Shown here: in pieces, positions 1 to 64,000 of the stretch
Layout of the letters: every line of letters starts with the position of its first letter
Position numbering within the stretch: position 1 is the stretch's first letter
Assembly: GCA_964441335.1 (NCBI GenBank)
Contig: CAYTUI010000001.1
Location: 961-64,960 of the forward strand
DNA: 64,000 nt
Reading direction: 5' to 3'
Source: an uncultured Gammaproteobacteria bacterium
GTDB lineage: Bacteria; Patescibacteriota; Patescibacteriia; UBA1558; 2-01-FULL-52-15
Position numbers and translations under genes: made by a program
The notes under the pieces: model-generated
Seen by the model: only the letters and a program-made list of their open reading frames with translations
Databases searched by the model: none
What the model was told of the DNA's origin: nothing

Positions 1-12
1 AAAAAATCCTCA

Positions 13-96
13 GGAGGAGTCGCATAGCGGCCATTGCAACGGCTTGGAAAGCCGTGATCCGAAAGGGTCCCGCGGGTTCGAGTCCCGCCTCCTCCG
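13..96 (+). tRNA. tRNA-Ser (anticodon GGA), type II with long variable arm; CCA not encoded
   Basis: Cloverleaf read directly: acceptor GGAGGAG/CTCCTCC, anticodon stem ACGGC/GCCGT with loop TTGGAAA, long variable arm, T-arm GCGGG-TTCGAGT-CCCGC. Confidence 0.8.
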
Positions 97-219
97 CTTT
101 GGCAAAATTCATACCATTCGGTATTGAATTTTGACAACATGAGTGTGGGACTCGAAGGGCACGAGAGCGCGCAATGCCCAGGCCCGAATCGGAGTGAGGG
201 GAGTCCCGCCTCCTCCGCC

Positions 220-759
220 ATGACAATTTTTTATCGGCATGACCCGAGTACCTATAATAATAAAACAATTATGGCTTTTCCTAAGACAACCGAAGTTAGT
301 GAGGAGTATAAAGCAAGAATCAATTGGTTAGTACAGCCCACATTGAATAATGTAAAATTTCAACAATTACAAAACAAGCACTTGTTTAAGTTTATATTAT
401 ACTGGATGATATTTGATTCATATTTGACTGAAATTTCTCAATGTAGAGCGGATGAAGAAAAGCTAAAATATTTCTTTAAAGAAGATAGCGATTTTAAAAA
501 ATACATCGCAGATAAAAAAATTTCTGCAAAATCGCTAAAAGAACTTTCTCCCGTACAAGACATGCGTCCAAATTCAAACAGAAGCATTCTCCTAGAAGAC
601 GAAAATAATTTAGAGCAAATAATTAGATTTTTGTATCAAATTAGATGCAATCTCTTCCATGGCGCAAAGGATTTAAAAAAAGCCAGAGAGAATGACTTAG
701 TATATGAAGGCGCCAAGTACTTAGAATTATCAGTGGGAGGCTGGATAATAGGACAATAA
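220..759 (+). CDS. Hypothetical AT-rich protein with an Rx4HG (RCNLFHG) HEPN-like motif. ORF is open from 124; start set at the first ATG after the tRNA-Ser 3' echo copy
   Basis: ORF track 124..759; C-terminal motif IRCNLFHGAK fits the HEPN Rx4-6H signature. No other recognisable domain. Start codon uncertain (ATG 140, 220 or 271). Confidence 0.4.
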   Translation: MTIFYRHDPSTYNNKTIMAFPKTTEVSEEYKARINWLVQPTLNNVKFQQLQNKHLFKFILYWMIFDSYLTEISQCRADEEKLKYFFKEDSDFKKYIADKKISAKSLKELSPVQDMRPNSNRSILLEDENNLEQIIRFLYQIRCNLFHGAKDLKKARENDLVYEGAKYLELSVGGWIIGQ

Positions 760-975
760 TTTTAAACACCCAAACCCACGTGCCCCAAGCCTATCTCTTT
801 TCAGGCCATCAAAAAACCCTTACAATACTTGTATAACTTAGGTACATAACCCGAGTGTCCCGCCAAGGTGCACCTAGTAACGTTACGCACAGATCCTTAG
901 ACTATTACCATTATAAAATTAACAATCGGCAATACCGCTGTTTTTTTTATTCCCAAACGGAGTTATAATGTAAGT

Positions 976-1602
976 ATGAAAAGAGCAGAGGTTGTCGCTT
1001 TAATTATCGTTATTCTGGCCTTTATTTTGGGCTGGTATTTTTACCCGTTATTACCGGCGCAAACGGCCTCCCATTGGAATGCGGCCGGGCAGGTTGACGG
1101 TTATATGTCCGGTTTCTGGGGAGCTTTTTTAATGCCGGTAGTGGTCTTGGGTATGTGGCTGATGTTTTTTATCATCCCGCGCATTGATCCTTTGAAAAAC
1201 AATATTGAAAAGTTTCGGAAATATTTTGATGGTTTCGTAATTTTGATTTTGTTGTACATGATCTATATTTACGGTCTGACGATTGCTTGGAACCTTGGTC
1301 AGCAGTTAAACATTGTGCTCTGGATGACTCCGGCCATGGCAGTGTTGTTTTATTTTATCGGAGTTATGATGAAACACACAGAACGGAATTGGTTTGTCGG
1401 GATTAGAACTCCTTGGACTTTAAGTAGTGATAAGGTTTGGGAAAAGACTCACCGTTTGGCTGGCTTGATGTTTAAGATCGCGGCCGTTGTAAGTTTATTG
1501 GGAGTGTTATTTCCCGATCAAGCAATTTATTTTATTTTAATTCCGATAGCCATCGCCGGACTTTTTCCAGTTATTTATTCTTATTTTATTTTTAAAAAAT
1601 AA
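976..1602 (+). CDS. SdpI/YhfL-family (DUF1648-like) integral membrane protein
   Basis: Four or more TM segments; conserved HW..G and GIRTPWTLSSDKVWEKTHR motif typical of the SdpI immunity-protein family. Confidence 0.55.
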   Translation: MKRAEVVALIIVILAFILGWYFYPLLPAQTASHWNAAGQVDGYMSGFWGAFLMPVVVLGMWLMFFIIPRIDPLKNNIEKFRKYFDGFVILILLYMIYIYGLTIAWNLGQQLNIVLWMTPAMAVLFYFIGVMMKHTERNWFVGIRTPWTLSSDKVWEKTHRLAGLMFKIAAVVSLLGVLFPDQAIYFILIPIAIAGLFPVIYSYFIFKK

Positions 1603-1606
1603 TTAT

Positions 1607-1954
1607 ATGGCTAATAAAGCTTTTGATGATTTTGATAAAAAAAAGATTGGTTTCGGTAATAAATTCAGATCAGGCCAGGGTTATTTCCAGAGGACCGGCT
1701 TGGACGGCGCTTTCAAACGACTTAAAGACCCGTCTTATGGTGGAGTGGCTAAGAATCTGTCTTCACAAGATATTGATGCATTCAAGAAGATGCTGGAGGC
1801 TAAACTCAAAAGTAAATACGATTACAGCAAGGGTTTGAATTGGCAGGACAGAAGGGATATGACTCATGTACTGGAAACTTGGGTACGGGCCGGAAAAATT
1901 ACCAGAGAGGACATGGCTGATTTTGAAGAAATTATCGGCAAGTTGTCAGACTAA
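1607..1954 (+). CDS. Hypothetical protein (115 aa), first gene of the dnaG-rpoD transcription unit
   Basis: ORF with good coding periodicity and Lys-rich composition. No recognisable motif. Sits where rpsU usually is but does not resemble S21. Confidence 0.5.
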   Translation: MANKAFDDFDKKKIGFGNKFRSGQGYFQRTGLDGAFKRLKDPSYGGVAKNLSSQDIDAFKKMLEAKLKSKYDYSKGLNWQDRRDMTHVLETWVRAGKITREDMADFEEIIGKLSD

Positions 1955-2278
1955 AGATTTGACTATTTTTGGACAAGGTGTTAATAAATAAGCGTTTGCT
2001 AAGGAAGCTCATCACGTGAGTACGAATACGTAGCTCGCTGCTAACTCACAATCAGCGGCGACTTTTGTTCCGTCCGAGCAAAGTCTGACGATTACGGTCG
2101 TCAGGGGCTGCCGAATGGGCATGGGGCTCCTTTCCAGACTGCAGATCGAGCTGCGGTTTGACGTTGAGCAGAACGTTACCCCAAGTATGAACTGCCGGAA
2201 GTACCACACATGATCAATGGGGAAAGAGGCATTCAGGCCGAATTCCTGCTACGGGGTCTGGCTCGGCCTTAGCAAATT

Positions 2279-2319
2279 GCGCCTTCTGCACTGCTCTATG
2301 CGGAAGGCGCTTTTCTTTG
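2279..2319 (+). terminator. Rho-independent terminator (GCGCCTTC...GAAGGCGC plus T-tract)
   Basis: 8-bp GC stem with 16-nt loop followed by TTTTCTTT; closes the GC-rich structured region 1955-2330. Confidence 0.6.
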
Positions 2320-2353
2320 ACTTTAGACCTGTTTCAGATTAAACTAGGCACAT

Positions 2354-4144
2354 ATGACGCCAATTGAGGAAATAAAATCACGTCTGGATATAGTGGATAT
2401 TATCGGCGGCTATTTTCCGCTCAAGCAGTCAGGCACCAACTGGAAGGCTAACTGTCCGTTTCATCAGGAAAAAACGCCGTCTTTTATGGTTTCCAAAGAT
2501 AAGCAGATTTGGCATTGCTTTGGCTGTAATGAAGGTGGTGATGCTATTTCCTTTGTGCAAAAATATGAGGGTTTGGAATTTTCCGAGGCTTTAAAAATGC
2601 TGGCTGACAAAGCCGGTGTTATTTTACCCGATTTTAAAACCGGTGATCAGAGTTTTAAAAAAAATATTCTCTGGGAATTAAATGAGCAGGCTCTGAAGTA
2701 TTGGCAAAATATTTTAAATCAGGAAACCCCGAGCGCTGTTAAGACACGTGATTATTTACATCAAAGAGGTCTAACGCCGGAAACAATTACCCAATGGTCT
2801 TTGGGTTTATCTTCAGAAAAATGGGATGGTCTTTATAATTATTTGAAAGAAAAAAAATACCAAGACGAGGATATTAATCAGTCGGGGTTAATAATCAGGA
2901 AAGACAGTAAGGTTTTTGATCGTTTCAGACAACGTTTAATGTTTCCGATTCGTGACGGTCAGGGCAAAGTAGTTGGTTTTACCGCGCGGACTTTGATGGG
3001 CTTTGTTTTTGAAGGTGAAGATTTTGGCGGTAAGTATGTCAACACTCCACAGACCGCAGTTTATAACAAGAGCGCTATTCTTTATGGTTTGGATTTTGCC
3101 AAACAGGAAATTAAACGACATGATTATGTAATTGTTGTGGAAGGCAATATGGATGTCATCATGTCGCAGCAGGCCGGAGTAAAAAATGTGGTAGCTGTAT
3201 CTGGTACCGCTCTGACCCCAGATCAATTGAGAATAATTAAGAGATATACCAATAATATAATTTTATCTTTTGACGCTGACGCGGCCGGCTCGCAGGCGAT
3301 ATACAAAAGTGGAATAATTTCCGCGGCGGACTTTGATATGAATGTTAAAGCTTTAATTTTGGAAGGCGGTAAAGATCCGGCTGACATAGTTAAGGCAAAT
3401 TCGGAAGATTGGAAGGCTTTAATTAAAAAAAGTATTCCAATTGTGGATTTTTATTATAGTGAAATATTTAAACGAGTTGATATTAACCGCGCTGATCATA
3501 AAAAAATTGCGGTTCATAAAATATTGAGCATTTTGGCGATGCTGAAGGATAAGGTGGAGCAGGATCATTACATCAGGAAAATTGCCGATGATTTGAATAT
3601 CTCCTCACAAGTTTTGTGGGAACAGTTGGCCAAGTTAAATCGGCAGAATTCTTCGCAGGTTGGTGAGGTAGTGGGAGTAAAGACCAAACTTGCGGACGAC
3701 AGGGTTGATTTATTGAGTCAGACGATTTTGGCATTGGTTGGTTCATATCCAGCCTGTTTGCCGGCTTTAATAGATAAGGTAGAACCGGAGGTCTTTTCTT
3801 TGGAGCTCCAAGACCTTTACAAAAAGATAATAATCTATTACACTAAGAACCAATCTGACGATTTAAAGGGGCTTGGTACTGCCTTAGATAGTCAACAATT
3901 GAATCAGTGGAGCAAAATAGTTCACCAGTCTGAAGAATTTTATAATGATTGGGATGAACAACAGCTGGTCAAGGAGTTTGAGCAGTTATCCAAAAGATTG
4001 CTCAAGCGCTGGTTGCAAACGCGACTTAAAGCTCTGTCTCAAAGGATTGAGGCGGCCGAGCAGGCTGGTTTGCAGGAGGATGTTGACAGTTTAACCTTAG
4101 AATTTAGCGATTTGAGTAAAAAACTCTCTGAATATTTATCTTAA
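2354..4144 (+). CDS. dnaG: DNA primase DnaG
   Basis: CHC2 zinc finger (CPFHQEKTPSF...WHCFGCNEGGDAISFV), TOPRIM region (VVEGNMDV, SFDADAAG); followed by rpoD. Confidence 0.95.
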   Translation: MTPIEEIKSRLDIVDIIGGYFPLKQSGTNWKANCPFHQEKTPSFMVSKDKQIWHCFGCNEGGDAISFVQKYEGLEFSEALKMLADKAGVILPDFKTGDQSFKKNILWELNEQALKYWQNILNQETPSAVKTRDYLHQRGLTPETITQWSLGLSSEKWDGLYNYLKEKKYQDEDINQSGLIIRKDSKVFDRFRQRLMFPIRDGQGKVVGFTARTLMGFVFEGEDFGGKYVNTPQTAVYNKSAILYGLDFAKQEIKRHDYVIVVEGNMDVIMSQQAGVKNVVAVSGTALTPDQLRIIKRYTNNIILSFDADAAGSQAIYKSGIISAADFDMNVKALILEGGKDPADIVKANSEDWKALIKKSIPIVDFYYSEIFKRVDINRADHKKIAVHKILSILAMLKDKVEQDHYIRKIADDLNISSQVLWEQLAKLNRQNSSQVGEVVGVKTKLADDRVDLLSQTILALVGSYPACLPALIDKVEPEVFSLELQDLYKKIIIYYTKNQSDDLKGLGTALDSQQLNQWSKIVHQSEEFYNDWDEQQLVKEFEQLSKRLLKRWLQTRLKALSQRIEAAEQAGLQEDVDSLTLEFSDLSKKLSEYLS

Positions 4145-4147
4145 TCT

Positions 4148-5413
4148 ATGGTAGGTAAAAAACATAACACCAAGAAAATTTTAAAAAAAGTTGCCAAAAA
4201 GAAAATCGCCGTTAAAGCTAAGAAGAGTTTAAAAACTAAGGCGGCTAAAAAGATTATCACCGGACGCTCGGCAATAAAGAGTCCGGCGAAGATTAAGTTA
4301 ATGCCGGCCAAGAAGTTGATTTTGGAACAGGAGACTGTTGACTTCTTAGAAAAGAAAGGAGCTTCCCGCGGTTTTATTACTGAAGATGAGGCTTTGCGGG
4401 TTTTTGTTGATTTGGAAAATCACGTTCAAGAGTTTGAAGATTTTTTGGACGCTTTGGAAAAGAGCAGTATCCAACTGATTAGTATGGACGGCGGTATTCT
4501 GGATTTATCCAGCAAGGAGAAGTCCAATTCTGTTTTGAGTAAATTTGGTATTGCTGGAGATCAAAAGCGTTCTGATTTAGCTGACATTTCTGCTGACTCC
4601 ATCCAGATGTATTTACGGGAAATCGGTAAGGTTCATTTGCTGACTTCGGAAGAGGAGATCTCCTTGGCCAAGCGTAAGGAAAAGGGCGAGCTGGAAGCCA
4701 GACGTCGTTTGGTGGAAGCTAATTTGCGATTGGTAGTCAGTATTGCCAAAAAATTTACCGGCCGATCATTGACATTGTTAGATTTAATTCAAGAGGGTAA
4801 CATTGGTTTGTTCAGAGCCGTAGATAAATTTGATTACCGCAAGGGTTATAAATTTTCCACTTATGCTACTTGGTGGATCAGGCAGGCTGTCACCAGAGCT
4901 TTGGCTGATCAGTCCAGAACAATCAGAATCCCCGTCCACATGGTGGAAACCATCAATCGTTTTCAGCAGGTTCAAAGACGTTTGATTCAGGATTTGGGAC
5001 GCGAACCATTGCCCGAAGAAATTGCTTCAGAAATGGGTGAAGATATTGATAAAGTCCGACACATTATTAAAATTTCACAGGAGACAGTATCTCTGGAAAC
5101 TTCGGTCGGAGATGACGGTGATGACGATAGCACCTTAGGAGATTTTATTGAGGACATAAAGACCATTACTCCTGATAGAGTCGCCTCCTTGCAGTTATTG
5201 AAAAATCATGTTAATGCAATAATCAGTGATTTAAGTCCCAGAGAGCAAAAGATTTTGGAAATGCGTTTTGGGCTGAAAGACGGTATTGCTCATACTTTGG
5301 AAGAAGTCGGTCAGGAGTTTGGTGTTACCAGAGAGCGAATCAGGCAGATTGAGGCTAAAGCTTTGGAAAAGATTAAGCATCACCGGAGTATGAGGAAGTT
5401 GAAGGATTATTAG
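4148..5413 (+). CDS. rpoD: RNA polymerase sigma-70 factor RpoD with Lys/Ala-rich histone-H1-like N-terminal tail
   Basis: Regions 2-4 motifs ([48 protein letters not shown], region 4 HTH). First 60 aa are KKxAKK repeats. Confidence 0.95.
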
Positions 5414-5530
5414 GTTAGTGAGTAGTTTGTAGTGAGTAGTGAGTAGTTTGCCCCGCCATTTCTTTATAATTATATGGTTAGCGGGATAGGAGTAGTTAGT
5501 AGTTTAGGGTTTAGAGTTTAGGATTTATAA
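5414..5530. repeat. GTAG-rich low-complexity tract (GTGAGTAGTTT / TAGTAGTTTAGGGTTTAG)
   Basis: Tandem degenerate GTAG/TAGTTT units seen directly; same style recurs at 8160-8230, 12500-12560 and 52570-52640. Confidence 0.7.
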
Positions 5531-5554
5531 TTTGCAGGCGTTAGCCTGCTACGT

Positions 5555-5631
5555 CGCGGGGTAGAGCAGTCAGGCAGCTCGCCAGGCCCATAACCTGGAG
5601 GTCGCCGGTTCAAATCCGGCCCCCGCTACCA
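5555..5631 (+). tRNA. tRNA-Met (anticodon CAT), initiator-like (1:72 mismatch C.U, GG/CC in anticodon stem), CCA encoded
   Basis: Cloverleaf read directly: CGCGGGG-TA-GAGC..GCTC, anticodon loop CCCATAA, T-arm GCCGG-TTCAAAT-CCGGC, 3' CCCCGCTACCA. Confidence 0.8.
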
Positions 5632-5720
5632 CGCCATTCGCGAATGGCGTGGGCTACCCACATCGTTCCCGAACGACATGGGCTACCCATCACGCCATTC
5701 ACGAATGGCGTGAGTCCCCC
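5632..5720 (+). repeat. REP-like hairpin array directly abutting the tRNA-Met 3' end
   Basis: Perfect palindrome ACGCCATTCGCGAATGGCGT (centre TCGCGA), then two GGGCTACCCA-flanked hairpin units (GTGGG-CTA-CCCAC) and a second palindrome CACGCCATTCACGAATGGCGTG. Units contain CTAC and echo the tRNA GCTACCA end. Confidence 0.6.
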
Positions 5721-5811
5721 ACTTTATTATGGTGTCCACAATTTTACGCGCAGCTCGAGAACGATATAGTTTATTAAATAATTATCACAATAAACAGGGA
5801 AACCTGTTTTT

Positions 5812-6078
5812 ATGTTTTATTTTTATATTATACAAAGTCAAAAAGACAAAAATTGGTTCTATAAGGGTCAAACCGGCGATTTGCGAAATAGAATGCGGCG
5901 CCATCATAGTGGGATGGTTAAATCAACCGCTAAATATTTGCCAGTTAGATTGGTTTATTATGAGGCTTATATAACTAGGAGAGCCGCTAAACAAAGAGAA
6001 TGGAGTGTAAAATATCATGGATCGGTTTCTGTCCCGTTACTTAAAAGAATAAAGAGAAGCCTTGAAGATAAGGACTAG
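5812..6078 (+). CDS. GIY-YIG nuclease superfamily protein (UPF0213/YhbQ-like), 88 aa
   Basis: FYFYIIQSQKDKNWFYKGQTGDLRNRMRRH matches the GIY-x10-YIG..R..H core; small stand-alone gene between two tRNA-Met genes. Confidence 0.7.
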   Translation: MFYFYIIQSQKDKNWFYKGQTGDLRNRMRRHHSGMVKSTAKYLPVRLVYYEAYITRRAAKQREWSVKYHGSVSVPLLKRIKRSLEDKD

Positions 6079-6120
6079 GACTTGAAAAAATGCCTATTTA
6101 AGGTATGCTTTCTATGTTTT

Positions 6121-6197
6121 GGCGGGGTAGCTCAGTTGGTTAGAGCGCAGGACTCATAAGCCTGAGGTCGTGGGTTCGATTCCCACCCCCGCTACCA
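6121..6197 (+). tRNA. tRNA-Met/Ile2-type (anticodon CAT), elongator-like, CCA encoded
   Basis: GGCGGGG-TA-GCTC AGTTGGTTA GAGC, anticodon loop CTCATAA, T-arm GTGGG-TTCGATT-CCCAC, 3' CCCCGCTACCA. Confidence 0.8.
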
Positions 6198-6310
6198 CGT
6201 CGCTCGCGAGCGACGTGGGCTACCCACATCGTTCCCGAGCGACGTGGGCTACCCACATCGTTCCCGAGCGACGTGGGCTACCCACATCATTGCGAATGGC
6301 GTGAGCCACC
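6198..6310 (+). repeat. REP-like tandem array: palindrome CACGTCGCTCGCGAGCGACGTG plus 2.5 copies of 29-nt unit GGCTACCCACATCGTTCCCGAGCGACGTG
   Basis: Direct tandem repeats seen in sequence, no spacers (so not CRISPR). Each junction forms hairpin GTGGG-CTA-CCCAC containing CTAC. Confidence 0.65.
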
Positions 6311-6391
6311 CATAATGATTATAAATTAAATAAAGTATAACAGATGCCCGTAAGGGCTGTTTTTTTATTTCTGAACATGTATACTTGGCTA

Positions 6392-6958
6392 ATGAAGAAC
6401 TTTAAACAAATTTTCTTAGCAATACTTGTGCTAATTATTGCTAATGGCTGCAGTTTATTTATCAATAAATCCAATGTTCCGGTTAAACCGATCATGCCGG
6501 TTAATTCGCCGACTAACTCTAAAATATTAGACTTGAGTAACCAGGGTTTAACATCTATTAAGGCTGAACAGTTTAATGATGCTAATGTTACTGAGCTAGA
6601 TGTTTCTAATAATAATCTGATAGGGTCGCTGCCGGCGGAGGTCAGACGTCTCCCGGCGCTACAAATAATTAATGCTTCACACAATAATTTTACCGGTATA
6701 CCGGCGGAAATAGGTCAACTTAAAAATTTAATAAGTTTGGATTACAGTTACAATAATTTGGACACCATGCCGGATGAATTACAAAATCTTGTGGGCTTGA
6801 AGTATTTGTCGCTGGCCAATAATGACTACCAAGAAGTGCCGTTTGAGATAGCCAGTTTGAAAAATTTAAAGGTCTTGGATTTGGACGCTAATCCGATTCC
6901 GTCAGATCAGATTGATAAATTGCGTCAGGCTTTGCCCCAGACTGATATAAAATTTTAG
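6392..6958 (+). CDS. Leucine-rich-repeat (LRR) lipoprotein
   Basis: Signal peptide with lipobox LIIANGC; about seven LxxLxLxxNxL repeats (LDLSNQGLTSI, LDVSNNNLIGSLP, INASHNNFTGIP, LDYSYNNL, LSLANNDYQEVP, LDLDANPI). Confidence 0.75.
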   Translation: MKNFKQIFLAILVLIIANGCSLFINKSNVPVKPIMPVNSPTNSKILDLSNQGLTSIKAEQFNDANVTELDVSNNNLIGSLPAEVRRLPALQIINASHNNFTGIPAEIGQLKNLISLDYSYNNLDTMPDELQNLVGLKYLSLANNDYQEVPFEIASLKNLKVLDLDANPIPSDQIDKLRQALPQTDIKF

Positions 6959-6970
6959 GTATAAATTACA

Positions 6971-7010
6971 ACACCCCCGTCCAGTCAGATGACAGACGGG
7001 GGTGTTTTGG
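6971..7010. terminator. Bidirectional Rho-independent terminator between convergent genes
   Basis: ACACCCCCGTC-loop-GACGGGGGTGT flanked by T-runs on both strands. Confidence 0.7.
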
Positions 7011-7011
7011 T

Positions 7012-7719
7012 TCAGACCTCGGTGAAACAGGCATCGGCCAGTGTTAGGCCGGTTCGTTGCAGTTCCGGCGCCAGGAAATCCTGCAATAGCTGTTTGAATC
7101 GCGCTTGTTGCTCGGGATCCAAGGGATTGAAGAAGGCCGCCAGTTCATGTCTGCGCTTCTCGTTGAAGTCATAGAGCATACTGGTTAACCACGTTTCCAT
7201 CGCGCGGCTGTAGCTGTAAGACAGTTGACCAGGCTTTCTGAAGTTCAATGCTTTCCACATAGTAATCAGCCCCTCAGGGGTGGAGCAGTTAACCTGAACC
7301 CAGTATTTGATATCCCTGACGCCAGGATTGCTGGTGATTGGTCGCACATTCATCCAGACTAAGGACTCATTTTCCTTAGGCTCGATGTTGATGATGTCAG
7401 CACCATTGAGACGCTGATCCCAGCGCCAGAGACGCAGATTAGTTGCTGACTGCAAGACCAGCTTGGCATCTTGACTGTCGGGTTTGATGAAGGCAGCACG
7501 ATTAGGACCGACGCTGGTCACCATAACCCAGTGAGTGAGCGGCCAGATAAGCAGCCATGCCAGGCATGACAGAAATATTGCCATTGGCAAAGCTTCGGGG
7601 TCGCTCCTATTGGTGTAGGGATCGGCCAGGACGAGCAGATAAGTGGCAGTCAGAGCCAAGCCGTAGCCGATGACACCGGTCACGAAGAATTTGTTGAACT
7701 GGACGCGTTTCATGGTCAA
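7012..7719 (-). CDS. Hypothetical membrane protein encoded on a locally GC-rich (about 50%) patch
   Basis: Long ORF with RBS GGAGG upstream; two or three N-terminal TM helices. No recognisable catalytic motif. GC clearly above flanks. Confidence 0.55.
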   Translation of the reverse strand: MTMKRVQFNKFFVTGVIGYGLALTATYLLVLADPYTNRSDPEALPMAIFLSCLAWLLIWPLTHWVMVTSVGPNRAAFIKPDSQDAKLVLQSATNLRLWRWDQRLNGADIINIEPKENESLVWMNVRPITSNPGVRDIKYWVQVNCSTPEGLITMWKALNFRKPGQLSYSYSRAMETWLTSMLYDFNEKRRHELAAFFNPLDPEQQARFKQLLQDFLAPELQRTGLTLADACFTEV

Positions 7720-7787
7720 ACCTCCTCGGTGGTTGTGTAGAGAACAAAGATCAAAGTAGCTTAGGCCGAGCGGCTTTTTTTGTCAAG

Positions 7788-8156
7788 TTACTGACGGTTT
7801 GTTTTATAAATAAAATTCTCGTCCAGATACTCTTTGAGGATAGTTCGTTGGCAGTGCTGTGACTGCTTGGCATGGCCGACTAAAGTTATATTTTCATTTT
7901 CGGCCGCTTGGGCAATTTGCTCCAGAATATTTTGAATTCGCGGTTTTTTAAGTCTTTCTAAATACTGTTGCCGGAAATAATCCCAGTCAAATTTCTGACC
8001 GTGCCAATTTTTTATTAACTCCAACTCACTGCCGAGTTCCGGAAACCACATGTCAACAATATTACGCTCGGCAAATTTTGGCCAAAAACAGCTGACTAGA
8101 ATTCTCTTGCCGTCAGTCGGTTCAATAGGGTCGTGAACTGATTTAGTTTTTATCAT
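7788..8156 (-). CDS. DUF488 family protein (YeaO-like)
   Basis: RILVSCFWPKF...W.PEL.PS..L...W.G....W..F...Y..EL pattern matches the E. coli YeaO/DUF488 family closely. Confidence 0.7.
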   Translation of the reverse strand: MIKTKSVHDPIEPTDGKRILVSCFWPKFAERNIVDMWFPELGSELELIKNWHGQKFDWDYFRQQYLERLKKPRIQNILEQIAQAAENENITLVGHAKQSQHCQRTILKEYLDENFIYKTNRQ

Positions 8157-8159
8157 GGA

Positions 8160-8460
8160 TTAGAAGATAGGGAATAGTAGATAGAAGATGGGGAATAGGA
8201 GATGGAAGGTAGGGGATGGAAGATAGAAGATTGGGGTTGCCCCTCGTTCTTAAGTTCTTTGGTTCTTTCGTTCTGTGTTCTTCGGTTCTTTTGTTTTTAC
8301 GTTCTTTAGTTTTTAGATTATAGGTATTAGGTTCCCTCGTTCTTACGTTCTTAAGTTATTTTGTTCTTCGGTTCTTCAGTTCTTAAGTTCTTTAGTCCCT
8401 CCGTTCTTCCGTTCTTTCGTTCTTCGTTCTTCAGTTTCCCCGTCCCTCTGGTAACAAATG
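8160..8460. repeat. Composite low-complexity intergenic element: AGAAGATAG/TAGTAG purine tract followed by about 30 degenerate GTTCTT(A/C)(A/G) heptamer-like repeats
   Basis: Seen directly; the same two-part architecture recurs at 12500-12650. Confidence 0.7.
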
Positions 8461-9021
8461 CTTTGTAATACTGGCAACTGATAGAATTAAAGCCAGGTAG
8501 AAAATATAGAGCACTATTGTATTGTTAAACGTATTAGCGGGCATTATCAGCAACCACAGAACGCCTAAGGTTTGGAAGGCCATTTTATATTTACCGAATT
8601 TATTGGCACCCAAACTCCGGCGCTGACCGATTTTTTCAAAAAAAGGTTTAAGTAAAAATACCAAACAAACTAATAGTATCTCCAGACCGATGGTCGACCA
8701 GACTAACCAGAGTGGTAGAATTTTAATACCCAAGAAATAAAAAATCGGCAACACCATTACCTTGTCTGCAAAAGGGTCTAAAAGTTTGCCGTTGATAGTC
8801 GTTTGACCTCTAAGCCTAGCCAATGGTCCGTCAAGGTAATCTAGGGCGGCCATGATGAGGAATAATAAAATTGTGGTGAGATGAGCAGCGTAGATAACCG
8901 AAAATAACAAAGGGATGGTCATTACCAATCTAAGAACTGTCAGGTGCATCGGATGAACTCTGGTCGGAAAAGTAGAAACAATTTTTAAGGCCAGATTTTC
9001 TTTAAATTCAAAAAATGTCAT
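8431..9021 (-). CDS. CDP-alcohol phosphatidyltransferase (PgsA-like)
   Basis: D-x2-DG-x2-AR...G-x3-D-x3-D motif: DYLDGPLARLRGQTTINGKLLDPFADKV; multi-TM. Confidence 0.85.
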   Translation of the reverse strand: MTFFEFKENLALKIVSTFPTRVHPMHLTVLRLVMTIPLLFSVIYAAHLTTILLFLIMAALDYLDGPLARLRGQTTINGKLLDPFADKVMVLPIFYFLGIKILPLWLVWSTIGLEILLVCLVFLLKPFFEKIGQRRSLGANKFGKYKMAFQTLGVLWLLIMPANTFNNTIVLYIFYLALILSVASITKHLLPEGRGN

Positions 9022-9464
9022 AAAAATTTTTCAACCACCAAAGCGATAATTGTGGCGTAAATCCCGGCTAGAATGTCGTCGGCCATGATGCCAAATGTTT
9101 TGGGTAATGATTGCAGATAATTGATACCAACCCATTTAGTAATATCAAATAGTCTAAAAGCAATGAGACCCACCGCATATAACCAAATGTTTTGGGGTAG
9201 GAAAGTAACAACCAGTAGAGCACCGACGATTTCATCGGAGACGATAAAGTGAGGGTCTTGATAATTGTACTTGCTTCTGAACAGCTCGGTTGCTGGCCAT
9301 AGTATTAACAAACTAACAATGAAAATTAACGCTCGCCAGGTAATGTCCAAAGGACTGACAAATAAATAGGCCAAAATGAAAATTATTAGGCTGGTAATCG
9401 TGCCGGAAGCGGCCAGATAGCCCAAACCGAAAAAGGTGCTTAATAGTTTGCTAATTTTTAACAT
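9018..9464 (-). CDS. pgpA: Phosphatidylglycerophosphatase A (PgpA)
   Basis: FGLGY...G.T, DEIVG, FRLFDI, G.MADDILAG motifs characteristic of PgpA. Confidence 0.8.
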   Translation of the reverse strand: MLKISKLLSTFFGLGYLAASGTITSLIIFILAYLFVSPLDITWRALIFIVSLLILWPATELFRSKYNYQDPHFIVSDEIVGALLVVTFLPQNIWLYAVGLIAFRLFDITKWVGINYLQSLPKTFGIMADDILAGIYATIIALVVEKFL

Positions 9465-10338
9465 GGCGGTTGGTGATTATTGGTAAAGCTTGTTTAATGA
9501 TCTCTATATTGAGTGATTTCTGATTGTCTTCTAAATAATCTCCGTCAACTTGAACCTTATCGTCGGTTTCCAGACGGATGACGAAATGCCTACCTTCTAT
9601 GATAGATAAATGACGAGGTGGGCTATCATGAAAATAATAATAGTAGGTAGCTTCAATAAAGCTGAAAAAATTTTTATTGGTGGCCACGGTTAATTCAAAT
9701 TTTCCGTCCTGCAAATCGCTGTTACGCTTTGGCTCAAAGCCAAAAAGTCTGGAGGTGTTGACGACAAATAGACTGTTGCCCTGTCGCTGATAATCCTGAC
9801 CGTCCACAGTAAAACTAAAATTATATTGGGGCATTCTGGTTTTCCAAAGGAAACTCATTAAATAAGCCATAAAACCGAAAGATCTTTTTAGTTTTTGTTC
9901 GGCAGCCACAACTCTTTCCGATAAATAACCGATTGCAAAAGCCTCTAAGAAGTAATCTCTTTTGTTGATTAAGCCCACATCAATGTATTCTATGTTGCCC
10001 TCGTTAATAACCTCAAGAGCCTGATGGAGTGATCGGGGAATATAAAGACTTTGGGCCAGCACGTTTGCCGAGCCGGTAGGTAGTATTCCGATGGGGATAT
10101 TAAGCTTATTTTTTAGTATGAATTCTGCTACCCGGCGAATAGTTCCGTCGCCACCGGCGATAATAATAAGGTCGTATTTATAATCTTTGGCTAAAGGTTT
10201 GACGTTCAGAAAATTTTCAAAGTTTTTAAAATACAGCTGGTATTTGGATCGTTTAAGATTCTTTTTGATGGTTGGCAAAAGTCTGGAGCGGCGTCTGCGC
10301 CCGGCGGCTAAATTATAAATGACTAAAACTTTTTTCAT
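9451..10338 (-). CDS. Diacylglycerol/lipid kinase, catalytic-domain family (YegS/BmrU-like)
   Basis: VLVIYNLAAG..., IIAGGDGT, GILPTGSANVLA motifs of DAGK_cat lipid kinases. Confidence 0.8.
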   Translation of the reverse strand: MKKVLVIYNLAAGRRRRSRLLPTIKKNLKRSKYQLYFKNFENFLNVKPLAKDYKYDLIIIAGGDGTIRRVAEFILKNKLNIPIGILPTGSANVLAQSLYIPRSLHQALEVINEGNIEYIDVGLINKRDYFLEAFAIGYLSERVVAAEQKLKRSFGFMAYLMSFLWKTRMPQYNFSFTVDGQDYQRQGNSLFVVNTSRLFGFEPKRNSDLQDGKFELTVATNKNFFSFIEATYYYYFHDSPPRHLSIIEGRHFVIRLETDDKVQVDGDYLEDNQKSLNIEIIKQALPIITNRHVKN

Positions 10339-10339
10339 A

Positions 10340-10903
10340 TTACCACCAGACTTTTTTTATTTTGAAATAATAGCCGATTAAGTTAGAGACTGGATGAACC
10401 GCCAAAGTTATAATAACAGCCGCCCAGACAATTTCCGGAGTCCAGACGACTAATAGCCAGGTTAGTAGAAAAAAACCAACAATAAAATCTAGTTGGTCAA
10501 ACACCGGCCAAGCATTGCCGGATGTAATTTTAACCCGTCTTTTAATAAAACTTTTAACTAAATCTCCGCCTAAAGCTCCTAGGCCAGCCAAAAATCCGAA
10601 CAGCAAATAATTCAGCTCCCAGTAGTTAATCAAGCGTATACTGTCCAGCCAGCCTATTTGCTGGAAAAATGTCTGTATAATAACTGTTATCATGGCTACC
10701 AGCACGCCAATTATTAATCCCCGCCAAGTTTTACCTTTGCCCAATAAATCCTGGCCGAAAAGTTTTAATCCACCGTCAATCGGTTTAGCCAGTTGTTTCC
10801 AATAGCCAAGACGTTGGACAATCACTGGCGCCATGTTTGCTAAATAAACGGGCAACAGTAAATAAATGGTGGCCAGAATCAGCAGTATGTCTAATGTCAT
10901 CAA
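10340..10903 (-). CDS. CarS/CdsA-like (DUF46) CTP-dependent cytidylyltransferase-family membrane protein
   Basis: Multi-TM protein with DGG..FG...GKGKTWRG and GGDL.KS.KRR motifs resembling CDP-archaeol/CDP-diglyceride synthase-like DUF46 proteins. Confidence 0.5.
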   Translation of the reverse strand: MMTLDILLILATIYLLLPVYLANMAPVIVQRLGYWKQLAKPIDGGLKLFGQDLLGKGKTWRGLIIGVLVAMITVIIQTFFQQIGWLDSIRLINYWELNYLLFGFLAGLGALGGDLVKSFIKRRVKITSGNAWPVFDQLDFIVGFFLLTWLLVVWTPEIVWAAVIITLAVHPVSNLIGYYFKIKKVWW

Positions 10904-11982
10904 GCGTTTTTTAAAATTCTTAAAGTTTCAGCGGCTGTTTTTTCCCAGCGGAATTCTTGGCTACGTTTCAGTCCCTTGGTAATAAGGTCGGTCTGTAGGT
11001 TTTTGTCATAGTATAGTTTATTTATCGCCTCAACAACCTCGGGAATATTATTGGCGTCAACCAGTAGGGCGGCGTCCCCGGCAATTTCTGGCATACTGGC
11101 GGCACGATTGGTAATAATGGCTGTTTGGCAGGCCATAGCCTCAATTAAGCCAAAACAAAAGCCTTCATATTTTGCCAAATGGATATAAATAGCCGCTTCG
11201 GATATAAGTTTATATTTTTCTTCTTCATTAATCCAGCCGTGACGAATAACCTTTTCTTCCAGCCGAAACTGTTTGATCAGATTTTCAGCTTCTTGCCAGC
11301 CGCGGCTAGGATAACCGACTAAGTGTAAACTTATTCTTTTGCCCCAGCTAGTCTTTTGCATAGCCGCAAAAATCCTGATGAGTTGAGCAATATTTTTTTT
11401 ACTTTCCAGCCGCCCGACAAACAGCAGATAATTTTTTTTCTGTTTTGACGCTGGAGGAATTTTTTCGGGATTACTTAAACCAAGATAAGTTACCTGAATT
11501 TTGTCGGCGGCAATTTGATAGTACTTGATAATTTCGCTTTTAGAAAATTGTGAAACAGTGATAATTTGGCTACAAAATTTTTTGGCCCACTTAGCAGATA
11601 ATCTTTGGTAAGCTCGCCCCTTCCACGACAGATCGTTTTTATACGCTTCATAGGCCACGTCGTGCAGAGTGGTAACGGTTCTTTTGGGGGAGATGATAGG
11701 GATAATTGAAGCCGGGATAAATAAGACGTCAGGAGGGTTAAACAGCATTTCTAAAGACAGGCGAACTTGCGTCCAGAGATATTTAAAGGGCCAATATAGT
11801 CGGCGATATTCCACATTAGGACCCAAGTTCAGCAGTTCGGTTTCAGGAGCGCTATTGAAATAAAGCCTAAAAGTTATAGTTGGATCCAGTTTGGGCAGTT
11901 CCTTGATTAAAAAAAAGGAGTACCATTCTACCCCGGTTTTTTGTGGTTTGTTGGCCCTGGTCGCATCAATGCCTATAATCAT
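10900..11982 (-). CDS. Family GT4 glycosyltransferase
   Basis: C-terminal EX7E-type motif (YEGFCFGLIEAMACQTAII) and GT-B fold pattern. Confidence 0.85.
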   Translation of the reverse strand: MIIGIDATRANKPQKTGVEWYSFFLIKELPKLDPTITFRLYFNSAPETELLNLGPNVEYRRLYWPFKYLWTQVRLSLEMLFNPPDVLFIPASIIPIISPKRTVTTLHDVAYEAYKNDLSWKGRAYQRLSAKWAKKFCSQIITVSQFSKSEIIKYYQIAADKIQVTYLGLSNPEKIPPASKQKKNYLLFVGRLESKKNIAQLIRIFAAMQKTSWGKRISLHLVGYPSRGWQEAENLIKQFRLEEKVIRHGWINEEEKYKLISEAAIYIHLAKYEGFCFGLIEAMACQTAIITNRAASMPEIAGDAALLVDANNIPEVVEAINKLYYDKNLQTDLITKGLKRSQEFRWEKTAAETLRILKNA

Positions 11983-12348
11983 AATGAGGGTATTTTAGCA
12001 GACTATGGCTATAAAATGAAGCGTCCACAGATTGACAGCAGAGCATATTTTTAGTATCTTAACAACGTTATTTTGTTGCCGCTGTGTCCCTCGACTTCGC
12101 CATCAGCCATTGGCTGATCGGGACAAGCGGACGTAACGTACATGATAATAGTAAGTTTGTAAGTTAGCAGTATTATTGATATTTGATGCCGCTGTGGCGG
12201 AACCCCACTTCACTGAAGTTTCGTGGGGCAGGTTGGCAGACTCCGTATCGCTAAAGCTTTGCGGGATAGGCGTGCACGACTCTTGTCAGAGGCGAATAGG
12301 CAAAATCGCGCCTTGATAAGTGTATTATGTAAATTGTTATCATTTGTT

Positions 12349-12435
12349 GCCGCGGTGGCGGAACTGGTAGACGCGTAGGTCTCAAAAACCTATAGGAGTT
12401 CTCCTGTGAGAGTTCGAGTCTCTCCCGCGGCACCA
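12349..12435 (+). tRNA. tRNA-Leu (anticodon CAA), type II, CCA encoded
   Basis: GCCGCGG-TG-GCG..CGC, anticodon stem TAGGT/ACCTA with loop CTCAAAA, long variable arm, T-arm GAGAG-TTCGAGT-CTCTC, 3' CCGCGGCACCA. Confidence 0.8.
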
Positions 12436-12499
12436 AATGGAAGTAATATACACAGGTTCGCCTGCCCGCCGTAGCTTTAGCGTAGGCGGGACCCCGACC

Positions 12500-12650
12500 A
12501 GCGGCACCATTTAGTTAGTAGCTAGTAGTTAGTAGTCAGTAGCTTGCAGCCAGTAGCTTATGGAGTAGAGCTCGTAGTCCTTAAGTTCGTCAGTTCTTAA
12601 GTTCATCGGTTCATAGGTTATTAAGCATTAAGACTTAATACTTAATTATT
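12500..12650. repeat. Composite GTAG-rich (AGTTAGTAGCTAGTAG...) then GTTCTTAAGTTC-rich low-complexity tract
   Basis: Seen directly; same architecture as 8160-8460. Confidence 0.7.
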
Positions 12651-12656
12651 ATAATC

Positions 12657-13073
12657 ATGGATATTAAACTCTGGGTGGCTACTAAAGCTTTTATTGTTTA
12701 TCAGGGCAAGCTTTTGGTTATTAGGGAATCGTCAAAATATAGTGACGGAACTCAAACGGGTAAGTACGGAGAAGTGGGCGGACGGGTGACGCCTGGTGAG
12801 AATTTTCGCGACAGTTTAATCAGAGAGGTAAAAGAAGAAACTGGTCTTGATATTAAAATTGGTAAACCATTTTTCGTCAACGAATGGCGGCCGGTCGTCA
12901 GAGGGGAGCAATGGCAAATAGTAGGGATTTTTTTTGAATGCTTTGCCGATACTGATGAAGTTGTTTTAAGCGAGGATCATGATGATTACAAATGGATTGA
13001 GCCGGCTAACTGGCAAAACGAAGGAATGATTGAGAACTTACGGCCGGTTTTTGAAGCTTATTTAAAGAAATAG
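12657..13073 (+). CDS. NUDIX hydrolase
   Basis: Nudix box GGRVTPGENFRDSLIREVKEETGL (GX5EX7REVXEETG). Confidence 0.85.
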   Translation: MDIKLWVATKAFIVYQGKLLVIRESSKYSDGTQTGKYGEVGGRVTPGENFRDSLIREVKEETGLDIKIGKPFFVNEWRPVVRGEQWQIVGIFFECFADTDEVVLSEDHDDYKWIEPANWQNEGMIENLRPVFEAYLKK

Positions 13074-13176
13074 ATAAATACCATTTCAGGTTAGATTAAA
13101 AGAACAAATTATTGCTGAACTTGTCAAAATTATTGGACATGGTATACTATGCAGTGTAGTAGAAAATAAGAGATAT

Positions 13177-13563
13177 ATGGCAAAAAACAGTATAAAAATA
13201 TTTGGCGATTTGGAAGCAGAAATAATGGAAATCGTCTGGAAATCTGGCTCGGCATCAGTCAGGGATGTTCTATTGGCTTTAGAGAAAAGAAGAAAAATCG
13301 CCTATACCACCGTGATGACTGTTATGGCCAGGCTGTATGAGAAGGGCATTTTAAAACGCAAGATGGATGCTTGTAATGCTTTTATATATTTACCGACTCA
13401 AGGTAAACAGGCTTTTATGCAAAAAGCCTCTGAGAAAATAATCAAGGGATTCTTGAAGGAATACGGTGATGTTGCTGTAGCTCAATTTGTGGGTATAATT
13501 GAAACATCGGATGCTAAACATTCCGACGAATGGAAAAGAAAATTGAGAGGTCTGATTAAATAA
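13177..13563 (+). CDS. BlaI/MecI/CopY-family winged-helix transcriptional repressor
   Basis: N-terminal E.EIMEIVW..G..SVRDV........AYTTVMT...RL..KG pattern of the penicillinase-repressor/CopY family; paired with M56 gene downstream. Confidence 0.8.
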   Translation: MAKNSIKIFGDLEAEIMEIVWKSGSASVRDVLLALEKRRKIAYTTVMTVMARLYEKGILKRKMDACNAFIYLPTQGKQAFMQKASEKIIKGFLKEYGDVAVAQFVGIIETSDAKHSDEWKRKLRGLIK

Positions 13564-13567
13564 TATT

Positions 13568-14629
13568 ATGCAACGATCTTTTGCGCAGAAAGCCAATCTG
13601 ACATTTGTAGAAATTATAGCTATTGTTTTAAGCACAGTTGGCGTGGTTATTTTTTTATTTTGGGAAATTTATCAAAGAGTTTATTTATATGGTGGTGTCT
13701 TAATTCATAAATTACTAACCGCCTGTGGTTGTACGCAGATGGCCCAGTTAATTGCTATGCACCCATTAATATTTATTGCTGTAATTACTCTCGGTTTGGT
13801 CATTATGACCTATTTATTTTATACAGTTTATCGATTAATAAAATTAATTATTCAGACAAGAAGGTTTGTATCTTTATATTTAAAACGGGCAAAAGACCAA
13901 CACTCAACAAAATTGCGCGATGTTGTAGCTGGTTTAAATATTGATGCATCCAAGGTCATTGAAATTAGAGATGTTAGGACAGTGGTGTTTTGTTTTGGTC
14001 TTTGGCGTCCCAAAGTATGTATTTCTAGCGGTTTGATAAAAATGCTGGACAAAGGCGAGTTAGAAGCTGTTTTACTACACGAATATCATCACTTGATTTC
14101 CAGGGAGCCTGTTAAAATGTTTGCTATAAAATATTTTCAAAGTATTTTCTTCTTTTTACCGGGAATAAAAGCTGGTGTAAATAAGTATCTGACATATTCA
14201 GAATTAGCTGCTGATGAACGGGCGACGAATAATTTTCTTGATAAATTGAAGTTGGCCAGAGCTTTATACAAAATATCTGAAAAAGAGGAGAACTTACTTT
14301 TGCGAACTGGCTTGGCCTTATCTTTTTTCAGTTCCGTTATTGGGGTACGGGTTAGTAAGCTTTCAAATAATGACTACGTGCCTAATTTTAAATTGCAGGT
14401 CACGAGGTTTTATACGGGGTTAGGTATAGCAATCGTGGTTCTTTTGGGTATGATGTTATTTTTAACAGATAGCTCAAAAGCGTTCGCCATGCATGACACG
14501 GGCAGTTGTATTTCAAATATCAACGGAACTCAAAATAACGGCTTGGTTTGCGATGATAATACTCAGCAATCAGCCGGCTTAAATGAAGGCAATTACTCGG
14601 CAGCGTTAACCAACTGTAAAATGAAGTAA
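13568..14629 (+). CDS. BlaR1/M56-family membrane zinc-peptidase (signal transducer/antirepressor-like) without a recognisable sensor domain
   Basis: HEXXH (LLHEYHHLISREP) in a multi-TM context following a BlaI-like gene. Confidence 0.7.
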   Translation: MQRSFAQKANLTFVEIIAIVLSTVGVVIFLFWEIYQRVYLYGGVLIHKLLTACGCTQMAQLIAMHPLIFIAVITLGLVIMTYLFYTVYRLIKLIIQTRRFVSLYLKRAKDQHSTKLRDVVAGLNIDASKVIEIRDVRTVVFCFGLWRPKVCISSGLIKMLDKGELEAVLLHEYHHLISREPVKMFAIKYFQSIFFFLPGIKAGVNKYLTYSELAADERATNNFLDKLKLARALYKISEKEENLLLRTGLALSFFSSVIGVRVSKLSNNDYVPNFKLQVTRFYTGLGIAIVVLLGMMLFLTDSSKAFAMHDTGSCISNINGTQNNGLVCDDNTQQSAGLNEGNYSAALTNCKMK

Positions 14630-14796
14630 AGGTGGTTGTGGATAACCGGGGCTGGACAAAATATATAAACCCTACTATACTGTGTAGTAGGGTTTATTAA
14701 TTAACCATAAAATACTAATTTAAAGGCTTTTTGCGAGTTATTCAATGTTAACATCAGTAAAATATTTAATTTCATTAAACTAACTAAGAATTATTT

Positions 14797-16563
14797 ATGA
14801 GTAAAATTACAGTTCCTATAAAGGGCATGCACTGCCGGTCGTGTGAGATACTAATTGAGAATAATCTACATAACGTACCGGGTGTAAAAAAAGTTGAGGT
14901 AAGTCATAAAACTGGCAGAGCTGATATTTTTTATCACCATGAATTGCCGGCTGGAGATTTGATTGATCACGCTGTCCAAAACGCCGGTTATAGTATCGGG
15001 AAGAAAGATAAATTGGCTTGGCTTTCAAGAGACAGAAATGATTATCTCAATTTGCTCAAAGGAGCGGCAATTTTATTAATTCTGTATATTGCTGCCGAAC
15101 GTTTCGGTTTATTTAGTTTGGGGGTTAATACGCAAAGCACAAGTTTGTTTGTTGCCTTGATTGTTGGTTTGGTTGCGGGAATTTCCACTTGTATGGCTCT
15201 GGTCGGCGGATTGGTATTGAGTCTATCTGCGCGTCATGCTGAATTGCATCCAGAAATTTCCACAAAACAAAAATTTGTGCCGCACCTGTACTTCAATTTA
15301 GGCAGAATATTAGGCTTTGCTTTTTTAGGAGGCGTTATTGGGTTGGTTGGCTCCGTGGCCAGACCATCAACTGGCGTGCTTGGTTTTATGACCATAATCA
15401 TAGGTGGCGTGATGATTTTCTTGGGACTCAAGTTAGTTGAAATATTCCCGATATTAAAAGATAAATCCATATCTTTACCTAAGAGTATCTCAAAATTTTT
15501 TGGCTTAGGTCGGGAGCAAAAAGAGTATAGCCATAAAAATTCAGTTATCACAGGCGCCTTAACATTTTTCCTGCCTTGCGGTTTTACTCAAGCTATGCAG
15601 TTATACGCTGTTTCTACAGGTAGTTTTGGAAAGGGTGCATTGATTATGGGATTATTTGCTTTAGGAACCGCACCTGGATTACTCGGGGTTGGTGGTTTGG
15701 CCTCGGTCTTTAAGGGTAAAAAAGCTAAAGTATTTTTTGCTGGCACTGGGTTAGCGGTTATGTTGTTGGGTTGGTTTAATGTTGCCAATGGTAGCCAGTT
15801 GTTTTTTCAGGGCAGAACACAAGCCAATGTGGGCGTAGCTAATTCCACGGGAGTTCAGGAAGTTAAAATGGCTCAAGGCAGTTCAGGTTATTCGCCCAAT
15901 GTATTTACAGTAGAAAAAGGTAAAAAGGTAAGATGGATCATTACCTCGACTAATCAATTTACCTGTGCCAGCTCACTTGTTATGCCAAAATATGGCATTA
16001 ATAAAGGTCTGCAAAAAGGTGAAAATATTATTGAATTTGTGCCGACAGAGGTTGGGGAGATTGCTTTTTCCTGTTCAATGGGCATGTATCGGGGGAAATT
16101 TATAGTGGTTGAATCAGGTCAGGTGGGCTCTGCTGGTAAAAATTTGGCAGTTGCGCCAAGTGCTAACCTGCCCGCAGGTGGCGGGTGCGGTGGTGGAGGC
16201 GGAGGAGGGGGCTGTGGCGGGTGCGGTGGTGGTGCAAAAAAACCTTTAGATGCGGTTTCAACCAACGCCAAAGAGAACGCGACCGGTGAACAAGTAATAC
16301 AGTCGGAATATACTTTAGCCAAAGATATCGTGCCCAATAAATTTACAGTGAAAAAGGGTCAACCGGTTAGGTTTGAAGTTAACGTTAAGGAAAACGGGCG
16401 GGGTTGTATGAGTACGATTATGATACCAAACTTGGTTAATGACCCTCAGTATTTGCAGGGTGGGACAAAAATCGCCCTGACTTTTACGCCGGATAAAGCT
16501 GGGGACTATAATATTACTTGTGCTATGGGAGTGCCTCGAGGCGTAATTACCGTAACAAATTAA
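14797..16563 (+). CDS. HMA-domain fused to a DsbD_2/UreH-like polytopic permease with a Gly/Cys-rich linker and two C-terminal cupredoxin-like domains
   Basis: N-terminal GMHCRSCE (MxCxxC HMA); permease with conserved ISTCMA and FLPCGFTQAMQ cysteines; GGGCGGGGGGGGCGGCGGG linker; two ~90-aa domains with C....C.MG.Y/C.MGVPRG. Confidence 0.6.
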   Translation: MSKITVPIKGMHCRSCEILIENNLHNVPGVKKVEVSHKTGRADIFYHHELPAGDLIDHAVQNAGYSIGKKDKLAWLSRDRNDYLNLLKGAAILLILYIAAERFGLFSLGVNTQSTSLFVALIVGLVAGISTCMALVGGLVLSLSARHAELHPEISTKQKFVPHLYFNLGRILGFAFLGGVIGLVGSVARPSTGVLGFMTIIIGGVMIFLGLKLVEIFPILKDKSISLPKSISKFFGLGREQKEYSHKNSVITGALTFFLPCGFTQAMQLYAVSTGSFGKGALIMGLFALGTAPGLLGVGGLASVFKGKKAKVFFAGTGLAVMLLGWFNVANGSQLFFQGRTQANVGVANSTGVQEVKMAQGSSGYSPNVFTVEKGKKVRWIITSTNQFTCASSLVMPKYGINKGLQKGENIIEFVPTEVGEIAFSCSMGMYRGKFIVVESGQVGSAGKNLAVAPSANLPAGGGCGGGGGGGGCGGCGGGAKKPLDAVSTNAKENATGEQVIQSEYTLAKDIVPNKFTVKKGQPVRFEVNVKENGRGCMSTIMIPNLVNDPQYLQGGTKIALTFTPDKAGDYNITCAMGVPRGVITVTN

Positions 16564-16573
16564 AATAATCATT

Positions 16574-16777
16574 ATGCAAATAAATTTTACAATTACCAAC
16601 ATCGACTGTGCGGCTTGTATTAAATTAAGCCAGACAGCGCTCAAAGGTTTGCCCGGGGTGCTAAGAGTGGAGGTAAAAAATAACGGTTTAGTGTTGATAG
16701 AGTCCGAACAGGATATTGCCTGGGAGGAAATCACTGAAGCCTTAGTTAAGGTCGGTAAAAACGCCAAACAAAATTAA
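16574..16777 (+). CDS. copZ: CopZ-like copper chaperone (HMA domain)
   Basis: 67 aa, NIDCAAC metal-binding motif. Confidence 0.8.
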   Translation: MQINFTITNIDCAACIKLSQTALKGLPGVLRVEVKNNGLVLIESEQDIAWEEITEALVKVGKNAKQN

Positions 16778-16795
16778 GTTACTATTAATAAATAT

Positions 16796-17839
16796 ATGCA
16801 CACAAAATTGGACATAAAAATCAGAGGAGCGGTCGGAGTTGACGATCTTAAATTAATCGAAGGTAATTTAAAATCACAGAGCGGAATCAATACCATTAGA
16901 GCCATGCTTACTAAAGGACAGGCTATAATTAGGATTGAATTTGACAGCAAAAAAATTAGTCAACAACAAATTTACGCAATAATTAAACTGAGTGGCGATT
17001 TTAGCGTTGAAGAGCAAAGTGAAACAGATACGATACACTCCAAAGAGCTAGAGAGAGCGCCTCTAAAATCAGTAATGTCTCTGCCTGCTATGGTTAACTA
17101 TGGCTCAGAAGCTAATCCAAACAGAGCTCCATTTATTTGGGGTCTGTTGTGCGGTATTTCTATAGGTTTGAATATAATTTTTGGATTCTTGTTAATGACA
17201 GGCGGTGCTAATAACTTGCTAGCCACGAATTTATTTGCTAAGACAAATGGTCAGGTTGTCCAACAGGCAGTACAGCCACAGGCTGTTGCTCCTTCACCAA
17301 GCCAAGACGCTGGCGTGATTCAAACTTTTAATATCACTAAGAGTGATCATGTCCGCGGTGATTTCAACGCCCCGGTTACCTTGGTGGAGTATTCAGATTT
17401 TCAGTGTCCGTTCTGTGGTAAACACTTTCCGACCCTAAACAAGGTTTTGAGTGATTATACTGGGAAAGTTCGTTTGGTTTACAAACATTTCCCTTTAGGT
17501 TTTCATGAAAATGCCCAGAAAGCCGCGGAGGCGTCAGAGTGCGCTAACGAGCAAAATAAATTTTGGGAGTATCATGATAAATTATTTGAGAATCAGGCGA
17601 GTGGTTTTAGTCTAGCTAATTTTAAACAGTGGGCCAATGATTTAAGTCTTAATGCCAGTAAATTCAATGATTGTCTGGACTCTGGCAAGTACGCTAGCAA
17701 GGTACAGGCTGATGCAACTGATGGTCAAAGTAGAGGTGTACAAGGCACTCCGACGACATTCGTTAACGGGCAGGCGGTATCAGGAGCGGTTCCGTATGAA
17801 TCATTGAAAGCGGTCATTGATCAAGTTTTAAATAATTAA
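16796..17839 (+). CDS. DsbA-like thioredoxin-fold oxidoreductase with N-terminal HMA-like (Cys-less) domain and one TM segment
   Basis: C-terminal [12 protein letters not shown] (CPFC active site) in a DsbA-family context; N-terminal ferredoxin-like beta-alpha-beta-beta-alpha-beta pattern. Confidence 0.7.
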
Positions 17840-17847
17840 TCAAACCT

Positions 17848-20811
17848 ATGGATAGAACTGTAAAATTAGGCATTGAGGGAATGCATTGCGGGTCTTGTGA
17901 AAAAATTATTGAAATGCAATTGCTGGAGATCCCGGGAGTAAAAGAGGCGAAAATAAGCTTTCAGACTGGGGAAGGCCAGATTGTTGTCGGATCAAATGTC
18001 AGTACTGACCAGTTGGTTGAAGCTGTTACTCAGGCTGGTTATAATAGCCGAATCATTAATGACCAAAATATCAACGATCAAGTGAGTAGTCAAGATGAGT
18101 CAGATGTTATTATTGAACAAAGAATTGTTGATTCTGAATCGCCAGTCAAGATTAGACTGGAATCATCAGTCCTGACGGATGGGGAATTTTCACAGAAAGA
18201 CAGTGTACCCAGTTTTAATGGTAAGGTTAATCACATTAAGAAAGGAGAGTTCGAAATTCCTCAAGGTCGGCCGGACATTGAAAAAATTATAAAGAATTTA
18301 TTTAGTGTATCAAAAATTAATCAAATGTTTGGTTTAATCTCGGACGAAGCCCCGGCCGGAGCCCCTGCCATAATCGCATCATCAATGCCCGTTACGGGTG
18401 TTGAATCGGTTTCAGTAGCAACAATACCTGATGGCCTTAAAGATAAAAAGGAAGAGCAAGTGCAGTTGACTTTAATAGGTATGCACTGCGCATCATGTGC
18501 TGGATTGATTGAGCGTGGACTTAAGAAAGTTTCCGGGGTTAAAACTGCTAATGTTAATTTTGCGGCAGAAAAAGCTAGAATTATTTTTGATTCTTCGCTG
18601 GCGTCGGTTAATCAGCTCATCAGTGCAGTGGAAAAATCTGGTTATAAAGCACGTTTGACAGATAGTAGCGATCCCGAAGCAGATAGGAGACGACGTGAAA
18701 ATGTAATAAAGGGCTATTGGAAAAAATTCGTCTGGAGTCTTGTTCTAAGTTTGCCGTTGTTATATTTTATGTTTTTGGATTTTTTCTTTTTCCTGCCTGG
18801 ACGGATGCTCTTGTTACCATATATAGGCGTGGTGTCGTTGATTCTTACGATACCGGTGCAATTTATCATTGGCTACAGTTTCTATCAGGGCATGTGGAGT
18901 AGTTTGCGAATGAAGACCTTTAATATGGACAGCCTGATTGCTATTGGTACCAGCACAGCCTTCTTTTATAGTTTATGGCAATTTCTTGATTATGTCGGTC
19001 GCACAGGCAGTGTAATTGGTTTGAATGGAGAAAAAATTCCCGAGCTATATTTTGAAACAGCGGCTTTCCTGATAACTTTCGTTATACTAGGTAAGTGGCT
19101 AGAAGCTAGGACCAAAGGTGCAACATCGGATGCTATAAAGAAGTTGATGGGGCTTCAGGCTAAAACAGCTAGGGTCATAAAAAATGGCGTGGTGGCAGAT
19201 GTACCGATTGAACAGGTTATCGCTGGCGATACTATTGTTGTCCGTCCGGGTGAAAAAATACCGGTCGATGGCATAGTCAGTAAAGGGCAGTCCAGTGTGG
19301 ACGAATCCATGATTACCGGCGAAAGTATCCCAGTAGAAAAAAATGTCGGTGATACGATTATCGGGGCTACGATTAATAAACATGGCAGTTTTGAGTTTAC
19401 CGCCACCAAAGTGGGAAGTGAAAGTACCCTGGCGCAGATTATTCGTGTTGTGGAGGAAGCCCAAGGGTCCAAGGCGCCAATTCAGGCATTTGCCGATAAA
19501 ATTTCCGCCTATTTCGTGCCGATCGTAATTGTTTTGGCTATCCTTACGTTTTTGATTTGGTATCTGTTGCTCGGTGCCACTTTGACTTTTGCTCTCATGG
19601 CCTTTACCTCGGTCATAGTTATTGCCTGTCCTTGCGCATTAGGTTTAGCCACGCCTACCGCAATAATGGTTGGCACCGGTAAAGGAGCCGAGCATGGCAT
19701 TTTGATTAAAGGCGGTGAACCGCTGGAAGCGGCCTGTAAAATTAAAGCTGTGGTCTTTGATAAAACCGGGACTTTAACCAAAGGCAAACCAGAAGTGACC
19801 GATGTTATAAGCGCGGGTCTTTCTGATGAAGAAGAAATTACTTCTATCGTTGCGAGTTTGGAAAAACTTTCCGAGCATCCCTTGGCCGAGGCTATTGTTA
19901 AATACGCCGAAGAAGAAAGTATCTCGCTGCGGGAAGCCACAGAGTTTCGAGCGATTCCAGGACATGGTGTGGAAGCTAGTATTGATGGTCAAAAATATTT
20001 TTTTGGTAACCGTAAACTTGTTACTGATGTCGTTAATTTGGGTCAAGAAGTAATAGAAAAAATTGAGCGCAAGATTCGTAAACTTGAAGAGAGTGGTAAA
20101 ACAGTAATGATTTTGAGCTCGACACAGGAAATTCTTGGTCTGATAGCGGTCGCCGATACTATTAAGGAAACCTCAATGGAAGCAGTGCGGGCTCTACAGG
20201 ATCGTCATATCGAAGTCTTTATGATTACCGGTGATAATCGTCGGACAGCCGAAGCGATTGCCCGGCAGGCTGGAATAAAAAATGTCTTGGCCGAAGTACT
20301 GCCAGAAGACAAAGCTAATGAAGTAAAAAAATTGCAGGGAACCGGTATTAAAGTAGCTATGGTTGGCGACGGTATTAATGACGCACCCGCCTTAGCTCAG
20401 GCTGATTTAGGCATTGCCATGGGCAGTGGCACTGATGTGGCAATGGAAACGGGCGGAATTGTTATTATCAAAAATGATTTACGGGATGTTATTACTGCCA
20501 TTCAGCTTAGCCGTGAGACAATGGGTAAAATTAAGCAGAATATGTTCTTTGCTTTGTTCTATAATGTCATTGGCATTCCTATTGCCGCTCGCGTTTTTAT
20601 GGCTTTCGGGTTGGTACTTAAACCGGAGTTAGCTGGTCTGGCCATGGCGTTCAGTTCAATTTCGGTAGTTTCCAATTCCTTGCTCTTGCGCTGGTTTCGG
20701 GCAGGCAAACCTAATTATTTTTCGCAGATCGCTCCTTATGTGTTAGCAATTATTTTTACCTTGGTTTTTGTGGAATTTAGTAGAATTAGTTCTGGCATGG
20801 CCACTACTTAA
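17848..20811 (+). CDS. copA: Copper-translocating P1B-type ATPase CopA with two N-terminal HMA domains
   Basis: GMHCGSCE and [11 protein letters not shown] motifs, TGES, CPC ([12 protein letters not shown]), [15 protein letters not shown]. Confidence 0.95.
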
Positions 20812-20822
20812 CTTAATGACGT

Positions 20823-21332
20823 ATGAAAAATAATAAAAAATTGGACAATTTCAGTTTGTGGGTGATTATTGGTACTGTTATTTTATTATCCTTGATGATT
20901 TTTTGGGGTTCTTCAGTCCAAAAGGGTGAAGCGACTAGCAATGATGATAAAGGTAGTCAACTTCAAGCCTCCGAGAGCAGCTATGACTTCGGTTCAATTT
21001 CCATGGCCCAAGGAAAAGTTACAAAAGTTTTTAGTTTTAAGAATAACACTTCAGAAGCGATTAAGGCCAAAAAACTTTACACCTCATGTATGTGTACTAA
21101 AGCCACTCTAATTAAAACTGATCAGACCCTTGGTCCTTTTGGTATGCCAGCACATGGGTTTATTCCAGAAATTAACGTGAATATTGAGCCAGGAGAAGAG
21201 GCTAAAATTGAAACCGTATTTGATCCGGCTGCGCACGGTCCAGCTGGCGTCGGTCCCATCGCCAGAGAAGTAATATTAGAAACTAGTGATGGTAAGTTAA
21301 TATTTAAATTTAACGCCCAAGTAACTCCTTAA
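20823..21332 (+). CDS. Secreted DUF1573-family protein
   Basis: Signal peptide; YDFGSI...G.....F.F.N......I......SCMCT pattern resembling the DUF1573 conserved SCGCT core. Confidence 0.5.
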   Translation: MKNNKKLDNFSLWVIIGTVILLSLMIFWGSSVQKGEATSNDDKGSQLQASESSYDFGSISMAQGKVTKVFSFKNNTSEAIKAKKLYTSCMCTKATLIKTDQTLGPFGMPAHGFIPEINVNIEPGEEAKIETVFDPAAHGPAGVGPIAREVILETSDGKLIFKFNAQVTP

Positions 21333-21342
21333 GACCCAAAGC

Positions 21343-22128
21343 ATGAAAAACCAAAGATTATACTTTATTTTATCGGTGTTAGGGATACTCATAGCCGCTT
21401 TATTGTTATTAAAATCCAGTACTGGCTCCGCGCAGTTTATTTGGAATCTCTCCAAGGGCGGAACCTTCCTTTTTCCTTTGGTTTCTTTATCGGCTCTGAT
21501 TGACAGCATTAATCCCTGTGCTTTTTCCATCTTACTTTTGACCATCGCATTTTTATTCAGTCTGGACACTTCAAGGTCTGATCTGATTAAAATTGGCTCG
21601 GCCTATATCAGTGGAATTTTTTTGGCCTATTTACTGATTGGTCTGGGTATTTTGGGTGCTTTGCACATTTTTAACACCCCGCATTTTATGGGTAAACTGG
21701 GAGCATTTATATTGATTGCCATGGGCCTGATAAATTTGCTTGGCCAATTCATTCCGCGTTTTCCGATAAAATTACAAATTCCCGGCTTCGCGCATAACAG
21801 AATGGCAGAGTTGATGAAAAAGAGTTCGGTATCGGCGGTATTTTTCTTAGGTATGCTGGTTGGGCTTTGCGAATTTCCCTGTACCGGCGGCCCTTATCTG
21901 ATGGTTTTGGGTTTATTGAATGACGGCGCATCATATGTCAGAGGCCTGTTGTATCTTGTTTGGTATAATATTCTGTTTGTTCTACCGTTAGCGGCAATTT
22001 TATTCGTGGCCAGTGATAAAATATTGCTAACCAAATTACAGAATTGGAAGCGGAATAATTTGAATCAGACCAGATTAATCGGTGGCATAATTATGGTCGT
22101 TTTGGGAATAGTCATATTATTAATCTAA
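21343..22128 (+). CDS. CcdA/DsbD-family thiol:disulfide interchange membrane protein-like
   Basis: 6-8 TM helices with conserved Cys in TM1 (NPCAFSIL) and in a CxxC-like CEFPCTGGP segment. Confidence 0.5.
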   Translation: MKNQRLYFILSVLGILIAALLLLKSSTGSAQFIWNLSKGGTFLFPLVSLSALIDSINPCAFSILLLTIAFLFSLDTSRSDLIKIGSAYISGIFLAYLLIGLGILGALHIFNTPHFMGKLGAFILIAMGLINLLGQFIPRFPIKLQIPGFAHNRMAELMKKSSVSAVFFLGMLVGLCEFPCTGGPYLMVLGLLNDGASYVRGLLYLVWYNILFVLPLAAILFVASDKILLTKLQNWKRNNLNQTRLIGGIIMVVLGIVILLI

Positions 22129-22132
22129 AATT

Positions 22133-22642
22133 ATGAGAGAAATAAGAAATTATCAGGACTTAATGCAAAAGGTTAATCAGATCAAACAAGACGGCAAAAT
22201 TGATTTGTCCATGGAAGAGGATTTGAGTATTGCTGTCATGAATTTAATCAGTTTGGAGGAGCATTTCTTTTTTACGGCGGAAAAAACCGGTAAAGACTCC
22301 TATATTAATCTATTGGAAACAGTTAGAGATATGAGGAAAGAGCTTTTGGCTATGATGATAAAAAAGTATGAGGGAGAGACTTGGTGTATTGCCAAACATT
22401 TGCTGGCCGCCTCAATGAGATTAATGGAAGTAGGGACAAAATTACAGTCTGGGGGGCAGCCTGATCAGGCCAAAAATATGTTTGCTAAATCTTACGAACT
22501 GTTCAATTTATTTTTTGCCGTACGGCTTAAACTTATTGACTTGCCTGAACTAAAAAATAACGCAAAGTCAGAAATTAATTTGGATCAGCCATGGACCAAG
22601 GAAGAGATAATGAATAAATTATTGGATTGCTGCAAAGAATAA
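22133..22642 (+). CDS. Hypothetical cytoplasmic protein
   Basis: ORF with RBS; no recognisable motif. Confidence 0.45.
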   Translation: MREIRNYQDLMQKVNQIKQDGKIDLSMEEDLSIAVMNLISLEEHFFFTAEKTGKDSYINLLETVRDMRKELLAMMIKKYEGETWCIAKHLLAASMRLMEVGTKLQSGGQPDQAKNMFAKSYELFNLFFAVRLKLIDLPELKNNAKSEINLDQPWTKEEIMNKLLDCCKE

Positions 22643-22878
22643 ATCAAATTTTTATGCATCACGATTATAAAGGAGATCATGATAGCCACAAAAAAGTAAT
22701 GTGGCTAATGATGTTAATCTGTGCCCTGCCGATATTATTTATTCTCTTCTCCGCAGCTAAGACACGTTTTTTCGCTATATTATTTTTAGCAGCTTGCTGT
22801 ATTGATGGCCATTTTTTGCTGATGAAATTATTGGGGCATTCAGGCCATACTAATAAGGACAAGCCAGATAAAGAGTAA
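22627..22878 (+). CDS. Small His-rich membrane protein (possible metal-binding)
   Basis: HHDYKGDHDSHKK N-terminus, two TM helices, C-terminal HSGHTNKDKPDKE. Confidence 0.4.
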   Translation: MLQRINQIFMHHDYKGDHDSHKKVMWLMMLICALPILFILFSAAKTRFFAILFLAACCIDGHFLLMKLLGHSGHTNKDKPDKE

Positions 22879-23025
22879 TATATTCTTTGGCAACTGGTTC
22901 GGCATATTTAATCCGCAGTTAGAAGTTAGTCGAATATTTGCTGATAAAAACGTCCGCGGTTTAAAAAAAGAGGTCATTCTGGCTAGTGGGTATACATGAT
23001 ATAATACAGTGGCAACAATATTATC

Positions 23026-25290
23026 ATGCAGACAATAAAAAATAGTCATTATTCTAGCAATCAGAAAAAAAAGTGCTCTGATTGTATCAACTGTAGTGCT
23101 TGTCAGGTAAATCATCTAAGCGTCAGCTGTGGCTGTGACAATGAGGCCAAACAATTCGAATACCGCGGACATATTCACAGCGAGCATCATGATCATGGAG
23201 GTCGGGCGCCAATCACAGCGCAAACCAAAAAAGCACATTCTGGTCATGCTAGCGCTAAGATGAATCATGCAGATCATGCGGCTGCCATGAGTAATCCGGC
23301 GATAGCGAAATTTATGGAGGAAGATATGCGCCGCCGTTTTTTTATCTCTCTGATATTGTCCATACCGACTTTTCTGTATTCCCCTGTGGGCATAGATTTT
23401 TTTAAATTAAATTTACCTACTCCTATTCCCGTCAATTTGTTGCTGTTAATTTTTACCACGCCAATCGTTCTTTGGGCTGGCTCAATTTTTATTAGCGGGA
23501 CATATCATTCTCTGCGGGCAGGAAAATTAAATATGTCAGTATTGATTTTTACCGGGGTCATGACCGCCTATTTGTTTAGCCTTTTTTTGACCTTTACGGG
23601 TGGTCAGGAAACATTTTATGAAGCCGCGGCCTTGTTGGTGACTTTTGTACTCTTTGGGCACTGGATGGAAATGCGTTCGCGTCGGGGAACATCGGATGCT
23701 TTGCGCGCGCTTTTTGATTTAGTACCGCCACAGGCGATTATAATTCGTGACGGTCGGGAAATGACTGTTGCTAGCGCGGAGATAATTAATGGCGACGTGG
23801 TAATAATTAAACCTGGCAATAAAATTCCTGTTGATGGAGAGGTGGTTGAAGGGGACACGTATATTGATGAATCTTTAGTAACTGGCGAGTCGCTGCCGGT
23901 GCATAAGGCTAGTGGCAGTTCGGTGGTTGGGGGGTCAATCAATAAGAATGGCACGATTAAATTCAAGGCCACCAAAGTCGGTAGTGATACTGTTTTAGCT
24001 CAAATCATTAAACTGGTTGAGAGTGCCCAGAATTCCAAGGCACCGGGGCAGAGGATTGCGGACAAAGCGGCTGCGATATTAGTAATTGTTGCTATCGGTT
24101 CAGGCCTAGCCGCTTTTATTGGATGGTACGTGATAGCTGGCGTCAGTTTTATCATAGCTTTGACTTTTGCTGTTTCGACTATTGTTATTGCTTGTCCGGA
24201 TGCTTTGGGGTTGGCGACTCCTACTGCGGTGGCCGTGGGCACCGGCATAGGTGCTAAACATAATATTCTAATTAAAGATGCCACAACGCTGGAAAAAACC
24301 GCTAAAATTAATGCCATTGTTATGGATAAAACAGGTACCTTGACCAAAGGACAACCGGAGGTAACCGATGTTGTTTCCTTTAACTCTTCTTTGGCAGACG
24401 AGGCTGCTGTATTTCAACTGGTGGCATCAATAGAAAAAAATTCAGAGCACCCTTTGGCCAGCACTATTATCAAGAAAGCTGTCAAAGATAAAGTTGAATT
24501 TTTACCCCTTCATAACTTTGCTGCTATTACTGGTCAGGGCGTTAAGGGGACGACTACTGATAACCAGCAAATATTTTTAGGCAACATAAAATTATTAGCT
24601 GACGCTGGCATTTCTTTAACGGCAAAAGATCAGCAAAGAGTGCAATCTTTACAGACTGAAGGCAAAACAGTAATGATATTGGCCAAAGATAAAGAGGTTT
24701 TAGGGGTTATAGCTGTAGCCGATACTGTGCGCGATAGCTCGAAGAGGGCAGTAGAATTACTGCAAAGGATGAAAGTTGAAATAATTATGATTACTGGTGA
24801 TAATATTCAGACGGCGCAGGCCATCGCGGCCAAGCTGGGCATTGAACGCGTGTTTGCCGATGTCTTGCCGGCGGACAAAGCAAACTGGATAAAAAAACTT
24901 CAAACTGAAGGCAAATTCGTGGCTATGGTGGGTGATGGCATTAATGACGCGCCAGCCTTAGCCCAGTCTGATATTGGTATTGCTATCGGCGCCGGAACAG
25001 ACGTAGCTATAGAGACAGCTAGTATTGTTTTAATGAAATCCGATCCTTTGGATATCGTCGCTGCTATTCGCCTTAGTAAGGCGACGGTAAATAAAATGCG
25101 GCAGAATTTATTTTGGGCGGCAATTTATAATCTAATAGCCATTCCTTTTGCGGCTGGCGTTTTTTATAACTCTCTAGGATGGTCTTTACGACCGGAAATC
25201 TCGGCCTTACTGATGTCAGTGTCATCAATTGTTGTCGCTACCAATGCGGTATTGTTAAAAAGAGTAGAACCAAAATTAACAGTTAATTAG
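23026..25290 (+). CDS. CopB-like heavy-metal P1B-type ATPase with Cys/His-rich N-terminus and atypical CPD transmembrane motif
   Basis: N-terminal CSDCINCSAC..SCGCD and HIHSEHHDHGG.. His-rich stretch; TGES; IACPDALGLATP (CPD instead of CPC/CPH); DKTGTLT; GDGINDAP. Confidence 0.9.
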   Translation: MQTIKNSHYSSNQKKKCSDCINCSACQVNHLSVSCGCDNEAKQFEYRGHIHSEHHDHGGRAPITAQTKKAHSGHASAKMNHADHAAAMSNPAIAKFMEEDMRRRFFISLILSIPTFLYSPVGIDFFKLNLPTPIPVNLLLLIFTTPIVLWAGSIFISGTYHSLRAGKLNMSVLIFTGVMTAYLFSLFLTFTGGQETFYEAAALLVTFVLFGHWMEMRSRRGTSDALRALFDLVPPQAIIIRDGREMTVASAEIINGDVVIIKPGNKIPVDGEVVEGDTYIDESLVTGESLPVHKASGSSVVGGSINKNGTIKFKATKVGSDTVLAQIIKLVESAQNSKAPGQRIADKAAAILVIVAIGSGLAAFIGWYVIAGVSFIIALTFAVSTIVIACPDALGLATPTAVAVGTGIGAKHNILIKDATTLEKTAKINAIVMDKTGTLTKGQPEVTDVVSFNSSLADEAAVFQLVASIEKNSEHPLASTIIKKAVKDKVEFLPLHNFAAITGQGVKGTTTDNQQIFLGNIKLLADAGISLTAKDQQRVQSLQTEGKTVMILAKDKEVLGVIAVADTVRDSSKRAVELLQRMKVEIIMITGDNIQTAQAIAAKLGIERVFADVLPADKANWIKKLQTEGKFVAMVGDGINDAPALAQSDIGIAIGAGTDVAIETASIVLMKSDPLDIVAAIRLSKATVNKMRQNLFWAAIYNLIAIPFAAGVFYNSLGWSLRPEISALLMSVSSIVVATNAVLLKRVEPKLTVN

Positions 25291-25307
25291 GGAAGGAGGT
25301 GTATAAT

Positions 25308-25442
25308 ATGATTAATTATAGTTATATGATGGGCAGTTCGGGAGGCGGCTTGATGTTTTTTTCATGGACCACTTATATTCTGTTAACTGCATTGCTGATT
25401 CTTGGCATAGCCGCTTTATGGAAATATATTAATAAAAAATAG
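25308..25442 (+). CDS. Small membrane protein (44 aa), not in ORF track
   Basis: Strong RBS GGAAGGAGG 7 nt upstream of ATG; MINYSYMMGSSGGGLMFFSWTTYILLTALLILGIAALWKYINKK, one TM helix. Confidence 0.45.
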   Translation: MINYSYMMGSSGGGLMFFSWTTYILLTALLILGIAALWKYINKK

Positions 25443-25443
25443 T

Positions 25444-25698
25444 ATGATTAGTGCGAAACATTTACTTAAAGTCAGTTTAGTATGGGTCAATATCGTTTAT
25501 GTAATTTGTTTTTTGGTCGTGGTAATTTATCCGCCGCTAAGGGAACAATTCATGCTCTACGCGTTACACACTAACGTGGAGTTAGGCCAGGACGTGACCA
25601 CGGTTACTACGTTTATTACAGGCTTGATTTGGTGGAACATTTTAGCGGTGTCGGCAGTTGGACTGTTCGCTTGGTTAGACCATAAAATTAAGAAGTAG
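25444..25698 (+). CDS. Small hypothetical membrane protein
   Basis: 84-aa ORF, two TM helices. Confidence 0.4.
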   Translation: MISAKHLLKVSLVWVNIVYVICFLVVVIYPPLREQFMLYALHTNVELGQDVTTVTTFITGLIWWNILAVSAVGLFAWLDHKIKK

Positions 25699-25852
25699 AG
25701 TTACTTAGGGGACATTTTGGTGATCCTGGTAATTGATGTTGATTAATGTTGGGATTTGTTTATTTAGGCGATGTTATAAAATTTTTCGTCTTTTAGAGTT
25801 TCTATAATGACTGATTTTTTATGATTTTAAGATTGAAAATTTAATTGAAATT

Positions 25853-26878
25853 ATGTCAGACAGCAAAACATATGTATTTCACGTGGCCGGCATGCACTGT
25901 TCGGCCTGCGAGATATTAATTGAAGACGAATTAGGAGCGGCTCCGGGCGTTAGCCAAGTGAAGGCCAATTTAGCTAAAAATCAGGTGACAGTTACTTTGG
26001 ATAATCCGGGCGAGCCAGAAGCTATTACCAAAGAGTTATCGGCTAAAATTGCCTCCAAAGGCTACAGCCTGCAGACTGAAAAAATTAAGCCTAACCGGCA
26101 GTGGCAAGATTTCTGGTATGCCGTGCCTTTGGCCGCTATTCTGATTATCATATTTGTCTATCTGCAAAAGATTGGTTTAGTAAACTTAGTTAGTGGCTCA
26201 AGAGTTAATTACGCGACAGCTTTGTTAATCGGCGCTATTGCTTCTGTGTCCACCTGTTTAGCGGTAGTCGGAGGATTAACTTTATCGTTGTCGGCTAATT
26301 ATGCTAAGAGTGGCGCTAAATTTTTACCGCACGTAATGTTTCACACTGGACGATTGGTCGGTTTTTTTCTATTAGGTGGTTTACTGGGTTTGTTAGGGAA
26401 GTCATTTAATATGAGTTTAAGTATCGGAAATACTTTGGGTTTGGTAGTAGCTGTAATTATGTTAATACTAGGGTTAAATTTATTGGATGTTTTTAAGTTC
26501 ACAAAGAAATTACAGTTTAGGATGCCGAAAATTACGGCCAAGCATGCTACTAGACAATCAGTTAAAGGCGGGCGACTAACGCCGATAATAATTGGCGTAA
26601 TAACTTTTTTTCTGCCCTGCGGTTTTACGCAATCCATGCAGGTTTATGCTTTGACAACTGGTAGTTTTCTAACCGGCGCTCTGACCATGGCGACTTTTGC
26701 TTTAGGTACGCTACCTGCTTTGGCTTTATTGTCTTTTGGCTCATTTAGCCTAGCTCATAAATCCTGGTCAGGTATATTTTTTAAGACCGCTGGTCTGATA
26801 GTTATGACCATGGCGTTATTTAATCTGGCCAATATTTTAGCAGTGATGGGCATTATTAATCCAATCTTTAATTTTTAA
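25853..26878 (+). CDS. HMA-domain fused to DsbD_2/UreH-like permease (paralog of 14797..16563 without cupredoxin domains)
   Basis: GMHCSACE HMA motif; conserved VSTCLA and FLPCGFTQSMQ positions shared with the paralog. Confidence 0.6.
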   Translation: MSDSKTYVFHVAGMHCSACEILIEDELGAAPGVSQVKANLAKNQVTVTLDNPGEPEAITKELSAKIASKGYSLQTEKIKPNRQWQDFWYAVPLAAILIIIFVYLQKIGLVNLVSGSRVNYATALLIGAIASVSTCLAVVGGLTLSLSANYAKSGAKFLPHVMFHTGRLVGFFLLGGLLGLLGKSFNMSLSIGNTLGLVVAVIMLILGLNLLDVFKFTKKLQFRMPKITAKHATRQSVKGGRLTPIIIGVITFFLPCGFTQSMQVYALTTGSFLTGALTMATFALGTLPALALLSFGSFSLAHKSWSGIFFKTAGLIVMTMALFNLANILAVMGIINPIFNF

Positions 26879-26886
26879 TTATAAAA

Positions 26887-27279
26887 ATGAAAAAAATTAT
26901 TATTCCAATCGTCATAATAGTTGTTTTAGTGGGAGGGGTATATTTATTAGGTAAGCAGGCGAGTGGCGGCACCGATAATACTGGGATTTCCGACAACGTT
27001 AAACAAGTTGGCGGACAACAGGTAGTAGAGATTTTTGCCAAAGGCGGCTATTCGCCAAGAGTTGCCAATGCTCAAGCCGGGGTAGAAACAGTTTTGAAAA
27101 TTTCCACCAACGGAACGTATGATTGCTCTTCCAGTTTGGTAATCCCCAGCTTAAATTACCGTAAATTTTTACAACCGACCGGCGTGGAAGAGATTACTAT
27201 CCCTAAAGATAAAGCCATCGGCAAATTGCGAGGACTATGCGGTATGGGTATGTATTCTTTTGAGATTAGGTTTCAGTAG
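26887..27279 (+). CDS. Small secreted cupredoxin-like protein
   Basis: Signal anchor; domain homologous to the C-terminal modules of 14797..16563 (YDCSSSLVIPSL...GLCGMGMY). Confidence 0.5.
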   Translation: MKKIIIPIVIIVVLVGGVYLLGKQASGGTDNTGISDNVKQVGGQQVVEIFAKGGYSPRVANAQAGVETVLKISTNGTYDCSSSLVIPSLNYRKFLQPTGVEEITIPKDKAIGKLRGLCGMGMYSFEIRFQ

Positions 27280-27439
27280 TCTGTTTTAAACATATATAAG
27301 TCAGAGTAGTGCGAGGTTGAAGCTTTTTAGCGTTTTTAACTGCCTGTTTTAAACATTTATAACGCCGCCAACCGGGTCATTGACAAATTTTTGGAGTAGC
27401 GTTACTATGTGTATATAATACAGTAAGTAATCCACAGGT

Positions 27440-28114
27440 ATGACAGTTAATAGAAAATATGAATTCGCCGTAATTGCTACCGACATTGCTATTTTCGCCG
27501 TAATTGATGGTAAATTACAGGTATTAATGATTGAGATGGTGAAACCACCTTTTACCGGTCAGTGGGCTTTACCGGGCGGACTGATAAAAATCACAGAGAC
27601 CGTTGAAAATGCGGCTAAGCGCACTTTGCTGGAAAAGACTGGCGTCCAGGATGTTTATCTGGAGCAGCTCTTTACTTTTGGTGAGGTTAACCGTGATCCT
27701 TTTGGGAGAGTGGTATCGGTAGCTTATTTTGTTTTAATTTCTGATCCAACCAAGTTAAAACTAAAGGCCGGACGAGAATATAGAAATATAGGCTGGAAAT
27801 CAGTTGATCGGTTGCCTGTTTTGGCTTACGATCACAAGAAAATAGTAGCGGTAGCTATTGAGCGTTTACGATCTAAATTATCTTATACTAATATTGTTTA
27901 TGGTCTATTGCCGAAAGAATTTACTTTAACAGAATTCCAAAGTCTATATGAATTAATTTTAGATCAGCAGTTTGATAAAAGAAATTTCCGTAAAAAAATG
28001 TTGTCATTAGGACTAATAAAGAAGTCAGGACGAAAACAGAGTGGAGTGGCTAACCGACCAGCCAACCTTTTTTCCTTTTCCAGCCGCTCCCCAAAAGTAG
28101 TAGAAATATTATAA
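27440..28114 (+). CDS. nrtR: NrtR-type regulator: Nudix-like ADP-ribose-binding domain fused to C-terminal winged helix
   Basis: Degenerate Nudix fold (QWALPGG...E....AAKR.L.EKTG) plus ~90-aa C-terminal domain; sits directly upstream of pnuC-nadR. A paralog lies at 40501. Confidence 0.7.
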   Translation: MTVNRKYEFAVIATDIAIFAVIDGKLQVLMIEMVKPPFTGQWALPGGLIKITETVENAAKRTLLEKTGVQDVYLEQLFTFGEVNRDPFGRVVSVAYFVLISDPTKLKLKAGREYRNIGWKSVDRLPVLAYDHKKIVAVAIERLRSKLSYTNIVYGLLPKEFTLTEFQSLYELILDQQFDKRNFRKKMLSLGLIKKSGRKQSGVANRPANLFSFSSRSPKVVEIL

Positions 28115-28162
28115 TTTTTTTTAATTAAAGATAGTGTAAATTTTACAATAAATAATAAAGCC

Positions 28163-28741
28163 ATGAGTACATATGAAATTATAGCGGTAGTCTTTGGTCT
28201 AATCTCGGTCTATCTGACTACCAGTCAAAATATTTGGAGTTGGCCAACAGGCTTAGTCAGCGTAGTAGCTTTTGGCTTATTGTTTTTTGACATCAAGCTC
28301 TACGCTGATGTTATTCTGCAAGCCTTTTTCTTTGTTACGGGTTTATTGGGCTGGTATTGGTGGAAGTTTGGAGGAAAGAATAAAACTGAGCTCCAAGTTA
28401 AGTTGTTGAAATCCGTAAGCCGCTGGTGGATATTTCTGTCTATAATTCCTTGCCTTGCTTTGATGGGTTGGCTGTTGTCAAACTACACCGACGCCTCATT
28501 ACCCTATTGGGATTCTTTTATCAGTGTCGTCAGCATTTTTGCACAGTTATTACTGACCAAAAAAATTTTTGAAAATTGGATTCTTTGGATAGCGGTAGAT
28601 ATTGTGGCTATAGGAGTTTATAGTTTTAAAGAAGTTTATTTAACAACCGGTTTGTATGTCATATTTTTATGCTTAGCGACAGTCGGATTAATAAAGTGGT
28701 ATAGATCATGGCAACAGCAAAAAAAAATAACGATAGCATAG
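28163..28741 (+). CDS. pnuC: Nicotinamide riboside transporter PnuC
   Basis: PnuC-like TM protein; the WxxW signature appears in variant form GWYWWKF; adjacent to nadR. Confidence 0.8.
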   Translation: MSTYEIIAVVFGLISVYLTTSQNIWSWPTGLVSVVAFGLLFFDIKLYADVILQAFFFVTGLLGWYWWKFGGKNKTELQVKLLKSVSRWWIFLSIIPCLALMGWLLSNYTDASLPYWDSFISVVSIFAQLLLTKKIFENWILWIAVDIVAIGVYSFKEVYLTTGLYVIFLCLATVGLIKWYRSWQQQKKITIA

Positions 28742-29712
28742 GTTTGGTGCTGGGAAAGTTTGCCCCGCTGCACAAAGGCCATCAGCTGCTAATTGAAACC
28801 GCCCGCCGGGAAATGGATAGGGTTAAGGTGATGATTTATAACTGTCCCGAAACAACAAATATTCCGTTGAACGTACGTTCCGGCTGGATCAAAAAGCTTT
28901 ATCCCGATGTCGAGGTGATTGAAGCCTGGGACGGACCAACTGAAACAGGACGGGCGGCCTGGATAAAGAAAAAAAATGAGGATTATGTTCTTAAAAAAAT
29001 AAATGAACCAATTTCAGCCTTTTACAGTAGTGAGTGGTACGGGGACCATATGAGCAAATTCTTAAACTGCGCCAATATTATGGTTGATAGGCCTCGTCAA
29101 AATTTTAACGTTTCAGGCACTAGAGTAAGAAACAACTCCTATCGTTACAGAAAGTATTTAGACCCCATTGTTTACAATGACTATTTGATCTCAGTTGTTT
29201 TATTGGGCGCTGAATCTTCTGGTAAGACAACTTTAACAAAAGCTTTGGCAAAAAAGTACAAGACAGTTTGGCTGCCGGAATACGGTCGCGAGTATTGGGA
29301 GAAAAATCAGCAGAACGGTTTATTGACTCATAATCAGCTGGTTGAGTTAGCAATTGAACATCGTCACCGTGAGTATGAGTTGATTATGAAAGCTAAAATT
29401 TTTTTATTTATCGATACTAATGCCATGACCACAGCGCTGTTTGATGAATATTACCATGGAGAAATAGATAGTCGACTCCAGAAAATGGCCAACGAAGATG
29501 CCGAGAGGCAGAATATTTTTCTGCTCTGCGATATCGATATTCCTTATGAAGACGACGGTAGCCGTTCCGGCGCAGAACATAGGATCAAATTTGCCAGGCG
29601 GATAGAGGAGGATCTACAGGCCAAAAAAGTCTCTTATTATAAGATCAGGGGAACATTGGAACAGCGTTTAAAACAGGTTAAGAAAATTTTAAATAGGATT
29701 GACATTTATTAG
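28708..29712 (+). CDS. nadR: NadR-like bifunctional NMN adenylyltransferase / ribosylnicotinamide kinase
   Basis: HxGH-type nucleotidyltransferase motif (GKFAPLHKGH) and P-loop kinase motif (LLGAESSGKTTL). Confidence 0.85.
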   Translation: MATAKKNNDSIGLVLGKFAPLHKGHQLLIETARREMDRVKVMIYNCPETTNIPLNVRSGWIKKLYPDVEVIEAWDGPTETGRAAWIKKKNEDYVLKKINEPISAFYSSEWYGDHMSKFLNCANIMVDRPRQNFNVSGTRVRNNSYRYRKYLDPIVYNDYLISVVLLGAESSGKTTLTKALAKKYKTVWLPEYGREYWEKNQQNGLLTHNQLVELAIEHRHREYELIMKAKIFLFIDTNAMTTALFDEYYHGEIDSRLQKMANEDAERQNIFLLCDIDIPYEDDGSRSGAEHRIKFARRIEEDLQAKKVSYYKIRGTLEQRLKQVKKILNRIDIY

Positions 29713-29957
29713 ATGGCTAATATTAGCAAAAAAATCCATCAGAATATTTTCGATAAGTATCTAAAATAAGGATTTTTATCGAAGATCTGCTGATTAATCT
29801 TCCTGACTTGACAAAAATGGCTAATTTTAGTAAACTTGGCCGTTTACTGTCAGGTCTTGGCAGGTAAATTTTTTTGCTCTTTGTTAAGGAATTTAGCAGT
29901 TTTAAACGCAGACCTTTTGGTCATCAACCACTACCCAGAAACGAGGAGGTATAGGCT

Positions 29958-30875
29958 ATGAAGAAGCCTTTCGGTCTCTACGATCCGTCTTTGGTCGGGA
30001 TAAACTACAAGCCGCGTATTGAAGAAGCGCGGGCAGAGGGTCGCGCGGCAGGTCTCAGTGATGCCTCAACGGATACCTTCCGGACCATGCTGGCGCTGAT
30101 CGATTTCCAGCAGTGCTTCACACGTCCGGGTATGCCGCTGTGTGTACCGGGGGCCGTGGATGATATCCGACGGATCATCGCCTGGATTCTGACCCATCCG
30201 GAGGAGATCACGCGCGTTCTGATTACCCTGGATTCTCACAGCGCCTTGCAGGTCTTCACCCGCTGGTGGTGGAAACATCGTGACGGCTATCATCCGGATG
30301 ACTTTACCGATATCCTCACCGACCGTGTGGAATCTGGTATATGGATTCCGCAGGTGATGCCGAAGTGGTCGAGAACCTACCCGCGCCGTCTTGAAGAGAG
30401 CGGACAGGCTCCGCTCAAGATCTGGCCCCAGCACGGCGAGGTGGGTAGTGAGGGCTGGCAGTTGGACCCGGCGTTGATCGAGGTGATCGAGTGGCTGTGC
30501 GCCGCCCGCAACATTGCCCCCACCTATCTCTTCAAGGGCAATGTGCCGGAGTCCGAGTACTACGGAATTTTCCGTCCCTGCATTCTGGTGCCGACTCACC
30601 CGGATGGGGGATGGAACTATCCACTACTCAACTGGTTCCCGACCTTCGACCGCGTCATTGAAGCTGGTGAAGCGGAGGAATTCTGCGTTGGCGAATCCAT
30701 GAAACAGCAGATCGCTCACTACCGCGAGGTTGATCCCGAGGTTCTCAAGAAGATCGTCTTCTTGCGCGACTGCACCTCCACTGTTCTGCCTGAGAACCGA
30801 GGCCGAGCGGATGAGCTGCTGGACACGATGAAGCACGTGGGCATCCAGGTGTCTACCACAACTGAGTTGGTCTAG
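29958..30875 (+). CDS. Isochorismatase-family hydrolase (nicotinamidase PncA-like), GC-rich
   Basis: ALIDFQQCF..G.PLCVPGA pattern resembles the isochorismatase/PncA N-terminal catalytic-Asp region; later FCVGES Cys. First gene of the GC-rich NAD island. Confidence 0.55.
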   Translation: MKKPFGLYDPSLVGINYKPRIEEARAEGRAAGLSDASTDTFRTMLALIDFQQCFTRPGMPLCVPGAVDDIRRIIAWILTHPEEITRVLITLDSHSALQVFTRWWWKHRDGYHPDDFTDILTDRVESGIWIPQVMPKWSRTYPRRLEESGQAPLKIWPQHGEVGSEGWQLDPALIEVIEWLCAARNIAPTYLFKGNVPESEYYGIFRPCILVPTHPDGGWNYPLLNWFPTFDRVIEAGEAEEFCVGESMKQQIAHYREVDPEVLKKIVFLRDCTSTVLPENRGRADELLDTMKHVGIQVSTTTELV

Positions 30876-31060
30876 TTGCTGGCTGGTTGGCAGACTGCTT
30901 GGGATGTTAAGCCGGGCTTGTGGGAGGGTCACGTCAGTGACCCTCCCACACCTAATTTTTTAGAAACTTGTTCCCAACAATCGTTGGAGACAAATTTCTA
31001 ACCTTGATTTTTTTGAGGTTATGCACCTTTCCAAGTCAACAACAAACAAGGAGGTAGCCG

Positions 31061-32449
31061 ATGCCTAAGGTGGCGGTTTTCGGAGGCAGTTTCAATCCGC
31101 CGGGTCAGCATCATTTTCTGATCGTCAGGGAATTGTTAGAGCGGGGCGGCTTTAATCAAGTGATTGTAGTGCCCTGCGGCCCGCGGCCGGATAAATTGAC
31201 TACAAACGATATCGATTCTGTCTCCAGAGCCACTATGGTCGATCTGACTTTCCGCGGCCTGGCGAACGTTGAAGTCGACCTGTTCGATCTGGAGAACGGT
31301 ACCTTTACCAGAACTCACCAGCTGGACAAGCGCTATGGCCAACGAGGTGATCTCTGGCATGTGGTCGGCACTGATTTGATCAGTGGCGGAGCCGTCGGTC
31401 AGTCCCAGATTCAGCGAGTTTGGAAAAACGGATCGGAAATTTGGAGTAGCCTCCAGTTTCTGGTCCTGGTGCGCAACGGGTACAAGCTGAATCAGGCAGA
31501 TTTGCCGCCGCGCAGTCAGGTTCAGCAACTGGATCTGGACGGTGCCAGCTCGGATATTCGGACGGCAGCCATGAATCACCGGTCGTTGGCCGGACTGGTC
31601 AGACCGGAGGTAGCCAGCTACATCGAGCGTCATGAACTCTATCGCGGTTCCTGGCCGCGGCGGACCACTCGCTTGCGCCTGGTGCAACCGCAGATCCTGG
31701 TCTTTCACGATCAGCGCAATGAGCGTGCGGTGGAAGTTGCTGCCGCTTTGCGCCGCTGGGAGTCGGATGACCCGAATCTGGTGGTGGCCGTTGGTGGAGA
31801 TGGCACTATGCTGCGCGCCATTCATCAGCACTGGCAGAGACATTTACCGTTTATCGGTATCAATGTCGGACACCGGGGGTTTCTGCTGAATAACCTGGAA
31901 GGCGATCAGCTGGCGGAAGTGGTTTCACAGGGTCTGGAGGTCCATCGTTCGCCGCTGTTGTACGTTGAGACCGTTACCAATCAGGGAGCTGAGCAACGGT
32001 CTTTGGTGGCCAACGATGCTTGGGTGCAGTGTCAGCCTGGCACTACGGGCTGGTTGGAGGTAAAAATTGACGGTCAGGTTCGCCTGCCACGTCTGGTCTC
32101 CGACGGTGTTCTGGTTTCAACCGCCGCCGGTTCTACCGCTTATGCCAGAGCCATGGGAGCAACGCCCATACCGGTTGGCACGCCGGAGCTAGTCCTAGTC
32201 GGTAACAACGTTCTGGAACCACCCAACTGGCGCTCGGCCTACCTGCCGCTGGACTCGCTGATTCAAATCAGGAGTCTCGATCAGGCTAGGCCGACCAAAA
32301 GGCCGATTCTGGGCTTTGTGGACGGTTTGTCTCTGGGCGAGATTCGGCAGTTGGATATCCGCGCCAGTCGGATAGCGGCTATTGAGCTAGCTTTCTTGCC
32401 CGGTTATAACCTCGGACACAAGCTGGCCGAGATCCAATTCCCTTCCTAG
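31061..32449 (+). CDS. Fusion protein: N-terminal NMN/NaMN adenylyltransferase (NadD/NadM-like) plus C-terminal NAD kinase (NadK)
   Basis: N-term GGSFNPPGQHH (HxGH-class); C-term GGDGTML, GINVGHRGFL and DGVLVSTAAGSTAYARAMG NAD-kinase motifs. Confidence 0.8.
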   Translation: MPKVAVFGGSFNPPGQHHFLIVRELLERGGFNQVIVVPCGPRPDKLTTNDIDSVSRATMVDLTFRGLANVEVDLFDLENGTFTRTHQLDKRYGQRGDLWHVVGTDLISGGAVGQSQIQRVWKNGSEIWSSLQFLVLVRNGYKLNQADLPPRSQVQQLDLDGASSDIRTAAMNHRSLAGLVRPEVASYIERHELYRGSWPRRTTRLRLVQPQILVFHDQRNERAVEVAAALRRWESDDPNLVVAVGGDGTMLRAIHQHWQRHLPFIGINVGHRGFLLNNLEGDQLAEVVSQGLEVHRSPLLYVETVTNQGAEQRSLVANDAWVQCQPGTTGWLEVKIDGQVRLPRLVSDGVLVSTAAGSTAYARAMGATPIPVGTPELVLVGNNVLEPPNWRSAYLPLDSLIQIRSLDQARPTKRPILGFVDGLSLGEIRQLDIRASRIAAIELAFLPGYNLGHKLAEIQFPS

Positions 32450-32459
32450 TCGTTGAAAG

Positions 32460-32491
32460 CCGCAGGGACGAGCAGCAGCTCGTCCCTGCGG
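32460..32491 (+). terminator. Hairpin terminator CCGCAGGGACGAGC-AGC-AGCTCGTCCCTGCGG
   Basis: 14-bp perfect stem; followed by AT-rich spacer with a second palindrome CCTTGTTTCAAACAAGG. Confidence 0.55.
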
Positions 32492-32600
32492 ACCCAATTT
32501 TGAAATAAAGAATTGCCAGTTTTATAAGTTGTCAGTTCCTTGTTTCAAACAAGGCCAAGTTCTTTGTAAATCTAAGAGATCAAAACCAAGGAGGAAAAAC

Positions 32601-33188
32601 GTGGAACGTACGGTGATTCATAGCGGTTTTTTGCAGCTGGAAGTTGTGGCAACACCACAGGGCCAGAGGGAGCTGGTGCGTACCACTGATTCTCTTTGCC
32701 TGTTGATTTTCGATCAGCTACGCAATCGGCTGATCTTAGTTCGACAGCCGCGGCCTTCACAGATGTCTGAACTCAATCCCGATAGTCCCCTGGCCAATCG
32801 CGAGGGGCTGATCACCGAGTGCTGCGCCGGCCGTTTCGACGGTCGGTATTCTCCGCTGGAGTTGGCGGTCAAGGAAGCCGAGGAGGAAACTGGTATTCAG
32901 GTCAATCCGGAGAATGTCGAGCTGCTGAACGGCGGGCGGCCCATGGCTGTGTCCGCCGGGGTCATCACGGAGTTATCCTATCTGGCGTACGTGAGGATCA
33001 CTTCAGATACCTCCGGTCTCGACCAGAAGTTGCACGGTCGGGCAGATGAGGGTGAGGAGATTCGTCTGGTCAGTCTGGACGCGGATCCTCGTTATCTGCA
33101 GGTGTACTTGGGCGGAGCTTGTCAGGACATTCGTGTCTTCACTCTGCTGCAGTATCATCTCAACAAGATGGAATGTCAGGTGTCCTGA
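32601..33188 (+). CDS. NUDIX hydrolase, ADP-ribose pyrophosphatase-like (start GTG at 32601 after AAGGAGG)
   Basis: Nudix box AGRFDGRYSPLELAVKEAEEETGI; strong SD 7 nt upstream of GTG. ORF track lists 32529..33188. Confidence 0.7.
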   Translation: MERTVIHSGFLQLEVVATPQGQRELVRTTDSLCLLIFDQLRNRLILVRQPRPSQMSELNPDSPLANREGLITECCAGRFDGRYSPLELAVKEAEEETGIQVNPENVELLNGGRPMAVSAGVITELSYLAYVRITSDTSGLDQKLHGRADEGEEIRLVSLDADPRYLQVYLGGACQDIRVFTLLQYHLNKMECQVS

Positions 33189-33212
33189 CAGTTTCCAGGA
33201 GAGGAGTTTTCA

Positions 33213-34838
33213 GTGAGGAGTCTGTATCAAATCGTTCAGCAGATGTTTCCCCTGCAGCGTCTACCCTGGGATGAGTACTTCGCGGCCATGGCGCAGTCCG
33301 ACTTCAAGCTCGGGCGGCACCAGATTCCGGCCACCAAGTCATTCTTTATCAGGTCGGCGCCGTTTGGCGGATCGTTTGCGCTGCTGGGCGGTATTACCGA
33401 AGCCCTACGAACCATCAACGAGTTGCGCTTTGACGCAGATTTCCGGGCGATCATGGAGGAATTCGGCTACGAAGCCGATTTCCTGGACTGGTTGCAATCG
33501 GAAGAACGGTTGAAGGTTCAGGTCTACGCGCCGCCGGAAGGCAGCGTTTTCTTCCCCAGCGAGCCCGTGGTCACTTTTCGTGGGCCGTTGGCGCACATTC
33601 GGCTGGTCGAAGGCATGATGATTGAGGCGCTGAACTTCTCTACCTTGTCACTGACCAAATGGCAGCGACTGGTCAGGGTGGTGCGCCCCGGCTCTGTGTT
33701 GGAGTTCGCTCGTCGGCGATCGCAGCATCATCTCCGATCCTCGCTTTACGGTTTGCTGGCCGGTTGCCGGCAGATCAGCAACAGCGAAGCGGCCCGTCTG
33801 ATCGGCGTAAAGCCGGTCGGTACCATGGGTCATGAGTGGATGCAGTCGTTCGGCGATGTCCGCGAGGCCTTCGATGCCTGGCTCAAGGTCAATCCGCATA
33901 AGCCTGTTGGCTTGGTGGATACCTTGCAGTGTCTGGAGATCGATTTTCCGGCTTGGCTGGAGGCGGTCTACGAGCAGCGCGAGGTTGTAAAGGCCGCTGA
34001 CAGTCCGATCTGGGGCTGGCGCAACGATTCGGGTGACCTTGCCTACCTGACTATTGAGCAGTACATTCGCTTTTGGAAGCATCTGCTGTCTCAGGATCAG
34101 TGGTTTGCCGACCGCATGCACATTGTGCTGACCAACGATCTGGATGAGTACTCTTCGGAGGAAATCATCCAGCAGATTCGTAGCCAGGCCGGAGCCGCCG
34201 GTTTGGATGCCGAGGATCTGCTCCGACGGATCATTTGGGCGGCCGGTACCAAGCCGGGCACCTGCTATGATCAGCCGGCTTTGGGCGGCGTAGCCAAGCT
34301 GATGGAAGTCGATGGTCATGGCTGCATCAAGCTGGCTTTCGATGCCGACGGTAATCCGGGCGCCAAGACCTCGATTCCGGGGTTCAATCGCTCAGCGCTG
34401 ATCCGCGATCGTGATTCCGGTGAAGTTCACTGCCTGTTGATCTATCCGGCCGAGGACACTACTTTCCATCTGTTTGAGCATGATGGAGAAGGTTACTTCG
34501 GTGACGGGCGGAAGGGAGACGCTTGGGAGACCATTACCGCACATCATCCGGACACGCCCGGTTCGGAGCTGCACATCAAGAACTATCTGGTTCAGGGACG
34601 ACAGCAGCTGGTCTTTGATACGATCGATCAGAACGGCCTGACCGACGAGTGGATAGAGGACACTGTACAGTCGGTGGCTGAACGGGTTGTGAGGGAAATT
34701 GATTCCCTGCACTGGACTGTCAGCCGTCTCCGCAAGCCTCATCGGGTCAAGGTCTCTGTCACAGAAGGTCTGTTTGAGCAGCGGACGAATCTGATTCGTA
34801 CCCGCTGTCTGCGAACGGACAAGATGTGGAAGCAGTAG
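33213..34838 (+). CDS. pncB: Nicotinate phosphoribosyltransferase (PncB/NAPRT family, long form)
   Basis: N-terminal DEYFAAMAQ...SFFIRSAPFGGSFALLGGI..AL..L.ELRF and VYAPPEGSVFFPSEPVVTFRGPLAHIRLVE..MIEALNF.TL match type II PRTase NAPRTase conservation. Confidence 0.75.
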   Translation: MRSLYQIVQQMFPLQRLPWDEYFAAMAQSDFKLGRHQIPATKSFFIRSAPFGGSFALLGGITEALRTINELRFDADFRAIMEEFGYEADFLDWLQSEERLKVQVYAPPEGSVFFPSEPVVTFRGPLAHIRLVEGMMIEALNFSTLSLTKWQRLVRVVRPGSVLEFARRRSQHHLRSSLYGLLAGCRQISNSEAARLIGVKPVGTMGHEWMQSFGDVREAFDAWLKVNPHKPVGLVDTLQCLEIDFPAWLEAVYEQREVVKAADSPIWGWRNDSGDLAYLTIEQYIRFWKHLLSQDQWFADRMHIVLTNDLDEYSSEEIIQQIRSQAGAAGLDAEDLLRRIIWAAGTKPGTCYDQPALGGVAKLMEVDGHGCIKLAFDADGNPGAKTSIPGFNRSALIRDRDSGEVHCLLIYPAEDTTFHLFEHDGEGYFGDGRKGDAWETITAHHPDTPGSELHIKNYLVQGRQQLVFDTIDQNGLTDEWIEDTVQSVAERVVREIDSLHWTVSRLRKPHRVKVSVTEGLFEQRTNLIRTRCLRTDKMWKQ

Positions 34839-34970
34839 AGCTGCTACAAGCCGGTGGTCACCAGCAGGTGACCACCGGCCCTTACTTCAGCCTTGTCATA
34901 AAGAAAATGAAAGGGTTGAAGAGAGGCTAGTTCATTCAATGTCTATTCTAAAACCAAGGAGGTGCTCTAA

Positions 34971-35927
34971 ATGAGTTCTGCTCAGCCGATCGCTCACGGT
35001 AGCGGTCAAATGGGGGCGCAGTCTATCTCCATTCAGGTATCCACGCGGGAGCGTTGCAACGCCGGTTGTCGTTTTTGCATTTCGCGAACAACGCCGGGAG
35101 TGGAAACACCGGGCAATCCTCATGAAGTTAAGTTCTGCGATGAGCCGCGTCTGCAGGTCGGGTTGAACTATGCCCGGCAGTTGGGTGCGACGCATGCTAT
35201 CCTGACATCACGAGCTGATCCTTCGCAGGAGGACCCAAGGTATCTGCACCGACTGATCAGTACCAGTCGTCAGTTCTTGCCGCTAGTGGACATGCATACC
35301 AATGGTTTTCTTTGGCTGCCTGGTAAGCCGCAAGCCGATGATCTGTCTATACTGGTGGTTTCGGGTCTGACCATGCTTACTCTGTCGATCGCTTCTTTCG
35401 ATCAAAATCAGAATAGAGAGCTGATGATGATCCGCGAAAGCGGTGCCGGTTTGATCCGTCGGGCTCGGGATTTGGGTCTGCTGGTCCGCTGCTCTTTGGT
35501 TGTCAATTCCCAGGGAGTCAACGATTACCAGGGGGTTATCAACTACATCAAACAGGCCGGCAACCTGGGAGCCCACATGGTGGTCGTTAGAGAAGTCTGG
35601 CGACCGGAAGTGTATGGCGATTTCCAGCCCGAAGTGCTGGACTGGAACAACTGCAACTGGGTGGATATCGGTCCGATCCAGAGTCAGTTTATCCAGGCCG
35701 CCGGCCAGAGGGACAACCCTTACGGCTTGCAGCTTCGTGACCCCTTGCCCTGGGGCACACCGGTTATGGTGATGGGCGGAGTGTTCGACGACCCCAATCA
35801 TGGGGTCAATATCACTTTCGCTCGTTGCGAGGAGGGTACCAGGGGCTCGACCATTAAGAGCATCGTCCATAAGCCCGATGGTCACGGTTATCGCAACTGG
35901 GATCACAACGGCGATATCCTCTACTGA
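34971..35927 (+). CDS. Radical SAM domain protein (CX3CX2C)
   Basis: RERCNAGCRFCISRT cluster-binding motif near N-terminus; no further family assignment possible by eye. Confidence 0.6.
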   Translation: MSSAQPIAHGSGQMGAQSISIQVSTRERCNAGCRFCISRTTPGVETPGNPHEVKFCDEPRLQVGLNYARQLGATHAILTSRADPSQEDPRYLHRLISTSRQFLPLVDMHTNGFLWLPGKPQADDLSILVVSGLTMLTLSIASFDQNQNRELMMIRESGAGLIRRARDLGLLVRCSLVVNSQGVNDYQGVINYIKQAGNLGAHMVVVREVWRPEVYGDFQPEVLDWNNCNWVDIGPIQSQFIQAAGQRDNPYGLQLRDPLPWGTPVMVMGGVFDDPNHGVNITFARCEEGTRGSTIKSIVHKPDGHGYRNWDHNGDILY

Positions 35928-36057
35928 TTAGGTGGAGGACGGGGCATCTGCGTCGGCGCAGATGCCCCCTTTCCCGAGGTCTTATCATCTATAGATAAGG
36001 TCTTAGGAGAGTTCAGTTCTTTAACACGCAACCATCTAAAACCAAGGAGGAGAGGGA

Positions 36058-38082
36058 ATGCTAAAGTCCGAACAGTTTATGGACGTTCGACAGCATGGGT
36101 TTATCCGTTTGGCCGTGATTGTACCCAGAGTTCATTTGGGCAATGTACCGGCAAACGTGGCTGAACATCTGATGAAGATCAGCGAGGTTCGCAGACAAGG
36201 CGCCAGTTATATAGTGGCTCCTGAGTTGAGTCTGACCGGCTACTCCAACGGCGATCTGTTTCATTCACAGGCACTGCTGGAAGCGGCCGTGATCGGTTTG
36301 GGCGAGTTGCTGGAGGCAACGGCAGCCTGGCCGCAGATCATCTCGGTCGGCCTGCCCCTGCTGGTGGACGGCGCGGTCTACAACTGTGCTGTGACCATTC
36401 ATCGGGGCGTTATTCTGGCGGTGGTGCCTAAGGCCTATCCGCCGGAGTATCGCGAGTTTTATGAGCAGCGGCACTTCGCCTCGGCCTATGAGGCTCAGTC
36501 CACTGTTATCAACCTGCTGGGTCAGACAGCTGCTTTCGGAACCGACATTTTGTTGGTTTCGGATCACAACCCGCGTCTGACGATTCACACCGAGGTCTGC
36601 GAAGATCTTTGGGTGCCGATTCCGCCCAGCACTGAGGCGGCTCTAGCTGGCGCAACGGTGCTGGCCAACCTGTCGGCTTCCAATATCACCATCGGTAAGA
36701 GCGGATATCGGGAGCTGTTGGTGGCCGGATCGTCAGCCAAGAATCTGGCTGTGCAGATGTACAGCGCGGCAGGTTTCGGTGAGTCCACGACTGACCTGTC
36801 CTGGGACGGGGAAGCCCTGATCGCCGAGCGTGGCGAAATTCTGGTCAGGGGTCAGCGTTTCAGCCTTGACGGCGGCACTTCAGTTGTGGCCGACGTGGAT
36901 CTGGAGCTGTTGGCACTGGAACGCGCCAGGCAGAATTCCTTCAGGTCAAACGCCAGTCAGCATCCCCGTAAGTTCCGGCGCATCCTGATTACTGGACAGT
37001 TATCTGATGCTGTTCAGGACGGGCTGGAGCAGGTGCATCACAAGTTGCACCGCTTCGTGGATCCGCATCCCTTCGTGCCTAGCGACCAGTCTCAGCGCGA
37101 TGAGCGCTGTCGGGAAACTTTCCTGATTCAGGCAACGGCTTTGGCCAGACGGCTGGAACAGCTGCCACAGGATCGTCGGCACGTGGTGGTGGGTATTTCC
37201 GGTGGACAGGATTCAACGCACGCGCTCAACGTGGCGGTCCATGCTATGGATCTCATGAAGATGCCGCGTCGCAACATCCTGGCGGTAACCATGCCGGGGT
37301 TCGGCACAACCGACCTGACAAAGAACAATGCCGTGGCATTGGTCAAAGCGGTCGGCGCTGAACTGCTGGTGATTCCCGTTAGTGAACTGTCGCTCCTGAT
37401 GTTCCAAAACATCGGGCATAATCCGGATGAGCACGACCTGACCTACGAGAACGTTCAGGCTTGGGCCCGGATGTATACGGAGCTGTCATTAGCTGCCGAG
37501 AAAGGAGGGTTGGTACTGGGGACTGGTGACTTGTCGGAGCTGATGCTTGGCTGGTGTACTTACCTGGGTGATCACGCCAGTCATTATGGTATCAACGCCG
37601 GTGTGCCCAAGACTCTTATTTCCTATCTGATCGCCTGGACCGCAGAGCAGGTCTATGGAGAGAAGGAACCGGAAGTTAGGGGTATTCTGCAGAGCATTCT
37701 GGTAACTCCGATATCACCGGAGCTCTTACCACCGGCGGCTGACGGTTCTATAGCGCAGAGAACGGAAGACAAGGTTGGACCATATGAGCTGCATGATTTC
37801 TTCGGTTATTACTTCGTTCGCTTTGGTTTCAGCCCCAAGCGCATCGTGCGTCTGGCATTGGCTGCCTTTGGCGACAAGTACTCCATCGGAGAGATCAAGT
37901 CTTGGTTCAGGCTCTTCCTGACTCGTTTCTTCCGGAATCAGTTCAAGCGATCTTGTTTGCCCGATGGTCCCAAGGTAGGTCTGACGTGCATCTCGCCTCG
38001 CGGTGACTGGCGGATGCCCTCGGATGCTGACCCGACTGTTTGGCTTCAGGATCTGGAGCTGGTACCGGACAACCTCAACTAG
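36058..38082 (+). CDS. nadE: Glutamine-dependent NAD+ synthetase NadE (nitrilase-like glutaminase domain plus NAD synthetase domain)
   Basis: N-terminal CN-hydrolase fold (IVAPELSLTGY, ...CEDLW); C-terminal PP-loop VVGISGGQDST and long 674-aa architecture like actinobacterial NadE. Confidence 0.9.
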   Translation: MLKSEQFMDVRQHGFIRLAVIVPRVHLGNVPANVAEHLMKISEVRRQGASYIVAPELSLTGYSNGDLFHSQALLEAAVIGLGELLEATAAWPQIISVGLPLLVDGAVYNCAVTIHRGVILAVVPKAYPPEYREFYEQRHFASAYEAQSTVINLLGQTAAFGTDILLVSDHNPRLTIHTEVCEDLWVPIPPSTEAALAGATVLANLSASNITIGKSGYRELLVAGSSAKNLAVQMYSAAGFGESTTDLSWDGEALIAERGEILVRGQRFSLDGGTSVVADVDLELLALERARQNSFRSNASQHPRKFRRILITGQLSDAVQDGLEQVHHKLHRFVDPHPFVPSDQSQRDERCRETFLIQATALARRLEQLPQDRRHVVVGISGGQDSTHALNVAVHAMDLMKMPRRNILAVTMPGFGTTDLTKNNAVALVKAVGAELLVIPVSELSLLMFQNIGHNPDEHDLTYENVQAWARMYTELSLAAEKGGLVLGTGDLSELMLGWCTYLGDHASHYGINAGVPKTLISYLIAWTAEQVYGEKEPEVRGILQSILVTPISPELLPPAADGSIAQRTEDKVGPYELHDFFGYYFVRFGFSPKRIVRLALAAFGDKYSIGEIKSWFRLFLTRFFRNQFKRSCLPDGPKVGLTCISPRGDWRMPSDADPTVWLQDLELVPDNLN

Positions 38083-38088
38083 AGGTTT

Positions 38089-38131
38089 GACCCCGCCCCA
38101 ACACTTTTGTGTCATGGGCGGGGTCTTTTTT
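38089..38131 (+). terminator. Rho-independent terminator closing the GC-rich NAD island
   Basis: GACCCCGCCC-loop-GGGCGGGGTC followed by TTTTTT. Confidence 0.7.
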
Positions 38132-38312
38132 AATTTGATAGACCTTCGTACCGCCAGCCATTGGCTGATCGGGGCTTCGGTTTGGGGGCCTTAGATTTGT
38201 TTATTTTGTTAAATATATAAGCTTCAATGCTTAGCGCAGAAGTAGTTTGATCATCCTTGACAGCCTTAATTTTACCAGCTTAAATTAAGTTATAATTTGT
38301 AGTTATAAAAAT

Positions 38313-38597
38313 ATGAAGCCCTTGAGAATAACAATTTTAATGCTGGCGATAGTTGGTTTAAATGGCTGTTTTAAACTGTCGCAAAACAATTTAAAGGATG
38401 GAAATACTAATAAAGTAAACGATGAGGTAAATACTGCAGAGATATTACCGACGACTCCCACGACAACTCCAGAATCAGATATTAGTAAAGATGATGATAG
38501 CATTAAGGATTGTGTCTTATTAACCGAGCAGGAATGTCTGGTTAGAGAAGGTTGTCAGGGAAATGGATGGAGAGGAACGTTGTTTAGAATAAAATAA
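38313..38597 (+). CDS. Small lipoprotein, Thr/Pro/Asp-rich
   Basis: Lipobox LNGCF after signal peptide; AT-rich native composition. Confidence 0.5.
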   Translation: MKPLRITILMLAIVGLNGCFKLSQNNLKDGNTNKVNDEVNTAEILPTTPTTTPESDISKDDDSIKDCVLLTEQECLVREGCQGNGWRGTLFRIK

Positions 38598-38622
38598 TTT
38601 TAAAAAGTAATTACTCAATTAT

Positions 38623-39843
38623 ATGAAAAGGTTTTCTATTTTATTAATAGCGGGCGCGATAATTTTAAGCGGTTGCATTGATAGTAGACATTTTTCTAAA
38701 ACGGAAAGATTTAATGACCCGGATATTAAGAATGAATTTTGCGGCGCGGTCATAAGTTTTCAATACTGTAAATGTGCTTTTCATAACGATTATTGCGACG
38801 AAATTGGCATGTCGCGTCCAGAAGCAGATGCTTATGTTGAATCTGAATATGAAAAATGGCGTCAGGGGCAACTTCTAACTTTTAAGGAAAACTGTAAAAA
38901 TTACGGCGGGATATTTGTTGATGACGAATGTAATTATTGTGATGAAGATTTTGCTGTCCAGGATGATAAATGTGTCCTACAGGAAGAGGTTACTGTGGCT
39001 GACAATCAGGAATTTAAACCAGACGGACCTTTGGATGAAGATTGTACTATTAAAACAGAAGAGTTTAATCAGGACTGGAAGAAATATTCAGATATTGATA
39101 ATGCCATCCCCAAGGAAGACAGGAGTTATGAAGCGCAGCAGGCTTTAACAGCCTACGAAACAATGATTGGCAAGTTGGTGGAAACTTTTGAATTACAGCG
39201 CGATATTGAAATTGAAGAGCAATCGCAGACTGATTTGAATGAGTATCGTCAGGCTTTAGTTCAGAATCAGAAAGCCAATTTGTTAAAAGCGTTTTGGCGC
39301 ATGTCCTGGGTAACTTATTCAACTATTAAGAGTGGCGTCTCGGCTGGAACATCGTATAGTAAGTTGTTAACTAGCGCCGGTAGCGCCGTCCAGAGTATTG
39401 GTTCGGGTTTAAAAACTATTCAAGCTACGATTCCGTCTAATTCAGATATTGCTATAGATAAATCCACTGTGACGGGTAAAGCTCTAAGTGTCGGGTCTAA
39501 GACGGCTATGGAAGCAGTGGAAAGTTTAGGTGATCCGACAAAAATTGCTGTGCGTCTAGCGAAATCAGCGGCTGATATGACTCTTCCTTCGGCAAATTTG
39601 ACTGACGCTGAAATTAATATTTTAAGGCAACAACAGATTGATAAGGGCGTGTTAGACCAAGTGTTAGCGGCTAGTCAGGCGGCCAATGCCGAACGTCAGG
39701 CCAGGCTGACTATCTTGGAAACAGAGATTGACGGTTTAGAAGTGCAGATTGCCGATTGGGAAACAAAAGAACAGGAAAGAGTAAAGTCTATGTTAGAGGA
39801 TAGTTGTCAGAAACAAAAAGACGGTGCAGAGACAGAGGAGTAG
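38623..39843 (+). CDS. Lipoprotein with Cys-rich N-terminal domain and C-terminal coiled coil
   Basis: Lipobox LSGCI; about 14 Cys in first 130 aa; heptad-rich C-terminus. Confidence 0.55.
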   Translation: MKRFSILLIAGAIILSGCIDSRHFSKTERFNDPDIKNEFCGAVISFQYCKCAFHNDYCDEIGMSRPEADAYVESEYEKWRQGQLLTFKENCKNYGGIFVDDECNYCDEDFAVQDDKCVLQEEVTVADNQEFKPDGPLDEDCTIKTEEFNQDWKKYSDIDNAIPKEDRSYEAQQALTAYETMIGKLVETFELQRDIEIEEQSQTDLNEYRQALVQNQKANLLKAFWRMSWVTYSTIKSGVSAGTSYSKLLTSAGSAVQSIGSGLKTIQATIPSNSDIAIDKSTVTGKALSVGSKTAMEAVESLGDPTKIAVRLAKSAADMTLPSANLTDAEINILRQQQIDKGVLDQVLAASQAANAERQARLTILETEIDGLEVQIADWETKEQERVKSMLEDSCQKQKDGAETEE

Positions 39844-40132
39844 AGATAATTGTTGAGATTTGTTTATCACAAAAACAGCTGATAAAAGCTGTTTTGTGTA
39901 ATTTATAGCGTTTTAGTTTCTAGCAGGGTGTCAAATATTGACTTTTTGCCATTTGTCCATTAACATCTATCCTTGTGATATCAACTATGACTTTTGCTTG
40001 CTGTAGCACTATAGATATCGATGGTTTCAAAAAATCACTTGGTATTGGAAACAGCCCGCTCTTCGGAATTAAGTATTTAGGAAATTGTGATTTGTTTAGT
40101 ATTTTGGTTTTGGGATTTGAAATTTATTAAAG

Positions 40133-40208
40133 CGGGGTGTGGCGCAGTTGGTAGCGCGCATGCATGGGGTGCATGAGGCCGTGGGTTCAAGTCCCGCCAC
40201 CCCGACCA
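40133..40208 (+). tRNA. tRNA-Pro (anticodon GGG), CCA encoded
   Basis: CGGGGTG-TG-GCGC AGTTGGTA GCGC, anticodon stem CATGC/GCATG with loop ATGGGGT, T-arm GTGGG-TTCAAGT-CCCGC, 3' CACCCCGACCA. Confidence 0.8.
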
Positions 40209-40369
40209 AGTGATTCTGAAAAAATTCACAGGAGATGTAGTTGCGGGTTTCGCCCAAAGGGCGACCCGGTCGAATGACCGGGCAAGTCCTGTCACCCCGA
40301 CCATTCGACTTTGTTCAGCTTAGCTTGACCAAGAAAATTATATAACAATATTAAATCTCGTTTGATGGA

Positions 40370-40444
40370 TCCGCGGTAGCTCAGTGGTAGAGCAGCTGAC
40401 TGTTAATCAGCGGGTCGTCGGTTCGAACCCGACCCGCGGAGCCA
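40370..40444 (+). tRNA. tRNA-Asn (anticodon GUU), CCA encoded
   Basis: TCCGCGG-TA-GCTC AGTGGTA GAGC, anticodon loop CTGTTAA, T-arm GTCGG-TTCGAAC-CCGAC, 3' CCGCGGAGCCA. Confidence 0.85.
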
Positions 40445-40500
40445 TCAGGTGAGATTTTTTTGTACCACATGTTTCTGATATACAATTTGACTTTTCCCCC

Positions 40501-41202
40501 ATGAAGTGTAAATATAACACTAGAAATATGACTCGACCTAAAAGTATTGACGTTAAAAAATTAAAGTTTGCTATTATTGCTGTTGATGTGGCTGTCTTTC
40601 GGATTAACAACGGGATTTTAGAAGTGTTGCTGGGGGAGGTTATGAATCCTCACTTTAGAAACAGACCTGGTCTGATCGGTGGAGTTATCGAGACAACCGA
40701 AACAGCCGAGCAGGCAGTTGTTAATCATTTAAAAAATAAGACGGGCGTCAAAGTTGATTTTATTGAACAACTTCAGACATTTAGTAGAATTGACAGGGAT
40801 CCCCGCGGTCGCGTTTTGTCGGTTGCCTATTTGGCTATTATCAATAAGATAAGCCCTGTCGGAGGAAATATTAGAACCGTTTGGGTTCCAATTAACCAGG
40901 CCAAAAATTTAGCCTATGACCACGATGAAATATTGCGGGTAGCTGGTGAAAGACTGCGGGCTAAATTTGGTTATACTAATATTGCCCAGCATTTTTTACC
41001 GTTGAATTTTACTTTAACCGAACTGCAACAGGTTTATCAGATTGTTATGAATCAAACTATAGACAAGAGGAATTTTAGACGTAAAGTATTGAATGTCGGT
41101 TTAGTAGCACCGACCGGCAGAACAACGACTAAAGGCACCAAGAAACCTGCGCAACTGTTCAGATTCGCATCGTTGAAGCCAAAAATCATTGAACTGTTTT
41201 AA
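40501..41202 (+). CDS. Second NrtR-like regulator (Nudix-like domain plus C-terminal wHTH), paralog of 27440..28114
   Basis: Same architecture and alignable motifs (GG.IE..E.....V...L..KTGV, AYDH..I...A.ERLR.K..YTNI, FTLTELQ.VY..I....DKRNFR.KVL..GL). Confidence 0.7.
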   Translation: MKCKYNTRNMTRPKSIDVKKLKFAIIAVDVAVFRINNGILEVLLGEVMNPHFRNRPGLIGGVIETTETAEQAVVNHLKNKTGVKVDFIEQLQTFSRIDRDPRGRVLSVAYLAIINKISPVGGNIRTVWVPINQAKNLAYDHDEILRVAGERLRAKFGYTNIAQHFLPLNFTLTELQQVYQIVMNQTIDKRNFRRKVLNVGLVAPTGRTTTKGTKKPAQLFRFASLKPKIIELF

Positions 41203-41418
41203 TTTATCAGGGCGATATTTTTTTGCTTGTGAATAAGTGTCTACTTGACACTTATTTTGATTGTTGCTAAGGTAGAGGCAGAGGAGAAAGTGGACAACTA
41301 TTTAAGGGATTGACAAAATTCTATAAATATTGTAGGTTCACCAACTCTGTTTCTTTGACAATTTATAAGATATTTATAGTGAAATGGCCAAGAAACCTTG
41401 AAAGGAGGTGGACGACCA

Positions 41419-42245
41419 TGATTGTGAAACACGGAGACCGGCAATTCGAAGCCGGTCGTCTGGTGGCCGATAACGGCCGTTATCGCCAGTATCTCTGCGT
41501 GGAGATTGGCGCTGACAAGGAAAAGGAGTGTTTGTTGCAGATCGCCACCGCTACCAATGGTAACGGTCAACTCGATCGGGCAGCCTACTTCCTTCAGGAA
41601 CTTGAGCGTCGAGCTCGCGAAGTGGAGAAGGAGTTCAAGAAGGTCAGAACCGATCCCAAGGTGATGCTCAATTACGGGCTGGGCTTTCCCAAGCTGGTTG
41701 ACAGCTTCGTCTGTCAGGAGCAGGGCGGCCGCCGTATCAACATCCTGGCTTTCAGACGCGTTGATCAGGTTGGTCAGATGATCCCTTTGAGTAGTGTGAT
41801 CAAAAGCAACCTGATGATTGACCGTCGTACTAGCGTCTGGATTCTGGGAAAGCTTCTCAAGCTGTTGACTTTTAGTCACAGTGAAGGGATTGCTGTCGGA
41901 CGCCTGGACGCTGACAACATTCTGCTTCAGCCGAATCAGCACTACGTGGTGTTGTTTGACTGGTCGGAAGGAAGTCAGTATCCGGAAAAAGTGCCTGCGG
42001 AAATCGCCTGTCAGGAGATCACTCAAGCTGCCATATCAGTTATGGCCGCCCTGTACTATGATCCGGAGTCTGGGAAATTCCCTGACGATCCGGATGATCC
42101 TGACGATCGTTATGTCAAGCACCTGATGACTCTGGCTAAAGGTCAGGAGCATCGGGCGGATCAGGCTCACCAGGAATTCTACAAACTGGTTGACACTATC
42201 TGGGAAAGGAGATTCTACCCCTTTACGACTCGACCGAAGTTCTGA
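41419..42245 (+). CDS. APH/ChoK-like (aminoglycoside-phosphotransferase-fold) small-molecule kinase-like protein, GC-rich
   Basis: Catalytic-loop-like GRLDADNILL and metal-binding VVLFDWSEG (IDWE-type) motifs; start ATG 41419 after AAAGGAGG. ORF track lists 41310..42245. Confidence 0.5.
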
Positions 42246-42288
42246 AGCTACGCTACGTTAGACCAACGAAAGAAGGAGGACGAGTACT

Positions 42289-43452
42289 ATGGGACGCGAT
42301 ACCTTGTCTCGTGATGCCTTTACCAGAGTCAGCTCGTTGGCGACGAGGGGTGGCAGGAAAGCCACTCACGATGCTGAAGAGCAAGTCAGACAAGGCAAGG
42401 GTATTGATCCCCTTGTTGATCCGAAAGGGCCGTCTCATCTCGGTCCGATTCGTAGGTCGCTGCCGCGTTTTGAGAAGCAGAAGTCGCTTTGGCGATTGGT
42501 GATGAACATGCCGATGGCCGAGGAGACCCTGCTGGATACGACCGGTTCTATGCAACAAAACGTGGAGCTGGCGTTCGCGGCGTTGCCGAAGTCGTTCGGG
42601 ATGTACACCGAAGGATCTTGTCCGGTACTGGGTAGATACGATGTCCAGATCGCCACCGGAATCTTCAACGACGTCGACGATCTTGATGCAAATCCGTATG
42701 CCCAGGTCCTGTGTCGTTCGCAGTTTGAAATGGGCGAGAAGATCGCCTTGCAGATGACTCGGATGATCCCGGGACGCAACGGCTGCGGCAACTTCAAGGA
42801 GGATTCACAGTTTGGGCTGTTCGGAGCCGCCTATCTGACGGATGCCAGGATCACGAAGTACGGCCTCAGGACCTATCATTTCACGGTGTCGGACGAGCCG
42901 ACCGTGGAAACGATCGAACTGGGCTGGCTGAAGAAGATCTTCGGCGACGACGTGCTGGAGCGAACGGCCGAGAACGGCTGGGACTTCACCGCGCGTACTC
43001 TGCCGGACACGGCGCAGGCAGTTCGTGACCTGCAGACGCGGGCTCACGCCTTCTTTCTGCAAGTTCCGGGTTGGCATGATGAACGCAGGGTCACGAATCA
43101 GTGGACCGAGCTTTACGGCCCGGCTCATTTCGTGATGCTGCCCGGCGGGACTGAGTATGTGCACGCTGTCAAGGGCTGCATCATCGGTCTGACCGAGGGT
43201 GTTATCAGTCTCTCGTCGGCCAAGGACTTCCTGCGCGAGCATGGGGTTCCGGCTGACGCGGCTGCCAAAATCGTCCGCGCAGTCGCGCATATTCCTCTGG
43301 CAGCGCAGACCCTGGCTCCGAACTTCGACAAGCTGCCGAAGGTTGGGGATCTCTTCAAGGAAAAGACCGACCTCTGGCCGGTTGATCCCCAAGAGGTGCC
43401 GGAAGCGACTGTTGAAGACAAGGACAAGGGCGAGGAGACCGAGTGGCTGTAG
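42289..43452 (+). CDS. von Willebrand factor A (vWA) domain protein, TerY-like
   Basis: MIDAS motif LLDTTGSM after a ~70-aa N-terminal extension; strong SD GAAGGAGGA. Confidence 0.55.
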   Translation: MGRDTLSRDAFTRVSSLATRGGRKATHDAEEQVRQGKGIDPLVDPKGPSHLGPIRRSLPRFEKQKSLWRLVMNMPMAEETLLDTTGSMQQNVELAFAALPKSFGMYTEGSCPVLGRYDVQIATGIFNDVDDLDANPYAQVLCRSQFEMGEKIALQMTRMIPGRNGCGNFKEDSQFGLFGAAYLTDARITKYGLRTYHFTVSDEPTVETIELGWLKKIFGDDVLERTAENGWDFTARTLPDTAQAVRDLQTRAHAFFLQVPGWHDERRVTNQWTELYGPAHFVMLPGGTEYVHAVKGCIIGLTEGVISLSSAKDFLREHGVPADAAAKIVRAVAHIPLAAQTLAPNFDKLPKVGDLFKEKTDLWPVDPQEVPEATVEDKDKGEETEWL

Positions 43453-43498
43453 CTCCTTAACCTGACAACCGTAAATCCTAAACCAAAGAGAGGTGACT

Positions 43499-44884
43499 AT
43501 GACCAAGAAGGTCTACCTGGTCACCGATCTCGGTCCTGGAGACGGTGGTAAAGGTGGAGTGGTACACAAAGTCTCCAAGCTGATGCGTGCCCACACCATC
43601 ATCAAGGTTGGGGGTGCGCAAGGAAGCCATGGAGTCAGAACCTCAACAGGCGAACACTTCGCTTTCAGCCAATGGGGTTGCGGCACATTCGAGGGGGTGA
43701 GGTCTTACCTCTCCCCTCGGATGGTCGTTTCCCCGGAAGGGCTACTGAACGAAGCTGACGTTCTCCGCTACCGCTGGGGTATTTATAACCCCTTTGATCT
43801 ACTGATAGTGGACCAAAGGGCGTTGTGTGCCACGGCGTATCACGGGATTGCTTCGCGTCTAAAAGAAATGGCGCGCAAGGATAATCCCCGTGGCACGATC
43901 GGTACCGGAGTTGGCGAGGCTTACCGCGCTGCACAGCGGTTCCCTGATCTGGCGATTTATGCCCGTGATCTAAAACGGGCTGATCTGCGAGATCGGTTGG
44001 CCGTTGTTAGGCAACAACAGCAACAGGAATTGGCGCCGATCATAGCGGCGGAGTTTCTGCTCTATGATCAAGACGCCGTCGCCAAGGAAGTTAGTTGTCT
44101 GTTTGATGACGACTTCCTGGATTTCGTCGTTAGGCGGTTCCAAGAAGTATCCCAAAGAGCAACCATTGTTGACCAGGACTATCTGGGACGGGAAATCCTG
44201 TCCCGAGACGGTGTGGTCGTCGTGGAAAGCTCGCATGGGGTGCTGACTGATCACTACGCCGGGTTCCATCCGCACACCAGCGCCATTCGGACATTGCCTT
44301 GTTTCACCGAGGTGATGCTCCGGGAGGCTGGTTACAACGGACCAATCATCAACCTCGGGGTAACCCGAGCCTATCAGATACGCCACGGCGCAGGTCCGCT
44401 GCCAACTGCTGATCCAGCGTTGTCAGAGAATCTGTTGCCCGGCAGTCACAAGCAGGACAATCGTTACCAGGGCCAGGTTCGCGTTGGACCTCTGGACTTG
44501 GTGCTACTGCGCTACGCTCTGGCGGCTTGCGGCGGTCCAACTAGTTTTGATGGTTTGGCCATTACCTGGTTTGACCAGATTCAAGCTAATGGAGTTTGGC
44601 GTTTCTGTGACCGTTACCAAGGCAGTGACGACCCGACCTACTTCACGCCGTCCGGTGAGTTGCGGGTGCGGTTCGGAGCTGATGAAGAGCAGTTGTCCTT
44701 TCAAGAAAATCTCGGGCGTCAGCTTGGCAGTTGTCGTCCGGAGATTACTACCCAAGATATCCCGACGAGCATGGGGCGTGATGATCTGTATGATCTTTGC
44801 GCCAATACTCTGAAGGAGAAACTGGGTGTCCCTGTTCGCATGGTTTCGTTCGGTCCGACCGAGCGGGACAAAGTCTGCAAGTAA
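43499..44884 (+). CDS. Divergent adenylosuccinate synthetase (PurA)-like enzyme
   Basis: Alignable with PurA: P-loop TDLGPGDGGKGGVV (vs GDEGKGK), GGAQGSHGV (vs QGGHNAGHT), PRGTIGTGVGEAY (vs IGTTGRGIGPAY), VVESSHGVLTDHYAGFHPHTSA (vs [22 protein letters not shown]), TRAYQIRHGAGPLP (vs KAYSTRVGAGPFP). Confidence 0.65.
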   Translation: MTKKVYLVTDLGPGDGGKGGVVHKVSKLMRAHTIIKVGGAQGSHGVRTSTGEHFAFSQWGCGTFEGVRSYLSPRMVVSPEGLLNEADVLRYRWGIYNPFDLLIVDQRALCATAYHGIASRLKEMARKDNPRGTIGTGVGEAYRAAQRFPDLAIYARDLKRADLRDRLAVVRQQQQQELAPIIAAEFLLYDQDAVAKEVSCLFDDDFLDFVVRRFQEVSQRATIVDQDYLGREILSRDGVVVVESSHGVLTDHYAGFHPHTSAIRTLPCFTEVMLREAGYNGPIINLGVTRAYQIRHGAGPLPTADPALSENLLPGSHKQDNRYQGQVRVGPLDLVLLRYALAACGGPTSFDGLAITWFDQIQANGVWRFCDRYQGSDDPTYFTPSGELRVRFGADEEQLSFQENLGRQLGSCRPEITTQDIPTSMGRDDLYDLCANTLKEKLGVPVRMVSFGPTERDKVCK

Positions 44885-44913
44885 ATGCGTGAACGCGAAA
44901 GGAGATAGTGCAG

Positions 44914-46083
44914 ATGAGTGAAGATCGGGAAGGAACGCGGCAAATTTCCGCGGGTGATGCTATCGCTTTGTTGCTCACCGACCACGGCTTGGAAGCCGCG
45001 GTTATCGACAAGATCAAGACCGATCTGGGCGCCGCTACCGTTGAGGATTTGTCGGCGCTGACCGAAGCCGACCTCGTCGGTATCGGCATGAAGAAGCTGC
45101 CGGCTCGCAAGCTGGTGGCGGATCTGAAGCCGGTGGAGGTTGCTCCGACACCTGCGGCCAGTCCGGTCAGTACCATGTCCTTCGATTCCATCCTGCCCAA
45201 CGTCCCTACGGACTCTTCCTGGCTGGAAGCGCTTCGGACGGGCGGTGTTCTCAAGGTCGATCAGTCCACCGTCATCGGCGCCATTCGGGCGGCCTTGGCT
45301 CACAAGGCCAGGCTGTATGACATCCCGGACGGGCTGGTGACCATGTTGGAACGGTTCGCCGAGGAGAACGAGGAACAGGTGGACGTCGAGTTCTTCAAGT
45401 TGAAGAAGCAGCTGACCCGCCGAAACTACGCCGAGATCTTCTCGGCCATCGAAGGGCTGGACGGCAGCTACGTGACCGAGGGTCGGAAGAAGCAGCTGTT
45501 CGGTCGCATCGACGAGCATCTCTGGCCGTCGATCGAAACCTTCTACGGCCAGTTGAAGGGCTGGCAGGAGGCTTGGCTCCAGGGCGGGGCCAATCCGATG
45601 ATCATGATGAGCGCGATCATGGCGGCTTCGGGCGGCGGCGCGGGTGTCATGCCTCCCGGCGTGATGCAACCGCCGGATACCGGGGGGCTCCGTGATCATG
45701 CCGACGCCGTGGCCGACGCCATCAACAAGTGCTTCGCTGGCACTGGCGTGCAGATCGCGTCGGCTTTGGCCTACGATGCCACCAAGATCCGGGAGACGTT
45801 GGAGAACCCGCGTCTGCCGGCACTGGTCGGAGCTGCCAACCGCGATCAGATGCTCCGGCAACTGGGAGTGGCCGTTTCGGCCACCTACCCGCGGCTGGAG
45901 ACCAATCTGACCCGCTTCGTCCTGTCGACGTTGCAGGTCAAGGACCAGGCGGCCGGCACCGAGGAGCTGCAGTACTTCAGCTCCCTGTTCATGCTCGGGT
46001 CGCAGATCCCTTGGGATCAGCTTGGTAACAAGCGTCCCAGTGGCAAGCTCTCGGGCATCGGCGTCACGAGGCGCGACCTCTAG
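44914..46083 (+). CDS. Hypothetical protein, last gene of the GC-rich 4-gene operon
   Basis: ATG 44914 with SD AAAGGAG; 389 aa, Ala/Gly-rich, no recognisable motif; followed by terminator. Confidence 0.5.
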   Translation: MSEDREGTRQISAGDAIALLLTDHGLEAAVIDKIKTDLGAATVEDLSALTEADLVGIGMKKLPARKLVADLKPVEVAPTPAASPVSTMSFDSILPNVPTDSSWLEALRTGGVLKVDQSTVIGAIRAALAHKARLYDIPDGLVTMLERFAEENEEQVDVEFFKLKKQLTRRNYAEIFSAIEGLDGSYVTEGRKKQLFGRIDEHLWPSIETFYGQLKGWQEAWLQGGANPMIMMSAIMAASGGGAGVMPPGVMQPPDTGGLRDHADAVADAINKCFAGTGVQIASALAYDATKIRETLENPRLPALVGAANRDQMLRQLGVAVSATYPRLETNLTRFVLSTLQVKDQAAGTEELQYFSSLFMLGSQIPWDQLGNKRPSGKLSGIGVTRRDL

Positions 46084-46111
46084 ATCCAACGCGGTTCTGG
46101 AGTAACCTTGG

Positions 46112-46148
46112 GGCCGGACAACGACATGTTGTCCGGCCTCTTTTTTTA
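46112..46148 (+). terminator. Rho-independent terminator (GGCCGGACAACG-ACAT-GTTGTCCGGCC plus T9)
   Basis: Perfect 11-bp stem then TCTTTTTTTT; marks end of GC-rich island 2. Confidence 0.75.
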
Positions 46149-46198
46149 TCCAAAAAAATAAACCGCGATATTTTATTAGGCAGTTTATTATTGTTTGA

Positions 46199-48127
46199 TT
46201 ATTTAGAAATTTTTGGCAGAAAAACCCGGCTGGCAAATAGTTTGGTAGCTGTTTGCCGATAACCAGAATCCCAAAAGGTGCTTTGACCGTCAATCAAATC
46301 AGAATGCGGAGTGCTAATACCACCAAAGGTAGGGAAATATCGGCTATAACCTTTATGCATTAGTCGGTAGTGCAAAGTGTCCCGTTCCATTTCTTCAAGA
46401 TATAAACCTCGTGCTTCCCGATCGTAAATTATTTTATCTGTGTCATACATATATGGCGTCAGCAATTGGCCTTGCAATTGTTTAATGGTTGTCTTATCAC
46501 CTTCCCAGGCCGCTCCAAACAAGACATGTGTCCAGGTACTATGACCAAGTGAAACATCAGGTTTGTCAAAGTCGCGGACAGCTAAGCCGTCAGCAGTTTC
46601 TTCCAGCCAAAATTCAACCACTTGCCCCTGTATCTTTTCATGAGAGAATATTTTTCTTAGTGCAGCCTGTAATTGACCGCGATTATCCGAAGAGGTGCCG
46701 GGTTTGATAAATACTCCAACATCAATGTCGGCGTTTTGCTGACCATAACCTTTGAGGCGCGAGCCAAAAATCAAAGCCACTGGGTAGATGAATTTTGTCA
46801 GTTCATGATCAGATTCAATTAAGCCAATAATATCTTGGACATCGCTCATCTCGGTTTTCATAGTTTTAAGGTTTTCGGAAAACGGGCCAGCTAATTGAGG
46901 GATGGTGATATCTAGTTTGTCTAACTGTTGATCATCTAAAATACCTAATCCGTGCAACCGACAAAATGTTTTGGACAAAGCCTCGCGGATTTCCATCGTG
47001 TCATTATCCCATAAAGATAGCAGTGTTTCCCGATAGCGATCGTATAGTGCCAGAGCTTCATCATTGGACGCAGTTTCAACAGCCATTCTAATGCCTTCAA
47101 TTAAAGCCAGTTGGCAGGTAGGATCAGCTTCAGCTGTGGCTAATTGTGAGACAATCTCAGCCGACAGTTTATTGTCGGCAATGGCCAGACTGATATCCTC
47201 GGCGGCTGATTTAACGGCTTGCTGTTTCTTTTCTTGTTTAAGCCAAGCTGTCCGTTTTTTAGTGATGCCCCTAATCTCTTCAGCGTCAATGCGACTAAAT
47301 TCTTCTCGCAGTTTATTTTGTAGTGTTGATAATGTTATGTCTGACGATTGAACTTTATCGTCATCTTTATTTTCCCATGAGCTGATAAGTATTGCCATAT
47401 TGCGAGCTAGCGGATCGGCAGAGGCCTTAAGACGCGCTATTTCAGGTTTTTGTATGAACCCTAGATCAGCTAACACGGGCAGGGTATCGGCAATACTTTG
47501 TTTTAAAGTCTCATCCTCGCTGGTTTCCAATAGTTTAAAAACGTCTTCAATTGCAATTAAATTATTTTCTACCAATTTAGGAATTAGATGAGCAGCTTTG
47601 ACGACTCGGGGTAAATCAGACACTCGCGATTCTACTTCCAGAACATCGCCGTCAACAAAATTAGCCCGGACATCATGTATATGCAGTAAATCATTCCAAG
47701 CGGCTAAATAGGCTTCTTTAAATTGTGCGGCTGCCTTTTTGAGTTCTGGCGATTCAGGCTGCCAATCAGCCTTTGGTAAAAATTCAAAAGGCAGATAGAG
47801 AACAAGACGTTTATAGTCCGAGCTGGTCTCTAATAAATTGCTTAGTGAGACGTATAATTCAGCTACCTGGCTTTCAGTTAAATGATTTTCAGAGACAGCA
47901 CTTTGTAAAGTGATATCTGGTCGCGGCAGTCTGGAGATAACAGCGTCCAGCCGTTGGTTAAGCTCTTGCCTGTCGGCCACTTGTTTTAAAAATTCTTTAT
48001 TGTCGCTAAGGTGCTCGGGCCAGGCAATTTTGGCTTGTTCAGGATCAAGCAGTAACTCTACGGCCGGTGGAGTAAAAATGTCGATTTTGGGTAACTCTTT
48101 TTGGTTGTCTAATCTTTCGTTATTCAT
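46199..48127 (-). CDS. Large (642 aa) protein with C-terminal Pol-beta-superfamily nucleotidyltransferase domain and long helical N-terminal region
   Basis: GSRLKGYGQQNADIDVGVFIKP (GS-x10-DxD) NTase signature near residue 490, with downstream acidic EFWLEE. The N-terminal 480 aa are helical and unassigned. Confidence 0.55.
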   Translation of the reverse strand: MNNERLDNQKELPKIDIFTPPAVELLLDPEQAKIAWPEHLSDNKEFLKQVADRQELNQRLDAVISRLPRPDITLQSAVSENHLTESQVAELYVSLSNLLETSSDYKRLVLYLPFEFLPKADWQPESPELKKAAAQFKEAYLAAWNDLLHIHDVRANFVDGDVLEVESRVSDLPRVVKAAHLIPKLVENNLIAIEDVFKLLETSEDETLKQSIADTLPVLADLGFIQKPEIARLKASADPLARNMAILISSWENKDDDKVQSSDITLSTLQNKLREEFSRIDAEEIRGITKKRTAWLKQEKKQQAVKSAAEDISLAIADNKLSAEIVSQLATAEADPTCQLALIEGIRMAVETASNDEALALYDRYRETLLSLWDNDTMEIREALSKTFCRLHGLGILDDQQLDKLDITIPQLAGPFSENLKTMKTEMSDVQDIIGLIESDHELTKFIYPVALIFGSRLKGYGQQNADIDVGVFIKPGTSSDNRGQLQAALRKIFSHEKIQGQVVEFWLEETADGLAVRDFDKPDVSLGHSTWTHVLFGAAWEGDKTTIKQLQGQLLTPYMYDTDKIIYDREARGLYLEEMERDTLHYRLMHKGYSRYFPTFGGISTPHSDLIDGQSTFWDSGYRQTATKLFASRVFLPKISK

Positions 48128-48650
48128 AGTGGGTATTATAAACTACTGTCTGCCTAGAACACAAGCGGGTATTTTTACGCAACAACTTGTGGTTATCTTT
48201 AGATAGAATGGAATAGATGAAGCCCCGTCCAGATGTACCGAACGGGGCTTCGCGAGCATTCATCGCACTTGCGTGCGGGCAGGAGTGAACCAACCGGTTC
48301 TGATGTCGTTTCGCCTACATATAGGGTGTCGTCTTTTGTTCCACTTGGGGAACTGTGTCCCGCTTGGGAACCCCTTTGCGAAAACGTTGCCACCAGTCAC
48401 TCCTGATTGTGCCTGATTGCCGCTCCGAGCGCTATCTACCAGCTACGGGGGATGGTCCGTCACGAGATTCACGCGAACCTCCTAGTTGATCCGACACTGG
48501 TCGATGGATAGCTAGCTCCCGAAGGAACCGCTGGCAACATACTATACTTTATTTGGTAAATTGTCAATATCAGTCGGTTTAGGGCTAAATAAATGGTATA
48601 ATATAATCATGAAATTTAAGTTTAGAGGCTTTACCCAGCACCGTTTTTGT

Positions 48651-49349
48651 ATGTCGTTTGGTGCAACTGATGCGGGGGTTAAACAGTTTATCGGAAGATA
48701 TTTTTACCAGATAAAAAAGGGTGCTGGGTTTACGTTGATTGAACTACTGGTGGTTATTTCTGTGATCAGCATCTTAAGCTCTATCACTATCGTTAGTATG
48801 TCCAAGGCTAGAGCTAAAGCCAGGGATGCTGTTAGGTTAAGTGAGATAAATACTATATTAACTGCCTTGCAGGCTTATTACCAAAATCACAATGGTTGGC
48901 CGCTAGGAGATACGGGTTCGTATTCTGCCCCCGTAGGTTTTCCAGCGACTGGTAAGTGTTCAAAACCATTAAATTATTATGTTTGTCGTTCTTATGAGCC
49001 CTGCCAGTCGCAGAAAACTGATGGGACCCCAAATGATAGTAATTGGATTGATGCTCTAGGCCCTTATTTTGCATCTGGTCATCCTCCAATGGGCCCGACT
49101 TTTTCAGGAGATAAATGTCCACATCCGGGCGCTCCTGCAGCGACACAATCTAACTATTTTTATACTTATGTACGGTATAATGAAGAAAGCTCCCGCTTCG
49201 GAGAAATGGATCTTTTCTATATTCTAGAAAATGATAATTCATTAAATAACTTAAGAGGGGAATATTTTGCAATTTGTCCTCTACAGGAGTTAAGCTCTTC
49301 TTATTGTATGCGTATAACGGGACAGGCTGATGGCAAGATAATAGATTGA
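48651..49349 (+). CDS. Type IV pilin/pseudopilin-like protein (prepilin N-terminal methylation motif) with large Cys-containing C-terminal domain
   Basis: KGAGFTLIELLVVISVISIL class III signal/N-methylation site. Start uncertain: the nearest in-frame ATG gives a 32-aa leader, and a non-ATG start closer to the G|FTLIEL site is possible. Confidence 0.7.
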   Translation: MSFGATDAGVKQFIGRYFYQIKKGAGFTLIELLVVISVISILSSITIVSMSKARAKARDAVRLSEINTILTALQAYYQNHNGWPLGDTGSYSAPVGFPATGKCSKPLNYYVCRSYEPCQSQKTDGTPNDSNWIDALGPYFASGHPPMGPTFSGDKCPHPGAPAATQSNYFYTYVRYNEESSRFGEMDLFYILENDNSLNNLRGEYFAICPLQELSSSYCMRITGQADGKIID

Positions 49350-49398
49350 GTATAAGGCATTTTTCTTGTACAATAGAACAGTTGATTTTAAATTTATT

Positions 49399-50163
49399 AT
49401 GGCCAGAGTAATCGCGATTGTTAATCAAAAAGGCGGGGTAGGTAAAACTACTACCGCTATTAATCTGGCTTCTTATTTAGCGGCGGCCGGCCGACGGGTG
49501 TTGGTTATAGATATTGATCCGCAGGGCAATGCCACTTCCGGTTTGGGACTAAATCACCGTTCGGAAGAGGCCGGCATTTATCAGGTATTGGTGAACGAAC
49601 CGTTAAAACTTAGTTCTGTTGTTAAGGTAGTCAGCGATAATTTACATTTAGCGCCTTCAACACCGCATCTGGCCGGAGCAACTGTGGAATTAGTTAATTA
49701 TCCGGGGCGGGAGTATGTTTTGCATAAGAATATTCAGGAGGTTCTGCCTTATTATGATTATATTTTAATAGACAACCCGCCGTCTTTAGGGCTGTTGACT
49801 TTAAACGGTTTGGTGGCTGCGAATGAAGTATTGATTCCGGTGCAGTGTGAATATTATGCTCTGGAAGGTTTGAGTCAGTTATTGCATACAATTAGTTTGG
49901 TGAAAGACAGCTTGAACCCTGACTTGCAAGTTTTAGGCGCTGTTATGACTATGTTTGACGGTCGCAATAAATTATCCGAGGCGGTATTTGAAGAACTTTA
50001 TCAATTTTTTCCCAATAAGATTTTTCGTTCAGTTATTCCGCGCAATGTCAAATTGGCAGAGGCGCCTTCGCACGGCTTGGCCATTAAAGATTATGATAAT
50101 AAATCACGTGGCGCTGTCGCTTATCAAAAATTAGCTGAAGAAATAGTAAAAGCATATGAATAA
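49399..50163 (+). CDS. parA: Chromosome partitioning ATPase ParA/Soj
   Basis: Deviant Walker A IVNQKGGVGKTTTAINLA. Confidence 0.9.
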   Translation: MARVIAIVNQKGGVGKTTTAINLASYLAAAGRRVLVIDIDPQGNATSGLGLNHRSEEAGIYQVLVNEPLKLSSVVKVVSDNLHLAPSTPHLAGATVELVNYPGREYVLHKNIQEVLPYYDYILIDNPPSLGLLTLNGLVAANEVLIPVQCEYYALEGLSQLLHTISLVKDSLNPDLQVLGAVMTMFDGRNKLSEAVFEELYQFFPNKIFRSVIPRNVKLAEAPSHGLAIKDYDNKSRGAVAYQKLAEEIVKAYE

Positions 50164-51025
50164 TAATACTTTAGGCAGGGGATTGGGCGCACTAATCCCG
50201 GGGTCAGATTTAAAAGATAGTCAGAAGTCACAGCCGGCTTTTAAAAGCGAGCCTGATGTTTTGGGACAGCAGATTATTAAAGTCCCGCTGGCAAAAATTA
50301 TTTCTAATCCTTGGCAGCCGCGTACCGGCTTTGATCATGACAAAATGGCAGAGTTGGCGGCCTCAATCAAGAGGTATGGAATTATTCAACCCTTAGTTTT
50401 GTCACCCGGTGACAATGACGGTTATCAGTTGATTGCCGGCGAAAGGCGATTTAAGGCGGCTCAATTGCTTGGTCTGACAGAAGTGCCGGCGATTATCCGC
50501 AAAGCGCAGGATCATGAGAAATTGGAATTGGCACTGGTGGAAAATATTCAAAGACAGAATCTTAATCCTTTGGAAGAGTCTGGTAGTTACCAGAGATTAA
50601 TGGACGAGTTTGGTTTGACGCAGGAGGAAGTGGCCGAGCGGGTTGGTAAAAGCCGTTCAACGGTAGCCAATTGTTTACGTCTGAAAAATTTACCTGATGA
50701 AGTTAAGCAGGCCTTACGTGATGAAAAGATTTCTTTTTCCCATGCCAAAGTTTTATTAGGTTTGTCTACAAAGCAGGAACAGCTGAAATTGATGAAGAAA
50801 ATTATAGACGACAGTATACCGGTGGCCGTTTTACAGCAGAAGCAAACAGTTGTTAGGCAACATACCAGACAGATTAAAGACCCTGTTTTATCAGCTTTGG
50901 AATTAAAATTAACACAGTCATTGTCAGCACGTGTGAATGTCAAGAAATCAGGTTTGGGCGGGACTGTAGAGATTGCCTGGGAATCGGAAGAAGACCTTAA
51001 ACGTTTGGCTGATCGTTTGAGTTAG
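50156..51025 (+). CDS. parB: Chromosome partitioning protein ParB/Spo0J
   Basis: ParB box GERRFKAAQLLGL and HTH region; overlaps parA stop. Confidence 0.9.
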   Translation: MNNNTLGRGLGALIPGSDLKDSQKSQPAFKSEPDVLGQQIIKVPLAKIISNPWQPRTGFDHDKMAELAASIKRYGIIQPLVLSPGDNDGYQLIAGERRFKAAQLLGLTEVPAIIRKAQDHEKLELALVENIQRQNLNPLEESGSYQRLMDEFGLTQEEVAERVGKSRSTVANCLRLKNLPDEVKQALRDEKISFSHAKVLLGLSTKQEQLKLMKKIIDDSIPVAVLQQKQTVVRQHTRQIKDPVLSALELKLTQSLSARVNVKKSGLGGTVEIAWESEEDLKRLADRLS

Positions 51026-52482
51026 TTCCAAAATTTTTCTGAACTATTTTTTCTTAGTTGATTGCGAATTTTATCACGGGCCTTACCAGTTTTGGCCATT
51101 CTTAACCAGTCGGCATTCGGCTGTTTTCTGTTTTTATCCTTAATGATTTCCACCACGTCGCCGCTTTTAAGAGGCCTATCCAAGCTGGACATTTGCTGGT
51201 TAACCAGAGCGCCTGACATGTGACCGCCAATCTCTGAATGAATGTGATAGGCAAAGTCTATCGGGGTGGCTGCTTCCGGCAAATCAATAACATCACCTTC
51301 GGGTGTAAAGACAAAAATTCGATCCTGAAAAATATCGTTTTTAATATCTTTGAGATATTGCATGTTGTCCTTAATGTCCTTTTGCCAGCCCAGCAAGTCG
51401 TCTATCCAATGCAGACTCTTTTTGGAATAAAATTTATTGGTAATTTCTTTGTATTTAGTATGGGCGGCAATACCGTATTCGGAAATTTCGTGCATCATTT
51501 CGTCGCGAATCTGAAACTCCACGACTTTGCCAAATTCGGTGAAAACAGAAGTATGTAAAGATTGATAACCGTTTGGTTTGGGTTGGGCGATATAATCTTT
51601 AACGCGGCCTTTCAGTGGCGTCCAGCGACGGTGGATAACACCCAATGCCTGATAACAATCGGCTACAGTCGGAACAATAATGCGCAAGGCTATCAGATCA
51701 TAGATTCTGGTTATATCTTTTCCGCGGCTAAGTAATTTTTTGTAGAGACTGTAGATATGTTTAACTCGGCCCTGAATTTCAATTACCGGCACATTGTTTT
51801 TCATCAGTTGGTGGTAAGCAATTTTTTGGGCCTTGTCAATGTATTTACGTTCGTTTTTTAGACGATCTTTGACCAGAGAATTGACCCACTTATATTCTTC
51901 CGGATAGACAAAGGGGAAAGAATAATCCTCTAGTTGGCTTTTTAATTCAAACATACCCAGACGATTAGCAATCGGCGCGTAGATTTCCAGGGTTTCTTGG
52001 GCAATACGCTTGGCCTTATCCGGGCGATGAATGTCTAAGGTTTTTATATTATCCAACCGGTCGGCCAGTTTGATAATGATAATTCTTAAATCGCTAGCCA
52101 TCGCCACGAACATTTTTCGCAGGTTTTCCGCGTAGCGTTCAATGCCGCGGTATTTTAATGTCCCCAGCTTGGTAATACCGGATACTAGAGTGCAGATATC
52201 ATCGCCAAACTCCCGTTTAATATCCTCTAAAGTTTTGTCAGTATCTTCAGGCACATCATGCAGTAGTCCGGTAACGATTGTGGCCATGTCCATTTTTAAT
52301 TCCACCAAATTATAAGCGGTGGCCAGACTGTGGTAGATGTATTCCTCGCCGGTTTTTCTTTTTTGACCGGCGTGCGCCTGGCGGGCAAAGTCATAGGCTT
52401 TAACCAATAAAGTAATATCTTCATCAGGATGAAGCTGAATAACAGCCGATTTCAATTTTTGCCAGGTAATTTTTGGGGTCAT
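51022..52482 (-). CDS. Short bifunctional (p)ppGpp synthetase/hydrolase Rel/SpoT homolog (HD + synthetase + TGS, no ACT/RRM tail)
   Basis: HD-domain HD motif (LHDVPEDT), RelA/SpoT synthetase region (RVKHIYSLYKKL, LIALRIIV), TGS-like C-terminus (IFVFTPEGDVIDLP). Confidence 0.85.
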   Translation of the reverse strand: MTPKITWQKLKSAVIQLHPDEDITLLVKAYDFARQAHAGQKRKTGEEYIYHSLATAYNLVELKMDMATIVTGLLHDVPEDTDKTLEDIKREFGDDICTLVSGITKLGTLKYRGIERYAENLRKMFVAMASDLRIIIIKLADRLDNIKTLDIHRPDKAKRIAQETLEIYAPIANRLGMFELKSQLEDYSFPFVYPEEYKWVNSLVKDRLKNERKYIDKAQKIAYHQLMKNNVPVIEIQGRVKHIYSLYKKLLSRGKDITRIYDLIALRIIVPTVADCYQALGVIHRRWTPLKGRVKDYIAQPKPNGYQSLHTSVFTEFGKVVEFQIRDEMMHEISEYGIAAHTKYKEITNKFYSKKSLHWIDDLLGWQKDIKDNMQYLKDIKNDIFQDRIFVFTPEGDVIDLPEAATPIDFAYHIHSEIGGHMSGALVNQQMSSLDRPLKSGDVVEIIKDKNRKQPNADWLRMAKTGKARDKIRNQLRKNSSEKFWN

Positions 52483-52559
52483 AGGCTTATCATGAATCTT
52501 AGGCTAAAAAGCCGAGGTTTTCAAGACAGCGGTATGTTAGAAATAATAAACATGTCCAA

Positions 52560-52680
52560 TTGAATTATGGATTGAAAGAGGTAGTAGGAAGTAGGTAGTA
52601 GGAAGTAGGTAGTAGCTAGTAGGTAGTAGGTTATCGCCCAGTTGGTGGTGGGCGAAGGTTGTGGGCGGGGGTTCCGATTA
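52560..52680. repeat. GTAG/CTAC-rich low-complexity tract plus terminator hairpin (CGCCCA..TGGGCG on minus strand) downstream of topA
   Basis: AGGTAGTAGGAAGTAGGTAGTAG... repeats seen directly. Confidence 0.65.
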
Positions 52681-52681
52681 A

Positions 52682-54880
52682 CTAATTTTGGTATTTGCAG
52701 TTAGAGTTGGAACACTTAATTTTATCGTTAGCGGCGTAGGTTAACAGTGAACGGCAGTCTGGGCATTTGTCGCCTGTGGGTTTTTGCCAGAGAGCAAATT
52801 TGCAGTCCGGATAGCGATTACAGCTATAGAAAATTTTGCCTTTGCGACTTTTCTTTTCGGTTATTTCTCCCTGATTACATTCCGGACATTTAACGCCGGT
52901 AGAAACCGAGTGGTTCTTAATATTTTTACAGTCAGGATAACCGGTGCAGGCTAAAAATTTTCCGAAGCGGCCGTGTTTGAAAGCCATAGGCTTACCACAC
53001 TTGTCGCAGATTTCATCAGTAGTTTCTGCCGGAGCCGGCTCGCCGTCACCGCCCAGCTGTTTGGTATTTTTGCAGTCCGGATAACCGGTGCAGGCTAAAA
53101 ATTTGCCGAAACGCCCCATTTTTACCACCATCGGCTTACCGCATTTTTCGCAAATCTCGTCGGTAGCTTCTTCAGTCAATTCTTTTTTGGTTAAGTCTTG
53201 TTCCTTTTGCATGAGATTATCTTTAAATGGATAATAAAAGTCGGCAATGACCGGCTGCCATTTGATTTCTCCTTGGGCAACTTTGTCCAGGTTATCTTCC
53301 ATGGAAGCTGTAAAATCATAGTCGATAATTTGACTAAAATGTTCTTTAAGAATATTCGTGACTAACTTACCCATGTCTGTTGGTTTGAGACGCTTTTCCT
53401 CTTTGACGACATATTTTCTGGCAATCACCGTAGAGATAGTCGGAGCATAAGTAGATGGTCGGCCAATACCTTTTTCTTCTAAAGCCTTAACCAAACCGGC
53501 TTCAGAATAACGGGCCGGTGGTTGGGTATAATGCTGATTGGCTAGTAATTCTTTTAAAGTTACTTGATCGCCTTGAGCTAAAGTCGGCAATTCTTTGTCA
53601 CCATTGCTGCTATGATAAACTTTTAACCAACCGGGAAATTTAACAACTGAACCGGTAGCTCTTAAAGTATAGGGTGTTCCTTCGGCTTTAATATCTACCG
53701 AAGTCATAGCGACTTTGGCGTCAGGCATTTGAGTAGCCAAAGCTCTAGACCAGATTAAATTATAAAGTTTGTGTTGACGGCTATCCAAGTATTGTTTGAT
53801 TGACTCTGGTTCGCGGTTGGGGTCGGTCGGTCTAATTGCTTCGTGAGCTTCCTGTGCCAGTTTGGACTTTTGTTTGAAAAAACGGGGTTTATCCAAACTG
53901 TAGTCTGAACCAAATTTTTGATTTAAATAGGTCACGGCTTGGCCGGTAAATTCGTTAGACAAATTTAAAGAGTCGGTTCTCATGTATGTAATTAAACCGG
54001 TGGAGCCTTCAGAGCCGATATCTATACCTTCGTATAGTTGCTGGGCGAGCATCATAGTTTGCTTGGCTGAAAAACCCAGTTTACGGTTAGCCTCCTGCTG
54101 TAAGGTGGAAGTGGTAAAAGGTGTTGGGGCTTTGCGGCTAATTTCTTTGCCGTTAACTTCAACAACCTTTAGTGTGCTGTTTTTGATTTGCTGTTCAGCT
54201 TCTTTGGACTGCTGTTCCTGAAGGTCAAATTTTTTGAATGGTTTATCGTCTTTGGAATATAAACTTATTTCAAAATCAATCTTATCTTTGGTTGCCAGAC
54301 CGTCCACGGTCCAGTATTCCTCTGGCTTGAATGCCTCAATTTCTTCTTCCCGTTCCACAATTAATCTGACAGCCACCGATTGAACGCGACCGGCGGATAA
54401 ACCGCGGGCCACTTTTTTCCAGAGGAAAGGCGACAGTTCATAACCGACCAACCGGTCAAGAACACGACGAGCCTGTTGGGCGTCTATTAGATTGATGTTC
54501 AGAGAATGAGGATGTTTTAAAGCGTCTAAAATAGCCTGTTTGGTTATTTCATGAAAAGTAATTCGTTTAACTTTGTCAGCCGGCACTTTAAATATCTGCT
54601 GTAAATGCCAAGAGATGGCTTCTCCTTCACGGTCTTCGTCAGTCGCGAAGTAGATTTCATCAGCCTTATCGGCCAACTTCTTTAACTCTGTGACAATTTT
54701 TTTGGCTTTCAAAGGAATAACATATTGAGGTTCGAAATCATTCTTTATATCTATACCCATCTTGCTTTTTGGCAAATCACGGATATGACCAAAGGAGGAC
54801 TTGATGGTGTAGTCCTTGTCTAAAAATTTAGAAATTGTTTTGGCTTTTGTCGGAGATTCGACGATGACCAGATTTTTCAT
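52682..54880 (-). CDS. topA: DNA topoisomerase I TopA with C-terminal zinc ribbons
   Basis: Toprim N-terminus (LVIVESPTKAKTI), active-site region, three C4 zinc-ribbon repeats (CxxC...CxxC). Confidence 0.95.
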   Translation of the reverse strand: MKNLVIVESPTKAKTISKFLDKDYTIKSSFGHIRDLPKSKMGIDIKNDFEPQYVIPLKAKKIVTELKKLADKADEIYFATDEDREGEAISWHLQQIFKVPADKVKRITFHEITKQAILDALKHPHSLNINLIDAQQARRVLDRLVGYELSPFLWKKVARGLSAGRVQSVAVRLIVEREEEIEAFKPEEYWTVDGLATKDKIDFEISLYSKDDKPFKKFDLQEQQSKEAEQQIKNSTLKVVEVNGKEISRKAPTPFTTSTLQQEANRKLGFSAKQTMMLAQQLYEGIDIGSEGSTGLITYMRTDSLNLSNEFTGQAVTYLNQKFGSDYSLDKPRFFKQKSKLAQEAHEAIRPTDPNREPESIKQYLDSRQHKLYNLIWSRALATQMPDAKVAMTSVDIKAEGTPYTLRATGSVVKFPGWLKVYHSSNGDKELPTLAQGDQVTLKELLANQHYTQPPARYSEAGLVKALEEKGIGRPSTYAPTISTVIARKYVVKEEKRLKPTDMGKLVTNILKEHFSQIIDYDFTASMEDNLDKVAQGEIKWQPVIADFYYPFKDNLMQKEQDLTKKELTEEATDEICEKCGKPMVVKMGRFGKFLACTGYPDCKNTKQLGGDGEPAPAETTDEICDKCGKPMAFKHGRFGKFLACTGYPDCKNIKNHSVSTGVKCPECNQGEITEKKSRKGKIFYSCNRYPDCKFALWQKPTGDKCPDCRSLLTYAANDKIKCSNSNCKYQN

Positions 54881-54965
54881 AAGTCTGACTATAATAGAAA
54901 AGCTTTATTTTGGCAAGTTTTTGGTTGTTGATAGTCAAAGTCATATATAATATTGTCCGTTGCGA

Positions 54966-55556
54966 TCAATCAGCATCGTTAGAATTATTTCGGTCTTTTA
55001 GCCAATTAATCGGGTTATTTTTAATGTACATACGAATTTTATATAGAGATTCTTCATTCCGTATAATATGATCGTGGAATCGCGATTGCCAGAATTGTCG
55101 TCCGAGGGTGCCGCGGTGCTGGTTAATGCGGCGGGCCGAAAATGTTTTAAAACCGCGAATTATTTCTGATACCGAATAGCGCCCGGTTGGGTAATCGTTG
55201 AAATGACGTTGATTTAATGCAAAACCCGTGGAGGCGGGTTTGAAACCCGCCTCTACAGGACGCCGGTTGCAATTATACCGGGCGTTAATGCGGATTATTC
55301 CATGAACGTGGTTCGGCATTATGACAAATGCGTCCAATCGGCAATCGCAATAATGTTTTGTTAAATCACGCCAGCATTTTTTCACGATTTGTCCCAATGG
55401 TGATAGTTGCATTTTACCGTTAACAATTTGTCCTAAATCGCAGATTCTGTTTTTGACGCAAATGGTTATAAAATAATATCCTTGATTTGAATAATCCCAA
55501 TATGGTAAACGTGTTGATTCGATTCTATATCTGCCTAGGTATTTTGAATATTTCAT
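54966..55556 (-). mobile_element. IS200/IS605-type Y1 (HuH) tyrosine transposase, RAYT/YafM-like, carrying an in-frame GTAG+hairpin (REP-like) insertion
   Basis: HuH motif MPNHVHGII and C-terminal FWQSRFHDHIIRNEESLYKIRMYIKNNP (YafM-like catalytic region). Perfect palindrome GAGGCGGGTTT-G-AAACCCGCCTC + CTAC at 55231-55256 lies inside the reading frame. Gene sits between topA and dprA. Confidence 0.75.
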
Positions 55557-56608
55557 TTCAATTCAATAATATTCCCCGGTTTTTTTTCAATCCAATTATT
55601 CAATTCCAGCTGCGAAATTGTTGAACGAACTGTGGAATTGTCTGTTGAAAGTTTTCTTAATAGTTCATTAATTTCTTGCGAACCATTTTTTAATATTTCG
55701 ATAATTTGTTTTTCTAGCGGATTGGCAGATTGATATTTGTCGGTTTGTTTCGGCGAAATTACCGGCAAACCCATTATTTCCAAAATGTCCCGGCCGGAGG
55801 TTATTAAATGAGCGCCTTGCTGTAACAGATAATTACTGCCTTCAGATAACGGCTGATTAATATTGCCCGGTATAGCCATGACCTCACGGTTAATATCAGC
55901 CGCCAGACGAGCAGTGATCAGGGCGCCGGATTTAACCGCCGCCGAAACTATCAGCACCGATTTAACTAAACTGGCGATTGTTTGATTACGTCTGGGGAAG
56001 TTAATGCGATCAACCGGACTGTTTTTTGAAAATGGCGAAATAATTAAACCGTTGGCCTTTAATATATTTTTGGCTAGTCCTAAATTTGATTGCGGATAGA
56101 TTTCCTGATCGGAAATAGGTGTGCCAAGGACCGCAATTGTCGGTAAATTATGTTCCAGAGCTAATTGATGCGCTAGGGCGTCTATGCCGTAAGCCAGACC
56201 GCTGACAATCGTTAAACCACTGTTGTTTAAATCTTGGAAAATTTTTTTTAAAGCCGGCGCATTATAGTTATCCAATCGCCGGCTACCAATAATAGCTAAA
56301 CAAGTGGTTGTTAATAAATTTAGATTACCCCGATAGTAGAGTAACGGCTCGGGATAGCCGTCTTTAAGGATCTCCGGATAATCATCATCAACCATGGTGA
56401 TGAATTGAGGATTGTTCAGCCGATGCTCTTGCCATTGGGCCAGAGACCCATTAAGACCGCCCCTTTTTTCCTGCTCCCAGGCAAATTTAAAAGAACCATA
56501 ATGGTCCCTGATTTTCATTAAGCTGGCCGGTCCGATCCCTTTGGTATTTAGCCAAGCAAAAAAATAAATTTTTTCTTCTTCAGTTGTCATAAAATCGCTT
56601 TTCCGCAT
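55553..56608 (-). CDS. dprA: DNA processing protein DprA (Smf)
   Basis: Rossmann-like DprA core (GLAYGIDALAHQ, VLGTPI, AVKSGALITARLAADINREV) plus C-terminal wHTH-like tail. Confidence 0.9.
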   Translation of the reverse strand: MRKSDFMTTEEEKIYFFAWLNTKGIGPASLMKIRDHYGSFKFAWEQEKRGGLNGSLAQWQEHRLNNPQFITMVDDDYPEILKDGYPEPLLYYRGNLNLLTTTCLAIIGSRRLDNYNAPALKKIFQDLNNSGLTIVSGLAYGIDALAHQLALEHNLPTIAVLGTPISDQEIYPQSNLGLAKNILKANGLIISPFSKNSPVDRINFPRRNQTIASLVKSVLIVSAAVKSGALITARLAADINREVMAIPGNINQPLSEGSNYLLQQGAHLITSGRDILEIMGLPVISPKQTDKYQSANPLEKQIIEILKNGSQEINELLRKLSTDNSTVRSTISQLELNNWIEKKPGNIIELK

Positions 56609-56725
56609 TAGTTGTCCCCAAAAACTCTGGAGCCCTAGACTAATATTGACATTTTAAATCATTGGCGATAAATTTCAAGTGCAGTTCATCGAAAACCCCG
56701 TGTTTTCTTGCGAAAGGAGAAAACC

Positions 56726-56983
56726 GTGTCAATCAGCGTGAATACGGAGCAGCCAAGCAAAGGCCCGCCGCCGATAGCTCGAATGTCCAACAGACAGTTG
56801 GCAACCGAGCTGGCAACCTTTGGCAATCAGAGCGACATGGCGCTGTTGAAGCCTCAAGATTTTCTTACCTTCAATGGTCGTCAGGTGCCGCGACAAGATC
56901 TGTTGGACGAAGTCCAGTATGTTCGGACCAACGGCAGATCGCTGTGGGTCAAGGAGGTTCTGGAGAGAAAGAGTCGGACGTAG
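56726..56983 (+). CDS. Small hypothetical protein on a GC-rich (about 52%) patch
   Basis: GTG start after GAAAGGAGAAAACC; 85 aa; followed by hairpin terminator 57028-57062. Confidence 0.35.
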   Translation: MSISVNTEQPSKGPPPIARMSNRQLATELATFGNQSDMALLKPQDFLTFNGRQVPRQDLLDEVQYVRTNGRSLWVKEVLERKSRT

Positions 56984-57027
56984 GCTCTAGATAGGGGGAG
57001 CGGTGTGGTCAATACGAGAGCTGCGAT

Positions 57028-57062
57028 AAAGCCTGTTTTCCATCATGGACGGACAGGCTTTA
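57028..57062. terminator. Bidirectional hairpin terminator (AAAGCCTGT...ACAGGCTTT)
   Basis: 9-bp stem, 16-nt loop, between convergent genes. Confidence 0.55.
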
Positions 57063-60008
57063 CCTTTGTAGCGAAATAACAGAATCTTTTAGATATTTAT
57101 GCCAGTTCTGCAGACTGGATTTTTTTATTTTCAATTTATCCTTAGTCCAGATCCAGTCAGGAAATTTTTGTAGTAGCGTTTTGAGATAATCAACAGACGG
57201 TTCGTTGGTAAAAAATATTTCCAGCCAGTAATCAGCAACTGGCGATTGACCTCGGGCAGAAATTTTTTCAATTAAACTATCCTGCGCTAAAATTCGCAGT
57301 CCTTGAATATAGCGGATGTTATCAAAAACCTGACCGTCATAGTTTTTAAAAAAAGCCTGAAGCTCATGAGTGGTTCTGATAGCCGCCAGTTGTTGCCAGA
57401 AAAATATTTTGGCCTGGACATGCGGAAATAAATTATCGGGTAAAGCCGTGTCTAACGGCAACTCAATTTCCACCTGACGCCAGATTTTTGTTTCCATTCC
57501 TCTTAGCTCGTTCACTGATTGTTCAATCAATTCCTGATACAATTGCAGACCAATCGCCTTTACTCGGCCATGCTGATTTTTACCCAGAATATTTCCTACA
57601 CCCCTTAACTCCATATCACGGTTGGCAATTCTAAAGCCACTGCCCAAAGCTGTCTCTCTTTTGATGGTTTTTAATCTTTCCAGAGCATCGCCTTGAAGTT
57701 TTTGCTGATTGTAAAGAAAATAAGCATAGGCCTGGCGATCACTACGGCCGACTCGTCCTCGTAACTGGTGTAATTGCGCTAAACCAAAATTAACCGTGTC
57801 AGTTACAATGATAGTATTGACGTTGGCCAAATCCAGACCGTTAGTAATAATAGTAGAGCAGATTAAAATATCTATCTTTCCTTCGTCAAAATTATGCATG
57901 GTCCTGGCCAGCTGTTTATCGTCCATTTGCCCATGAGCAATGGCTAGCTTGGCTTTGGGGAATAGTTTGGTTAAAGTTTGTTTGGCAAAATCAATAGTCT
58001 CTACTTTATTATGTAGATAATAGACTTGGCCGTGGCGTTTAAGCTCATTGCTGATAACTTTTTTTATCAGCTCTTCGTTCCAAGGTAAAACTTCGGTTTT
58101 AATATCTTGGCGTCCTTTGGGCGGCTCTGTCAGCAAACTGATATTGCGGATGTTGGATAGTGATAAGTGTAAAGTCCGAGGGATAGGAGTGGCTGATAAA
58201 CTTAAGACATGAATTTGATCGGCCAGCTCTTTAAGTTTTTCTTTATCTTTAACGCCAAAATTTTGCTCCTCATCAATAATCAGTAATCTTAGATTGGAAA
58301 ATTTAATGTCTCGGGATAATAAGCGGTGCGTACCGACAACGATATCGGCTTTAGCTTGGCTGATTTTTTTTACAATGTCGTGTTGTTGTGTTTTTGTCTG
58401 CCAGCGGGATAAAAGTTCAATATCAGCGCCGTATTTGCTTAATCGTTTATTAAAGGTGTCAAAATGTTGTTGCGCCAAAATAGTTGTCGGACAGATTAAA
58501 GCAACTTGTCCGCCATTCAGAACAGTCCGCCAGCTGGCTCGCAGAGCAATCTCTGTTTTACCAAAGCCAACATCGCCGCAAATCAGTCTTTCTGTCGGGT
58601 AATCCTTCGCCAAGTCGTTCAAGGTATCAGACAGTGCGGTTAACTGCGAAGGAGTTTCTTCAAAAGGGAAATCATCAGCTACTAGGCGTTCATCTTTTTG
58701 TTGACTTAGGGGTCTAATGTGTCGCAGTTTTCTTTGCGCTTCATGACGCAAGATTTTTAAGGCCAAAGCCCAAGTTTCCTCTTTGATTTTTTTAATACTG
58801 TTGATCCAAGAGCTGTCATTAGATAAACGTGAAATTTTGGGCTGACTGGGCCCGACATATTTGGAAATTTTGTCAGCCTGATCGGTCGGCAGGTAGATTT
58901 TATCTTGGGCCGCGTATTCAATGGTTAAATATTCTCTGGTAATACCATCCACAGTCAGCGGTTCAATATTAATTAATTGACCAATACCATGGTCACGATG
59001 CACTACATAATCGCCTGGTTTAATTTCCGCCAGCCAGATATTAGACCGTTTAGTCAGTTTTTCAGCCGGTGGTAGCAGATGATTATCGTTTAAAACCAGA
59101 ATTTTATCTTGGGCCGATTGCCAGCCGGGAGGAGTCTGTAATAAATTATTCGACAGTTTCAGTAAGTTAATTTTTAGATGGTGTTCCTTAATAATTTTCA
59201 GCGCTTGTTGTGACTGACTGCTTAACCAATAAATAGAGTAATTAGATAATTGACGGAGCTGTTGCCAGTTCTGTGCGCCCTGTAAATAGGAAAAATCCGG
59301 CCAGGTTTCATTTTTGACAATGTCCGGTTCCTGATCAAGTTCGGAAATAATTAATTGCTGGGGTAAATTATTATCCTGATAGCCGATAGTTAATACCCGG
59401 TCGCTTAAATAATCCTCCAAATGGCCCTTGGGCATGGTAATGTTGAGTGGTGGTATTTGAACTATATTTATGGAAGCTATTTTAGTTTGATCATGGAGTG
59501 TTAACCAGTGAATACTTTCCAAATTATTACCGCTAAATTCCAGCCGCAAAATTTTTCCAAATAACCCAAGATCAATAATTCCACCGCGGGCAGCCACTTC
59601 ACCCTCTAGATTAACCTGAATGTTCGGCTCAAAACCAATATTTTGACATTGTGTAATTAGTTTGGAAAAATTATAGGTTGAGCCAACTTCCAGTGATAGG
59701 CTGTATTTTTTTGTTTGTTCAAGACTGGGAATTTTTAACTTCAGATTGTTGGTAGTCGTTAGGATGATTGCATTTTTATGATGGAGAAAAGCATCGGTGA
59801 CAGCTGGAGATAGGGGAGAATCGCTGACCCAAGTTAGAATTGGTTTAGAATATTTCCAAATGTTTAAACTGTCAGCTAGATTTTTTATTTGATGATCGTC
59901 TTCCAGTAAACACAAAAGCACCTCATACTTATTTAAGAGGGGGGTGTTCGCCAGCCAATAGCCCAGCGAATTATAGTTCCATATGCCGTTTACGATAATT
60001 TTTTTCAT
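57060..60008 (-). CDS. mfd: Transcription-repair coupling factor Mfd (short form, 982 aa)
   Basis: RNAP-interacting domain, SF2 helicase motifs (GDVGFGKTEIALRA, LLIIDEEQNFGV), TRCF C-terminal domain. Confidence 0.9.
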   Translation of the reverse strand: MKKIIVNGIWNYNSLGYWLANTPLLNKYEVLLCLLEDDHQIKNLADSLNIWKYSKPILTWVSDSPLSPAVTDAFLHHKNAIILTTTNNLKLKIPSLEQTKKYSLSLEVGSTYNFSKLITQCQNIGFEPNIQVNLEGEVAARGGIIDLGLFGKILRLEFSGNNLESIHWLTLHDQTKIASINIVQIPPLNITMPKGHLEDYLSDRVLTIGYQDNNLPQQLIISELDQEPDIVKNETWPDFSYLQGAQNWQQLRQLSNYSIYWLSSQSQQALKIIKEHHLKINLLKLSNNLLQTPPGWQSAQDKILVLNDNHLLPPAEKLTKRSNIWLAEIKPGDYVVHRDHGIGQLINIEPLTVDGITREYLTIEYAAQDKIYLPTDQADKISKYVGPSQPKISRLSNDSSWINSIKKIKEETWALALKILRHEAQRKLRHIRPLSQQKDERLVADDFPFEETPSQLTALSDTLNDLAKDYPTERLICGDVGFGKTEIALRASWRTVLNGGQVALICPTTILAQQHFDTFNKRLSKYGADIELLSRWQTKTQQHDIVKKISQAKADIVVGTHRLLSRDIKFSNLRLLIIDEEQNFGVKDKEKLKELADQIHVLSLSATPIPRTLHLSLSNIRNISLLTEPPKGRQDIKTEVLPWNEELIKKVISNELKRHGQVYYLHNKVETIDFAKQTLTKLFPKAKLAIAHGQMDDKQLARTMHNFDEGKIDILICSTIITNGLDLANVNTIIVTDTVNFGLAQLHQLRGRVGRSDRQAYAYFLYNQQKLQGDALERLKTIKRETALGSGFRIANRDMELRGVGNILGKNQHGRVKAIGLQLYQELIEQSVNELRGMETKIWRQVEIELPLDTALPDNLFPHVQAKIFFWQQLAAIRTTHELQAFFKNYDGQVFDNIRYIQGLRILAQDSLIEKISARGQSPVADYWLEIFFTNEPSVDYLKTLLQKFPDWIWTKDKLKIKKSSLQNWHKYLKDSVISLQR

Positions 60009-60052
60009 CGGCCCAGTCAGTTTAGCTGAAGACTGGTTTTTGGTCTAGCTGG

Positions 60053-60127
60053 GTCACGCCTCTCGCGAGAGGCGTGACTAATGTTTACGAGCGACGGGAT
60101 TGACCCAGCACCTCGCGAGGTGCTGGG
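60053..60127. promoter_or_regulatory. Two perfect GC-rich palindromes centred on TCGCGA (26 bp and 24 bp) in the mfd upstream / divergent promoter region
   Basis: GTCACGCCTC-TCGCGA-GAGGCGTGAC (60053-60078) and CCCAGCACC-TCGCGA-GGTGCTGGG (60104-60127). Confidence 0.5.
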
Positions 60128-60501
60128 TTGACACAAATCTCAATTTATGATAGCTTCGGCTGTTAACCTTTGGTTCTTATATCTACTCGCCAGGCAGTGA
60201 TGGAAATGACACCCCCTCCTTGTTGTTGAAATCATTGCGCTAAGGCCGCGGTCTTCATGGCTTTAGGTCTTGGCTTTTGCTGGTGGGTAGTTATAAGTGT
60301 CAGAGGTTTTTATTTTTGTTAATTTTTATTACTTCATTAATGACATTGAAGTTGGAAAATTAAGACGGAAAATTATTAAACTGAGAATAGATTATTTGTA
60401 ATTTTGGGTTGACTTTTTCCAAAAAAAGGAGTATAATTAATCAATAAGACTAAATTTTGTGGATAATTGAGAACACAAAATAATACTACGCGAGCGCACC
60501 C

Positions 60502-61170
60502 ATGGCGCCTAAAAGAAAAACTTTATCAGCACTAGTTATTATCTCGACACTGATGTTGATGGTTTTTTTTAATTTTCCATGGTTACGGACAGTCTGGGCG
60601 GTCAACACCACTACTTTATCCCAGACGATTAATGCGGGCACCTTAGCGGTTAGTATTGTTGATGGCGATGGTAACGCGGTAGGGTCTCCGGCAGTTGCTT
60701 TTGGAGCCTTGGCTTTTTCTTTTGATGCCGCCACTACAACAGCTACATTAGGCACAGCATCGGAAAAGATTCGTTTATCAAATCCCACTGCTACTGCCGC
60801 TTGGAGTGTGACTTTGGCCGGCAGTGCTCCGACCGCAGTCTGGACTGACGGAGGCAGTAATACTTTTGACTTTAATGATTCTGCTTGGTCGCAGGATGGA
60901 GCAGATGACGATACTAAAGGTGGCAGGTTAGCTGTAGATCCTTCTGCCGGTACCATCACTGGTGTTAACGGTTGTGCCACCACCAATACTTCCCTAGGGT
61001 CTTCATCGGCCTTTGTGGAAACATCCAATAATTCTATCACCTTATTTTCCTCCACCACAGCTGCTACTTATTGTCGTTTTGAGTTGATAGATGTGTCCTT
61101 GTCACAAGCTATACCGGCGGCTCAACCAGCGGCAGTTTATACCTTGGGCTTGACACTGACCGCTAGTTAA
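60502..61170 (+). CDS. Secreted Thr/Ala/Ser-rich cell-surface protein, WxL-domain-like (small)
   Basis: Signal peptide; domain shared with C-terminus of the 62723.. protein (TL[AS]VSIVD[GA]DG..VGSP.V, TLG.AS.KIR). Confidence 0.5.
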   Translation: MAPKRKTLSALVIISTLMLMVFFNFPWLRTVWAVNTTTLSQTINAGTLAVSIVDGDGNAVGSPAVAFGALAFSFDAATTTATLGTASEKIRLSNPTATAAWSVTLAGSAPTAVWTDGGSNTFDFNDSAWSQDGADDDTKGGRLAVDPSAGTITGVNGCATTNTSLGSSSAFVETSNNSITLFSSTTAATYCRFELIDVSLSQAIPAAQPAAVYTLGLTLTAS

Positions 61171-61275
61171 AATAATTTGATGAAGAGAGATATTTGACGC
61201 AGCAGTAATGCGGCGTTTTAATTTGTGGCAGAGCTGAATAGATGGTATAATTTATGAGTTAATAGCTATATTTAA

Positions 61276-62700
61276 ATGACAGAAAACTCAAGAAATTTTT
61301 TTATAAAACGGCACTGGATCATCTATTCGCTGATAATTATTTTTTCATTATTAATATCTAACGCCAGTATTGTTCGGGCTCTGGATTATGGCGGTATTGG
61401 TGGTAGGCCGGCGACTTCTGATCCGAATGTTCAAAACTCACAGAGCTGGTTTATTTATAATTTGGCGGCCAAAACTCAAAAGCAAGATGTTTTGATTGTG
61501 GTCAATTCCACCAATGAAGAACAGGAAATAATGGTTTATCCGGCCGACTCCACGCCCTCTTCTGACGGGGCGTTTGCTTTGAAACAAAAAACTGAAGCCA
61601 TGACCGATATCGGTAGCTGGATTAAATTATATCCGTCCGAAGCTGTCTTTGCAGATGAGGCGGTTTGGAAAGCGCTGTATCCTAAGGAAGCTGATTCTAA
61701 GTCTATTATTGATCGATGTTCGATTATACAGTTGGGCGCTGGTGATTTAGCCAAGTCATTGGAAGTGGTTGAGTCGCTCAAAGGAAAAAAAATATCTGCT
61801 GTGGAAATAGCTTACCTGACAGCTTTAGTTCCCTGGTGTCAGGGAGTCAGCGAATATACTTTTAAATTAGCGTCGAACACTCAAACAGAACTACCTTTTG
61901 TTATTAGTATTCCGGAGACAGCCGATGTGGGGGAGCATACCGGCGGTATTATGGTACAGAAAGTTGAAGCTCAACAGGTTCAGGGCACCGGCATCGCTTT
62001 AACTACCAGAGTGGGTGTCAGGGTTTATGAGACTGTTCCGGGTGAACAAATCTCCAAAATTACCTTGGGTAATTTTAATTATACCTATGATGTGGTCAAA
62101 AAATCTTATTCATTTTCTGTAGCTGTGAAGAATGAGGGCAATGTCGGTAAAGATGTTTTAATTACTTTGCATATTATTAATAAGTTGACAGGTCAGGAAG
62201 TTATATTAGACCAAGGCAAGAAGTCAACTTTTGAACGACCGTTGCAAGTTATGCGTAATGATCAGTTGATTTCTAATTTTGAATGGCAGGCGCCTGTCTT
62301 TGGCTATTATCAGGTGCGGGCGGAAGTATCTTACGATGATAATGGTCAGGCGATGACTTTAAATACCAGTGATTTAATAATCATTGTTGTACCTTGGCTG
62401 TATGTAGGAGCGATATTAGTTTTGATGGTTTTAGTCGTAGTTATTATTATATACAGAAAATCCCGATATCGTCAGAAGGTTAAGAAACATCAGTGGAAAC
62501 AGTATCGCATGAAAAAAGATGTTTCGCTGATGCAGTTGGCCCGCGTTTCCGGTGTTAACTGGAAGACCTTGGCTAAGGTCAATAAAATTAGGAAGCCATA
62601 TTTTGTCGAGGCTGGTCAAACTGTTAAACTGCCCGCGGTAGCTGTTAAACCAAAAGCGCGAAGGTCAGCGACTGGGGTTAAGAAAACGAAACGCCCATAG
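61276..62700 (+). CDS. Cell-surface protein, DUF916/DUF3324-like, with C-terminal TM anchor and LysM domain
   Basis: Signal peptide, long beta-rich ectodomain, TM helix (VVPWLYVGAILVLMVLVVVIIIY), C-terminal LysM (DVSLMQLARVSGVNWKTLAKVNKI...GQTVKLP). Confidence 0.55.
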   Translation: MTENSRNFFIKRHWIIYSLIIIFSLLISNASIVRALDYGGIGGRPATSDPNVQNSQSWFIYNLAAKTQKQDVLIVVNSTNEEQEIMVYPADSTPSSDGAFALKQKTEAMTDIGSWIKLYPSEAVFADEAVWKALYPKEADSKSIIDRCSIIQLGAGDLAKSLEVVESLKGKKISAVEIAYLTALVPWCQGVSEYTFKLASNTQTELPFVISIPETADVGEHTGGIMVQKVEAQQVQGTGIALTTRVGVRVYETVPGEQISKITLGNFNYTYDVVKKSYSFSVAVKNEGNVGKDVLITLHIINKLTGQEVILDQGKKSTFERPLQVMRNDQLISNFEWQAPVFGYYQVRAEVSYDDNGQAMTLNTSDLIIIVVPWLYVGAILVLMVLVVVIIIYRKSRYRQKVKKHQWKQYRMKKDVSLMQLARVSGVNWKTLAKVNKIRKPYFVEAGQTVKLPAVAVKPKARRSATGVKKTKRP

Positions 62701-62722
62701 CTTAACTCATTTTTGTTTAACC

Positions 62723-64000
62723 ATGGAGGAGTGTTGGCAGAAAAAATTTTCATTCAAGTTAGTCAAAGTCACTGCTGTGGCTTTGATTGTTTTTATGATT
62801 TTAAGTCAGTGGGGGAGAGTTGTTTTTAATATTTCATATTACGAACTGAAGAAAGTTCAAGCGGTGGCGACTGATAATTTTATTGCTTTTTGGGCTGGAG
62901 GATCCGCACCAACTGACTGGACTATTATTTCCGATGATGTAGGAGAAGATTTTTATCAGAAATTTCCCCGCGGTGCCTCCACCTATAGCAGTACTGGCGG
63001 AGCCACCATTCATAGTGATCATACTATCACCCGTGTCTCAGTTGCCGCGCAGTCCGCCTCTCCACTCACAAAAACTGCTGGGGCTGTTAGTCAAGCGAGC
63101 AAAGCTCATACCCATGGCACAATTTCCAGCACTACAATGGGGTCAGGAACTTTACTGCCGGTTTACCGGGATATTGAGGTGATTAAGTATAACTTAACAG
63201 GAACTCCTACTGTGATTCCTTCGGGAGTCATACTGATGTTTGATGCCGCCCAATCAGCCCCGTGGTCTAGGTATACAGTGCAGGACGGAAACTTTATTTA
63301 TGGTGCCGCCGATGTCTCAGGAACAGGCGGTAGTGCCACCCATACCCATGGGAGTGTGGGTTATACTGTGGACGCATCTTCTGGCGCCAATACTTTAGCT
63401 TGTGTCACTTGCGCTGGTTCGGGTTCGTTTAATCCTCATACACATACTGTATCAGGTAAGACAACAGCATCAGGCGATCATACACCGCCTTACATGGATG
63501 TTCTGCTTTATCAGGCAACGACGGATACTACTTTGCCTGATGGCGCAATTGCTATGTGGGACGCGACTCCGGCAGATACTAACTGGACAGTCAATTCTGG
63601 CGCCTCGCAGACGTTTAACGGAAAATTTTTACGTGGTACTGCAAGCTATACAGGCACGCCGGGAGGAAATTCAGCACATAACCATAGTAATTTATCAAGC
63701 GCTACAAGCGGGTCAGTAGAAGGAGCTAATTATGCTGATCAGTCTACGTTTGGTGGCGCGACTTCAAATCACACACACACCGCTGTTGTTTCTTTTGGTA
63801 ACTCCAATAATTTACCGCCGTATATTGATGTGATTATGGCCAAATACACGGCGCCGCCGGCTGGTACGTTATCAGTCTCAATCGTTGATGCTGACGGCGT
63901 TGATGTCGGTAGTCCGTCTGTTACTATGGATGCGGGAGAATATTCTTTCGTTTACCAAACTGTCAGTGGCACGCTGGGAGCAGCTAGTCAAAAAATCAGA
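62723..64000 (+). CDS. Large surface protein (partial, runs off window end) with about 50-aa repeats each carrying an H-T/N-H motif and a WxL-like domain
   Basis: Open frame from ATG 62723 with no stop to end of window (absent from ORF track because incomplete). Repeats KAHTHGT, SATHTHGS, NPHTHTVSG, SAHNHSN, SNHTHTAV. 3' part homologous to 60502 protein. Confidence 0.6.
   Translation, partial: MEECWQKKFSFKLVKVTAVALIVFMILSQWGRVVFNISYYELKKVQAVATDNFIAFWAGGSAPTDWTIISDDVGEDFYQKFPRGASTYSSTGGATIHSDHTITRVSVAAQSASPLTKTAGAVSQASKAHTHGTISSTTMGSGTLLPVYRDIEVIKYNLTGTPTVIPSGVILMFDAAQSAPWSRYTVQDGNFIYGAADVSGTGGSATHTHGSVGYTVDASSGANTLACVTCAGSGSFNPHTHTVSGKTTASGDHTPPYMDVLLYQATTDTTLPDGAIAMWDATPADTNWTVNSGASQTFNGKFLRGTASYTGTPGGNSAHNHSNLSSATSGSVEGANYADQSTFGGATSNHTHTAVVSFGNSNNLPPYIDVIMAKYTAPPAGTLSVSIVDADGVDVGSPSVTMDAGEYSFVYQTVSGTLGAASQKIR

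What the first reader, a model, noticed from the sequence alone, without database searches (positions are those of the whole stretch)
13..220. tRNA-Ser followed 104 bp downstream by an exact 18-nt copy of its own 3' end (att-like echo)
The 18 nt at 80-97 (GAGTCCCGCCTCCTCCGC, T-arm 3' half plus acceptor) recur exactly at 201-218. There they are followed by CA, so the copy encodes CCA while the gene does not. This is the classical signature of site-specific integration into a tRNA 3' end, but only about 100 bp is bracketed. An AT-rich HEPN-like gene starts immediately after the copy. The same echo pattern is found at four other tRNAs in this window.
Basis: seen in the sequence. Interest (0 to 1): 0.55.

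Follow-up and report, generated by a model that had tools for sequence, protein, structure and literature searches.

The report
Mini insertion splitting tRNA-Ser gene end
The repeated 18 bases are real and mark a tiny, gene-less piece of DNA (about 120 bp) inserted into the tail of a serine tRNA gene; it belongs to a small family of such inserts in Patescibacteria, an unusual miniature version of a well-known kind of mobile-DNA integration.

Summary
tRNA-Ser(GGA) lies at 13-97, and its last 18 nt (80-97) recur exactly at 201-218, followed by CA. [quoted passage not shown]

Orthologous tRNA-Ser(GGA) genes in related Patescibacteria end in ...GAGTCCCGCCTCCTCCGCCA and are followed directly by a conserved flank motif. 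That motif follows the distal copy here (221-252). So the distal copy is the original 3' end, and 121 bp has been inserted.

The insert is not a random scar. The same architecture recurs at tRNA-Ser(GGA) in at least four lineages: an AT-rich hairpin, a 12-nt box that is the reverse complement of the T-loop plus T-stem, a GC hairpin, a GGAGNGAGG motif, then the tRNA 3' copy. It is present or absent between contigs that are 99% identical upstream. In L105 it occurs in tandem with a hybrid core.

No integrase lies in or beside it. Large serine recombinase elements sit at the same tRNA in relatives, but I found no sequence link to the insert.

Best reading: a miniature, integrase-less, att-flanked integrative module.

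Caveat: window 1-214 is absent from six public contigs that match window 215 onward (100% wherever compared), so the join to the rest of the window may be chimeric.

The parts
13..97 (+). tRNA-Ser(GGA) gene. It is intact but has no encoded CCA (ends ...CTCCTCC-G-C|TTT). Its last 18 nt are the element-side junction (attL-like).
   Evidence: ARAGORN. Rfam RF00005, 54 bits. The other five tRNAs of the window, and four more tRNAs upstream on the L082 contig (same organism as window 215 onward), all encode CCA.
80..97 (+). Proximal copy of the 18-nt core (tRNA positions from mid T-loop to one base past the discriminator).
   Evidence: Exact repeat.
98..144 (+). Left arm of the insert. It starts TTTGGC and holds the AT-rich hairpin 103-135 (AAAATTCATACC / GGTATTGAATTTT).
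   Evidence: Folds. Homologous left arm in L105 unit 2 (TTTGTCAAAATCCATATC...GGATTTTGACAATATGA). Same type of hairpin in L012.
145..156 (+). Box GTGGGACTCGAA, the reverse complement of the T-loop plus T-stem 3' strand (TTCGAGTCCCgC, 77-88). It can also pair with the distal core (201-209).
   Evidence: A box with 2 or fewer mismatches lies downstream of the tRNA in all 5 tRNA-Ser(GGA) loci that carry the echo (L108, which has no echo, carries only a degenerate box). Among 64 non-redundant tRNAs there was only 1 other, presumably chance, hit, and none upstream.
157..179 (+). GC hairpin GGGCA...TGCCC.
   Evidence: Compensatory change to GGGCG...CGCCC in L090 and L105.
191..199 (+). GGAGTGAGG, an imperfect inverted repeat of the acceptor 3' strand CCTCCTCC. 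It lies immediately 5' of the distal core.
   Evidence: Conserved as GGAGCGAGG in L090, GGAGCGAGA in L105 unit 1 and GAGTGAGA in L012. All 7 counted pairs are kept in the 3 alignable sequences.
201..220 (+). Distal copy of the core plus CA. This is the displaced original 3' end of the tRNA gene, with CCA (attR-like).
   Evidence: Exact repeat. Insert-free orthologs of the same tRNA type (L095, L099-L102) end in exactly this 20-mer.
221..252 (+). Native 3' flank motif of tRNA-Ser(GGA): TGACAATTTTTTATCGGCATGACCCGAGTACC.
   Evidence: It abuts the tRNA directly in L110 (28/29 identical), L092, L093 and L097. It follows the last echo in L105 and L089.
215..218 (.). Breakpoint. Six public contigs match the window from 215 rightwards (100% wherever compared) but have unrelated sequence to the left. 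L089 matches the window up to 218 and diverges to the right.

Best explanation
The echo marks the two junctions (attL-like at 80-97, attR-like at 201-218) of a 121-bp, ORF-less insertion into the 3' part of a tRNA-Ser(GGA) gene.

Shown:
- The ancestral gene ended ...GAGTCCCGCCTCCTCCGCCA and was followed by the flank TGACAAYTTTTTATCGG..GACCCGAGT.
- The inserted DNA supplies a replacement 3' end without CCA, so the tRNA gene stays whole. It pushes the original 3' end, with CCA and its flank, 121 bp downstream.
- The insert belongs to a family of 120-150-bp modules specific for tRNA-Ser(GGA) in Patescibacteria. Their common plan is an AT-rich hairpin, a box complementary to the T-loop and T-stem, a GC hairpin, a GGAGNGAGG motif, then the core.
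- The modules vary in presence between near-identical strains, occur in tandem, and form hybrid cores.

Inferred:
- The recombination partner had the order right arm, core, left arm. That order is seen at the middle junction of L105.
- The recombinase acts in trans. The module is therefore a miniature, integrase-less, att-flanked element, comparable to a very small cis-mobilizable element.
- Candidate recombinases are the large serine recombinases found directly 3' of the same tRNA in relatives.
- The tRNA then needs RNase Z-type trimming and CCA addition.
For: Insert-free orthologs:
- tRNA-Ser(GGA) with CCA abuts its flank directly in L095-L097 and L099-L102. L110 also has no insert, but no encoded CCA either.
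- L110 (no insert) and L105 (two units) share both flanks.

Within-species polymorphism:
- L090 (filled) is 99% identical to L095 over 1.4 kb upstream and 98% to L097 over the 559 nt available, and both lack the insert.
- L089 (filled) is 99% identical upstream to L091, which carries a different insertion.

Tandem units and hybrid core:
- In L105 the middle core GAATCCCACC|TCCTCCGC combines the resident T-arm with a foreign acceptor strand.
- It is flanked by a homolog of the window's right arm on its left and a homolog of the window's left arm on its right.

Module more conserved than its hosts:
- The right arm differs at 2 of 56 nt between L090 and L105 unit 1, although their tRNAs are of different types.
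- The whole 121-nt insert is identical between the window and L089, while the sequence beyond position 218 diverges sharply.

Same architecture elsewhere:
- L012, a more distant lineage, has the same plan.
- Among 64 non-redundant tRNAs the box is essentially restricted to tRNA-Ser(GGA) trailers.

Boundaries and context:
- All sequence breakpoints fall at the core edges (CCGC|).
- All 9 other tRNAs examined encode CCA: five in the window and four upstream on the L082 contig, which matches window 215 onward.
- Large serine recombinase genes lie directly after this tRNA in L101 and L112. L095 has a left end homologous to that of L101.

Precedent:
[quoted passage not shown] It leaves a 20-bp direct repeat and tandem islands (PMC3146451).
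- Partial tRNA copies are a known by-product of integration (PMC9897764).
Against: - No recombinase gene lies in the unit or on the unit-bearing contigs (L089, L090, L105).
- The ends of the serine-recombinase elements are not homologous to the unit arms.
- The L112 recombinase element shows no tRNA 3' echo on the 4.5 kb of contig downstream of the tRNA.
- No copy was found in viral contigs or phage genomes.
- No filled/empty pair with both flanks identical was found within one species.
- A 121-bp double-stranded circle is a poor recombination substrate.
- The conserved internal pairings show two compensatory changes, so an RNA-level role for the same sequence cannot be excluded.
- Window 1-214 may not belong to the organism of the rest of the window.
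Confidence: 0.6

Rival explanations
1. Inert scar. A normal kilobase-sized integrative element (phage, island) once sat between the two copies and was deleted down to about 100 bp. What remains has no activity or function.
For: - Direct repeats of a tRNA 3' end are the usual footprint of such elements.
- The locus is a hotspot with serine-recombinase elements, a homing-endonuclease cassette and variable cargo in relatives.
- Echoes at tRNA-Pro, in L092 and in the M-type contigs (the public contigs that match window 215 onward) are visibly decayed.
Against: - Independent deletions should leave different leftovers. Instead the same hairpin-box junction and the same order of parts recur in the window, L105 unit 2 and the distant L012.
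- The arms recombine as modules (window = left arm of L105 unit 2 + right arm of L105 unit 1).
- The insert is 100% identical between the window and L089, while the adjacent flank is only about 60% identical.
- Right arms are more conserved than the host tRNAs.
Confidence: 0.2
2. Functional RNA. The trailer is co-transcribed with the tRNA and folds into a T-arm/acceptor mimic ending in CCA (box:echo helix, GC hairpin, GGAGNGAGG:CCTCCTCC helix). It would act in tRNA processing, as a decoy, or as a small tRNA-like RNA.
For: - The predicted folds are stable (z = -3.9 for 13-220, -2.9 to -3.1 for 98-220).
- In the three alignable units, 100% of the 63 pair cells are standard pairs. Two pairs change on both sides and G-U wobbles are tolerated.
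- The box tracks the local T-stem sequence (GTGGG, GACGG, ACAGG).
Against: - With only 3 sequences the covariation is not significant (107 of 500 shuffles reach it).
- L089 lacks the CCA after its echo, and core 1 of L105 lacks it too.
- The unit is dispensable in near-identical strains.
- The left arms are unrelated between units.
- No Rfam family matches.
- Inverted repeats are equally expected of recombinase binding sites.
Confidence: 0.1
3. Intron in the T-loop. The true tRNA would be 13-79 joined to 201-220, with 80-200 removed by splicing.
For: The minimum-free-energy fold of 13-220 pairs the tRNA 5' half with the distal copy and loops out 77-200. The distal copy carries CCA, like the other nine tRNAs examined.
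Against: - The organisms are bacteria (DnaG, sigma-70, GroEL context).
- A complete tRNA exists without splicing.
- 121 nt is too small for a group I intron, and no ribozyme family matches.
- In L089 the distal copy has no CCA.
- The L105 tandem units cannot be explained by a single intron.
Confidence: 0.02
4. Assembly artefact. The repeat itself would be produced by mis-assembly at the end of a contig.
For: - Window 1-214 is absent from six public contigs that match window 215 onward (100% wherever compared).
- The window's DnaG is only 43% identical to that of L099, a relative of the clade where this tRNA block is native.
- The shared flank motif could bridge two genomes in an assembly graph.
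Against: - The tRNA-insert-echo block is reproduced base for base in an independent contig, in its native groEL-LemA-HtpX-DUF5671 context (L089).
- Homologs exist in L090, L105-L107 and L012.
- So only the join at 215-218 is in doubt, not the echo.
Confidence: 0.03

Closest known systems
Integrative elements that target the 3' part of tRNA/tmRNA genes, in particular the Dehalococcoides ssrA genomic islands with the serine recombinase DsiB (PMC3146451)
   Same: [quoted passage not shown]
- The gene is kept intact.
- Tandem arrays are bounded by repeats.
- A conserved motif lies just upstream of the displaced repeat.
- 441- and 540-aa serine recombinase genes sit at the same tRNA in relatives.
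   Different: - Only 103 bp lies between the repeats.
- There is no integrase or any other ORF.
- The conserved internal plan includes an inverted copy of the T-loop region.
- No sequence link to the recombinase-bearing elements was found.
Cis-mobilizable elements (CIMEs) and accretion of att-flanked elements. The concept is as I know it from the ICE/IME literature; it is also mentioned in PMC3146451 and listed in PMC5704250, which I did not read in detail.
   Same: Flanked by attL- and attR-like sites. Lacks recombination and transfer genes. Occurs in tandem with hybrid junctions.
   Different: CIMEs are kilobase-sized derivatives of known ICEs or IMEs. Here the unit is about 120 bp, no parent element is identified, and mobilisation is not shown.
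Folded single-strand attachment sites: CTX-phage attP(+) used by XerCD, and integron attC sites (from my own knowledge; not tested here)
   Same: An inverted and a direct copy of the target-like sequence, 45-75 nt apart, could fold into a hairpin that mimics the duplex target. The stem has a bulged base. Integration is in tandem at one chromosomal site.
   Different: There is no evidence for a single-stranded intermediate, and none for Xer or IntI involvement. The target is a tRNA T-arm and acceptor region, not dif or attI.
Partial tRNA gene copies left by mobile-element integration (PMC9897764)
   Same: [quoted passage not shown]
   Different: The reported cases bracket 9-23 kb of viral or island DNA, not about 100 bp of structured non-coding DNA.

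Membership tests
tRNA-targeting site-specific integrative element (att-flanked insertion) | Direct repeat equal to a 3' segment of the tRNA gene at both boundaries | tested here: met
   80-97 = 201-218, an exact 18 nt. The same holds in L089, L090, L105 and L012.
tRNA-targeting site-specific integrative element (att-flanked insertion) | Target tRNA gene regenerated and intact | tested here: met
   ARAGORN and Rfam (54 bits) call a complete tRNA at 13-97. The encoded CCA is lost.
tRNA-targeting site-specific integrative element (att-flanked insertion) | Empty-site alleles in relatives | tested here: met
   L095-L097, L099-L102 and L110 lack the insert. L090 is 99% identical upstream to L095 and 98% (559 nt) to L097. 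No pair has both flanks identical within one species.
tRNA-targeting site-specific integrative element (att-flanked insertion) | Integrase/recombinase gene inside the element | tested here: not met
   The 103-nt interior has no real ORF. No recombinase lies on L089, L090 or L105. tblastn finds no large serine recombinase in the window. None appears among the 25 listed Pfam families (of 46) matched by the 38 ORFs scanned from 13 kb onward, nor among the ten ORFs of the first 13 kb.
tRNA-targeting site-specific integrative element (att-flanked insertion) | Excision products or a circular junction | not testable with these tools
   This needs read-level data or PCR. The L105 middle junction has the expected right arm-core-left arm order, but it is chromosomal.
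Cis-mobilizable element (CIME) | att sites on both sides, with no recombination or transfer genes | tested here: met
Cis-mobilizable element (CIME) | Shares its att sites with an autonomous element that can mobilise it | tested here: inconclusive
   Serine-recombinase elements abut the same tRNA 3' end in L101, L112 and L095. Their ends are unrelated to the unit arms, and L112 shows no echo.
Known structured RNA family (Rfam) | Match to a curated covariance model | tested here: not met
   Only tRNA passes. All other matches are far below gathering scores.
tRNA intron (archaeal BHB type or group I) | The gene is complete only after removal of the intervening sequence | tested here: not met
   A complete tRNA is encoded by 13-97 without splicing. 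The organisms are bacterial. No intron family matches.
HEPN domain protein (for the adjacent ORF 220/271-759) | Profile match to a HEPN family, plus the Rx4-6H motif | tested here: inconclusive
   RCNLFH is present in the sequence. There is no hit in Pfam, NCBIfam, PHROGs or the PDB. PADLOC gives DzbB at E = 0.0014.

The most novel reading that the evidence does not exclude
The units could be a previously undescribed class of about 120-150-bp, ORF-less mobile modules dedicated to tRNA-Ser(GGA) of Patescibacteria. In this reading the inverted box and the direct core fold, as single-stranded DNA or as RNA, into a mimic of the tRNA gene's T-arm and acceptor region. That folded hairpin, rather than a duplex attP, would be the recombination substrate or guide. 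This is analogous to CTX-phage attP(+) or integron attC, but aimed at a tRNA gene. Arms would be exchanged between units at the conserved box.
Probability: 0.12. Interest if true: 0.75.

Novelty: new variant of a known kind. Interest (0 to 1): 0.42.

Why it matters
Integration into tRNA 3' ends is textbook biology, so the echo itself is ordinary. The less ordinary finding is that a 120-bp, gene-less insert with a fixed internal plan recurs at the same tRNA in several Patescibacteria lineages. It comes and goes between near-identical strains, stacks in tandem and swaps arms.

If these are miniature elements mobilised in trans, they would be a compact natural att-site cassette. They would also be a marker of a recombination hotspot next to dnaG-rpoD in genomes often regarded as poor in mobile DNA.

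The finding has a practical side too:
- tRNA genes in these genomes can lose their encoded CCA by insertion.
- Partial tRNA copies can mislead annotation.
- A conserved tRNA flank may create chimeric joins in metagenome assemblies, as may have happened at position 215 of this window.

Tried and rejected
- **Rfam.** I searched the window, the 1-400 region, and the L105 and L012 units. Nothing passed except tRNA.
- **Phage or plasmid attP.** Four exact-pattern scans of viral contigs and a blastn against phage genomes found nothing.
- **Large serine recombinase link.**
  - The extended L112 locus has no tRNA 3' echo on the 4.5 kb of contig downstream of the tRNA.
  - The left ends of the L095 and L101 recombinase elements are homologous to each other but not to the unit arms.
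  - The only viral relative of the recombinase is cut at the contig end, so its att site is missing.
- **Insert as an inverted partial tRNA copy.** Only about 16 nt (the box) aligns, and the alignment score is not above that of shuffles.
- **Terminator or promoter role for the trailer.** No terminator-like site was found, and promoter-like sites were at chance level.
- **Close relatives of the window's own organism.** None turned up among the 80 best RpoD-related loci from genome representatives (best RpoD identity 63-67% among near-full-length matches).
- **Integrases in the window.** tblastn found no serine recombinase. None appeared among the 25 listed Pfam families (of 46) for the 38 ORFs scanned from 13 kb onward.
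- **HEPN assignment of the neighbouring ORF.** Not confirmed.
- **Caps reached.** The metagenome and genome DNA scans and the contig look-ups hit their limits, so the unit family could not be surveyed further.

Full report
**1. The observation**

ARAGORN finds tRNA-Ser(GGA) at 13-97, and Rfam's tRNA model scores 54 bits over 13-96. The 18-mer GAGTCCCGCCTCCTCCGC at 80-97 recurs exactly at 201-218. The gene copy is followed by TTT. The distal copy is followed by CA, which gives discriminator G plus CCA.

Within the tRNA, the T-stem is 72-76/84-88 and the T-loop is 77-83. [quoted passage not shown] It is the only non-tandem exact direct repeat of 16 nt or more with spacing of 300 nt or less in the whole window.

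The other five tRNAs of the window all encode CCA. So do four further tRNAs upstream on the public contig L082, which matches the window from position 215 onward. The tRNA-Ser gene copy is the exception.

- tRNA-Pro has a 21-nt echo with two mismatches at 40283-40303.
- tRNA-Leu has a 9-nt echo at 12501-12509.
- The two tRNA-Met genes carry a different feature: 29-nt tandem hairpin units ending in GCTACC(C)A.
- tRNA-Asn has nothing.

**2. Anatomy of the 103 nt between the copies**

| Window coordinates | Feature |
|---|---|
| 103-135 | AT-rich hairpin |
| 145-156 | Box GTGGGACTCGAA, the reverse complement of the T-loop plus T-stem 3' strand (11 Watson-Crick pairs and 1 G-U with 77-88; 9 pairs with the distal copy) |
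| 157-161 / 175-179 | GC hairpin GGGCA/TGCCC |
| 191-199 | GGAGTGAGG, an imperfect inverted repeat of the acceptor 3' strand |

No Rfam family other than tRNA matches. No terminator-like site is present.

**3. Related sequences**

A metagenome scan with a 30-nt piece of the tRNA body found two contigs.
- L089 matches window 1-218 except for a compensatory D-stem pair, and then diverges.
- L090 has the same tRNA, again without CCA (CCGC|TTT), and a 147-nt insert. The left half of that insert is unrelated. The right 58 nt is about 88% identical to the window and includes the compensatory change GGGCA/TGCCC to GGGCG/CGCCC. The echo is perfect and carries CCA.

Both contigs have groES-groEL-LemA-HtpX-DUF5671 upstream of the tRNA. 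Homologs of the DUF5671 protein led to more loci.

Insert-free orthologs:
- In L095-L097 and L099-L102 the orthologous tRNA ends ...CCTCCTCCGCCA with no insert (L097 has a T-stem variant).
- In L110 the tRNA abuts ATTGACAACTTTTTATCGGCATGACCCGAGT. That sequence is 28/29 identical to window 221-249.
- The same flank motif follows the tRNA in L092, L093 and L097, and follows the last echo in L105 and L089.
- The distal copy plus flank in the window is therefore the original gene end, and 121 bp has been inserted.

L105-L107 carry two units in tandem:
- The tRNA (a different sequence type, again cut at CCGC|) comes first.
- Unit 1 follows. Its right arm differs at 2 of 56 nt from that of L090.
- Next is a hybrid core, GAATCCCACC|TCCTCCGC. 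It joins the resident T-arm to a foreign acceptor strand.
- Unit 2 follows. Its left arm is homologous to window 98-144.
- Last come the resident 3' end with CCA and the native flank.

Further observations:
- L012, from a more distant lineage in which the tRNA lies next to dnaG-rpoD, has the same plan of hairpin, box, GC hairpin, GAGTGAG motif and echo.
- Among 64 non-redundant tRNAs in all fetched loci, a box with two or fewer mismatches lies downstream only at the tRNA-Ser(GGA) units, apart from one probable chance hit. It never lies upstream.
- Upstream DNA is 99% identical between L090 (filled) and L095 (no unit), and 98% between L090 and L097 over the 559 nt available. It is also 99% identical between L089 (filled) and L091, which carries a homing-endonuclease cassette instead. 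The locus therefore varies within species.

**4. Interpretation**

Several observations are what site-specific insertion into the tRNA 3' part predicts:
- insert-free alleles in relatives;
- displacement of the native 3' end and its flank;
- breakpoints that always fall at the core edges;
- tandem units;
- a hybrid core.

They are not what a vertically inherited structural RNA predicts. [quoted passage not shown] Those islands are integrated by a 540-residue CcrB-like serine recombinase (PMC3146451). Partial tRNA copies are a recognised by-product of integration (PMC9897764).

Large serine recombinase genes do lie immediately 3' of this tRNA in L101 (540 aa) and L112 (441 aa). L095 has a left end homologous to that of L101. 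I could not link them to the units:
- Their ends are not homologous to the unit arms.
- L112 shows no echo.
- The only viral relative is truncated.

The units are also not what random decay of large elements would leave. The same order of parts and the same hairpin-box junction recur in three lineages. Arms are shuffled as modules between units. The arms are better conserved than the host tRNAs.

My best reading (0.6) is a miniature, integrase-less, att-flanked module mobilised in trans. An inert scar (0.2) and an RNA-level function of the trailer (0.1) remain open. The proposed pairings are fully kept in the three alignable units, with two compensatory pairs. With three sequences this is not significant, and inverted repeats are equally expected of recombinase sites.

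**5. A caveat about the window**

Six public contigs from independent assemblies match the window from 215 onward, at 100% identity wherever I compared them (up to 11.6 kb). To the left they carry unrelated sequence: a DNA methyltransferase, a GmrSD-like gene, a tRNA cluster, and a decayed tRNA-3'-like end ...GGTAGCCCGCCA abutting the same flank.

The window's DnaG is only 43% identical to that of L099. Yet L099's upstream DNA is about 70% identical to that of L089, and window 1-218 is 99% identical to L089. So the first 214 nt come from, or were acquired from, a different lineage than the rest of the window.

Two explanations are possible:
- An assembly chimera. Because the flank motif is conserved across lineages, it could bridge two genomes in an assembly graph.
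- A real recombinant. A tRNA-Ser(GGA) near dnaG-rpoD is the syntenic arrangement in L099 and L012, so the arrangement is not implausible.

I cannot decide between these without reads. The echo itself does not depend on the answer, because L089 reproduces it in its native context. The adjacency of the echo to the ORF at 220/271-759 does depend on it. That ORF is not demonstrably HEPN.

**6. Verdict**

The echo is a known kind of feature (tRNA-gene att duplication) in an unusual miniature, conserved, recurrent form, found so far only at tRNA-Ser(GGA) of Patescibacteria. Interest is moderate.

Noticed in passing
window 1-218 versus 215-64000; loci L081-L086, L118, L119: Six public contigs match the window from 215 onward (100% wherever compared). 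To the left they carry a different region (methyltransferase, GmrSD-like gene, four tRNAs) ending in a decayed tRNA-3'-like ...GGGGTTTCAGCCCGAGGTAGCCCGCCA. The window's left end is 99% identical to L089, which comes from a lineage whose relative L099 has a DnaG only 43% identical to the window's. This is either a chimeric join or a real recombinant.
   Followed up: partly
window 221-252; L110, L105, L092, L093, L089, L097: A conserved motif, TGACAAYTTTTTATCGG(N3-5)GACCCGAGT, lies directly 3' of tRNA-Ser(GGA) across divergent lineages (28/29 identical between the window and L110). Its function is unknown. It contains a small TCGG/CCGA hairpin.
   Followed up: partly
L091-L094, L112-L116 (e.g. 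L092 3450-4604): The native tRNA-Ser is truncated to its first 19 nt. It is followed by a 346-aa LAGLIDADG-like endonuclease ORF (Pfam E = 1e-6, PHROG endonuclease E = 5e-7) and a different, complete tRNA-Ser(GGA). This looks like a homing-endonuclease cassette that replaces its target tRNA with a resistant allele.
   Followed up: partly
window 5555-6312: Two tRNA-Met(CAT) genes, whose tRNA-plus-trailer blocks are 78% identical, flank an 88-aa GIY-YIG ORF (5812-6078). Both trailers (5629-5728, 6195-6312) consist of 29-nt tandem units. Each unit is a hairpin whose foot pairs CCA with TGG, followed by GCTACC(C)A, a copy of the tRNA's last 7 nt.
   Followed up: no
window 12188-12203 and 12436-12509: tRNA-Leu(CAA) has a 5' echo (GCCGCtGTGGCGGAAC, 15/16) 145 nt upstream. 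Its 3' trailer contains ACCCCGACCA (the tRNA-Pro 3' end), directly followed by GCGGCACCA (its own 3' end).
   Followed up: no
window 40209-40303: The tRNA-Pro trailer has the same layout as the Ser unit: a small hairpin, a box-like ACAGGAGATGTA (40228-40239), two GC hairpins, then the echo CAAGTCCTGTCACCCCGACCA. The box matches the echo's CCTGT variant rather than the tRNA's CCCGC.
   Followed up: partly
L103 935-1030; L105 2400-2470: A 5' echo of tRNA-Ser (GGAAGGGcGCCGGAGTGG) lies about 80 nt upstream of the gene in L103. It is separated from the gene by two small hairpins and a T-run. L105 has the same hairpins without the echo.
   Followed up: no
L101 3765-5387; L112 12936-14261; L095 3537-3686: Large serine recombinase elements are inserted immediately after the CCA of tRNA-Ser(GGA) in several species. 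The L095 and L101 left ends share ...ATTTTGAAGGNATTTTTGAANTCGCAAAA...CGGAAGTTCGAACCAATCTTTTT.
   Followed up: partly
window 8230-8440, 12569-12630, 52574-52629: Intergenic arrays of 8-nt (GTTCTTNN) and 14-nt (GAAGTAGGTAGTAG) tandem repeats.
   Followed up: no
window 12470-12489; L082 about 5740-5790 (minus strand); L092 4670-4690: A short hairpin motif, AGCTTTAGCG(T/A), recurs in the trailers of tRNA-Leu(CAA), tRNA-Ser(GCT) and the L092 tRNA-Ser, just after tRNA-3'-like remnants.
   Followed up: no

Follow-up and report, generated by a model that had tools for sequence, protein, structure and literature searches.

A probable new family of structured non-coding RNA encoded beside dnaG and other genes in CPR bacteria

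Introduction

Several large orphan non-coding RNAs of bacteria, among them the raiA motif, OLE, ROOL, GOLLD and HEARO, came to light as GC-rich intergenic regions, a history for which PMC11109978, for example, is a partial source. The RNA described here resembles these classes in occupying a long GC-rich intergenic region of an AT-rich genome, in having a promoter and a terminator of its own (both predicted here), and in combining many covarying helices, tertiary contacts and invariant junctions with a narrow range and no obvious function. It differs from them in helix topology and in host range, being carried by CPR bacteria whereas the large orphan RNAs belong to Firmicutes, Actinobacteria or phages, and it matches none of the Rfam covariance models for OLE, ROOL, GOLLD, raiA or HEARO.

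Large bacterial RNAs with intricate conserved tertiary folds are, to our knowledge, rare, and nearly all of the classes that we know to have been solved proved fundamental, with roles in catalysis, translation quality control, protein targeting or RNA-guided DNA transactions. The CPR bacteria, or Patescibacteria, have, so far as we are aware, tiny genomes that can spare little space for dispensable DNA, and their non-coding RNA is almost unexplored. The locus considered here lies in a 64,000-nt stretch of DNA, referred to throughout as the window and belonging to a genome of Candidatus Komeilibacteria reconstructed from groundwater metagenome data; in it a 399-nt spacer separates the gene of a 115-aa orphan protein (1607-1954) from dnaG (2354-4144), which is itself followed by rpoD.

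Composition, folding and coding potential of the spacer

The GC content of the spacer is 0.50-0.58 over positions 2001-2350, against 0.23-0.46 (about 38%) in the flanking 100-nt windows. Folded on the + strand, positions 1990-2320 reach -129.7 kcal/mol, compared with -109.9 +/- 5.7 kcal/mol in dinucleotide shuffles (z = -3.48), and none of 100 shuffles folds equally well; the - strand gives z = -2.65. A terminator scan places a 12-bp hairpin, GCGCCTTC...GAAGGCGC followed by a T-tract, at 2279-2310 on the + strand. The only open reading frames in the GC-rich spacer are short, and none is conserved between lineages, their strand, frame and length all varying; a small-peptide gene was ruled out, no reading frame being kept across lineages.

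These properties bear out most of an earlier note on this DNA, which had described positions 1955-2330 as a highly structured segment of much higher GC than its surroundings, lacking a convincing open reading frame, ending in a Rho-independent terminator and lying immediately upstream of dnaG. The description was right in each of these respects, because GC content, fold z-scores, short reading frames and the hairpin with its T-tract all agree; the structure is further borne out by conservation and covariation in eight lineages, and dnaG indeed starts at 2354. One of the local stems singled out, CTCATCACGTGAG, is the conserved hairpin A (2007-2021) of the model presented below. The span itself holds as the site of a structured RNA but needs new limits: the RNA proper is about 325 nt long, running roughly from 1994 to 2319 on the + strand, while the first 40 nt of the earlier span (1955-1993) contain a promoter-like element and positions 2317-2353 form part of the promoter-like element of dnaG.

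Other structured patches occur in the window. Directly 3' of tRNA-Ser (13-97) lies a GC-rich patch (98-260, GC 0.53-0.61, fold z = -3.1) that has no Rfam match and overlaps the start of a TTG-initiated reading frame (124-759). Directly 3' of a tRNA-Met gene (5555-5631), positions 5632-5710 hold two copies of the 18-nt palindrome CGCCATTC(G/A)CGAATGGCG flanking a direct repeat, TGGGCTACCCA, present twice (fold z = -5.07); a GIY-YIG-like 88-aa reading frame (5812-6078) and a second tRNA-Met gene (6121-6197) follow on the 3' side. Two tRNA-Met genes about 220-530 nt apart are found near rpoD in relatives as well.

Homologs and distribution

The RNA was found in the window and in seven further lineages (L009, L089, L094, L101, L104, L105 and L108), and it is conserved between lineages with DnaG identity no higher than 60%. 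A DnaG scan of species-representative genomes gave 80 Patescibacteria loci, of which only L009, a Komeilibacteria metagenome-assembled genome (MAG) with a DnaG identity of 61%, carries the RNA, in the matching position. Candidates rejected among these loci were an apparent block match in L034, which is coding sequence of a PEP-utilising enzyme, the GC-rich dnaG-upstream regions of L025 and L065, which are a small minus-strand gene, and a T-arm-like string in L013, which belongs to neither a tRNA nor a tmRNA. The two diverged homologs of the 115-aa protein led to L089 and L094, in both of which the RNA lies between that gene and dnaG.

Blocks invariant in the window, L009, L089 and L094 served as a synteny-independent pattern for scanning JGI metagenomes. 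Thirteen matches were returned; six prove to be genuine homologs and share the GAGCAAAG block as well (L101, L104, L105 and L108, together with further finds of the L089 and L094 lineages), and the other seven are chance matches in coding DNA. An nhmmer profile run on 854 kb of DNA recovered exactly the known copies, each full-length and one per locus. Carriers are few, uncultured and from groundwater: they fall within the Komeilibacteria, with at least one further CPR bacterium of Parcubacteria type (Paceibacterota), L101 deriving from a MAG named Candidatus Paceibacterota.

In L010 and nine other close DnaG relatives (among L010-L016 and L112-L116, four of them from the latter series) no RNA is present beside dnaG. 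So narrow a known range, with close relatives devoid of the RNA at this site, is hard to square with an essential housekeeping function, unless the gene lies elsewhere in those genomes.

Secondary structure and covariation

Comparison of the eight lineages yields the following elements, all in window coordinates.

1995-2004 (TTTGCTAAGG) with 2267-2276 (CCUUAGCAAA), + strand: helix P1, closing the whole domain; 10 of 10 pairs compensatory, 95% paired, 8 lineages
2007-2021, + strand: hairpin A, GCUCA-UCACG-UGAGU, also returned by RNAalifold from the MAFFT alignment; compensatory changes at 2 of 4 pairs
2022-2029, + strand: linker ACGAAUAC, in which AAU is invariant
2030-2062, + strand: hairpin B, predicted by the MFE fold; a hairpin is present here in every lineage, variable in length and sequence
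2074-2079 (CCGAGC) with 2261-2266 (GCUCGG), + strand: helix P2, 100% paired, its 3' strand abutting the 3' strand of P1
2080-2083, + strand: junction AAAG, invariant, as is the GAGCAAAG block
2084-2105, + strand: hairpin C, UCUGACGA-UUAC-GGUCGUCAGG, variable in length; changes on both sides at 7 of the 7 pairs predicted by RNAalifold
2109-2121, + strand: hairpin F, UGCC-GAAUG-GGCA, changing to UGUC/GACA; 87.5% paired
2123-2126 (GGGG) with 2179-2182 (CCCC), + strand: helix G, placed in 5 lineages, with compensatory changes there at 4 of 4 pairs
2161-2176, + strand: hairpin H, ACGUU-GAGCAG-AACGU; stem 3 of 3 compensatory, loop (2166-2171) the 5' kissing partner
2185-2188, + strand: junction GUAU (consensus G(U/A)AU)
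2189-2196 with 2228-2234, + strand: stem D; 6 of 7 pairs compensatory, 100% paired
2234-2239 with 2255-2260 (in GGGUCUG, 2254-2260), + strand: CAGGYY/GGUCUG pairing, from RNAalifold; one-sided changes only
2240-2246, + strand: GAAUUCC, invariant, in the core loop; contains the palindrome GAAUUC
2279-2310, with U-tract 2311-2319, + strand: hairpin T, a predicted intrinsic terminator; stem 8 of 8 compensatory, loop CUGCUC (2291-2296)

P1 also appears in the single-sequence MFE fold, and P2 changes from CCGAGC/GCUCGG to CUGAGC/GCUCAG in L089 and to CGGAGC/GCUCCG in L101. Nested inside helix G are a CUCC block, which is conserved, a hairpin that varies, and hairpin H. Within stem D an internal loop, GGAAGUACC / GGGGAAAGA, has conserved GGA...AGA flanks and reads AGUA/GAA in four of the eight lineages, a combination that may represent a sarcin-ricin or loop-E motif. 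The core, where AGGCC (2235-2239) pairs with GGUCU in the window, is surrounded by the invariant junction strands AAAG, G(U/A)AU, CAGG..GAAUUCC and GGGUCUG. Invariance of the 3' core (CAGG, GAAUUCC and GGGUCUGGCUC) is established in only the four lineages that were found without the pattern, because the search pattern itself forced it in the other four.

On a hand-built helix alignment of the eight lineages, the nine-helix model has 97.3% of 404 cells paired, a fraction inflated by curation of that alignment around the model; of the 52 pairs, 40 vary on both sides, with a covariation score of 0.784. In slid controls, in which the 3' partners were moved by 1-3 columns, 37-43% of cells paired, 9-13 pairs changed on both sides and the score was about 0.1, and none of 500 shuffles reached the observed values of pairing and covariation. 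The helix alignment was built by hand because a whole-length MAFFT alignment was scrambled in the variable middle, and because it was so fitted, RNAalifold was also run on the raw MAFFT alignment. This independent run returned roughly half of the helices and no more: hairpins A and C, P2, the 3' hairpin and the pairing CAGGYY/GGUCUG. P1 was lost through misalignment. Compensatory pairs across diverged homologs, the mark of a structured RNA, are thus present, and are partly confirmed on an unbiased alignment.

Some pairings did not survive comparison. A stem GGCCGA/UCGGCC around the 3' core was ruled out, being broken, by eye, in L089 and L094, and pairing of the CUCC block with the loop of stem D was not supported. 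Hairpin E (CCNN/NNGG) was left out of the model because its register is inconsistent between lineages.

A kissing contact between hairpins T and H

The loops of hairpins H and T form a 6-bp covarying complement that is 97.9% paired, with compensatory changes at five of six positions. The two strands read as follows.

Window and L104: H loop GAGCAG, T loop CUGCUC
L009: H loop AAGCAG, T loop CUGCUU
L089: H loop GGACAG, T loop CUGUCC
L094: H loop UGGCAG, T loop CUGCCA
L105: H loop AUGUAG, T loop CUACAU
L101: H loop GCGAGG, T loop CCUCGC
L108: H loop AGCAG, T loop CUGCU

An unbiased listing of T-loop complements in the body of the RNA, limited to perfect matches of 5 nt or more, shows in each of the eight lineages one of 5-6 nt at a constant position, 17-19 nt upstream of the G(U/A)AU junction, and six different hexamer pairs are represented. 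In composition-preserving shuffles of the loop, the chance of such a placement is 0.06-0.18 per lineage. The terminator hairpin is, on this comparison, part of the conserved fold.

Gene context

The RNA lies directly upstream of dnaG in five of the eight copies. In L101 it adjoins pnp, in L104 it is found between a CsoR-like gene and a membrane-protein gene, and in L105 it precedes a PolX-like gene, such that the genes downstream comprise dnaG (five lineages), a 133-aa reading frame, a membrane-protein gene and the PolX-like gene. The coherent set of downstream genes that is looked for in a riboswitch was not found. In L010 the same flanking genes are present with the RNA missing between them, the arrangement being the 115-aa gene, a plain terminator and dnaG. 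Because three copies stand in unrelated contexts and the flanks of L010 lack the RNA, it is read as a separate gene and not as a leader of dnaG.

Upstream of P1 the window holds an element that would suit such a gene.

1959-1987, + strand: promoter-like element of the RNA, TTGACT (1959-1964), 17-nt spacer and TAATAA (1982-1987), read from the sequence

The predicted start of the RNA falls at about 1993-1995, right at P1. The element was omitted by a promoter scan because its -10 matches at only three of six positions. Five of the eight lineages (the window, L094, L101, L104 and L108) have a sigma-70-like element whose end lies 7-10 nt upstream of P1; in the last four it consists of TTGAC(N)-17-TAnnnT or an extended -10. 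A separate promoter-like element, TTGnnn-17-TA(A/C)ACT, about 8 nt before the ATG, belongs to dnaG and is conserved in genomes with and without the RNA. It is seen at 2317-2356 in the window and in L009-L015, with no Shine-Dalgarno sequence, which suggests that the dnaG mRNA may be leaderless in this clade.

One rival to a separate gene is a cis-acting leader, a riboswitch or attenuator of the dnaG-rpoD operon, in which a sensing domain would set the state of the terminator at 2279-2319 and hence read-through into dnaG. The terminator-ended copies that stand just before dnaG, on its strand, invite this view, and some riboswitches, the cobalamin type among them, use a kissing loop between aptamer and platform; as in the cobalamin type, the loop of a 3' regulatory or terminator hairpin here kisses an internal hairpin loop. 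Unlike the cobalamin type, however, the RNA has no B12 box, no covariance-model match and mutually unrelated downstream genes. The kiss engages the terminator loop and leaves the stem intact, and a non-exhaustive look revealed no conserved anti-terminator pairing that would compete with that stem. The three copies that precede unrelated genes, the position of dnaG's own promoter-like element between the terminator and the ATG, also in relatives without the RNA, and the lack of a match to any riboswitch model likewise count against a leader, which is highly unlikely.

The 115-aa protein encoded next door is an orphan of great rarity, represented by only three clusters among 5.8 billion proteins and having no Pfam domain. 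Its gene is invariably flanked by an SdpI-like membrane-protein gene on one side and on the other by dnaG or, in carriers, by the RNA. As an obligate partner of the RNA it was ruled out: three carriers, L101, L104 and L105, have no copy of it close to the RNA, and L010 has the gene but not the RNA.

Relationship to known RNA families

All 4227 families of Rfam 15 were searched with cmscan, at gathering thresholds for the entire window and at E <= 10 for positions 1850-2450. The whole window gave six tRNAs and nothing else at gathering thresholds; 1850-2450 gave nothing relevant, only two unrelated chance matches with E > 8. In the seven homologous loci, searched at E <= 5, no family was placed on the RNA. 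Within these limits (E <= 10 for the window copy, E <= 5 for the seven homologs) Rfam 15 gives no match to RNaseP_bact_a or RNaseP_bact_b, to an intron or to a riboswitch, and an ARAGORN search of both strands was negative for tmRNA. Because the Rfam scans and ARAGORN are negative, RNase P RNA, tmRNA, SRP RNA, 6S RNA, introns, riboswitches and the large orphan RNAs are not supported as identities for this RNA. A literature search with the core string of the RNA returned no match, and searches on the motif and on non-coding RNAs of CPR bacteria returned nothing relevant.

The suggestion of an RNase P RNA or tmRNA in the earlier note was therefore not upheld by Rfam 15 or ARAGORN. Its more cautious statement, that no canonical RNase P P4 or tmRNA motifs could be seen and that the segment was best left unassigned, proved correct, there being neither a P4 partner nor a tRNA-like end. 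The Infernal search of Rfam that it proposed has now been run, and the RNA matches no Rfam 15 family; of the three absences that it named as together counting against its reading, those of an Rfam hit, of conservation and of transcription, the first holds but the second does not, since eight lineages share the RNA.

The closest of the universal RNAs is bacterial RNase P RNA, which the new RNA resembles in size class, in its closing P1, in its long-range helices and in an A-rich invariant junction (GAGCAAAG here, GAGGAAAG in RNase P RNA); T-loop-like elements are possible in both. The P4 helix of RNase P RNA is formed by CR-I (GAGGAAAGUCCGGGC) and CR-V (ACAGAAnCCGGCUUA). In the new RNA no distal P4 partner is conserved, GAGCAAAG being followed by the local, length-variable hairpin C, and CR-II to CR-V blocks are absent. 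The GAGC block also differs in placement, pairing beside P1 whereas its RNase P counterpart follows the P3 hairpin.

Neither a tRNA-like acceptor with a CCA end nor a tag reading frame, as expected of tmRNA, was seen, and the 3' end of the RNA is the terminator hairpin. SRP RNA has no Rfam match here, and the eight-lineage comparison shows no conserved GGAA-capped helix with the helix-8 GNAR motif; 6S RNA has no Rfam match either, and the supported fold is multi-branched, not a rod with a central bubble. In L105, at 9434-9448, hairpin B is T-arm-like (GGGGUUCAAUUCCCC) and gives a trivial 15-nt match to a tmRNA fragment; the sequences at the hairpin B position of other lineages are unrelated to it.

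An extremely diverged RNase P RNA, tmRNA, SRP RNA or 6S RNA, lying beyond the reach of current models in this CPR clade, would account for the size, the GC enrichment and the stand-alone promoter and terminator, all typical of such genes, and for the resemblance of GAGCAAAG to the GAGGAAAG of CR-I. The string CAGAAC, which might be added to that resemblance, is present in the window and L009 and is not kept in the other lineages. Against such an identity stand not only the negative searches and the missing hallmarks of each class but also the role of GAGC, which forms the 5' strand of a long-range helix beside P1 and not a J3/4-P4 segment, and the close relatives without the RNA at the dnaG locus. 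A disguised universal RNA is accordingly very doubtful.

The same Paceibacterota contig that carries the L101 copy has two sub-threshold matches to the type III hammerhead ribozyme on its - strand, at 10170-10224 (33.6 bits) and 13838-13900 (31.8 bits), the gathering score being 48.5.

Mobile elements and remnants

Patchy occurrence among close relatives and varying locations are also what would be expected of an RNA belonging to a mobile or defence element, such as a guide, omega or bridge RNA, a retron msr/msd or a type III antitoxin, that had inserted beside dnaG. In L089 the RNA is bracketed by two copies of an arrangement in which a terminator T-tract overlaps TTGACT (2670-2700 and 3005-3035), one of these duplicated junctions following the 115-aa gene and the other preceding dnaG, so that the RNA cassette looks as if it had been inserted by duplicating a T-tract/TTGACT junction. 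However, the RNA has no regular neighbour among transposase, reverse transcriptase, TnpB/IscB, recombinase or nuclease genes, it is present in a single copy per locus without terminal repeats, and neither a HEARO nor a retron-type Rfam model matches. No phage match to the RNA was found and no genuine match on a viral contig, both viral pattern matches being due to chance. An RNA of this kind is most improbable here.

A degraded coding remnant or a functionless, chance GC-rich spacer, for which nothing speaks beyond the missing match to a known family, is effectively refuted by covariation, given invariant blocks that are separated by compensatory helices and kept among lineages with DnaG identities of 60% or less, and given no conserved reading frame.

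Proposed role and significance

Most probably, then, positions ~1994-2319 of the + strand are a genuine, stand-alone gene for a structured non-coding RNA of an undescribed family. In the proposed course of events, a sigma-70-type promoter of its own, predicted to lie a few nucleotides before P1, would drive the RNA, and transcription would end at hairpin T. The finished hairpin T would then dock onto hairpin H, locking the fold and probably shielding the 3' end. Rather than regulating dnaG, the finished RNA would do its work in trans, as a molecule of the housekeeping kind with a structural, protein-binding or catalytic function. A structural or catalytic role in trans is put forward tentatively, at somewhat less than even chances.

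A bolder proposal, to which a smaller though not negligible probability is attached, is that the RNA represents a new functional class, whether a new ribozyme, a CPR RNA that interacts with tRNA or the ribosome, or a self-assembling RNA. For the last of these, the H/T kiss and the invariant GAAUUC loop would act between molecules and give rise to homo-dimers or larger RNA-only assemblies. Such a reading is allowed because an invariant palindrome in a closed loop has the look of a symmetric dimer interface. This 6-nt palindrome, invariant and in a loop closed by a conserved stem, recalls the hairpins of retroviral dimerisation initiation sites and other palindromic kissing loops, a resemblance of sequence alone, organism and context being unrelated. 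RNA-only assemblies have recently been seen for ROOL, GOLLD and OLE.

Regardless of its role, the RNA corrects the annotation of this locus, where a seeming leader of dnaG is read as a separate gene. Its interest to RNA biologists is real, if tempered by the narrow distribution known at present. With its ~325 nt, at least nine covarying helices, a terminator-based kissing lock and an invariant core, it offers a concrete candidate for RNA biology that would be new in CPR bacteria.

What the first reader, a model, noticed from the sequence alone, without database searches (positions are those of the whole stretch)
5555..6312. Two tRNA-Met genes each followed by arrays of 29-nt hairpin units (REP-like, CTAC-containing, TCGCGA-centred palindromes), flanking a GIY-YIG nuclease gene
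Each tRNA-Met is directly followed, starting at its CCA, by a perfect palindrome (ACGCCATTCGCGAATGGCGT or CACGTCGCTCGCGAGCGACGTG). Then come tandem units GGCTACCCACATCGTTCCCGAGCGACGTG, each able to form GTGGG-CTA-CCCAC and echoing the tRNA 3' end GCTACCA. There are no spacers, so this is not a CRISPR. The architecture (hairpin plus conserved CTAC/GTAG, clustered like BIMEs, abutting tRNA ends) matches REP elements, and a RAYT is encoded about 49 kb away. A stand-alone GIY-YIG endonuclease gene sits between the two tRNA/repeat blocks. The first tRNA has initiator-like features, so the second may be elongator Met or Ile2.
Basis: partly seen in the sequence, partly recalled or inferred. Interest (0 to 1): 0.6.

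Follow-up and report, generated by a model that had tools for sequence, protein, structure and literature searches.

The report
tRNA-end hairpin arrays of a nuclease cassette
The hairpin repeats after the two tRNA-Met genes are not REP elements; they are the end-structures of a small, apparently undescribed, probably selfish GIY-YIG nuclease cassette that in many candidate-phyla-radiation (CPR) bacteria sits at the 3' end of a tRNA gene, marked by a conserved palindrome and copies of that tRNA's own last 7-8 bases.

Summary
Two tRNA(CAT) genes each run from their CCA into a perfect 24-nt TCGCGA-centred palindrome and then into 29-nt units.

The REP/RAYT reading fails. The 'CTAC' is simply the tRNA-Met 3' end (GCTACCA) copied after each hairpin.

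In 9 of 10 independent CPR loci found through homologues of the 88-aa GIY-YIG protein, the gene lies 8-320 nt downstream of a tRNA (fMet, Trp, Gln or Ser). Each time the CCA is followed by a perfect TCGCGA-centred palindrome (identical core in 5 of the 8 other loci) and then a copy of that tRNA's own last 7-8 nt. Three other loci also carry tandem arrays punctuated by the host tRNA's end.

A 99.93%-identical strain lacks the whole structure, and its divergence begins inside the tRNA T-arm. Array 2 varies in copy number between assemblies.

The nuclease is SLX1/HIGLE/UPF0213-like, a branched-DNA nuclease type, not I-TevI-like.

Best reading (confidence 0.55): a tRNA-3'-end-specific selfish nuclease cassette. 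Its palindrome is the cis site, and the arrays arise by break- or slippage-driven amplification between the duplicated tRNA ends. The mechanism is inferred, not shown. I found no prior description.

The parts
5555..5631 (+). tRNA(CAT), initiator-like: C1xU72 mismatch, A11:U24, unusual C33. Its last 7 nt, GCTACCA, are the sequence copied after each hairpin.
   Evidence: ARAGORN; Rfam 57.8 bits; sequence read.
5606..5631 (+). Strain breakpoint. All 3 differences from a 99.93%-identical strain (L005) lie at 5606, 5609 and 5618 in the T-arm, including a compensatory swap of one T-stem pair. Homology ends completely after 5631.
5629..5652 (.). Perfect 24-nt TCGCGA-centred palindrome that includes the tRNA-fMet CCA and the following TGG.
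   Evidence: folds as a hairpin that sequesters the CCA.
5625..5722 (+). Array 1: GCTACCA | palindrome-TGG | GCTACCCA + imperfect hairpin (5653-5681) | GCTACCCA-T + near-perfect palindrome with TCACGA centre (5690-5713) | GTCCCCCAC.
   Evidence: TRF; register; RNA fold z = -4.4.
5743..5809 (+). Promoter-like site (TTTACG-16-TATAGT, 5743-5770) and terminator-like hairpin (5792-5809, T-run overlapping the ATG) between array 1 and the nuclease gene.
   Evidence: Consensus scan; weak evidence only. A comparable terminator plus -10-like box lies in the same place in L047, L052, L057 and L066.
5812..6078 (+). 88-aa stand-alone GIY-YIG nuclease, SLX1/HIGLE/UPF0213-like, with motif residues Y5, Y17, R27, H31 and E51 conserved across the family.
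   Evidence: Pfam; family alignment; PDB profile hits; AF2 pLDDT 94; Foldseek.
6082..6109 (+). Promoter-like site (TTGAAA-16-TATGCT) just upstream of the second tRNA.
   Evidence: consensus match only.
6121..6197 (+). Second tRNA(CAT), elongator Met or Ile2 (not resolved). It shares the 3'-terminal 12 nt CCCCCGCTACCA with the first tRNA.
6195..6218 (.). Perfect 24-nt palindrome CCACGTCGCTCGCGAGCGACGTGG. Its core CGTCGCTCGCGAGCGACG is identical to that found after tRNA-Gln, tRNA-Ser and tRNA-Trp in other CPR genomes.
6191..6312 (+). Array 2: GCTACCA | palindrome-TGG | two identical 29-nt units (6219-6247, 6248-6276) | hybrid unit (6277-6305) | CCACCCA. It is copy-number polymorphic: one middle unit in L008, and a loop SNP in L003.
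   Evidence: TRF; RNA fold z = -7.2.
6346..6366 (+). Hairpin GCCCGTAAGGGC followed by a T-run, a likely intrinsic terminator closing the tRNA-Met/array 2 transcript.
   Evidence: Sequence; not reported by the scan, so this is an inference from the sequence.
60053..60128 (.). Two further perfect 26-nt TCGCGA-centred palindromes (60053-60078, 60103-60128) and a half-arm CGAGCGACGGGA (60088-60099), upstream of mfd. They may be solo members of the same palindrome family; membership is uncertain.
   Evidence: No tRNA, Rfam family or GIY-YIG gene nearby.

Best explanation
The arrays are the boundary structures of a compact selfish cassette specialised on tRNA 3' ends.

The cassette consists of (i) a perfect TCGCGA-centred palindrome that starts at the tRNA's CCA, (ii) a copy of the tRNA's own last 7-8 nt, (iii) usually a terminator and promoter, and (iv) an 85-90-aa SLX1-like GIY-YIG nuclease gene. 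In this window it occupies the gap between tRNA-fMet and tRNA-Met, and is bracketed by two homologous direct repeats, each made of CCCCCGCTACCA plus an array.

Shown:
- The grammar is conserved across CPR genomes and across tRNA identities.
- It is linked to the nuclease gene.
- A near-identical strain lacks it, with divergence starting inside the tRNA T-arm.
- Copy number is polymorphic.
- The nuclease has an SLX1/HIGLE-type fold.

Inferred:
- The nuclease makes breaks at or near tRNA 3' ends. It either recognises the conserved T-arm, as phage SegB does, or cuts the cruciform that a perfect palindrome can extrude, as SLX1-type enzymes cut four-way junctions.
- Recombinational repair copies the cassette into the tRNA locus together with a replacement tRNA 3' part.
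- The 7-8-nt direct repeats of the tRNA end then act as microhomologies. Slippage or break-induced amplification between them expands and contracts [tRNA-end copy + palindrome arm] units into tandem arrays.
- The unit next to the tRNA is kept as a perfect palindrome, while the distal units decay.
For: 1. Ten independent loci were reached only through the protein: the window, L047, L048, L049, L052, L055, L057, L066, L069 and L071. In 9 of 10 a tRNA lies on the same strand 8-320 nt upstream of the GIY-YIG gene: fMet, Trp five times, Gln, and Ser twice. The tenth (L055) has a relic...CGAACGACGTGG-CCTGCCA. From tRNA density the chance expectation is about 1.5% per gene (my estimate).
2. In all 9, the CCA is followed immediately by a perfect palindrome (18-26 nt) centred on TCGCGA; at L047 only the 18-nt core is perfect. 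Its last three bases (TGG; GGG at L047) are followed by a copy of that tRNA's last 7-8 nt.
3. The arms vary at three positions and every change is mirrored: 7 of 10 pairs change on both sides, none on one side only, and 0 of 500 shuffles reach this.
4. Arrays punctuated by the host tRNA's end recur in L052 (4 x 32 nt), L069 (3 x 25 nt) and L071 (2 x 32 nt).
5. The module of tRNA-3'-end-like sequence, palindrome and repeat also closes the far side of the cassette in L047, L048 and L057. In L066 a copy of the tRNA end alone does so. In the window, arrays 1 and 2 align in register at about 80%.
6. L005 is identical for 4,458 nt and then differs at 3 positions, all in the tRNA T-arm. It has unrelated sequence from the base after the CCA, with no palindrome and no nuclease gene within the 149 nt before its contig ends.
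7. Array 2 has 1 or 2 middle units in different assemblies, and many assemblies break inside the arrays.
8. The family has at least 692 clusters, and every member that carries a source name is from CPR. Proteins group by the tRNA they follow.
9. The AF2 model (pLDDT 94) is closest to At-HIGLE, Slx1-Slx4 and UPF0213, and far from I-TevI and UvrC.
10. Precedents:
- SegB, a GIY-YIG nuclease in a tRNA cluster, cuts tRNA genes at a motif I read as T-loop-like and drives tandem amplification by microhomology (PMC13096335).
- Fungal mORFs insert at gene 3' ends carrying a replacement end (PMC3630166).
Against: - No cleavage, transcription or mobility data exist.
- The SLX1 branch of GIY-YIG enzymes is regarded as cellular and vertically inherited, not selfish (PMC1564403).
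- Clustering of the proteins by tRNA type could reflect old vertical inheritance at fixed loci.
- Only one 'empty' allele (L005) was found. Its contig stops 149 nt after the tRNA, so a larger rearrangement is not excluded.
- The loci were ascertained through the protein, so I cannot say how often the palindrome grammar occurs without the nuclease. Array 2 has the gene upstream rather than downstream, and the palindromes at 60 kb have none nearby.
- A classical homing event does not by itself create the 7-8-nt duplication right after the palindrome.
- Part of the palindrome covariation is circular, because the non-tRNA sites were chosen by a perfect-palindrome scan.
Confidence: 0.55

Rival explanations
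1. The 21-nt palindrome is itself a tiny non-autonomous insertion element, the smallest MITE-like unit. The GIY-YIG nuclease mobilises it in trans, and it inserts after ...NCCA targets with a 7-8-nt target-site duplication. Under this reading the arrays record successive insertions into the regenerated target.
For: - Nearly every palindrome site is flanked by a direct repeat of the preceding 7-8 nt, whatever that sequence is. This includes pseudo-tRNA ends and possibly the non-tRNA site at 60104-60137.
- The core is identical across genomes whose nucleases are only 55-80% identical.
- The palindrome nearest the tRNA is always perfect while distal units are degraded, as expected if the newest insertion lies next to the target.
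Against: - Units within one array are identical to each other but differ between arrays (18, 21, 24 or 25 nt of unrelated left-hand sequence). That fits local tandem duplication better than repeated insertion of one element.
- The palindrome is always in first position, which repeated insertion alone does not explain.
- One palindrome, at 60053-60078, has no flanking repeat.
- No GIY-YIG enzyme is known to act as a transposase (my knowledge).
Confidence: 0.15
2. This is a host function rather than a mobile element. The hairpins are 3'-trailer processing, protection or termination signals for the tRNA precursor, with the CCA sequestered in a stem. The small GIY-YIG protein is an RNA- or DNA-metabolism factor co-located with tRNAs.
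For: - The hairpins lie in the tRNA trailer, upstream of a terminator-like hairpin, and pair with the CCA in predicted folds.
- Some prokaryotic Slx1-like domains are fused to a TrmH-like tRNA methyltransferase, which hints at RNA metabolism (PMC1564403).
- The proteins cluster by tRNA type.
Against: - The feature is present or absent between strains that are 99.93% identical, with a breakpoint inside the tRNA.
- Flanking genes are unrelated in every genome.
- Only 2 of 6 tRNAs in the window carry it.
- The tRNA-end duplications and the copies on the far side of the cassette have no obvious RNA role.
- The perfect Watson-Crick symmetry with no G-U intermediates points to DNA.
- Distal units lose pairing yet keep one arm.
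Confidence: 0.15
3. These are remnants of integrase-mediated islands at tRNA genes. The repeated tRNA ends would be att-site cores left by repeated integration and excision.
For: - tRNA 3' ends are classical integration sites (general knowledge).
- Divergence from L005 begins inside the tRNA, as at an attL.
- Other tRNAs in the window (Ser, Leu, Pro) are followed by partial copies of their 3' parts.
Against: - No integrase or recombinase gene lies in the cassette or among its neighbours in the window or in the related loci with gene calls.
- The repeats are only 7-8 nt and recur every 25-32 nt.
- The conserved partners are a palindrome and a GIY-YIG gene, not a recombinase.
Confidence: 0.06
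4. One reading: REP/BIME-like elements mobilised by the RAYT encoded about 49 kb away.
For: The units are hairpins with a CTAC at the foot and are clustered. A Y1_Tnp protein is encoded at 54966-55556. Related TCGCGA palindromes exist at a third locus.
Against: - The CTAC is tRNA-Met-specific and is replaced by other tRNA ends elsewhere.
- No copies flank the RAYT-like gene.
- That gene scores below the family cut-off.
- There are only three loci in 64 kb.
- The hairpin grammar co-occurs with GIY-YIG genes in all ten genomes examined.
Confidence: 0.04

Closest known systems
Phage T4/T6 SegB, a free-standing GIY-YIG homing endonuclease in the tRNA gene cluster
   Same: It is a GIY-YIG nuclease gene placed next to tRNA genes. 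It cuts inside tRNA genes at a motif I read as T-loop-like (RAWTSGAAC). Its breaks generate tandem segmental amplification through microhomology (PMC13096335).
   Different: SegB belongs to the I-TevI-like homing branch and carries a DNA-binding region. The protein here is an 88-aa bare domain of the SLX1 branch. SegB has no reported palindrome plus tRNA-end grammar, it is a phage gene rather than a CPR chromosomal gene, and its amplified units are about 700 bp rather than 25-32 nt.
Fungal mitochondrial mobile ORFs (mORFs), e.g. Allomyces atp6 and Glomus atp9 with a GIY-YIG ORF
   Same: An endonuclease ORF inserts at the 3' end of a conserved host gene. It brings a replacement 3' end and leaves the native end displaced downstream as a partial duplicate (PMC3630166). 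This matches the T-arm replacement seen against L005 and the tRNA-end copies on the far side of the cassette.
   Different: The mORF targets are protein-coding genes in organelles. The duplications are tens to hundreds of nt, with no conserved palindrome and no tandem arrays.
SLX1 / At-HIGLE / bacterial UPF0213 (BH0048, EF2693) stand-alone GIY-YIG nucleases
   Same: These are the best sequence and fold matches (1zg2 E 1.4e-9; 7wme and 6seh Foldseek probability 1.0, TM about 0.65). SLX1 and HIGLE cut branched DNA and Holliday junctions, which is the structure a perfect palindrome extrudes as a cruciform (mechanistic link from general knowledge).
   Different: Those proteins are regarded as cellular repair factors inherited vertically (PMC1564403). 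No linkage to tRNA genes or to a palindrome is described for them. The activity of the CPR family has not been tested.
REP/BIME elements with RAYT transposases
   Same: Short GC-rich extragenic hairpins that occur in clusters.
   Different: There is no conserved GTAG/CTAC, no high-copy dispersal in the 64 kb, no hairpins flanking the RAYT-like gene, and strict attachment to tRNA 3' ends with target-end copies. See the membership test.
Non-intron insertion sequences with GIY-YIG genes in CPR rRNA genes
   Same: The same bacterial radiation, with GIY-YIG genes inserted next to or inside structural RNA genes and not within introns (PMC11270868).
   Different: Those lie inside rRNA genes at poorly conserved sites and were judged unlikely to spread by homing. 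No palindrome or duplicated gene end is reported for them. Whether the proteins are related was not tested here.

Membership tests
GIY-YIG nuclease superfamily (SLX1/UPF0213 branch) | GIY...YIG motifs plus conserved Arg and Glu in a roughly 80-100-aa alpha/beta domain | tested here: met
   Pfam PF01541 E 1.6e-11. Y5, Y17, R27 and E51 are invariant and H31 is over 90% conserved in 14 homologues. The AF2 model has pLDDT 94 with a three-stranded sheet plus helices.
GIY-YIG nuclease superfamily (SLX1/UPF0213 branch) | Closer to SLX1/UPF0213 than to I-TevI/UvrC | tested here: met
   PDB profile search: 1zg2 at 1.4e-9, 1ywl at 4e-6, SLX1 at 3e-3, UvrC at 0.5. Foldseek: 7wme, 6seh and 1zg2 at E no higher than 2.5e-3, against I-TevI at 0.44 and UvrC at 0.8.
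Free-standing homing endonuclease cassette | Nuclease gene sits beside a highly conserved target gene | tested here: met
   A tRNA lies directly upstream in 9 of 10 independent loci, and a relic tRNA end in the tenth.
Free-standing homing endonuclease cassette | Filled and empty alleles among close relatives, with co-conversion of flanking markers | tested here: inconclusive
   One allele without the cassette (L005) shows 3 SNPs confined to the last 26 nt of the tRNA and none in 4,458 nt upstream. Its contig ends 149 nt later, so the far junction is unknown.
Free-standing homing endonuclease cassette | Enzyme cleaves the cassette-free allele | not testable with these tools
   This needs biochemistry.
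REP/BIME-RAYT system | Conserved GTAG/CTAC tetranucleotide at the hairpin foot across the family | tested here: not met
   The CTAC is part of the tRNA-Met end. The homologous position is CCTGCCA, CCAGCCA, CTCCGCC or CACCGCCA in other genomes.
REP/BIME-RAYT system | Many dispersed extragenic copies | tested here: inconclusive
   The 29-nt unit occurs only at the two tRNA loci in 64 kb, and related palindromes at one more locus. The rest of the genome was not available, because the source contig is not in the two scanned collections.
REP/BIME-RAYT system | RAYT gene flanked by inverted REP copies | tested here: not met
   The ORF at 54966-55556 overlaps the dprA stop and is followed by an AT-rich spacer before topA, with no hairpin and no unit copy. 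Its NCBIfam score is 67.3, below the cut-off of 80.
CRISPR array | Repeats separated by unique spacers | tested here: not met
   The units abut each other and the inter-repeat segments are identical or near-identical within an array. No CRISPR family reaches Rfam's gathering score in the window.
Integrase-type tRNA-targeting genomic island | Tyrosine or serine recombinase gene at one end, with att repeats of the tRNA 3' part | tested here: not met
   Repeats of the tRNA end are present, but no recombinase lies in the cassette or in the neighbouring genes of the window or of the related loci with gene calls.

The most novel reading that the evidence does not exclude
A new class of prokaryotic mobile DNA. 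A bare SLX1-type GIY-YIG domain would act as the mobilising enzyme for a 21-nt perfect palindrome and for the cassette that encodes it. It would recognise the cruciform and the tRNA ...NCCA end and create 7-8-nt target duplications. That would be a structure-specific nuclease working as a transposase or homing enzyme, together with the smallest known insertion module. A mirror-image subfamily may attack tRNA 5' ends (L057).
Probability: 0.2. Interest if true: 0.85.

Novelty: new variant of a known kind. Interest (0 to 1): 0.68.

Why it matters
If the reading holds:
- It adds a widespread selfish element to the very small genomes of CPR/Patescibacteria: at least 692 protein clusters, and all named members come from CPR.
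- It gives a first biological context to the stand-alone bacterial SLX1-like (UPF0213-type) GIY-YIG proteins, whose function I found nowhere described.
- It shows that tRNA 3' ends are invaded by nuclease cassettes as well as by integrase-borne islands.
- It explains a recurrent cause of assembly breaks and mis-called ORFs next to tRNA genes in CPR metagenome bins.
- The palindrome plus tRNA-end grammar is a simple sequence signature that can be searched genome-wide, and it makes the enzyme's substrate directly testable.

Tried and rejected
- **Junction-pattern scans.** I scanned genome contigs and metagenome contigs for two unit junctions one period apart (TGGGCTACCCAN{10,30}TGGGCTACCCA). The 11 and 24 hits were all unrelated tandem or coding repeats. 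The 11 genome hits have no tRNA nearby, and none of the 24 metagenome hits has the 29-nt spacing. In hindsight the junction is the tRNA-Met end and therefore lineage-specific. The source contig is not in either collection, so dispersal across the whole genome could not be tested.
- **Viral collection.** One distant GIY-YIG relative and two chance matches to a degenerate palindrome pattern inside GC-rich coding DNA. The element is not phage-borne in that collection.
- **Curated libraries.** Rfam at gathering score over the window, and at E up to 10 around 60 kb, found only the tRNAs and noise. NCBIfam and PHROGs have no name for the nuclease family.
- **Second copies.** tblastn of family members against the window found no second copy or pseudogene.
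- **Origin of the unit from the T-arm.** The unit and the tRNA-Met T-arm share a GTGGG/CCCAC stem, but the alignment score is no better than for control tRNAs, so I dropped this idea.
- **Organism names.** The cluster look-up returned none.
- **Literature.** Five searches found no description of a tRNA-linked GIY-YIG cassette or of this palindrome. Two searches failed on syntax.
Full report
**Observation**

The window carries two tRNA(CAT) genes on the + strand, at 5555-5631 and 6121-6197 (ARAGORN; Rfam). TRF reports 29-nt arrays at 5625-5712 (3.0 copies, 70% matches) and 6191-6288 (3.4 copies, 94%).

Each tRNA's CCA is the first three bases of a perfect 24-nt palindrome: 5629-5652 CCACGCCATTCGCGAATGGCGTGG and 6195-6218 CCACGTCGCTCGCGAGCGACGTGG. 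Only four perfect palindromes with arms of at least 10 nt exist in the 64 kb, and all are centred on TCGCGA. Dinucleotide shuffles give 0.03.

An 88-aa ORF between the two blocks (5812-6078) is a GIY-YIG domain (Pfam E 1.6e-11). Folded as RNA, each tRNA keeps its cloverleaf while the trailer forms strong nested hairpins that start at the CCA (z = -4.4 and -7.2).

In register, the arrays read as follows:
- tRNA end GCTACCA
- palindrome ending in TGG
- then units of GCTACCCA plus a 21-nt imperfect palindrome ending in TGG.

The gene context is dnaG, rpoD, tRNA-fMet, array 1, GIY-YIG, tRNA-Met, array 2, a terminator, then an LRR protein gene. The source is a groundwater metagenome population.

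**Variation within the population**

Exact-protein look-ups recovered the same locus from several assemblies.
- L008 carries array 2 with one middle unit instead of two.
- L003 has a SNP in one hairpin loop.
- Many contigs break inside the arrays.

L005 is the most informative. It comes from a 59-kb contig and matches window 1148-5631 at 99.93%. It then continues, from the first base after the tRNA-fMet CCA, with unrelated sequence that is absent from the window. All three mismatches in those 4,484 nt lie in the tRNA T-arm (5606, 5609, 5618), and they include a compensatory swap of one T-stem pair. The 4,458 nt upstream are identical. So divergence between two very close strains begins inside the 3' part of the tRNA gene. 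This is the pattern left when foreign DNA arrives at a gene end carrying its own copy of that end.

**The REP/RAYT idea**

A Y1_Tnp protein is encoded at 54966-55556 on the - strand. Several points count against a link to the arrays:
- The gene overlaps the dprA stop codon and sits in a dprA-ORF-topA string.
- It has no hairpins or unit copies around it.
- It scores 67 bits against NCBIfam's REP-associated tyrosine transposase model, whose cut-off is 80.

Scans of the genome and metagenome collections for two unit junctions one period apart returned only unrelated repeats.

**What the arrays belong to**

Homologues of the 88-aa protein (56-69% identical) were traced to their contigs, and a profile search was used to choose further members. 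This gave ten independent genomic contexts.

In nine, a tRNA gene lies on the same strand 8-320 nt upstream of the GIY-YIG gene:

| Locus | tRNA |
|---|---|
| window | fMet |
| L047, L052, L057, L066, L069 | Trp |
| L048 | Gln |
| L049, L071 | Ser |

The tenth, L055, has no tRNA but keeps a relic...CGAACGACGTGG-CCTGCCA, 110 nt upstream of the gene. The flanking genes are unrelated from locus to locus.

In all nine the CCA runs directly into a perfect TCGCGA-centred palindrome. The core CGTCGCTCGCGAGCGACG is identical in window array 2, L048, L049, L052, L057 and L071. After the palindrome's last three bases (TGG; GGG at L047) comes a copy of the last 7-8 nt of whichever tRNA is present:
- CCAGCCA after tRNA-Gln
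- CCTGCCA after tRNA-Trp
- CTCCGCC and CACCGCCA after the two tRNA-Ser genes
- GCTACC(C)A after tRNA-Met.

It is the tRNA-Met acceptor end.

Tandem arrays are also general: L052 has four 32-nt units, L069 three 25-nt units and L071 two 32-nt units. Each unit ends with the host tRNA's own terminal heptamer or octamer, and in L069 and L071 it also ends with the palindrome's right arm, GCGACGTGG.

**Cassette boundaries**

The same module (a tRNA-3'-end-like sequence, the palindrome, then a repeat of that end) also closes the far side of the cassette in three loci:
- L047, at 3724-3749, after GAGCCCCTGCCA.
- L048, at 3549-3574.
- L057, at 2162-2185, after a pseudo-tRNA-Trp end. A third copy lies at 3022-3047.

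L066 has GAGCCCCTGCCA beyond the gene without a palindrome.

In the window the right-hand boundary is a real tRNA. tRNA-fMet and tRNA-Met share their last 12 nt, and arrays 1 and 2 align in register at about 80% over roughly 110 nt. So the GIY-YIG gene and the body of tRNA-Met lie between two long direct repeats. Between the arrays and the nuclease gene most loci have a terminator-like hairpin and a -10-like box. In L071 the ATG follows the last tRNA-end copy by 8 nt.

**The palindrome**

Across 16 sites (8 distinct sequences) the arms vary at three internal positions and at the outermost pairs, and every change is mirrored on the other arm. Seven of ten pairs change on both sides, none on one side only, 98.8% of cells are paired, and 0 of 500 shuffles reach this.

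Part of this is circular, because the sites away from tRNAs were picked by a perfect-palindrome scan. The nine tRNA-adjacent sites were reached through the protein, and all nine are perfect.

There are no G-T intermediates. Symmetry also decays in every non-first unit, while one arm plus the tRNA-end copy is retained. Both features argue for a DNA-level role: a cruciform, a symmetric protein site, or a copying mechanism that creates perfect palindromes. They argue against a conserved RNA helix.

**The protein**

The family has at least 692 clusters at E no higher than 1e-8. The members that carry a source name are all Patescibacteria/CPR, such as Uhrbacteria and Peribacteraceae. It has no NCBIfam or PHROG name and is essentially absent from viral contigs.

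The residues expected of an active GIY-YIG site (Y5, Y17, R27, H31, E51) are conserved. A profile search of the PDB finds the stand-alone UPF0213 proteins BH0048 (1.4e-9) and EF2693 first, then SLX1. The AlphaFold model (pLDDT 94) matches At-HIGLE, Slx1-Slx4 and BH0048, with I-TevI and UvrC far behind. The enzyme therefore belongs to the branch whose characterised members cut branched DNA and Holliday junctions.

Proteins group by the tRNA they follow. Trp-linked members are 67-80% identical to each other, the two Ser-linked members are 74% identical, and the fMet and Gln members are at most 65% identical to any other. That fits target-specific lineages but does not exclude old vertical inheritance.

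**Mechanism: what is shown and what is inferred**

Shown:
- the conserved grammar
- its linkage to the nuclease gene
- the strain-level presence and absence with a breakpoint inside the tRNA
- the copy-number polymorphism
- the fold class of the enzyme.

Inferred: the cassette is selfish and tRNA-end-specific. I propose these steps.
1. The nuclease makes breaks at tRNA 3' regions, through the conserved T-arm or through the cruciform of the palindrome.
2. Recombinational repair copies the cassette into the locus together with a replacement tRNA 3' part.
3. The short direct repeats of the tRNA end then mediate slippage or break-induced amplification, producing the arrays.

Two published systems make these steps plausible:
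- Phage SegB is a GIY-YIG nuclease encoded in a tRNA cluster. It cuts within tRNA genes at RAWTSGAAC, whose complement I read as T-loop-like, and it drives tandem amplification through microhomology (PMC13096335).
- Fungal mitochondrial mORFs, GIY-YIG in at least one case, insert at gene 3' ends with a replacement end and leave the native end downstream (PMC3630166).

The model does not explain why a 7-8-nt copy of the target follows the palindrome at almost every site. That looks like a target-site duplication and keeps open the bolder reading that the 21-nt palindrome is itself an insertion module.

**Rivals**

- A host RNA-processing role for the hairpins and the protein. This is supported by the trailer position and by a known fusion of Slx1-like domains to a tRNA methyltransferase (PMC1564403). 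It is weakened by the strain polymorphism, the unrelated gene contexts, the DNA-type symmetry and the copies on the far side of the cassette.
- Integrase att remnants. No recombinase was found anywhere in these loci.
- REP/RAYT. The defining features were tested and not met.

**Limits**

- Loci were ascertained through the protein.
- Only one empty allele was seen, and it is truncated.
- The rest of this genome could not be searched.
- No experiment bears on activity.

**Novelty**

Five full-text searches found no description of this arrangement. The nearest CPR report concerns GIY-YIG genes in non-intron insertions within rRNA genes (PMC11270868).

I rate this a new variant of a known kind: a free-standing nuclease cassette at a conserved gene end. 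The unusual features are an SLX1-branch enzyme, a conserved palindrome fused to the tRNA CCA, and target-end-punctuated mini-arrays.

Noticed in passing
window 13-230; 12349-12510; 40133-40310: Other tRNAs in the window are also followed by a second, partial copy of their own 3' part. tRNA-Ser has no encoded CCA and has an exact 18-nt copy, this one with CCA, at +103 inside a roughly 70-nt degenerate pseudo-tRNA. tRNA-Pro has a roughly 40-nt degenerate copy ending CACCCCGACCA at about +59 to +95. tRNA-Leu has CCAGCGGCACCA at +62. tRNA-Asn has none, and upstream controls show nothing. These may be scars of earlier invasions at tRNA 3' ends.
   Followed up: partly
window 60053-60128: Two perfect 26-nt TCGCGA-centred palindromes and a half-arm (CGAGCGACGGGA) lie in the 500-nt non-coding gap upstream of mfd. 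No tRNA, Rfam family or GIY-YIG gene is nearby. One of them is flanked by near-repeats (GTCAACCCA and GTCAATCCC on the - strand).
   Followed up: partly
L057 900-1310: A second GIY-YIG subfamily gene (82 aa, 1053-1301) ends 5 nt before tRNA-Trp, and a 12-nt copy of the tRNA 5' end (ATAGGGGCGTGA) lies 387 nt upstream at 917. This could be a mirror-image cassette at the tRNA 5' end, leaving the tRNA flanked by nuclease genes on both sides.
   Followed up: partly
window 5416-5527; 8161-8436; 12512-12619; 52579-52631; L069 1650-1700: Intergenic tandem heptamer or octamer repeats rich in stop codons (TAGTGAG, GTTTAGG, TAGCTAG, AGGTAGT, GTTCTTTA), several of them next to tRNA genes. L069 has TAGTTAC repeats just upstream of its tRNA-Trp.
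   Followed up: no
window 30921-30948; 32462-32489; 34851-34878; 35941-35968; 46112-46138: A different set of GC-rich hairpins with perfect 11-bp stems and 4-6-nt loops, clustered between 30.9 and 36 kb. They are not TCGCGA-centred and their nature was not examined.
   Followed up: no
window 54966-55556 (- strand): A RAYT/IS200-like Y1 transposase ORF is embedded between dprA and topA and overlaps the dprA stop codon. It has no terminal hairpins and looks domesticated or at least not part of a recognisable element.
   Followed up: partly
window 5555-5631 and L005 4408-4484: The initiator-like tRNA has C33 instead of the usual U33 (anticodon loop CCCATAA), a C1xU72 mismatch, A11:U24, and only two of the three canonical G-C pairs at the base of the anticodon stem. 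The L005 allele has A54 and a swapped T-stem pair.
   Followed up: no
L047 2720-2800: Within the tRNA-Trp trailer of this locus there is a poly-C/poly-G tract (CCCCCCCCCCCGCGGGGGGGGGGG and surroundings). It may be an assembly artefact or an extreme palindrome.
   Followed up: no
L071 2001-2339; L048 3001-3444; window 6344-6958: Automatic gene calls run into the arrays. The 112-aa and 147-aa GIY-YIG calls begin inside the hairpin arrays or the tRNA. The mechanical LRR ORF start at 6344 overlaps the terminator, whereas the JGI call starts at window 6392.
   Followed up: partly
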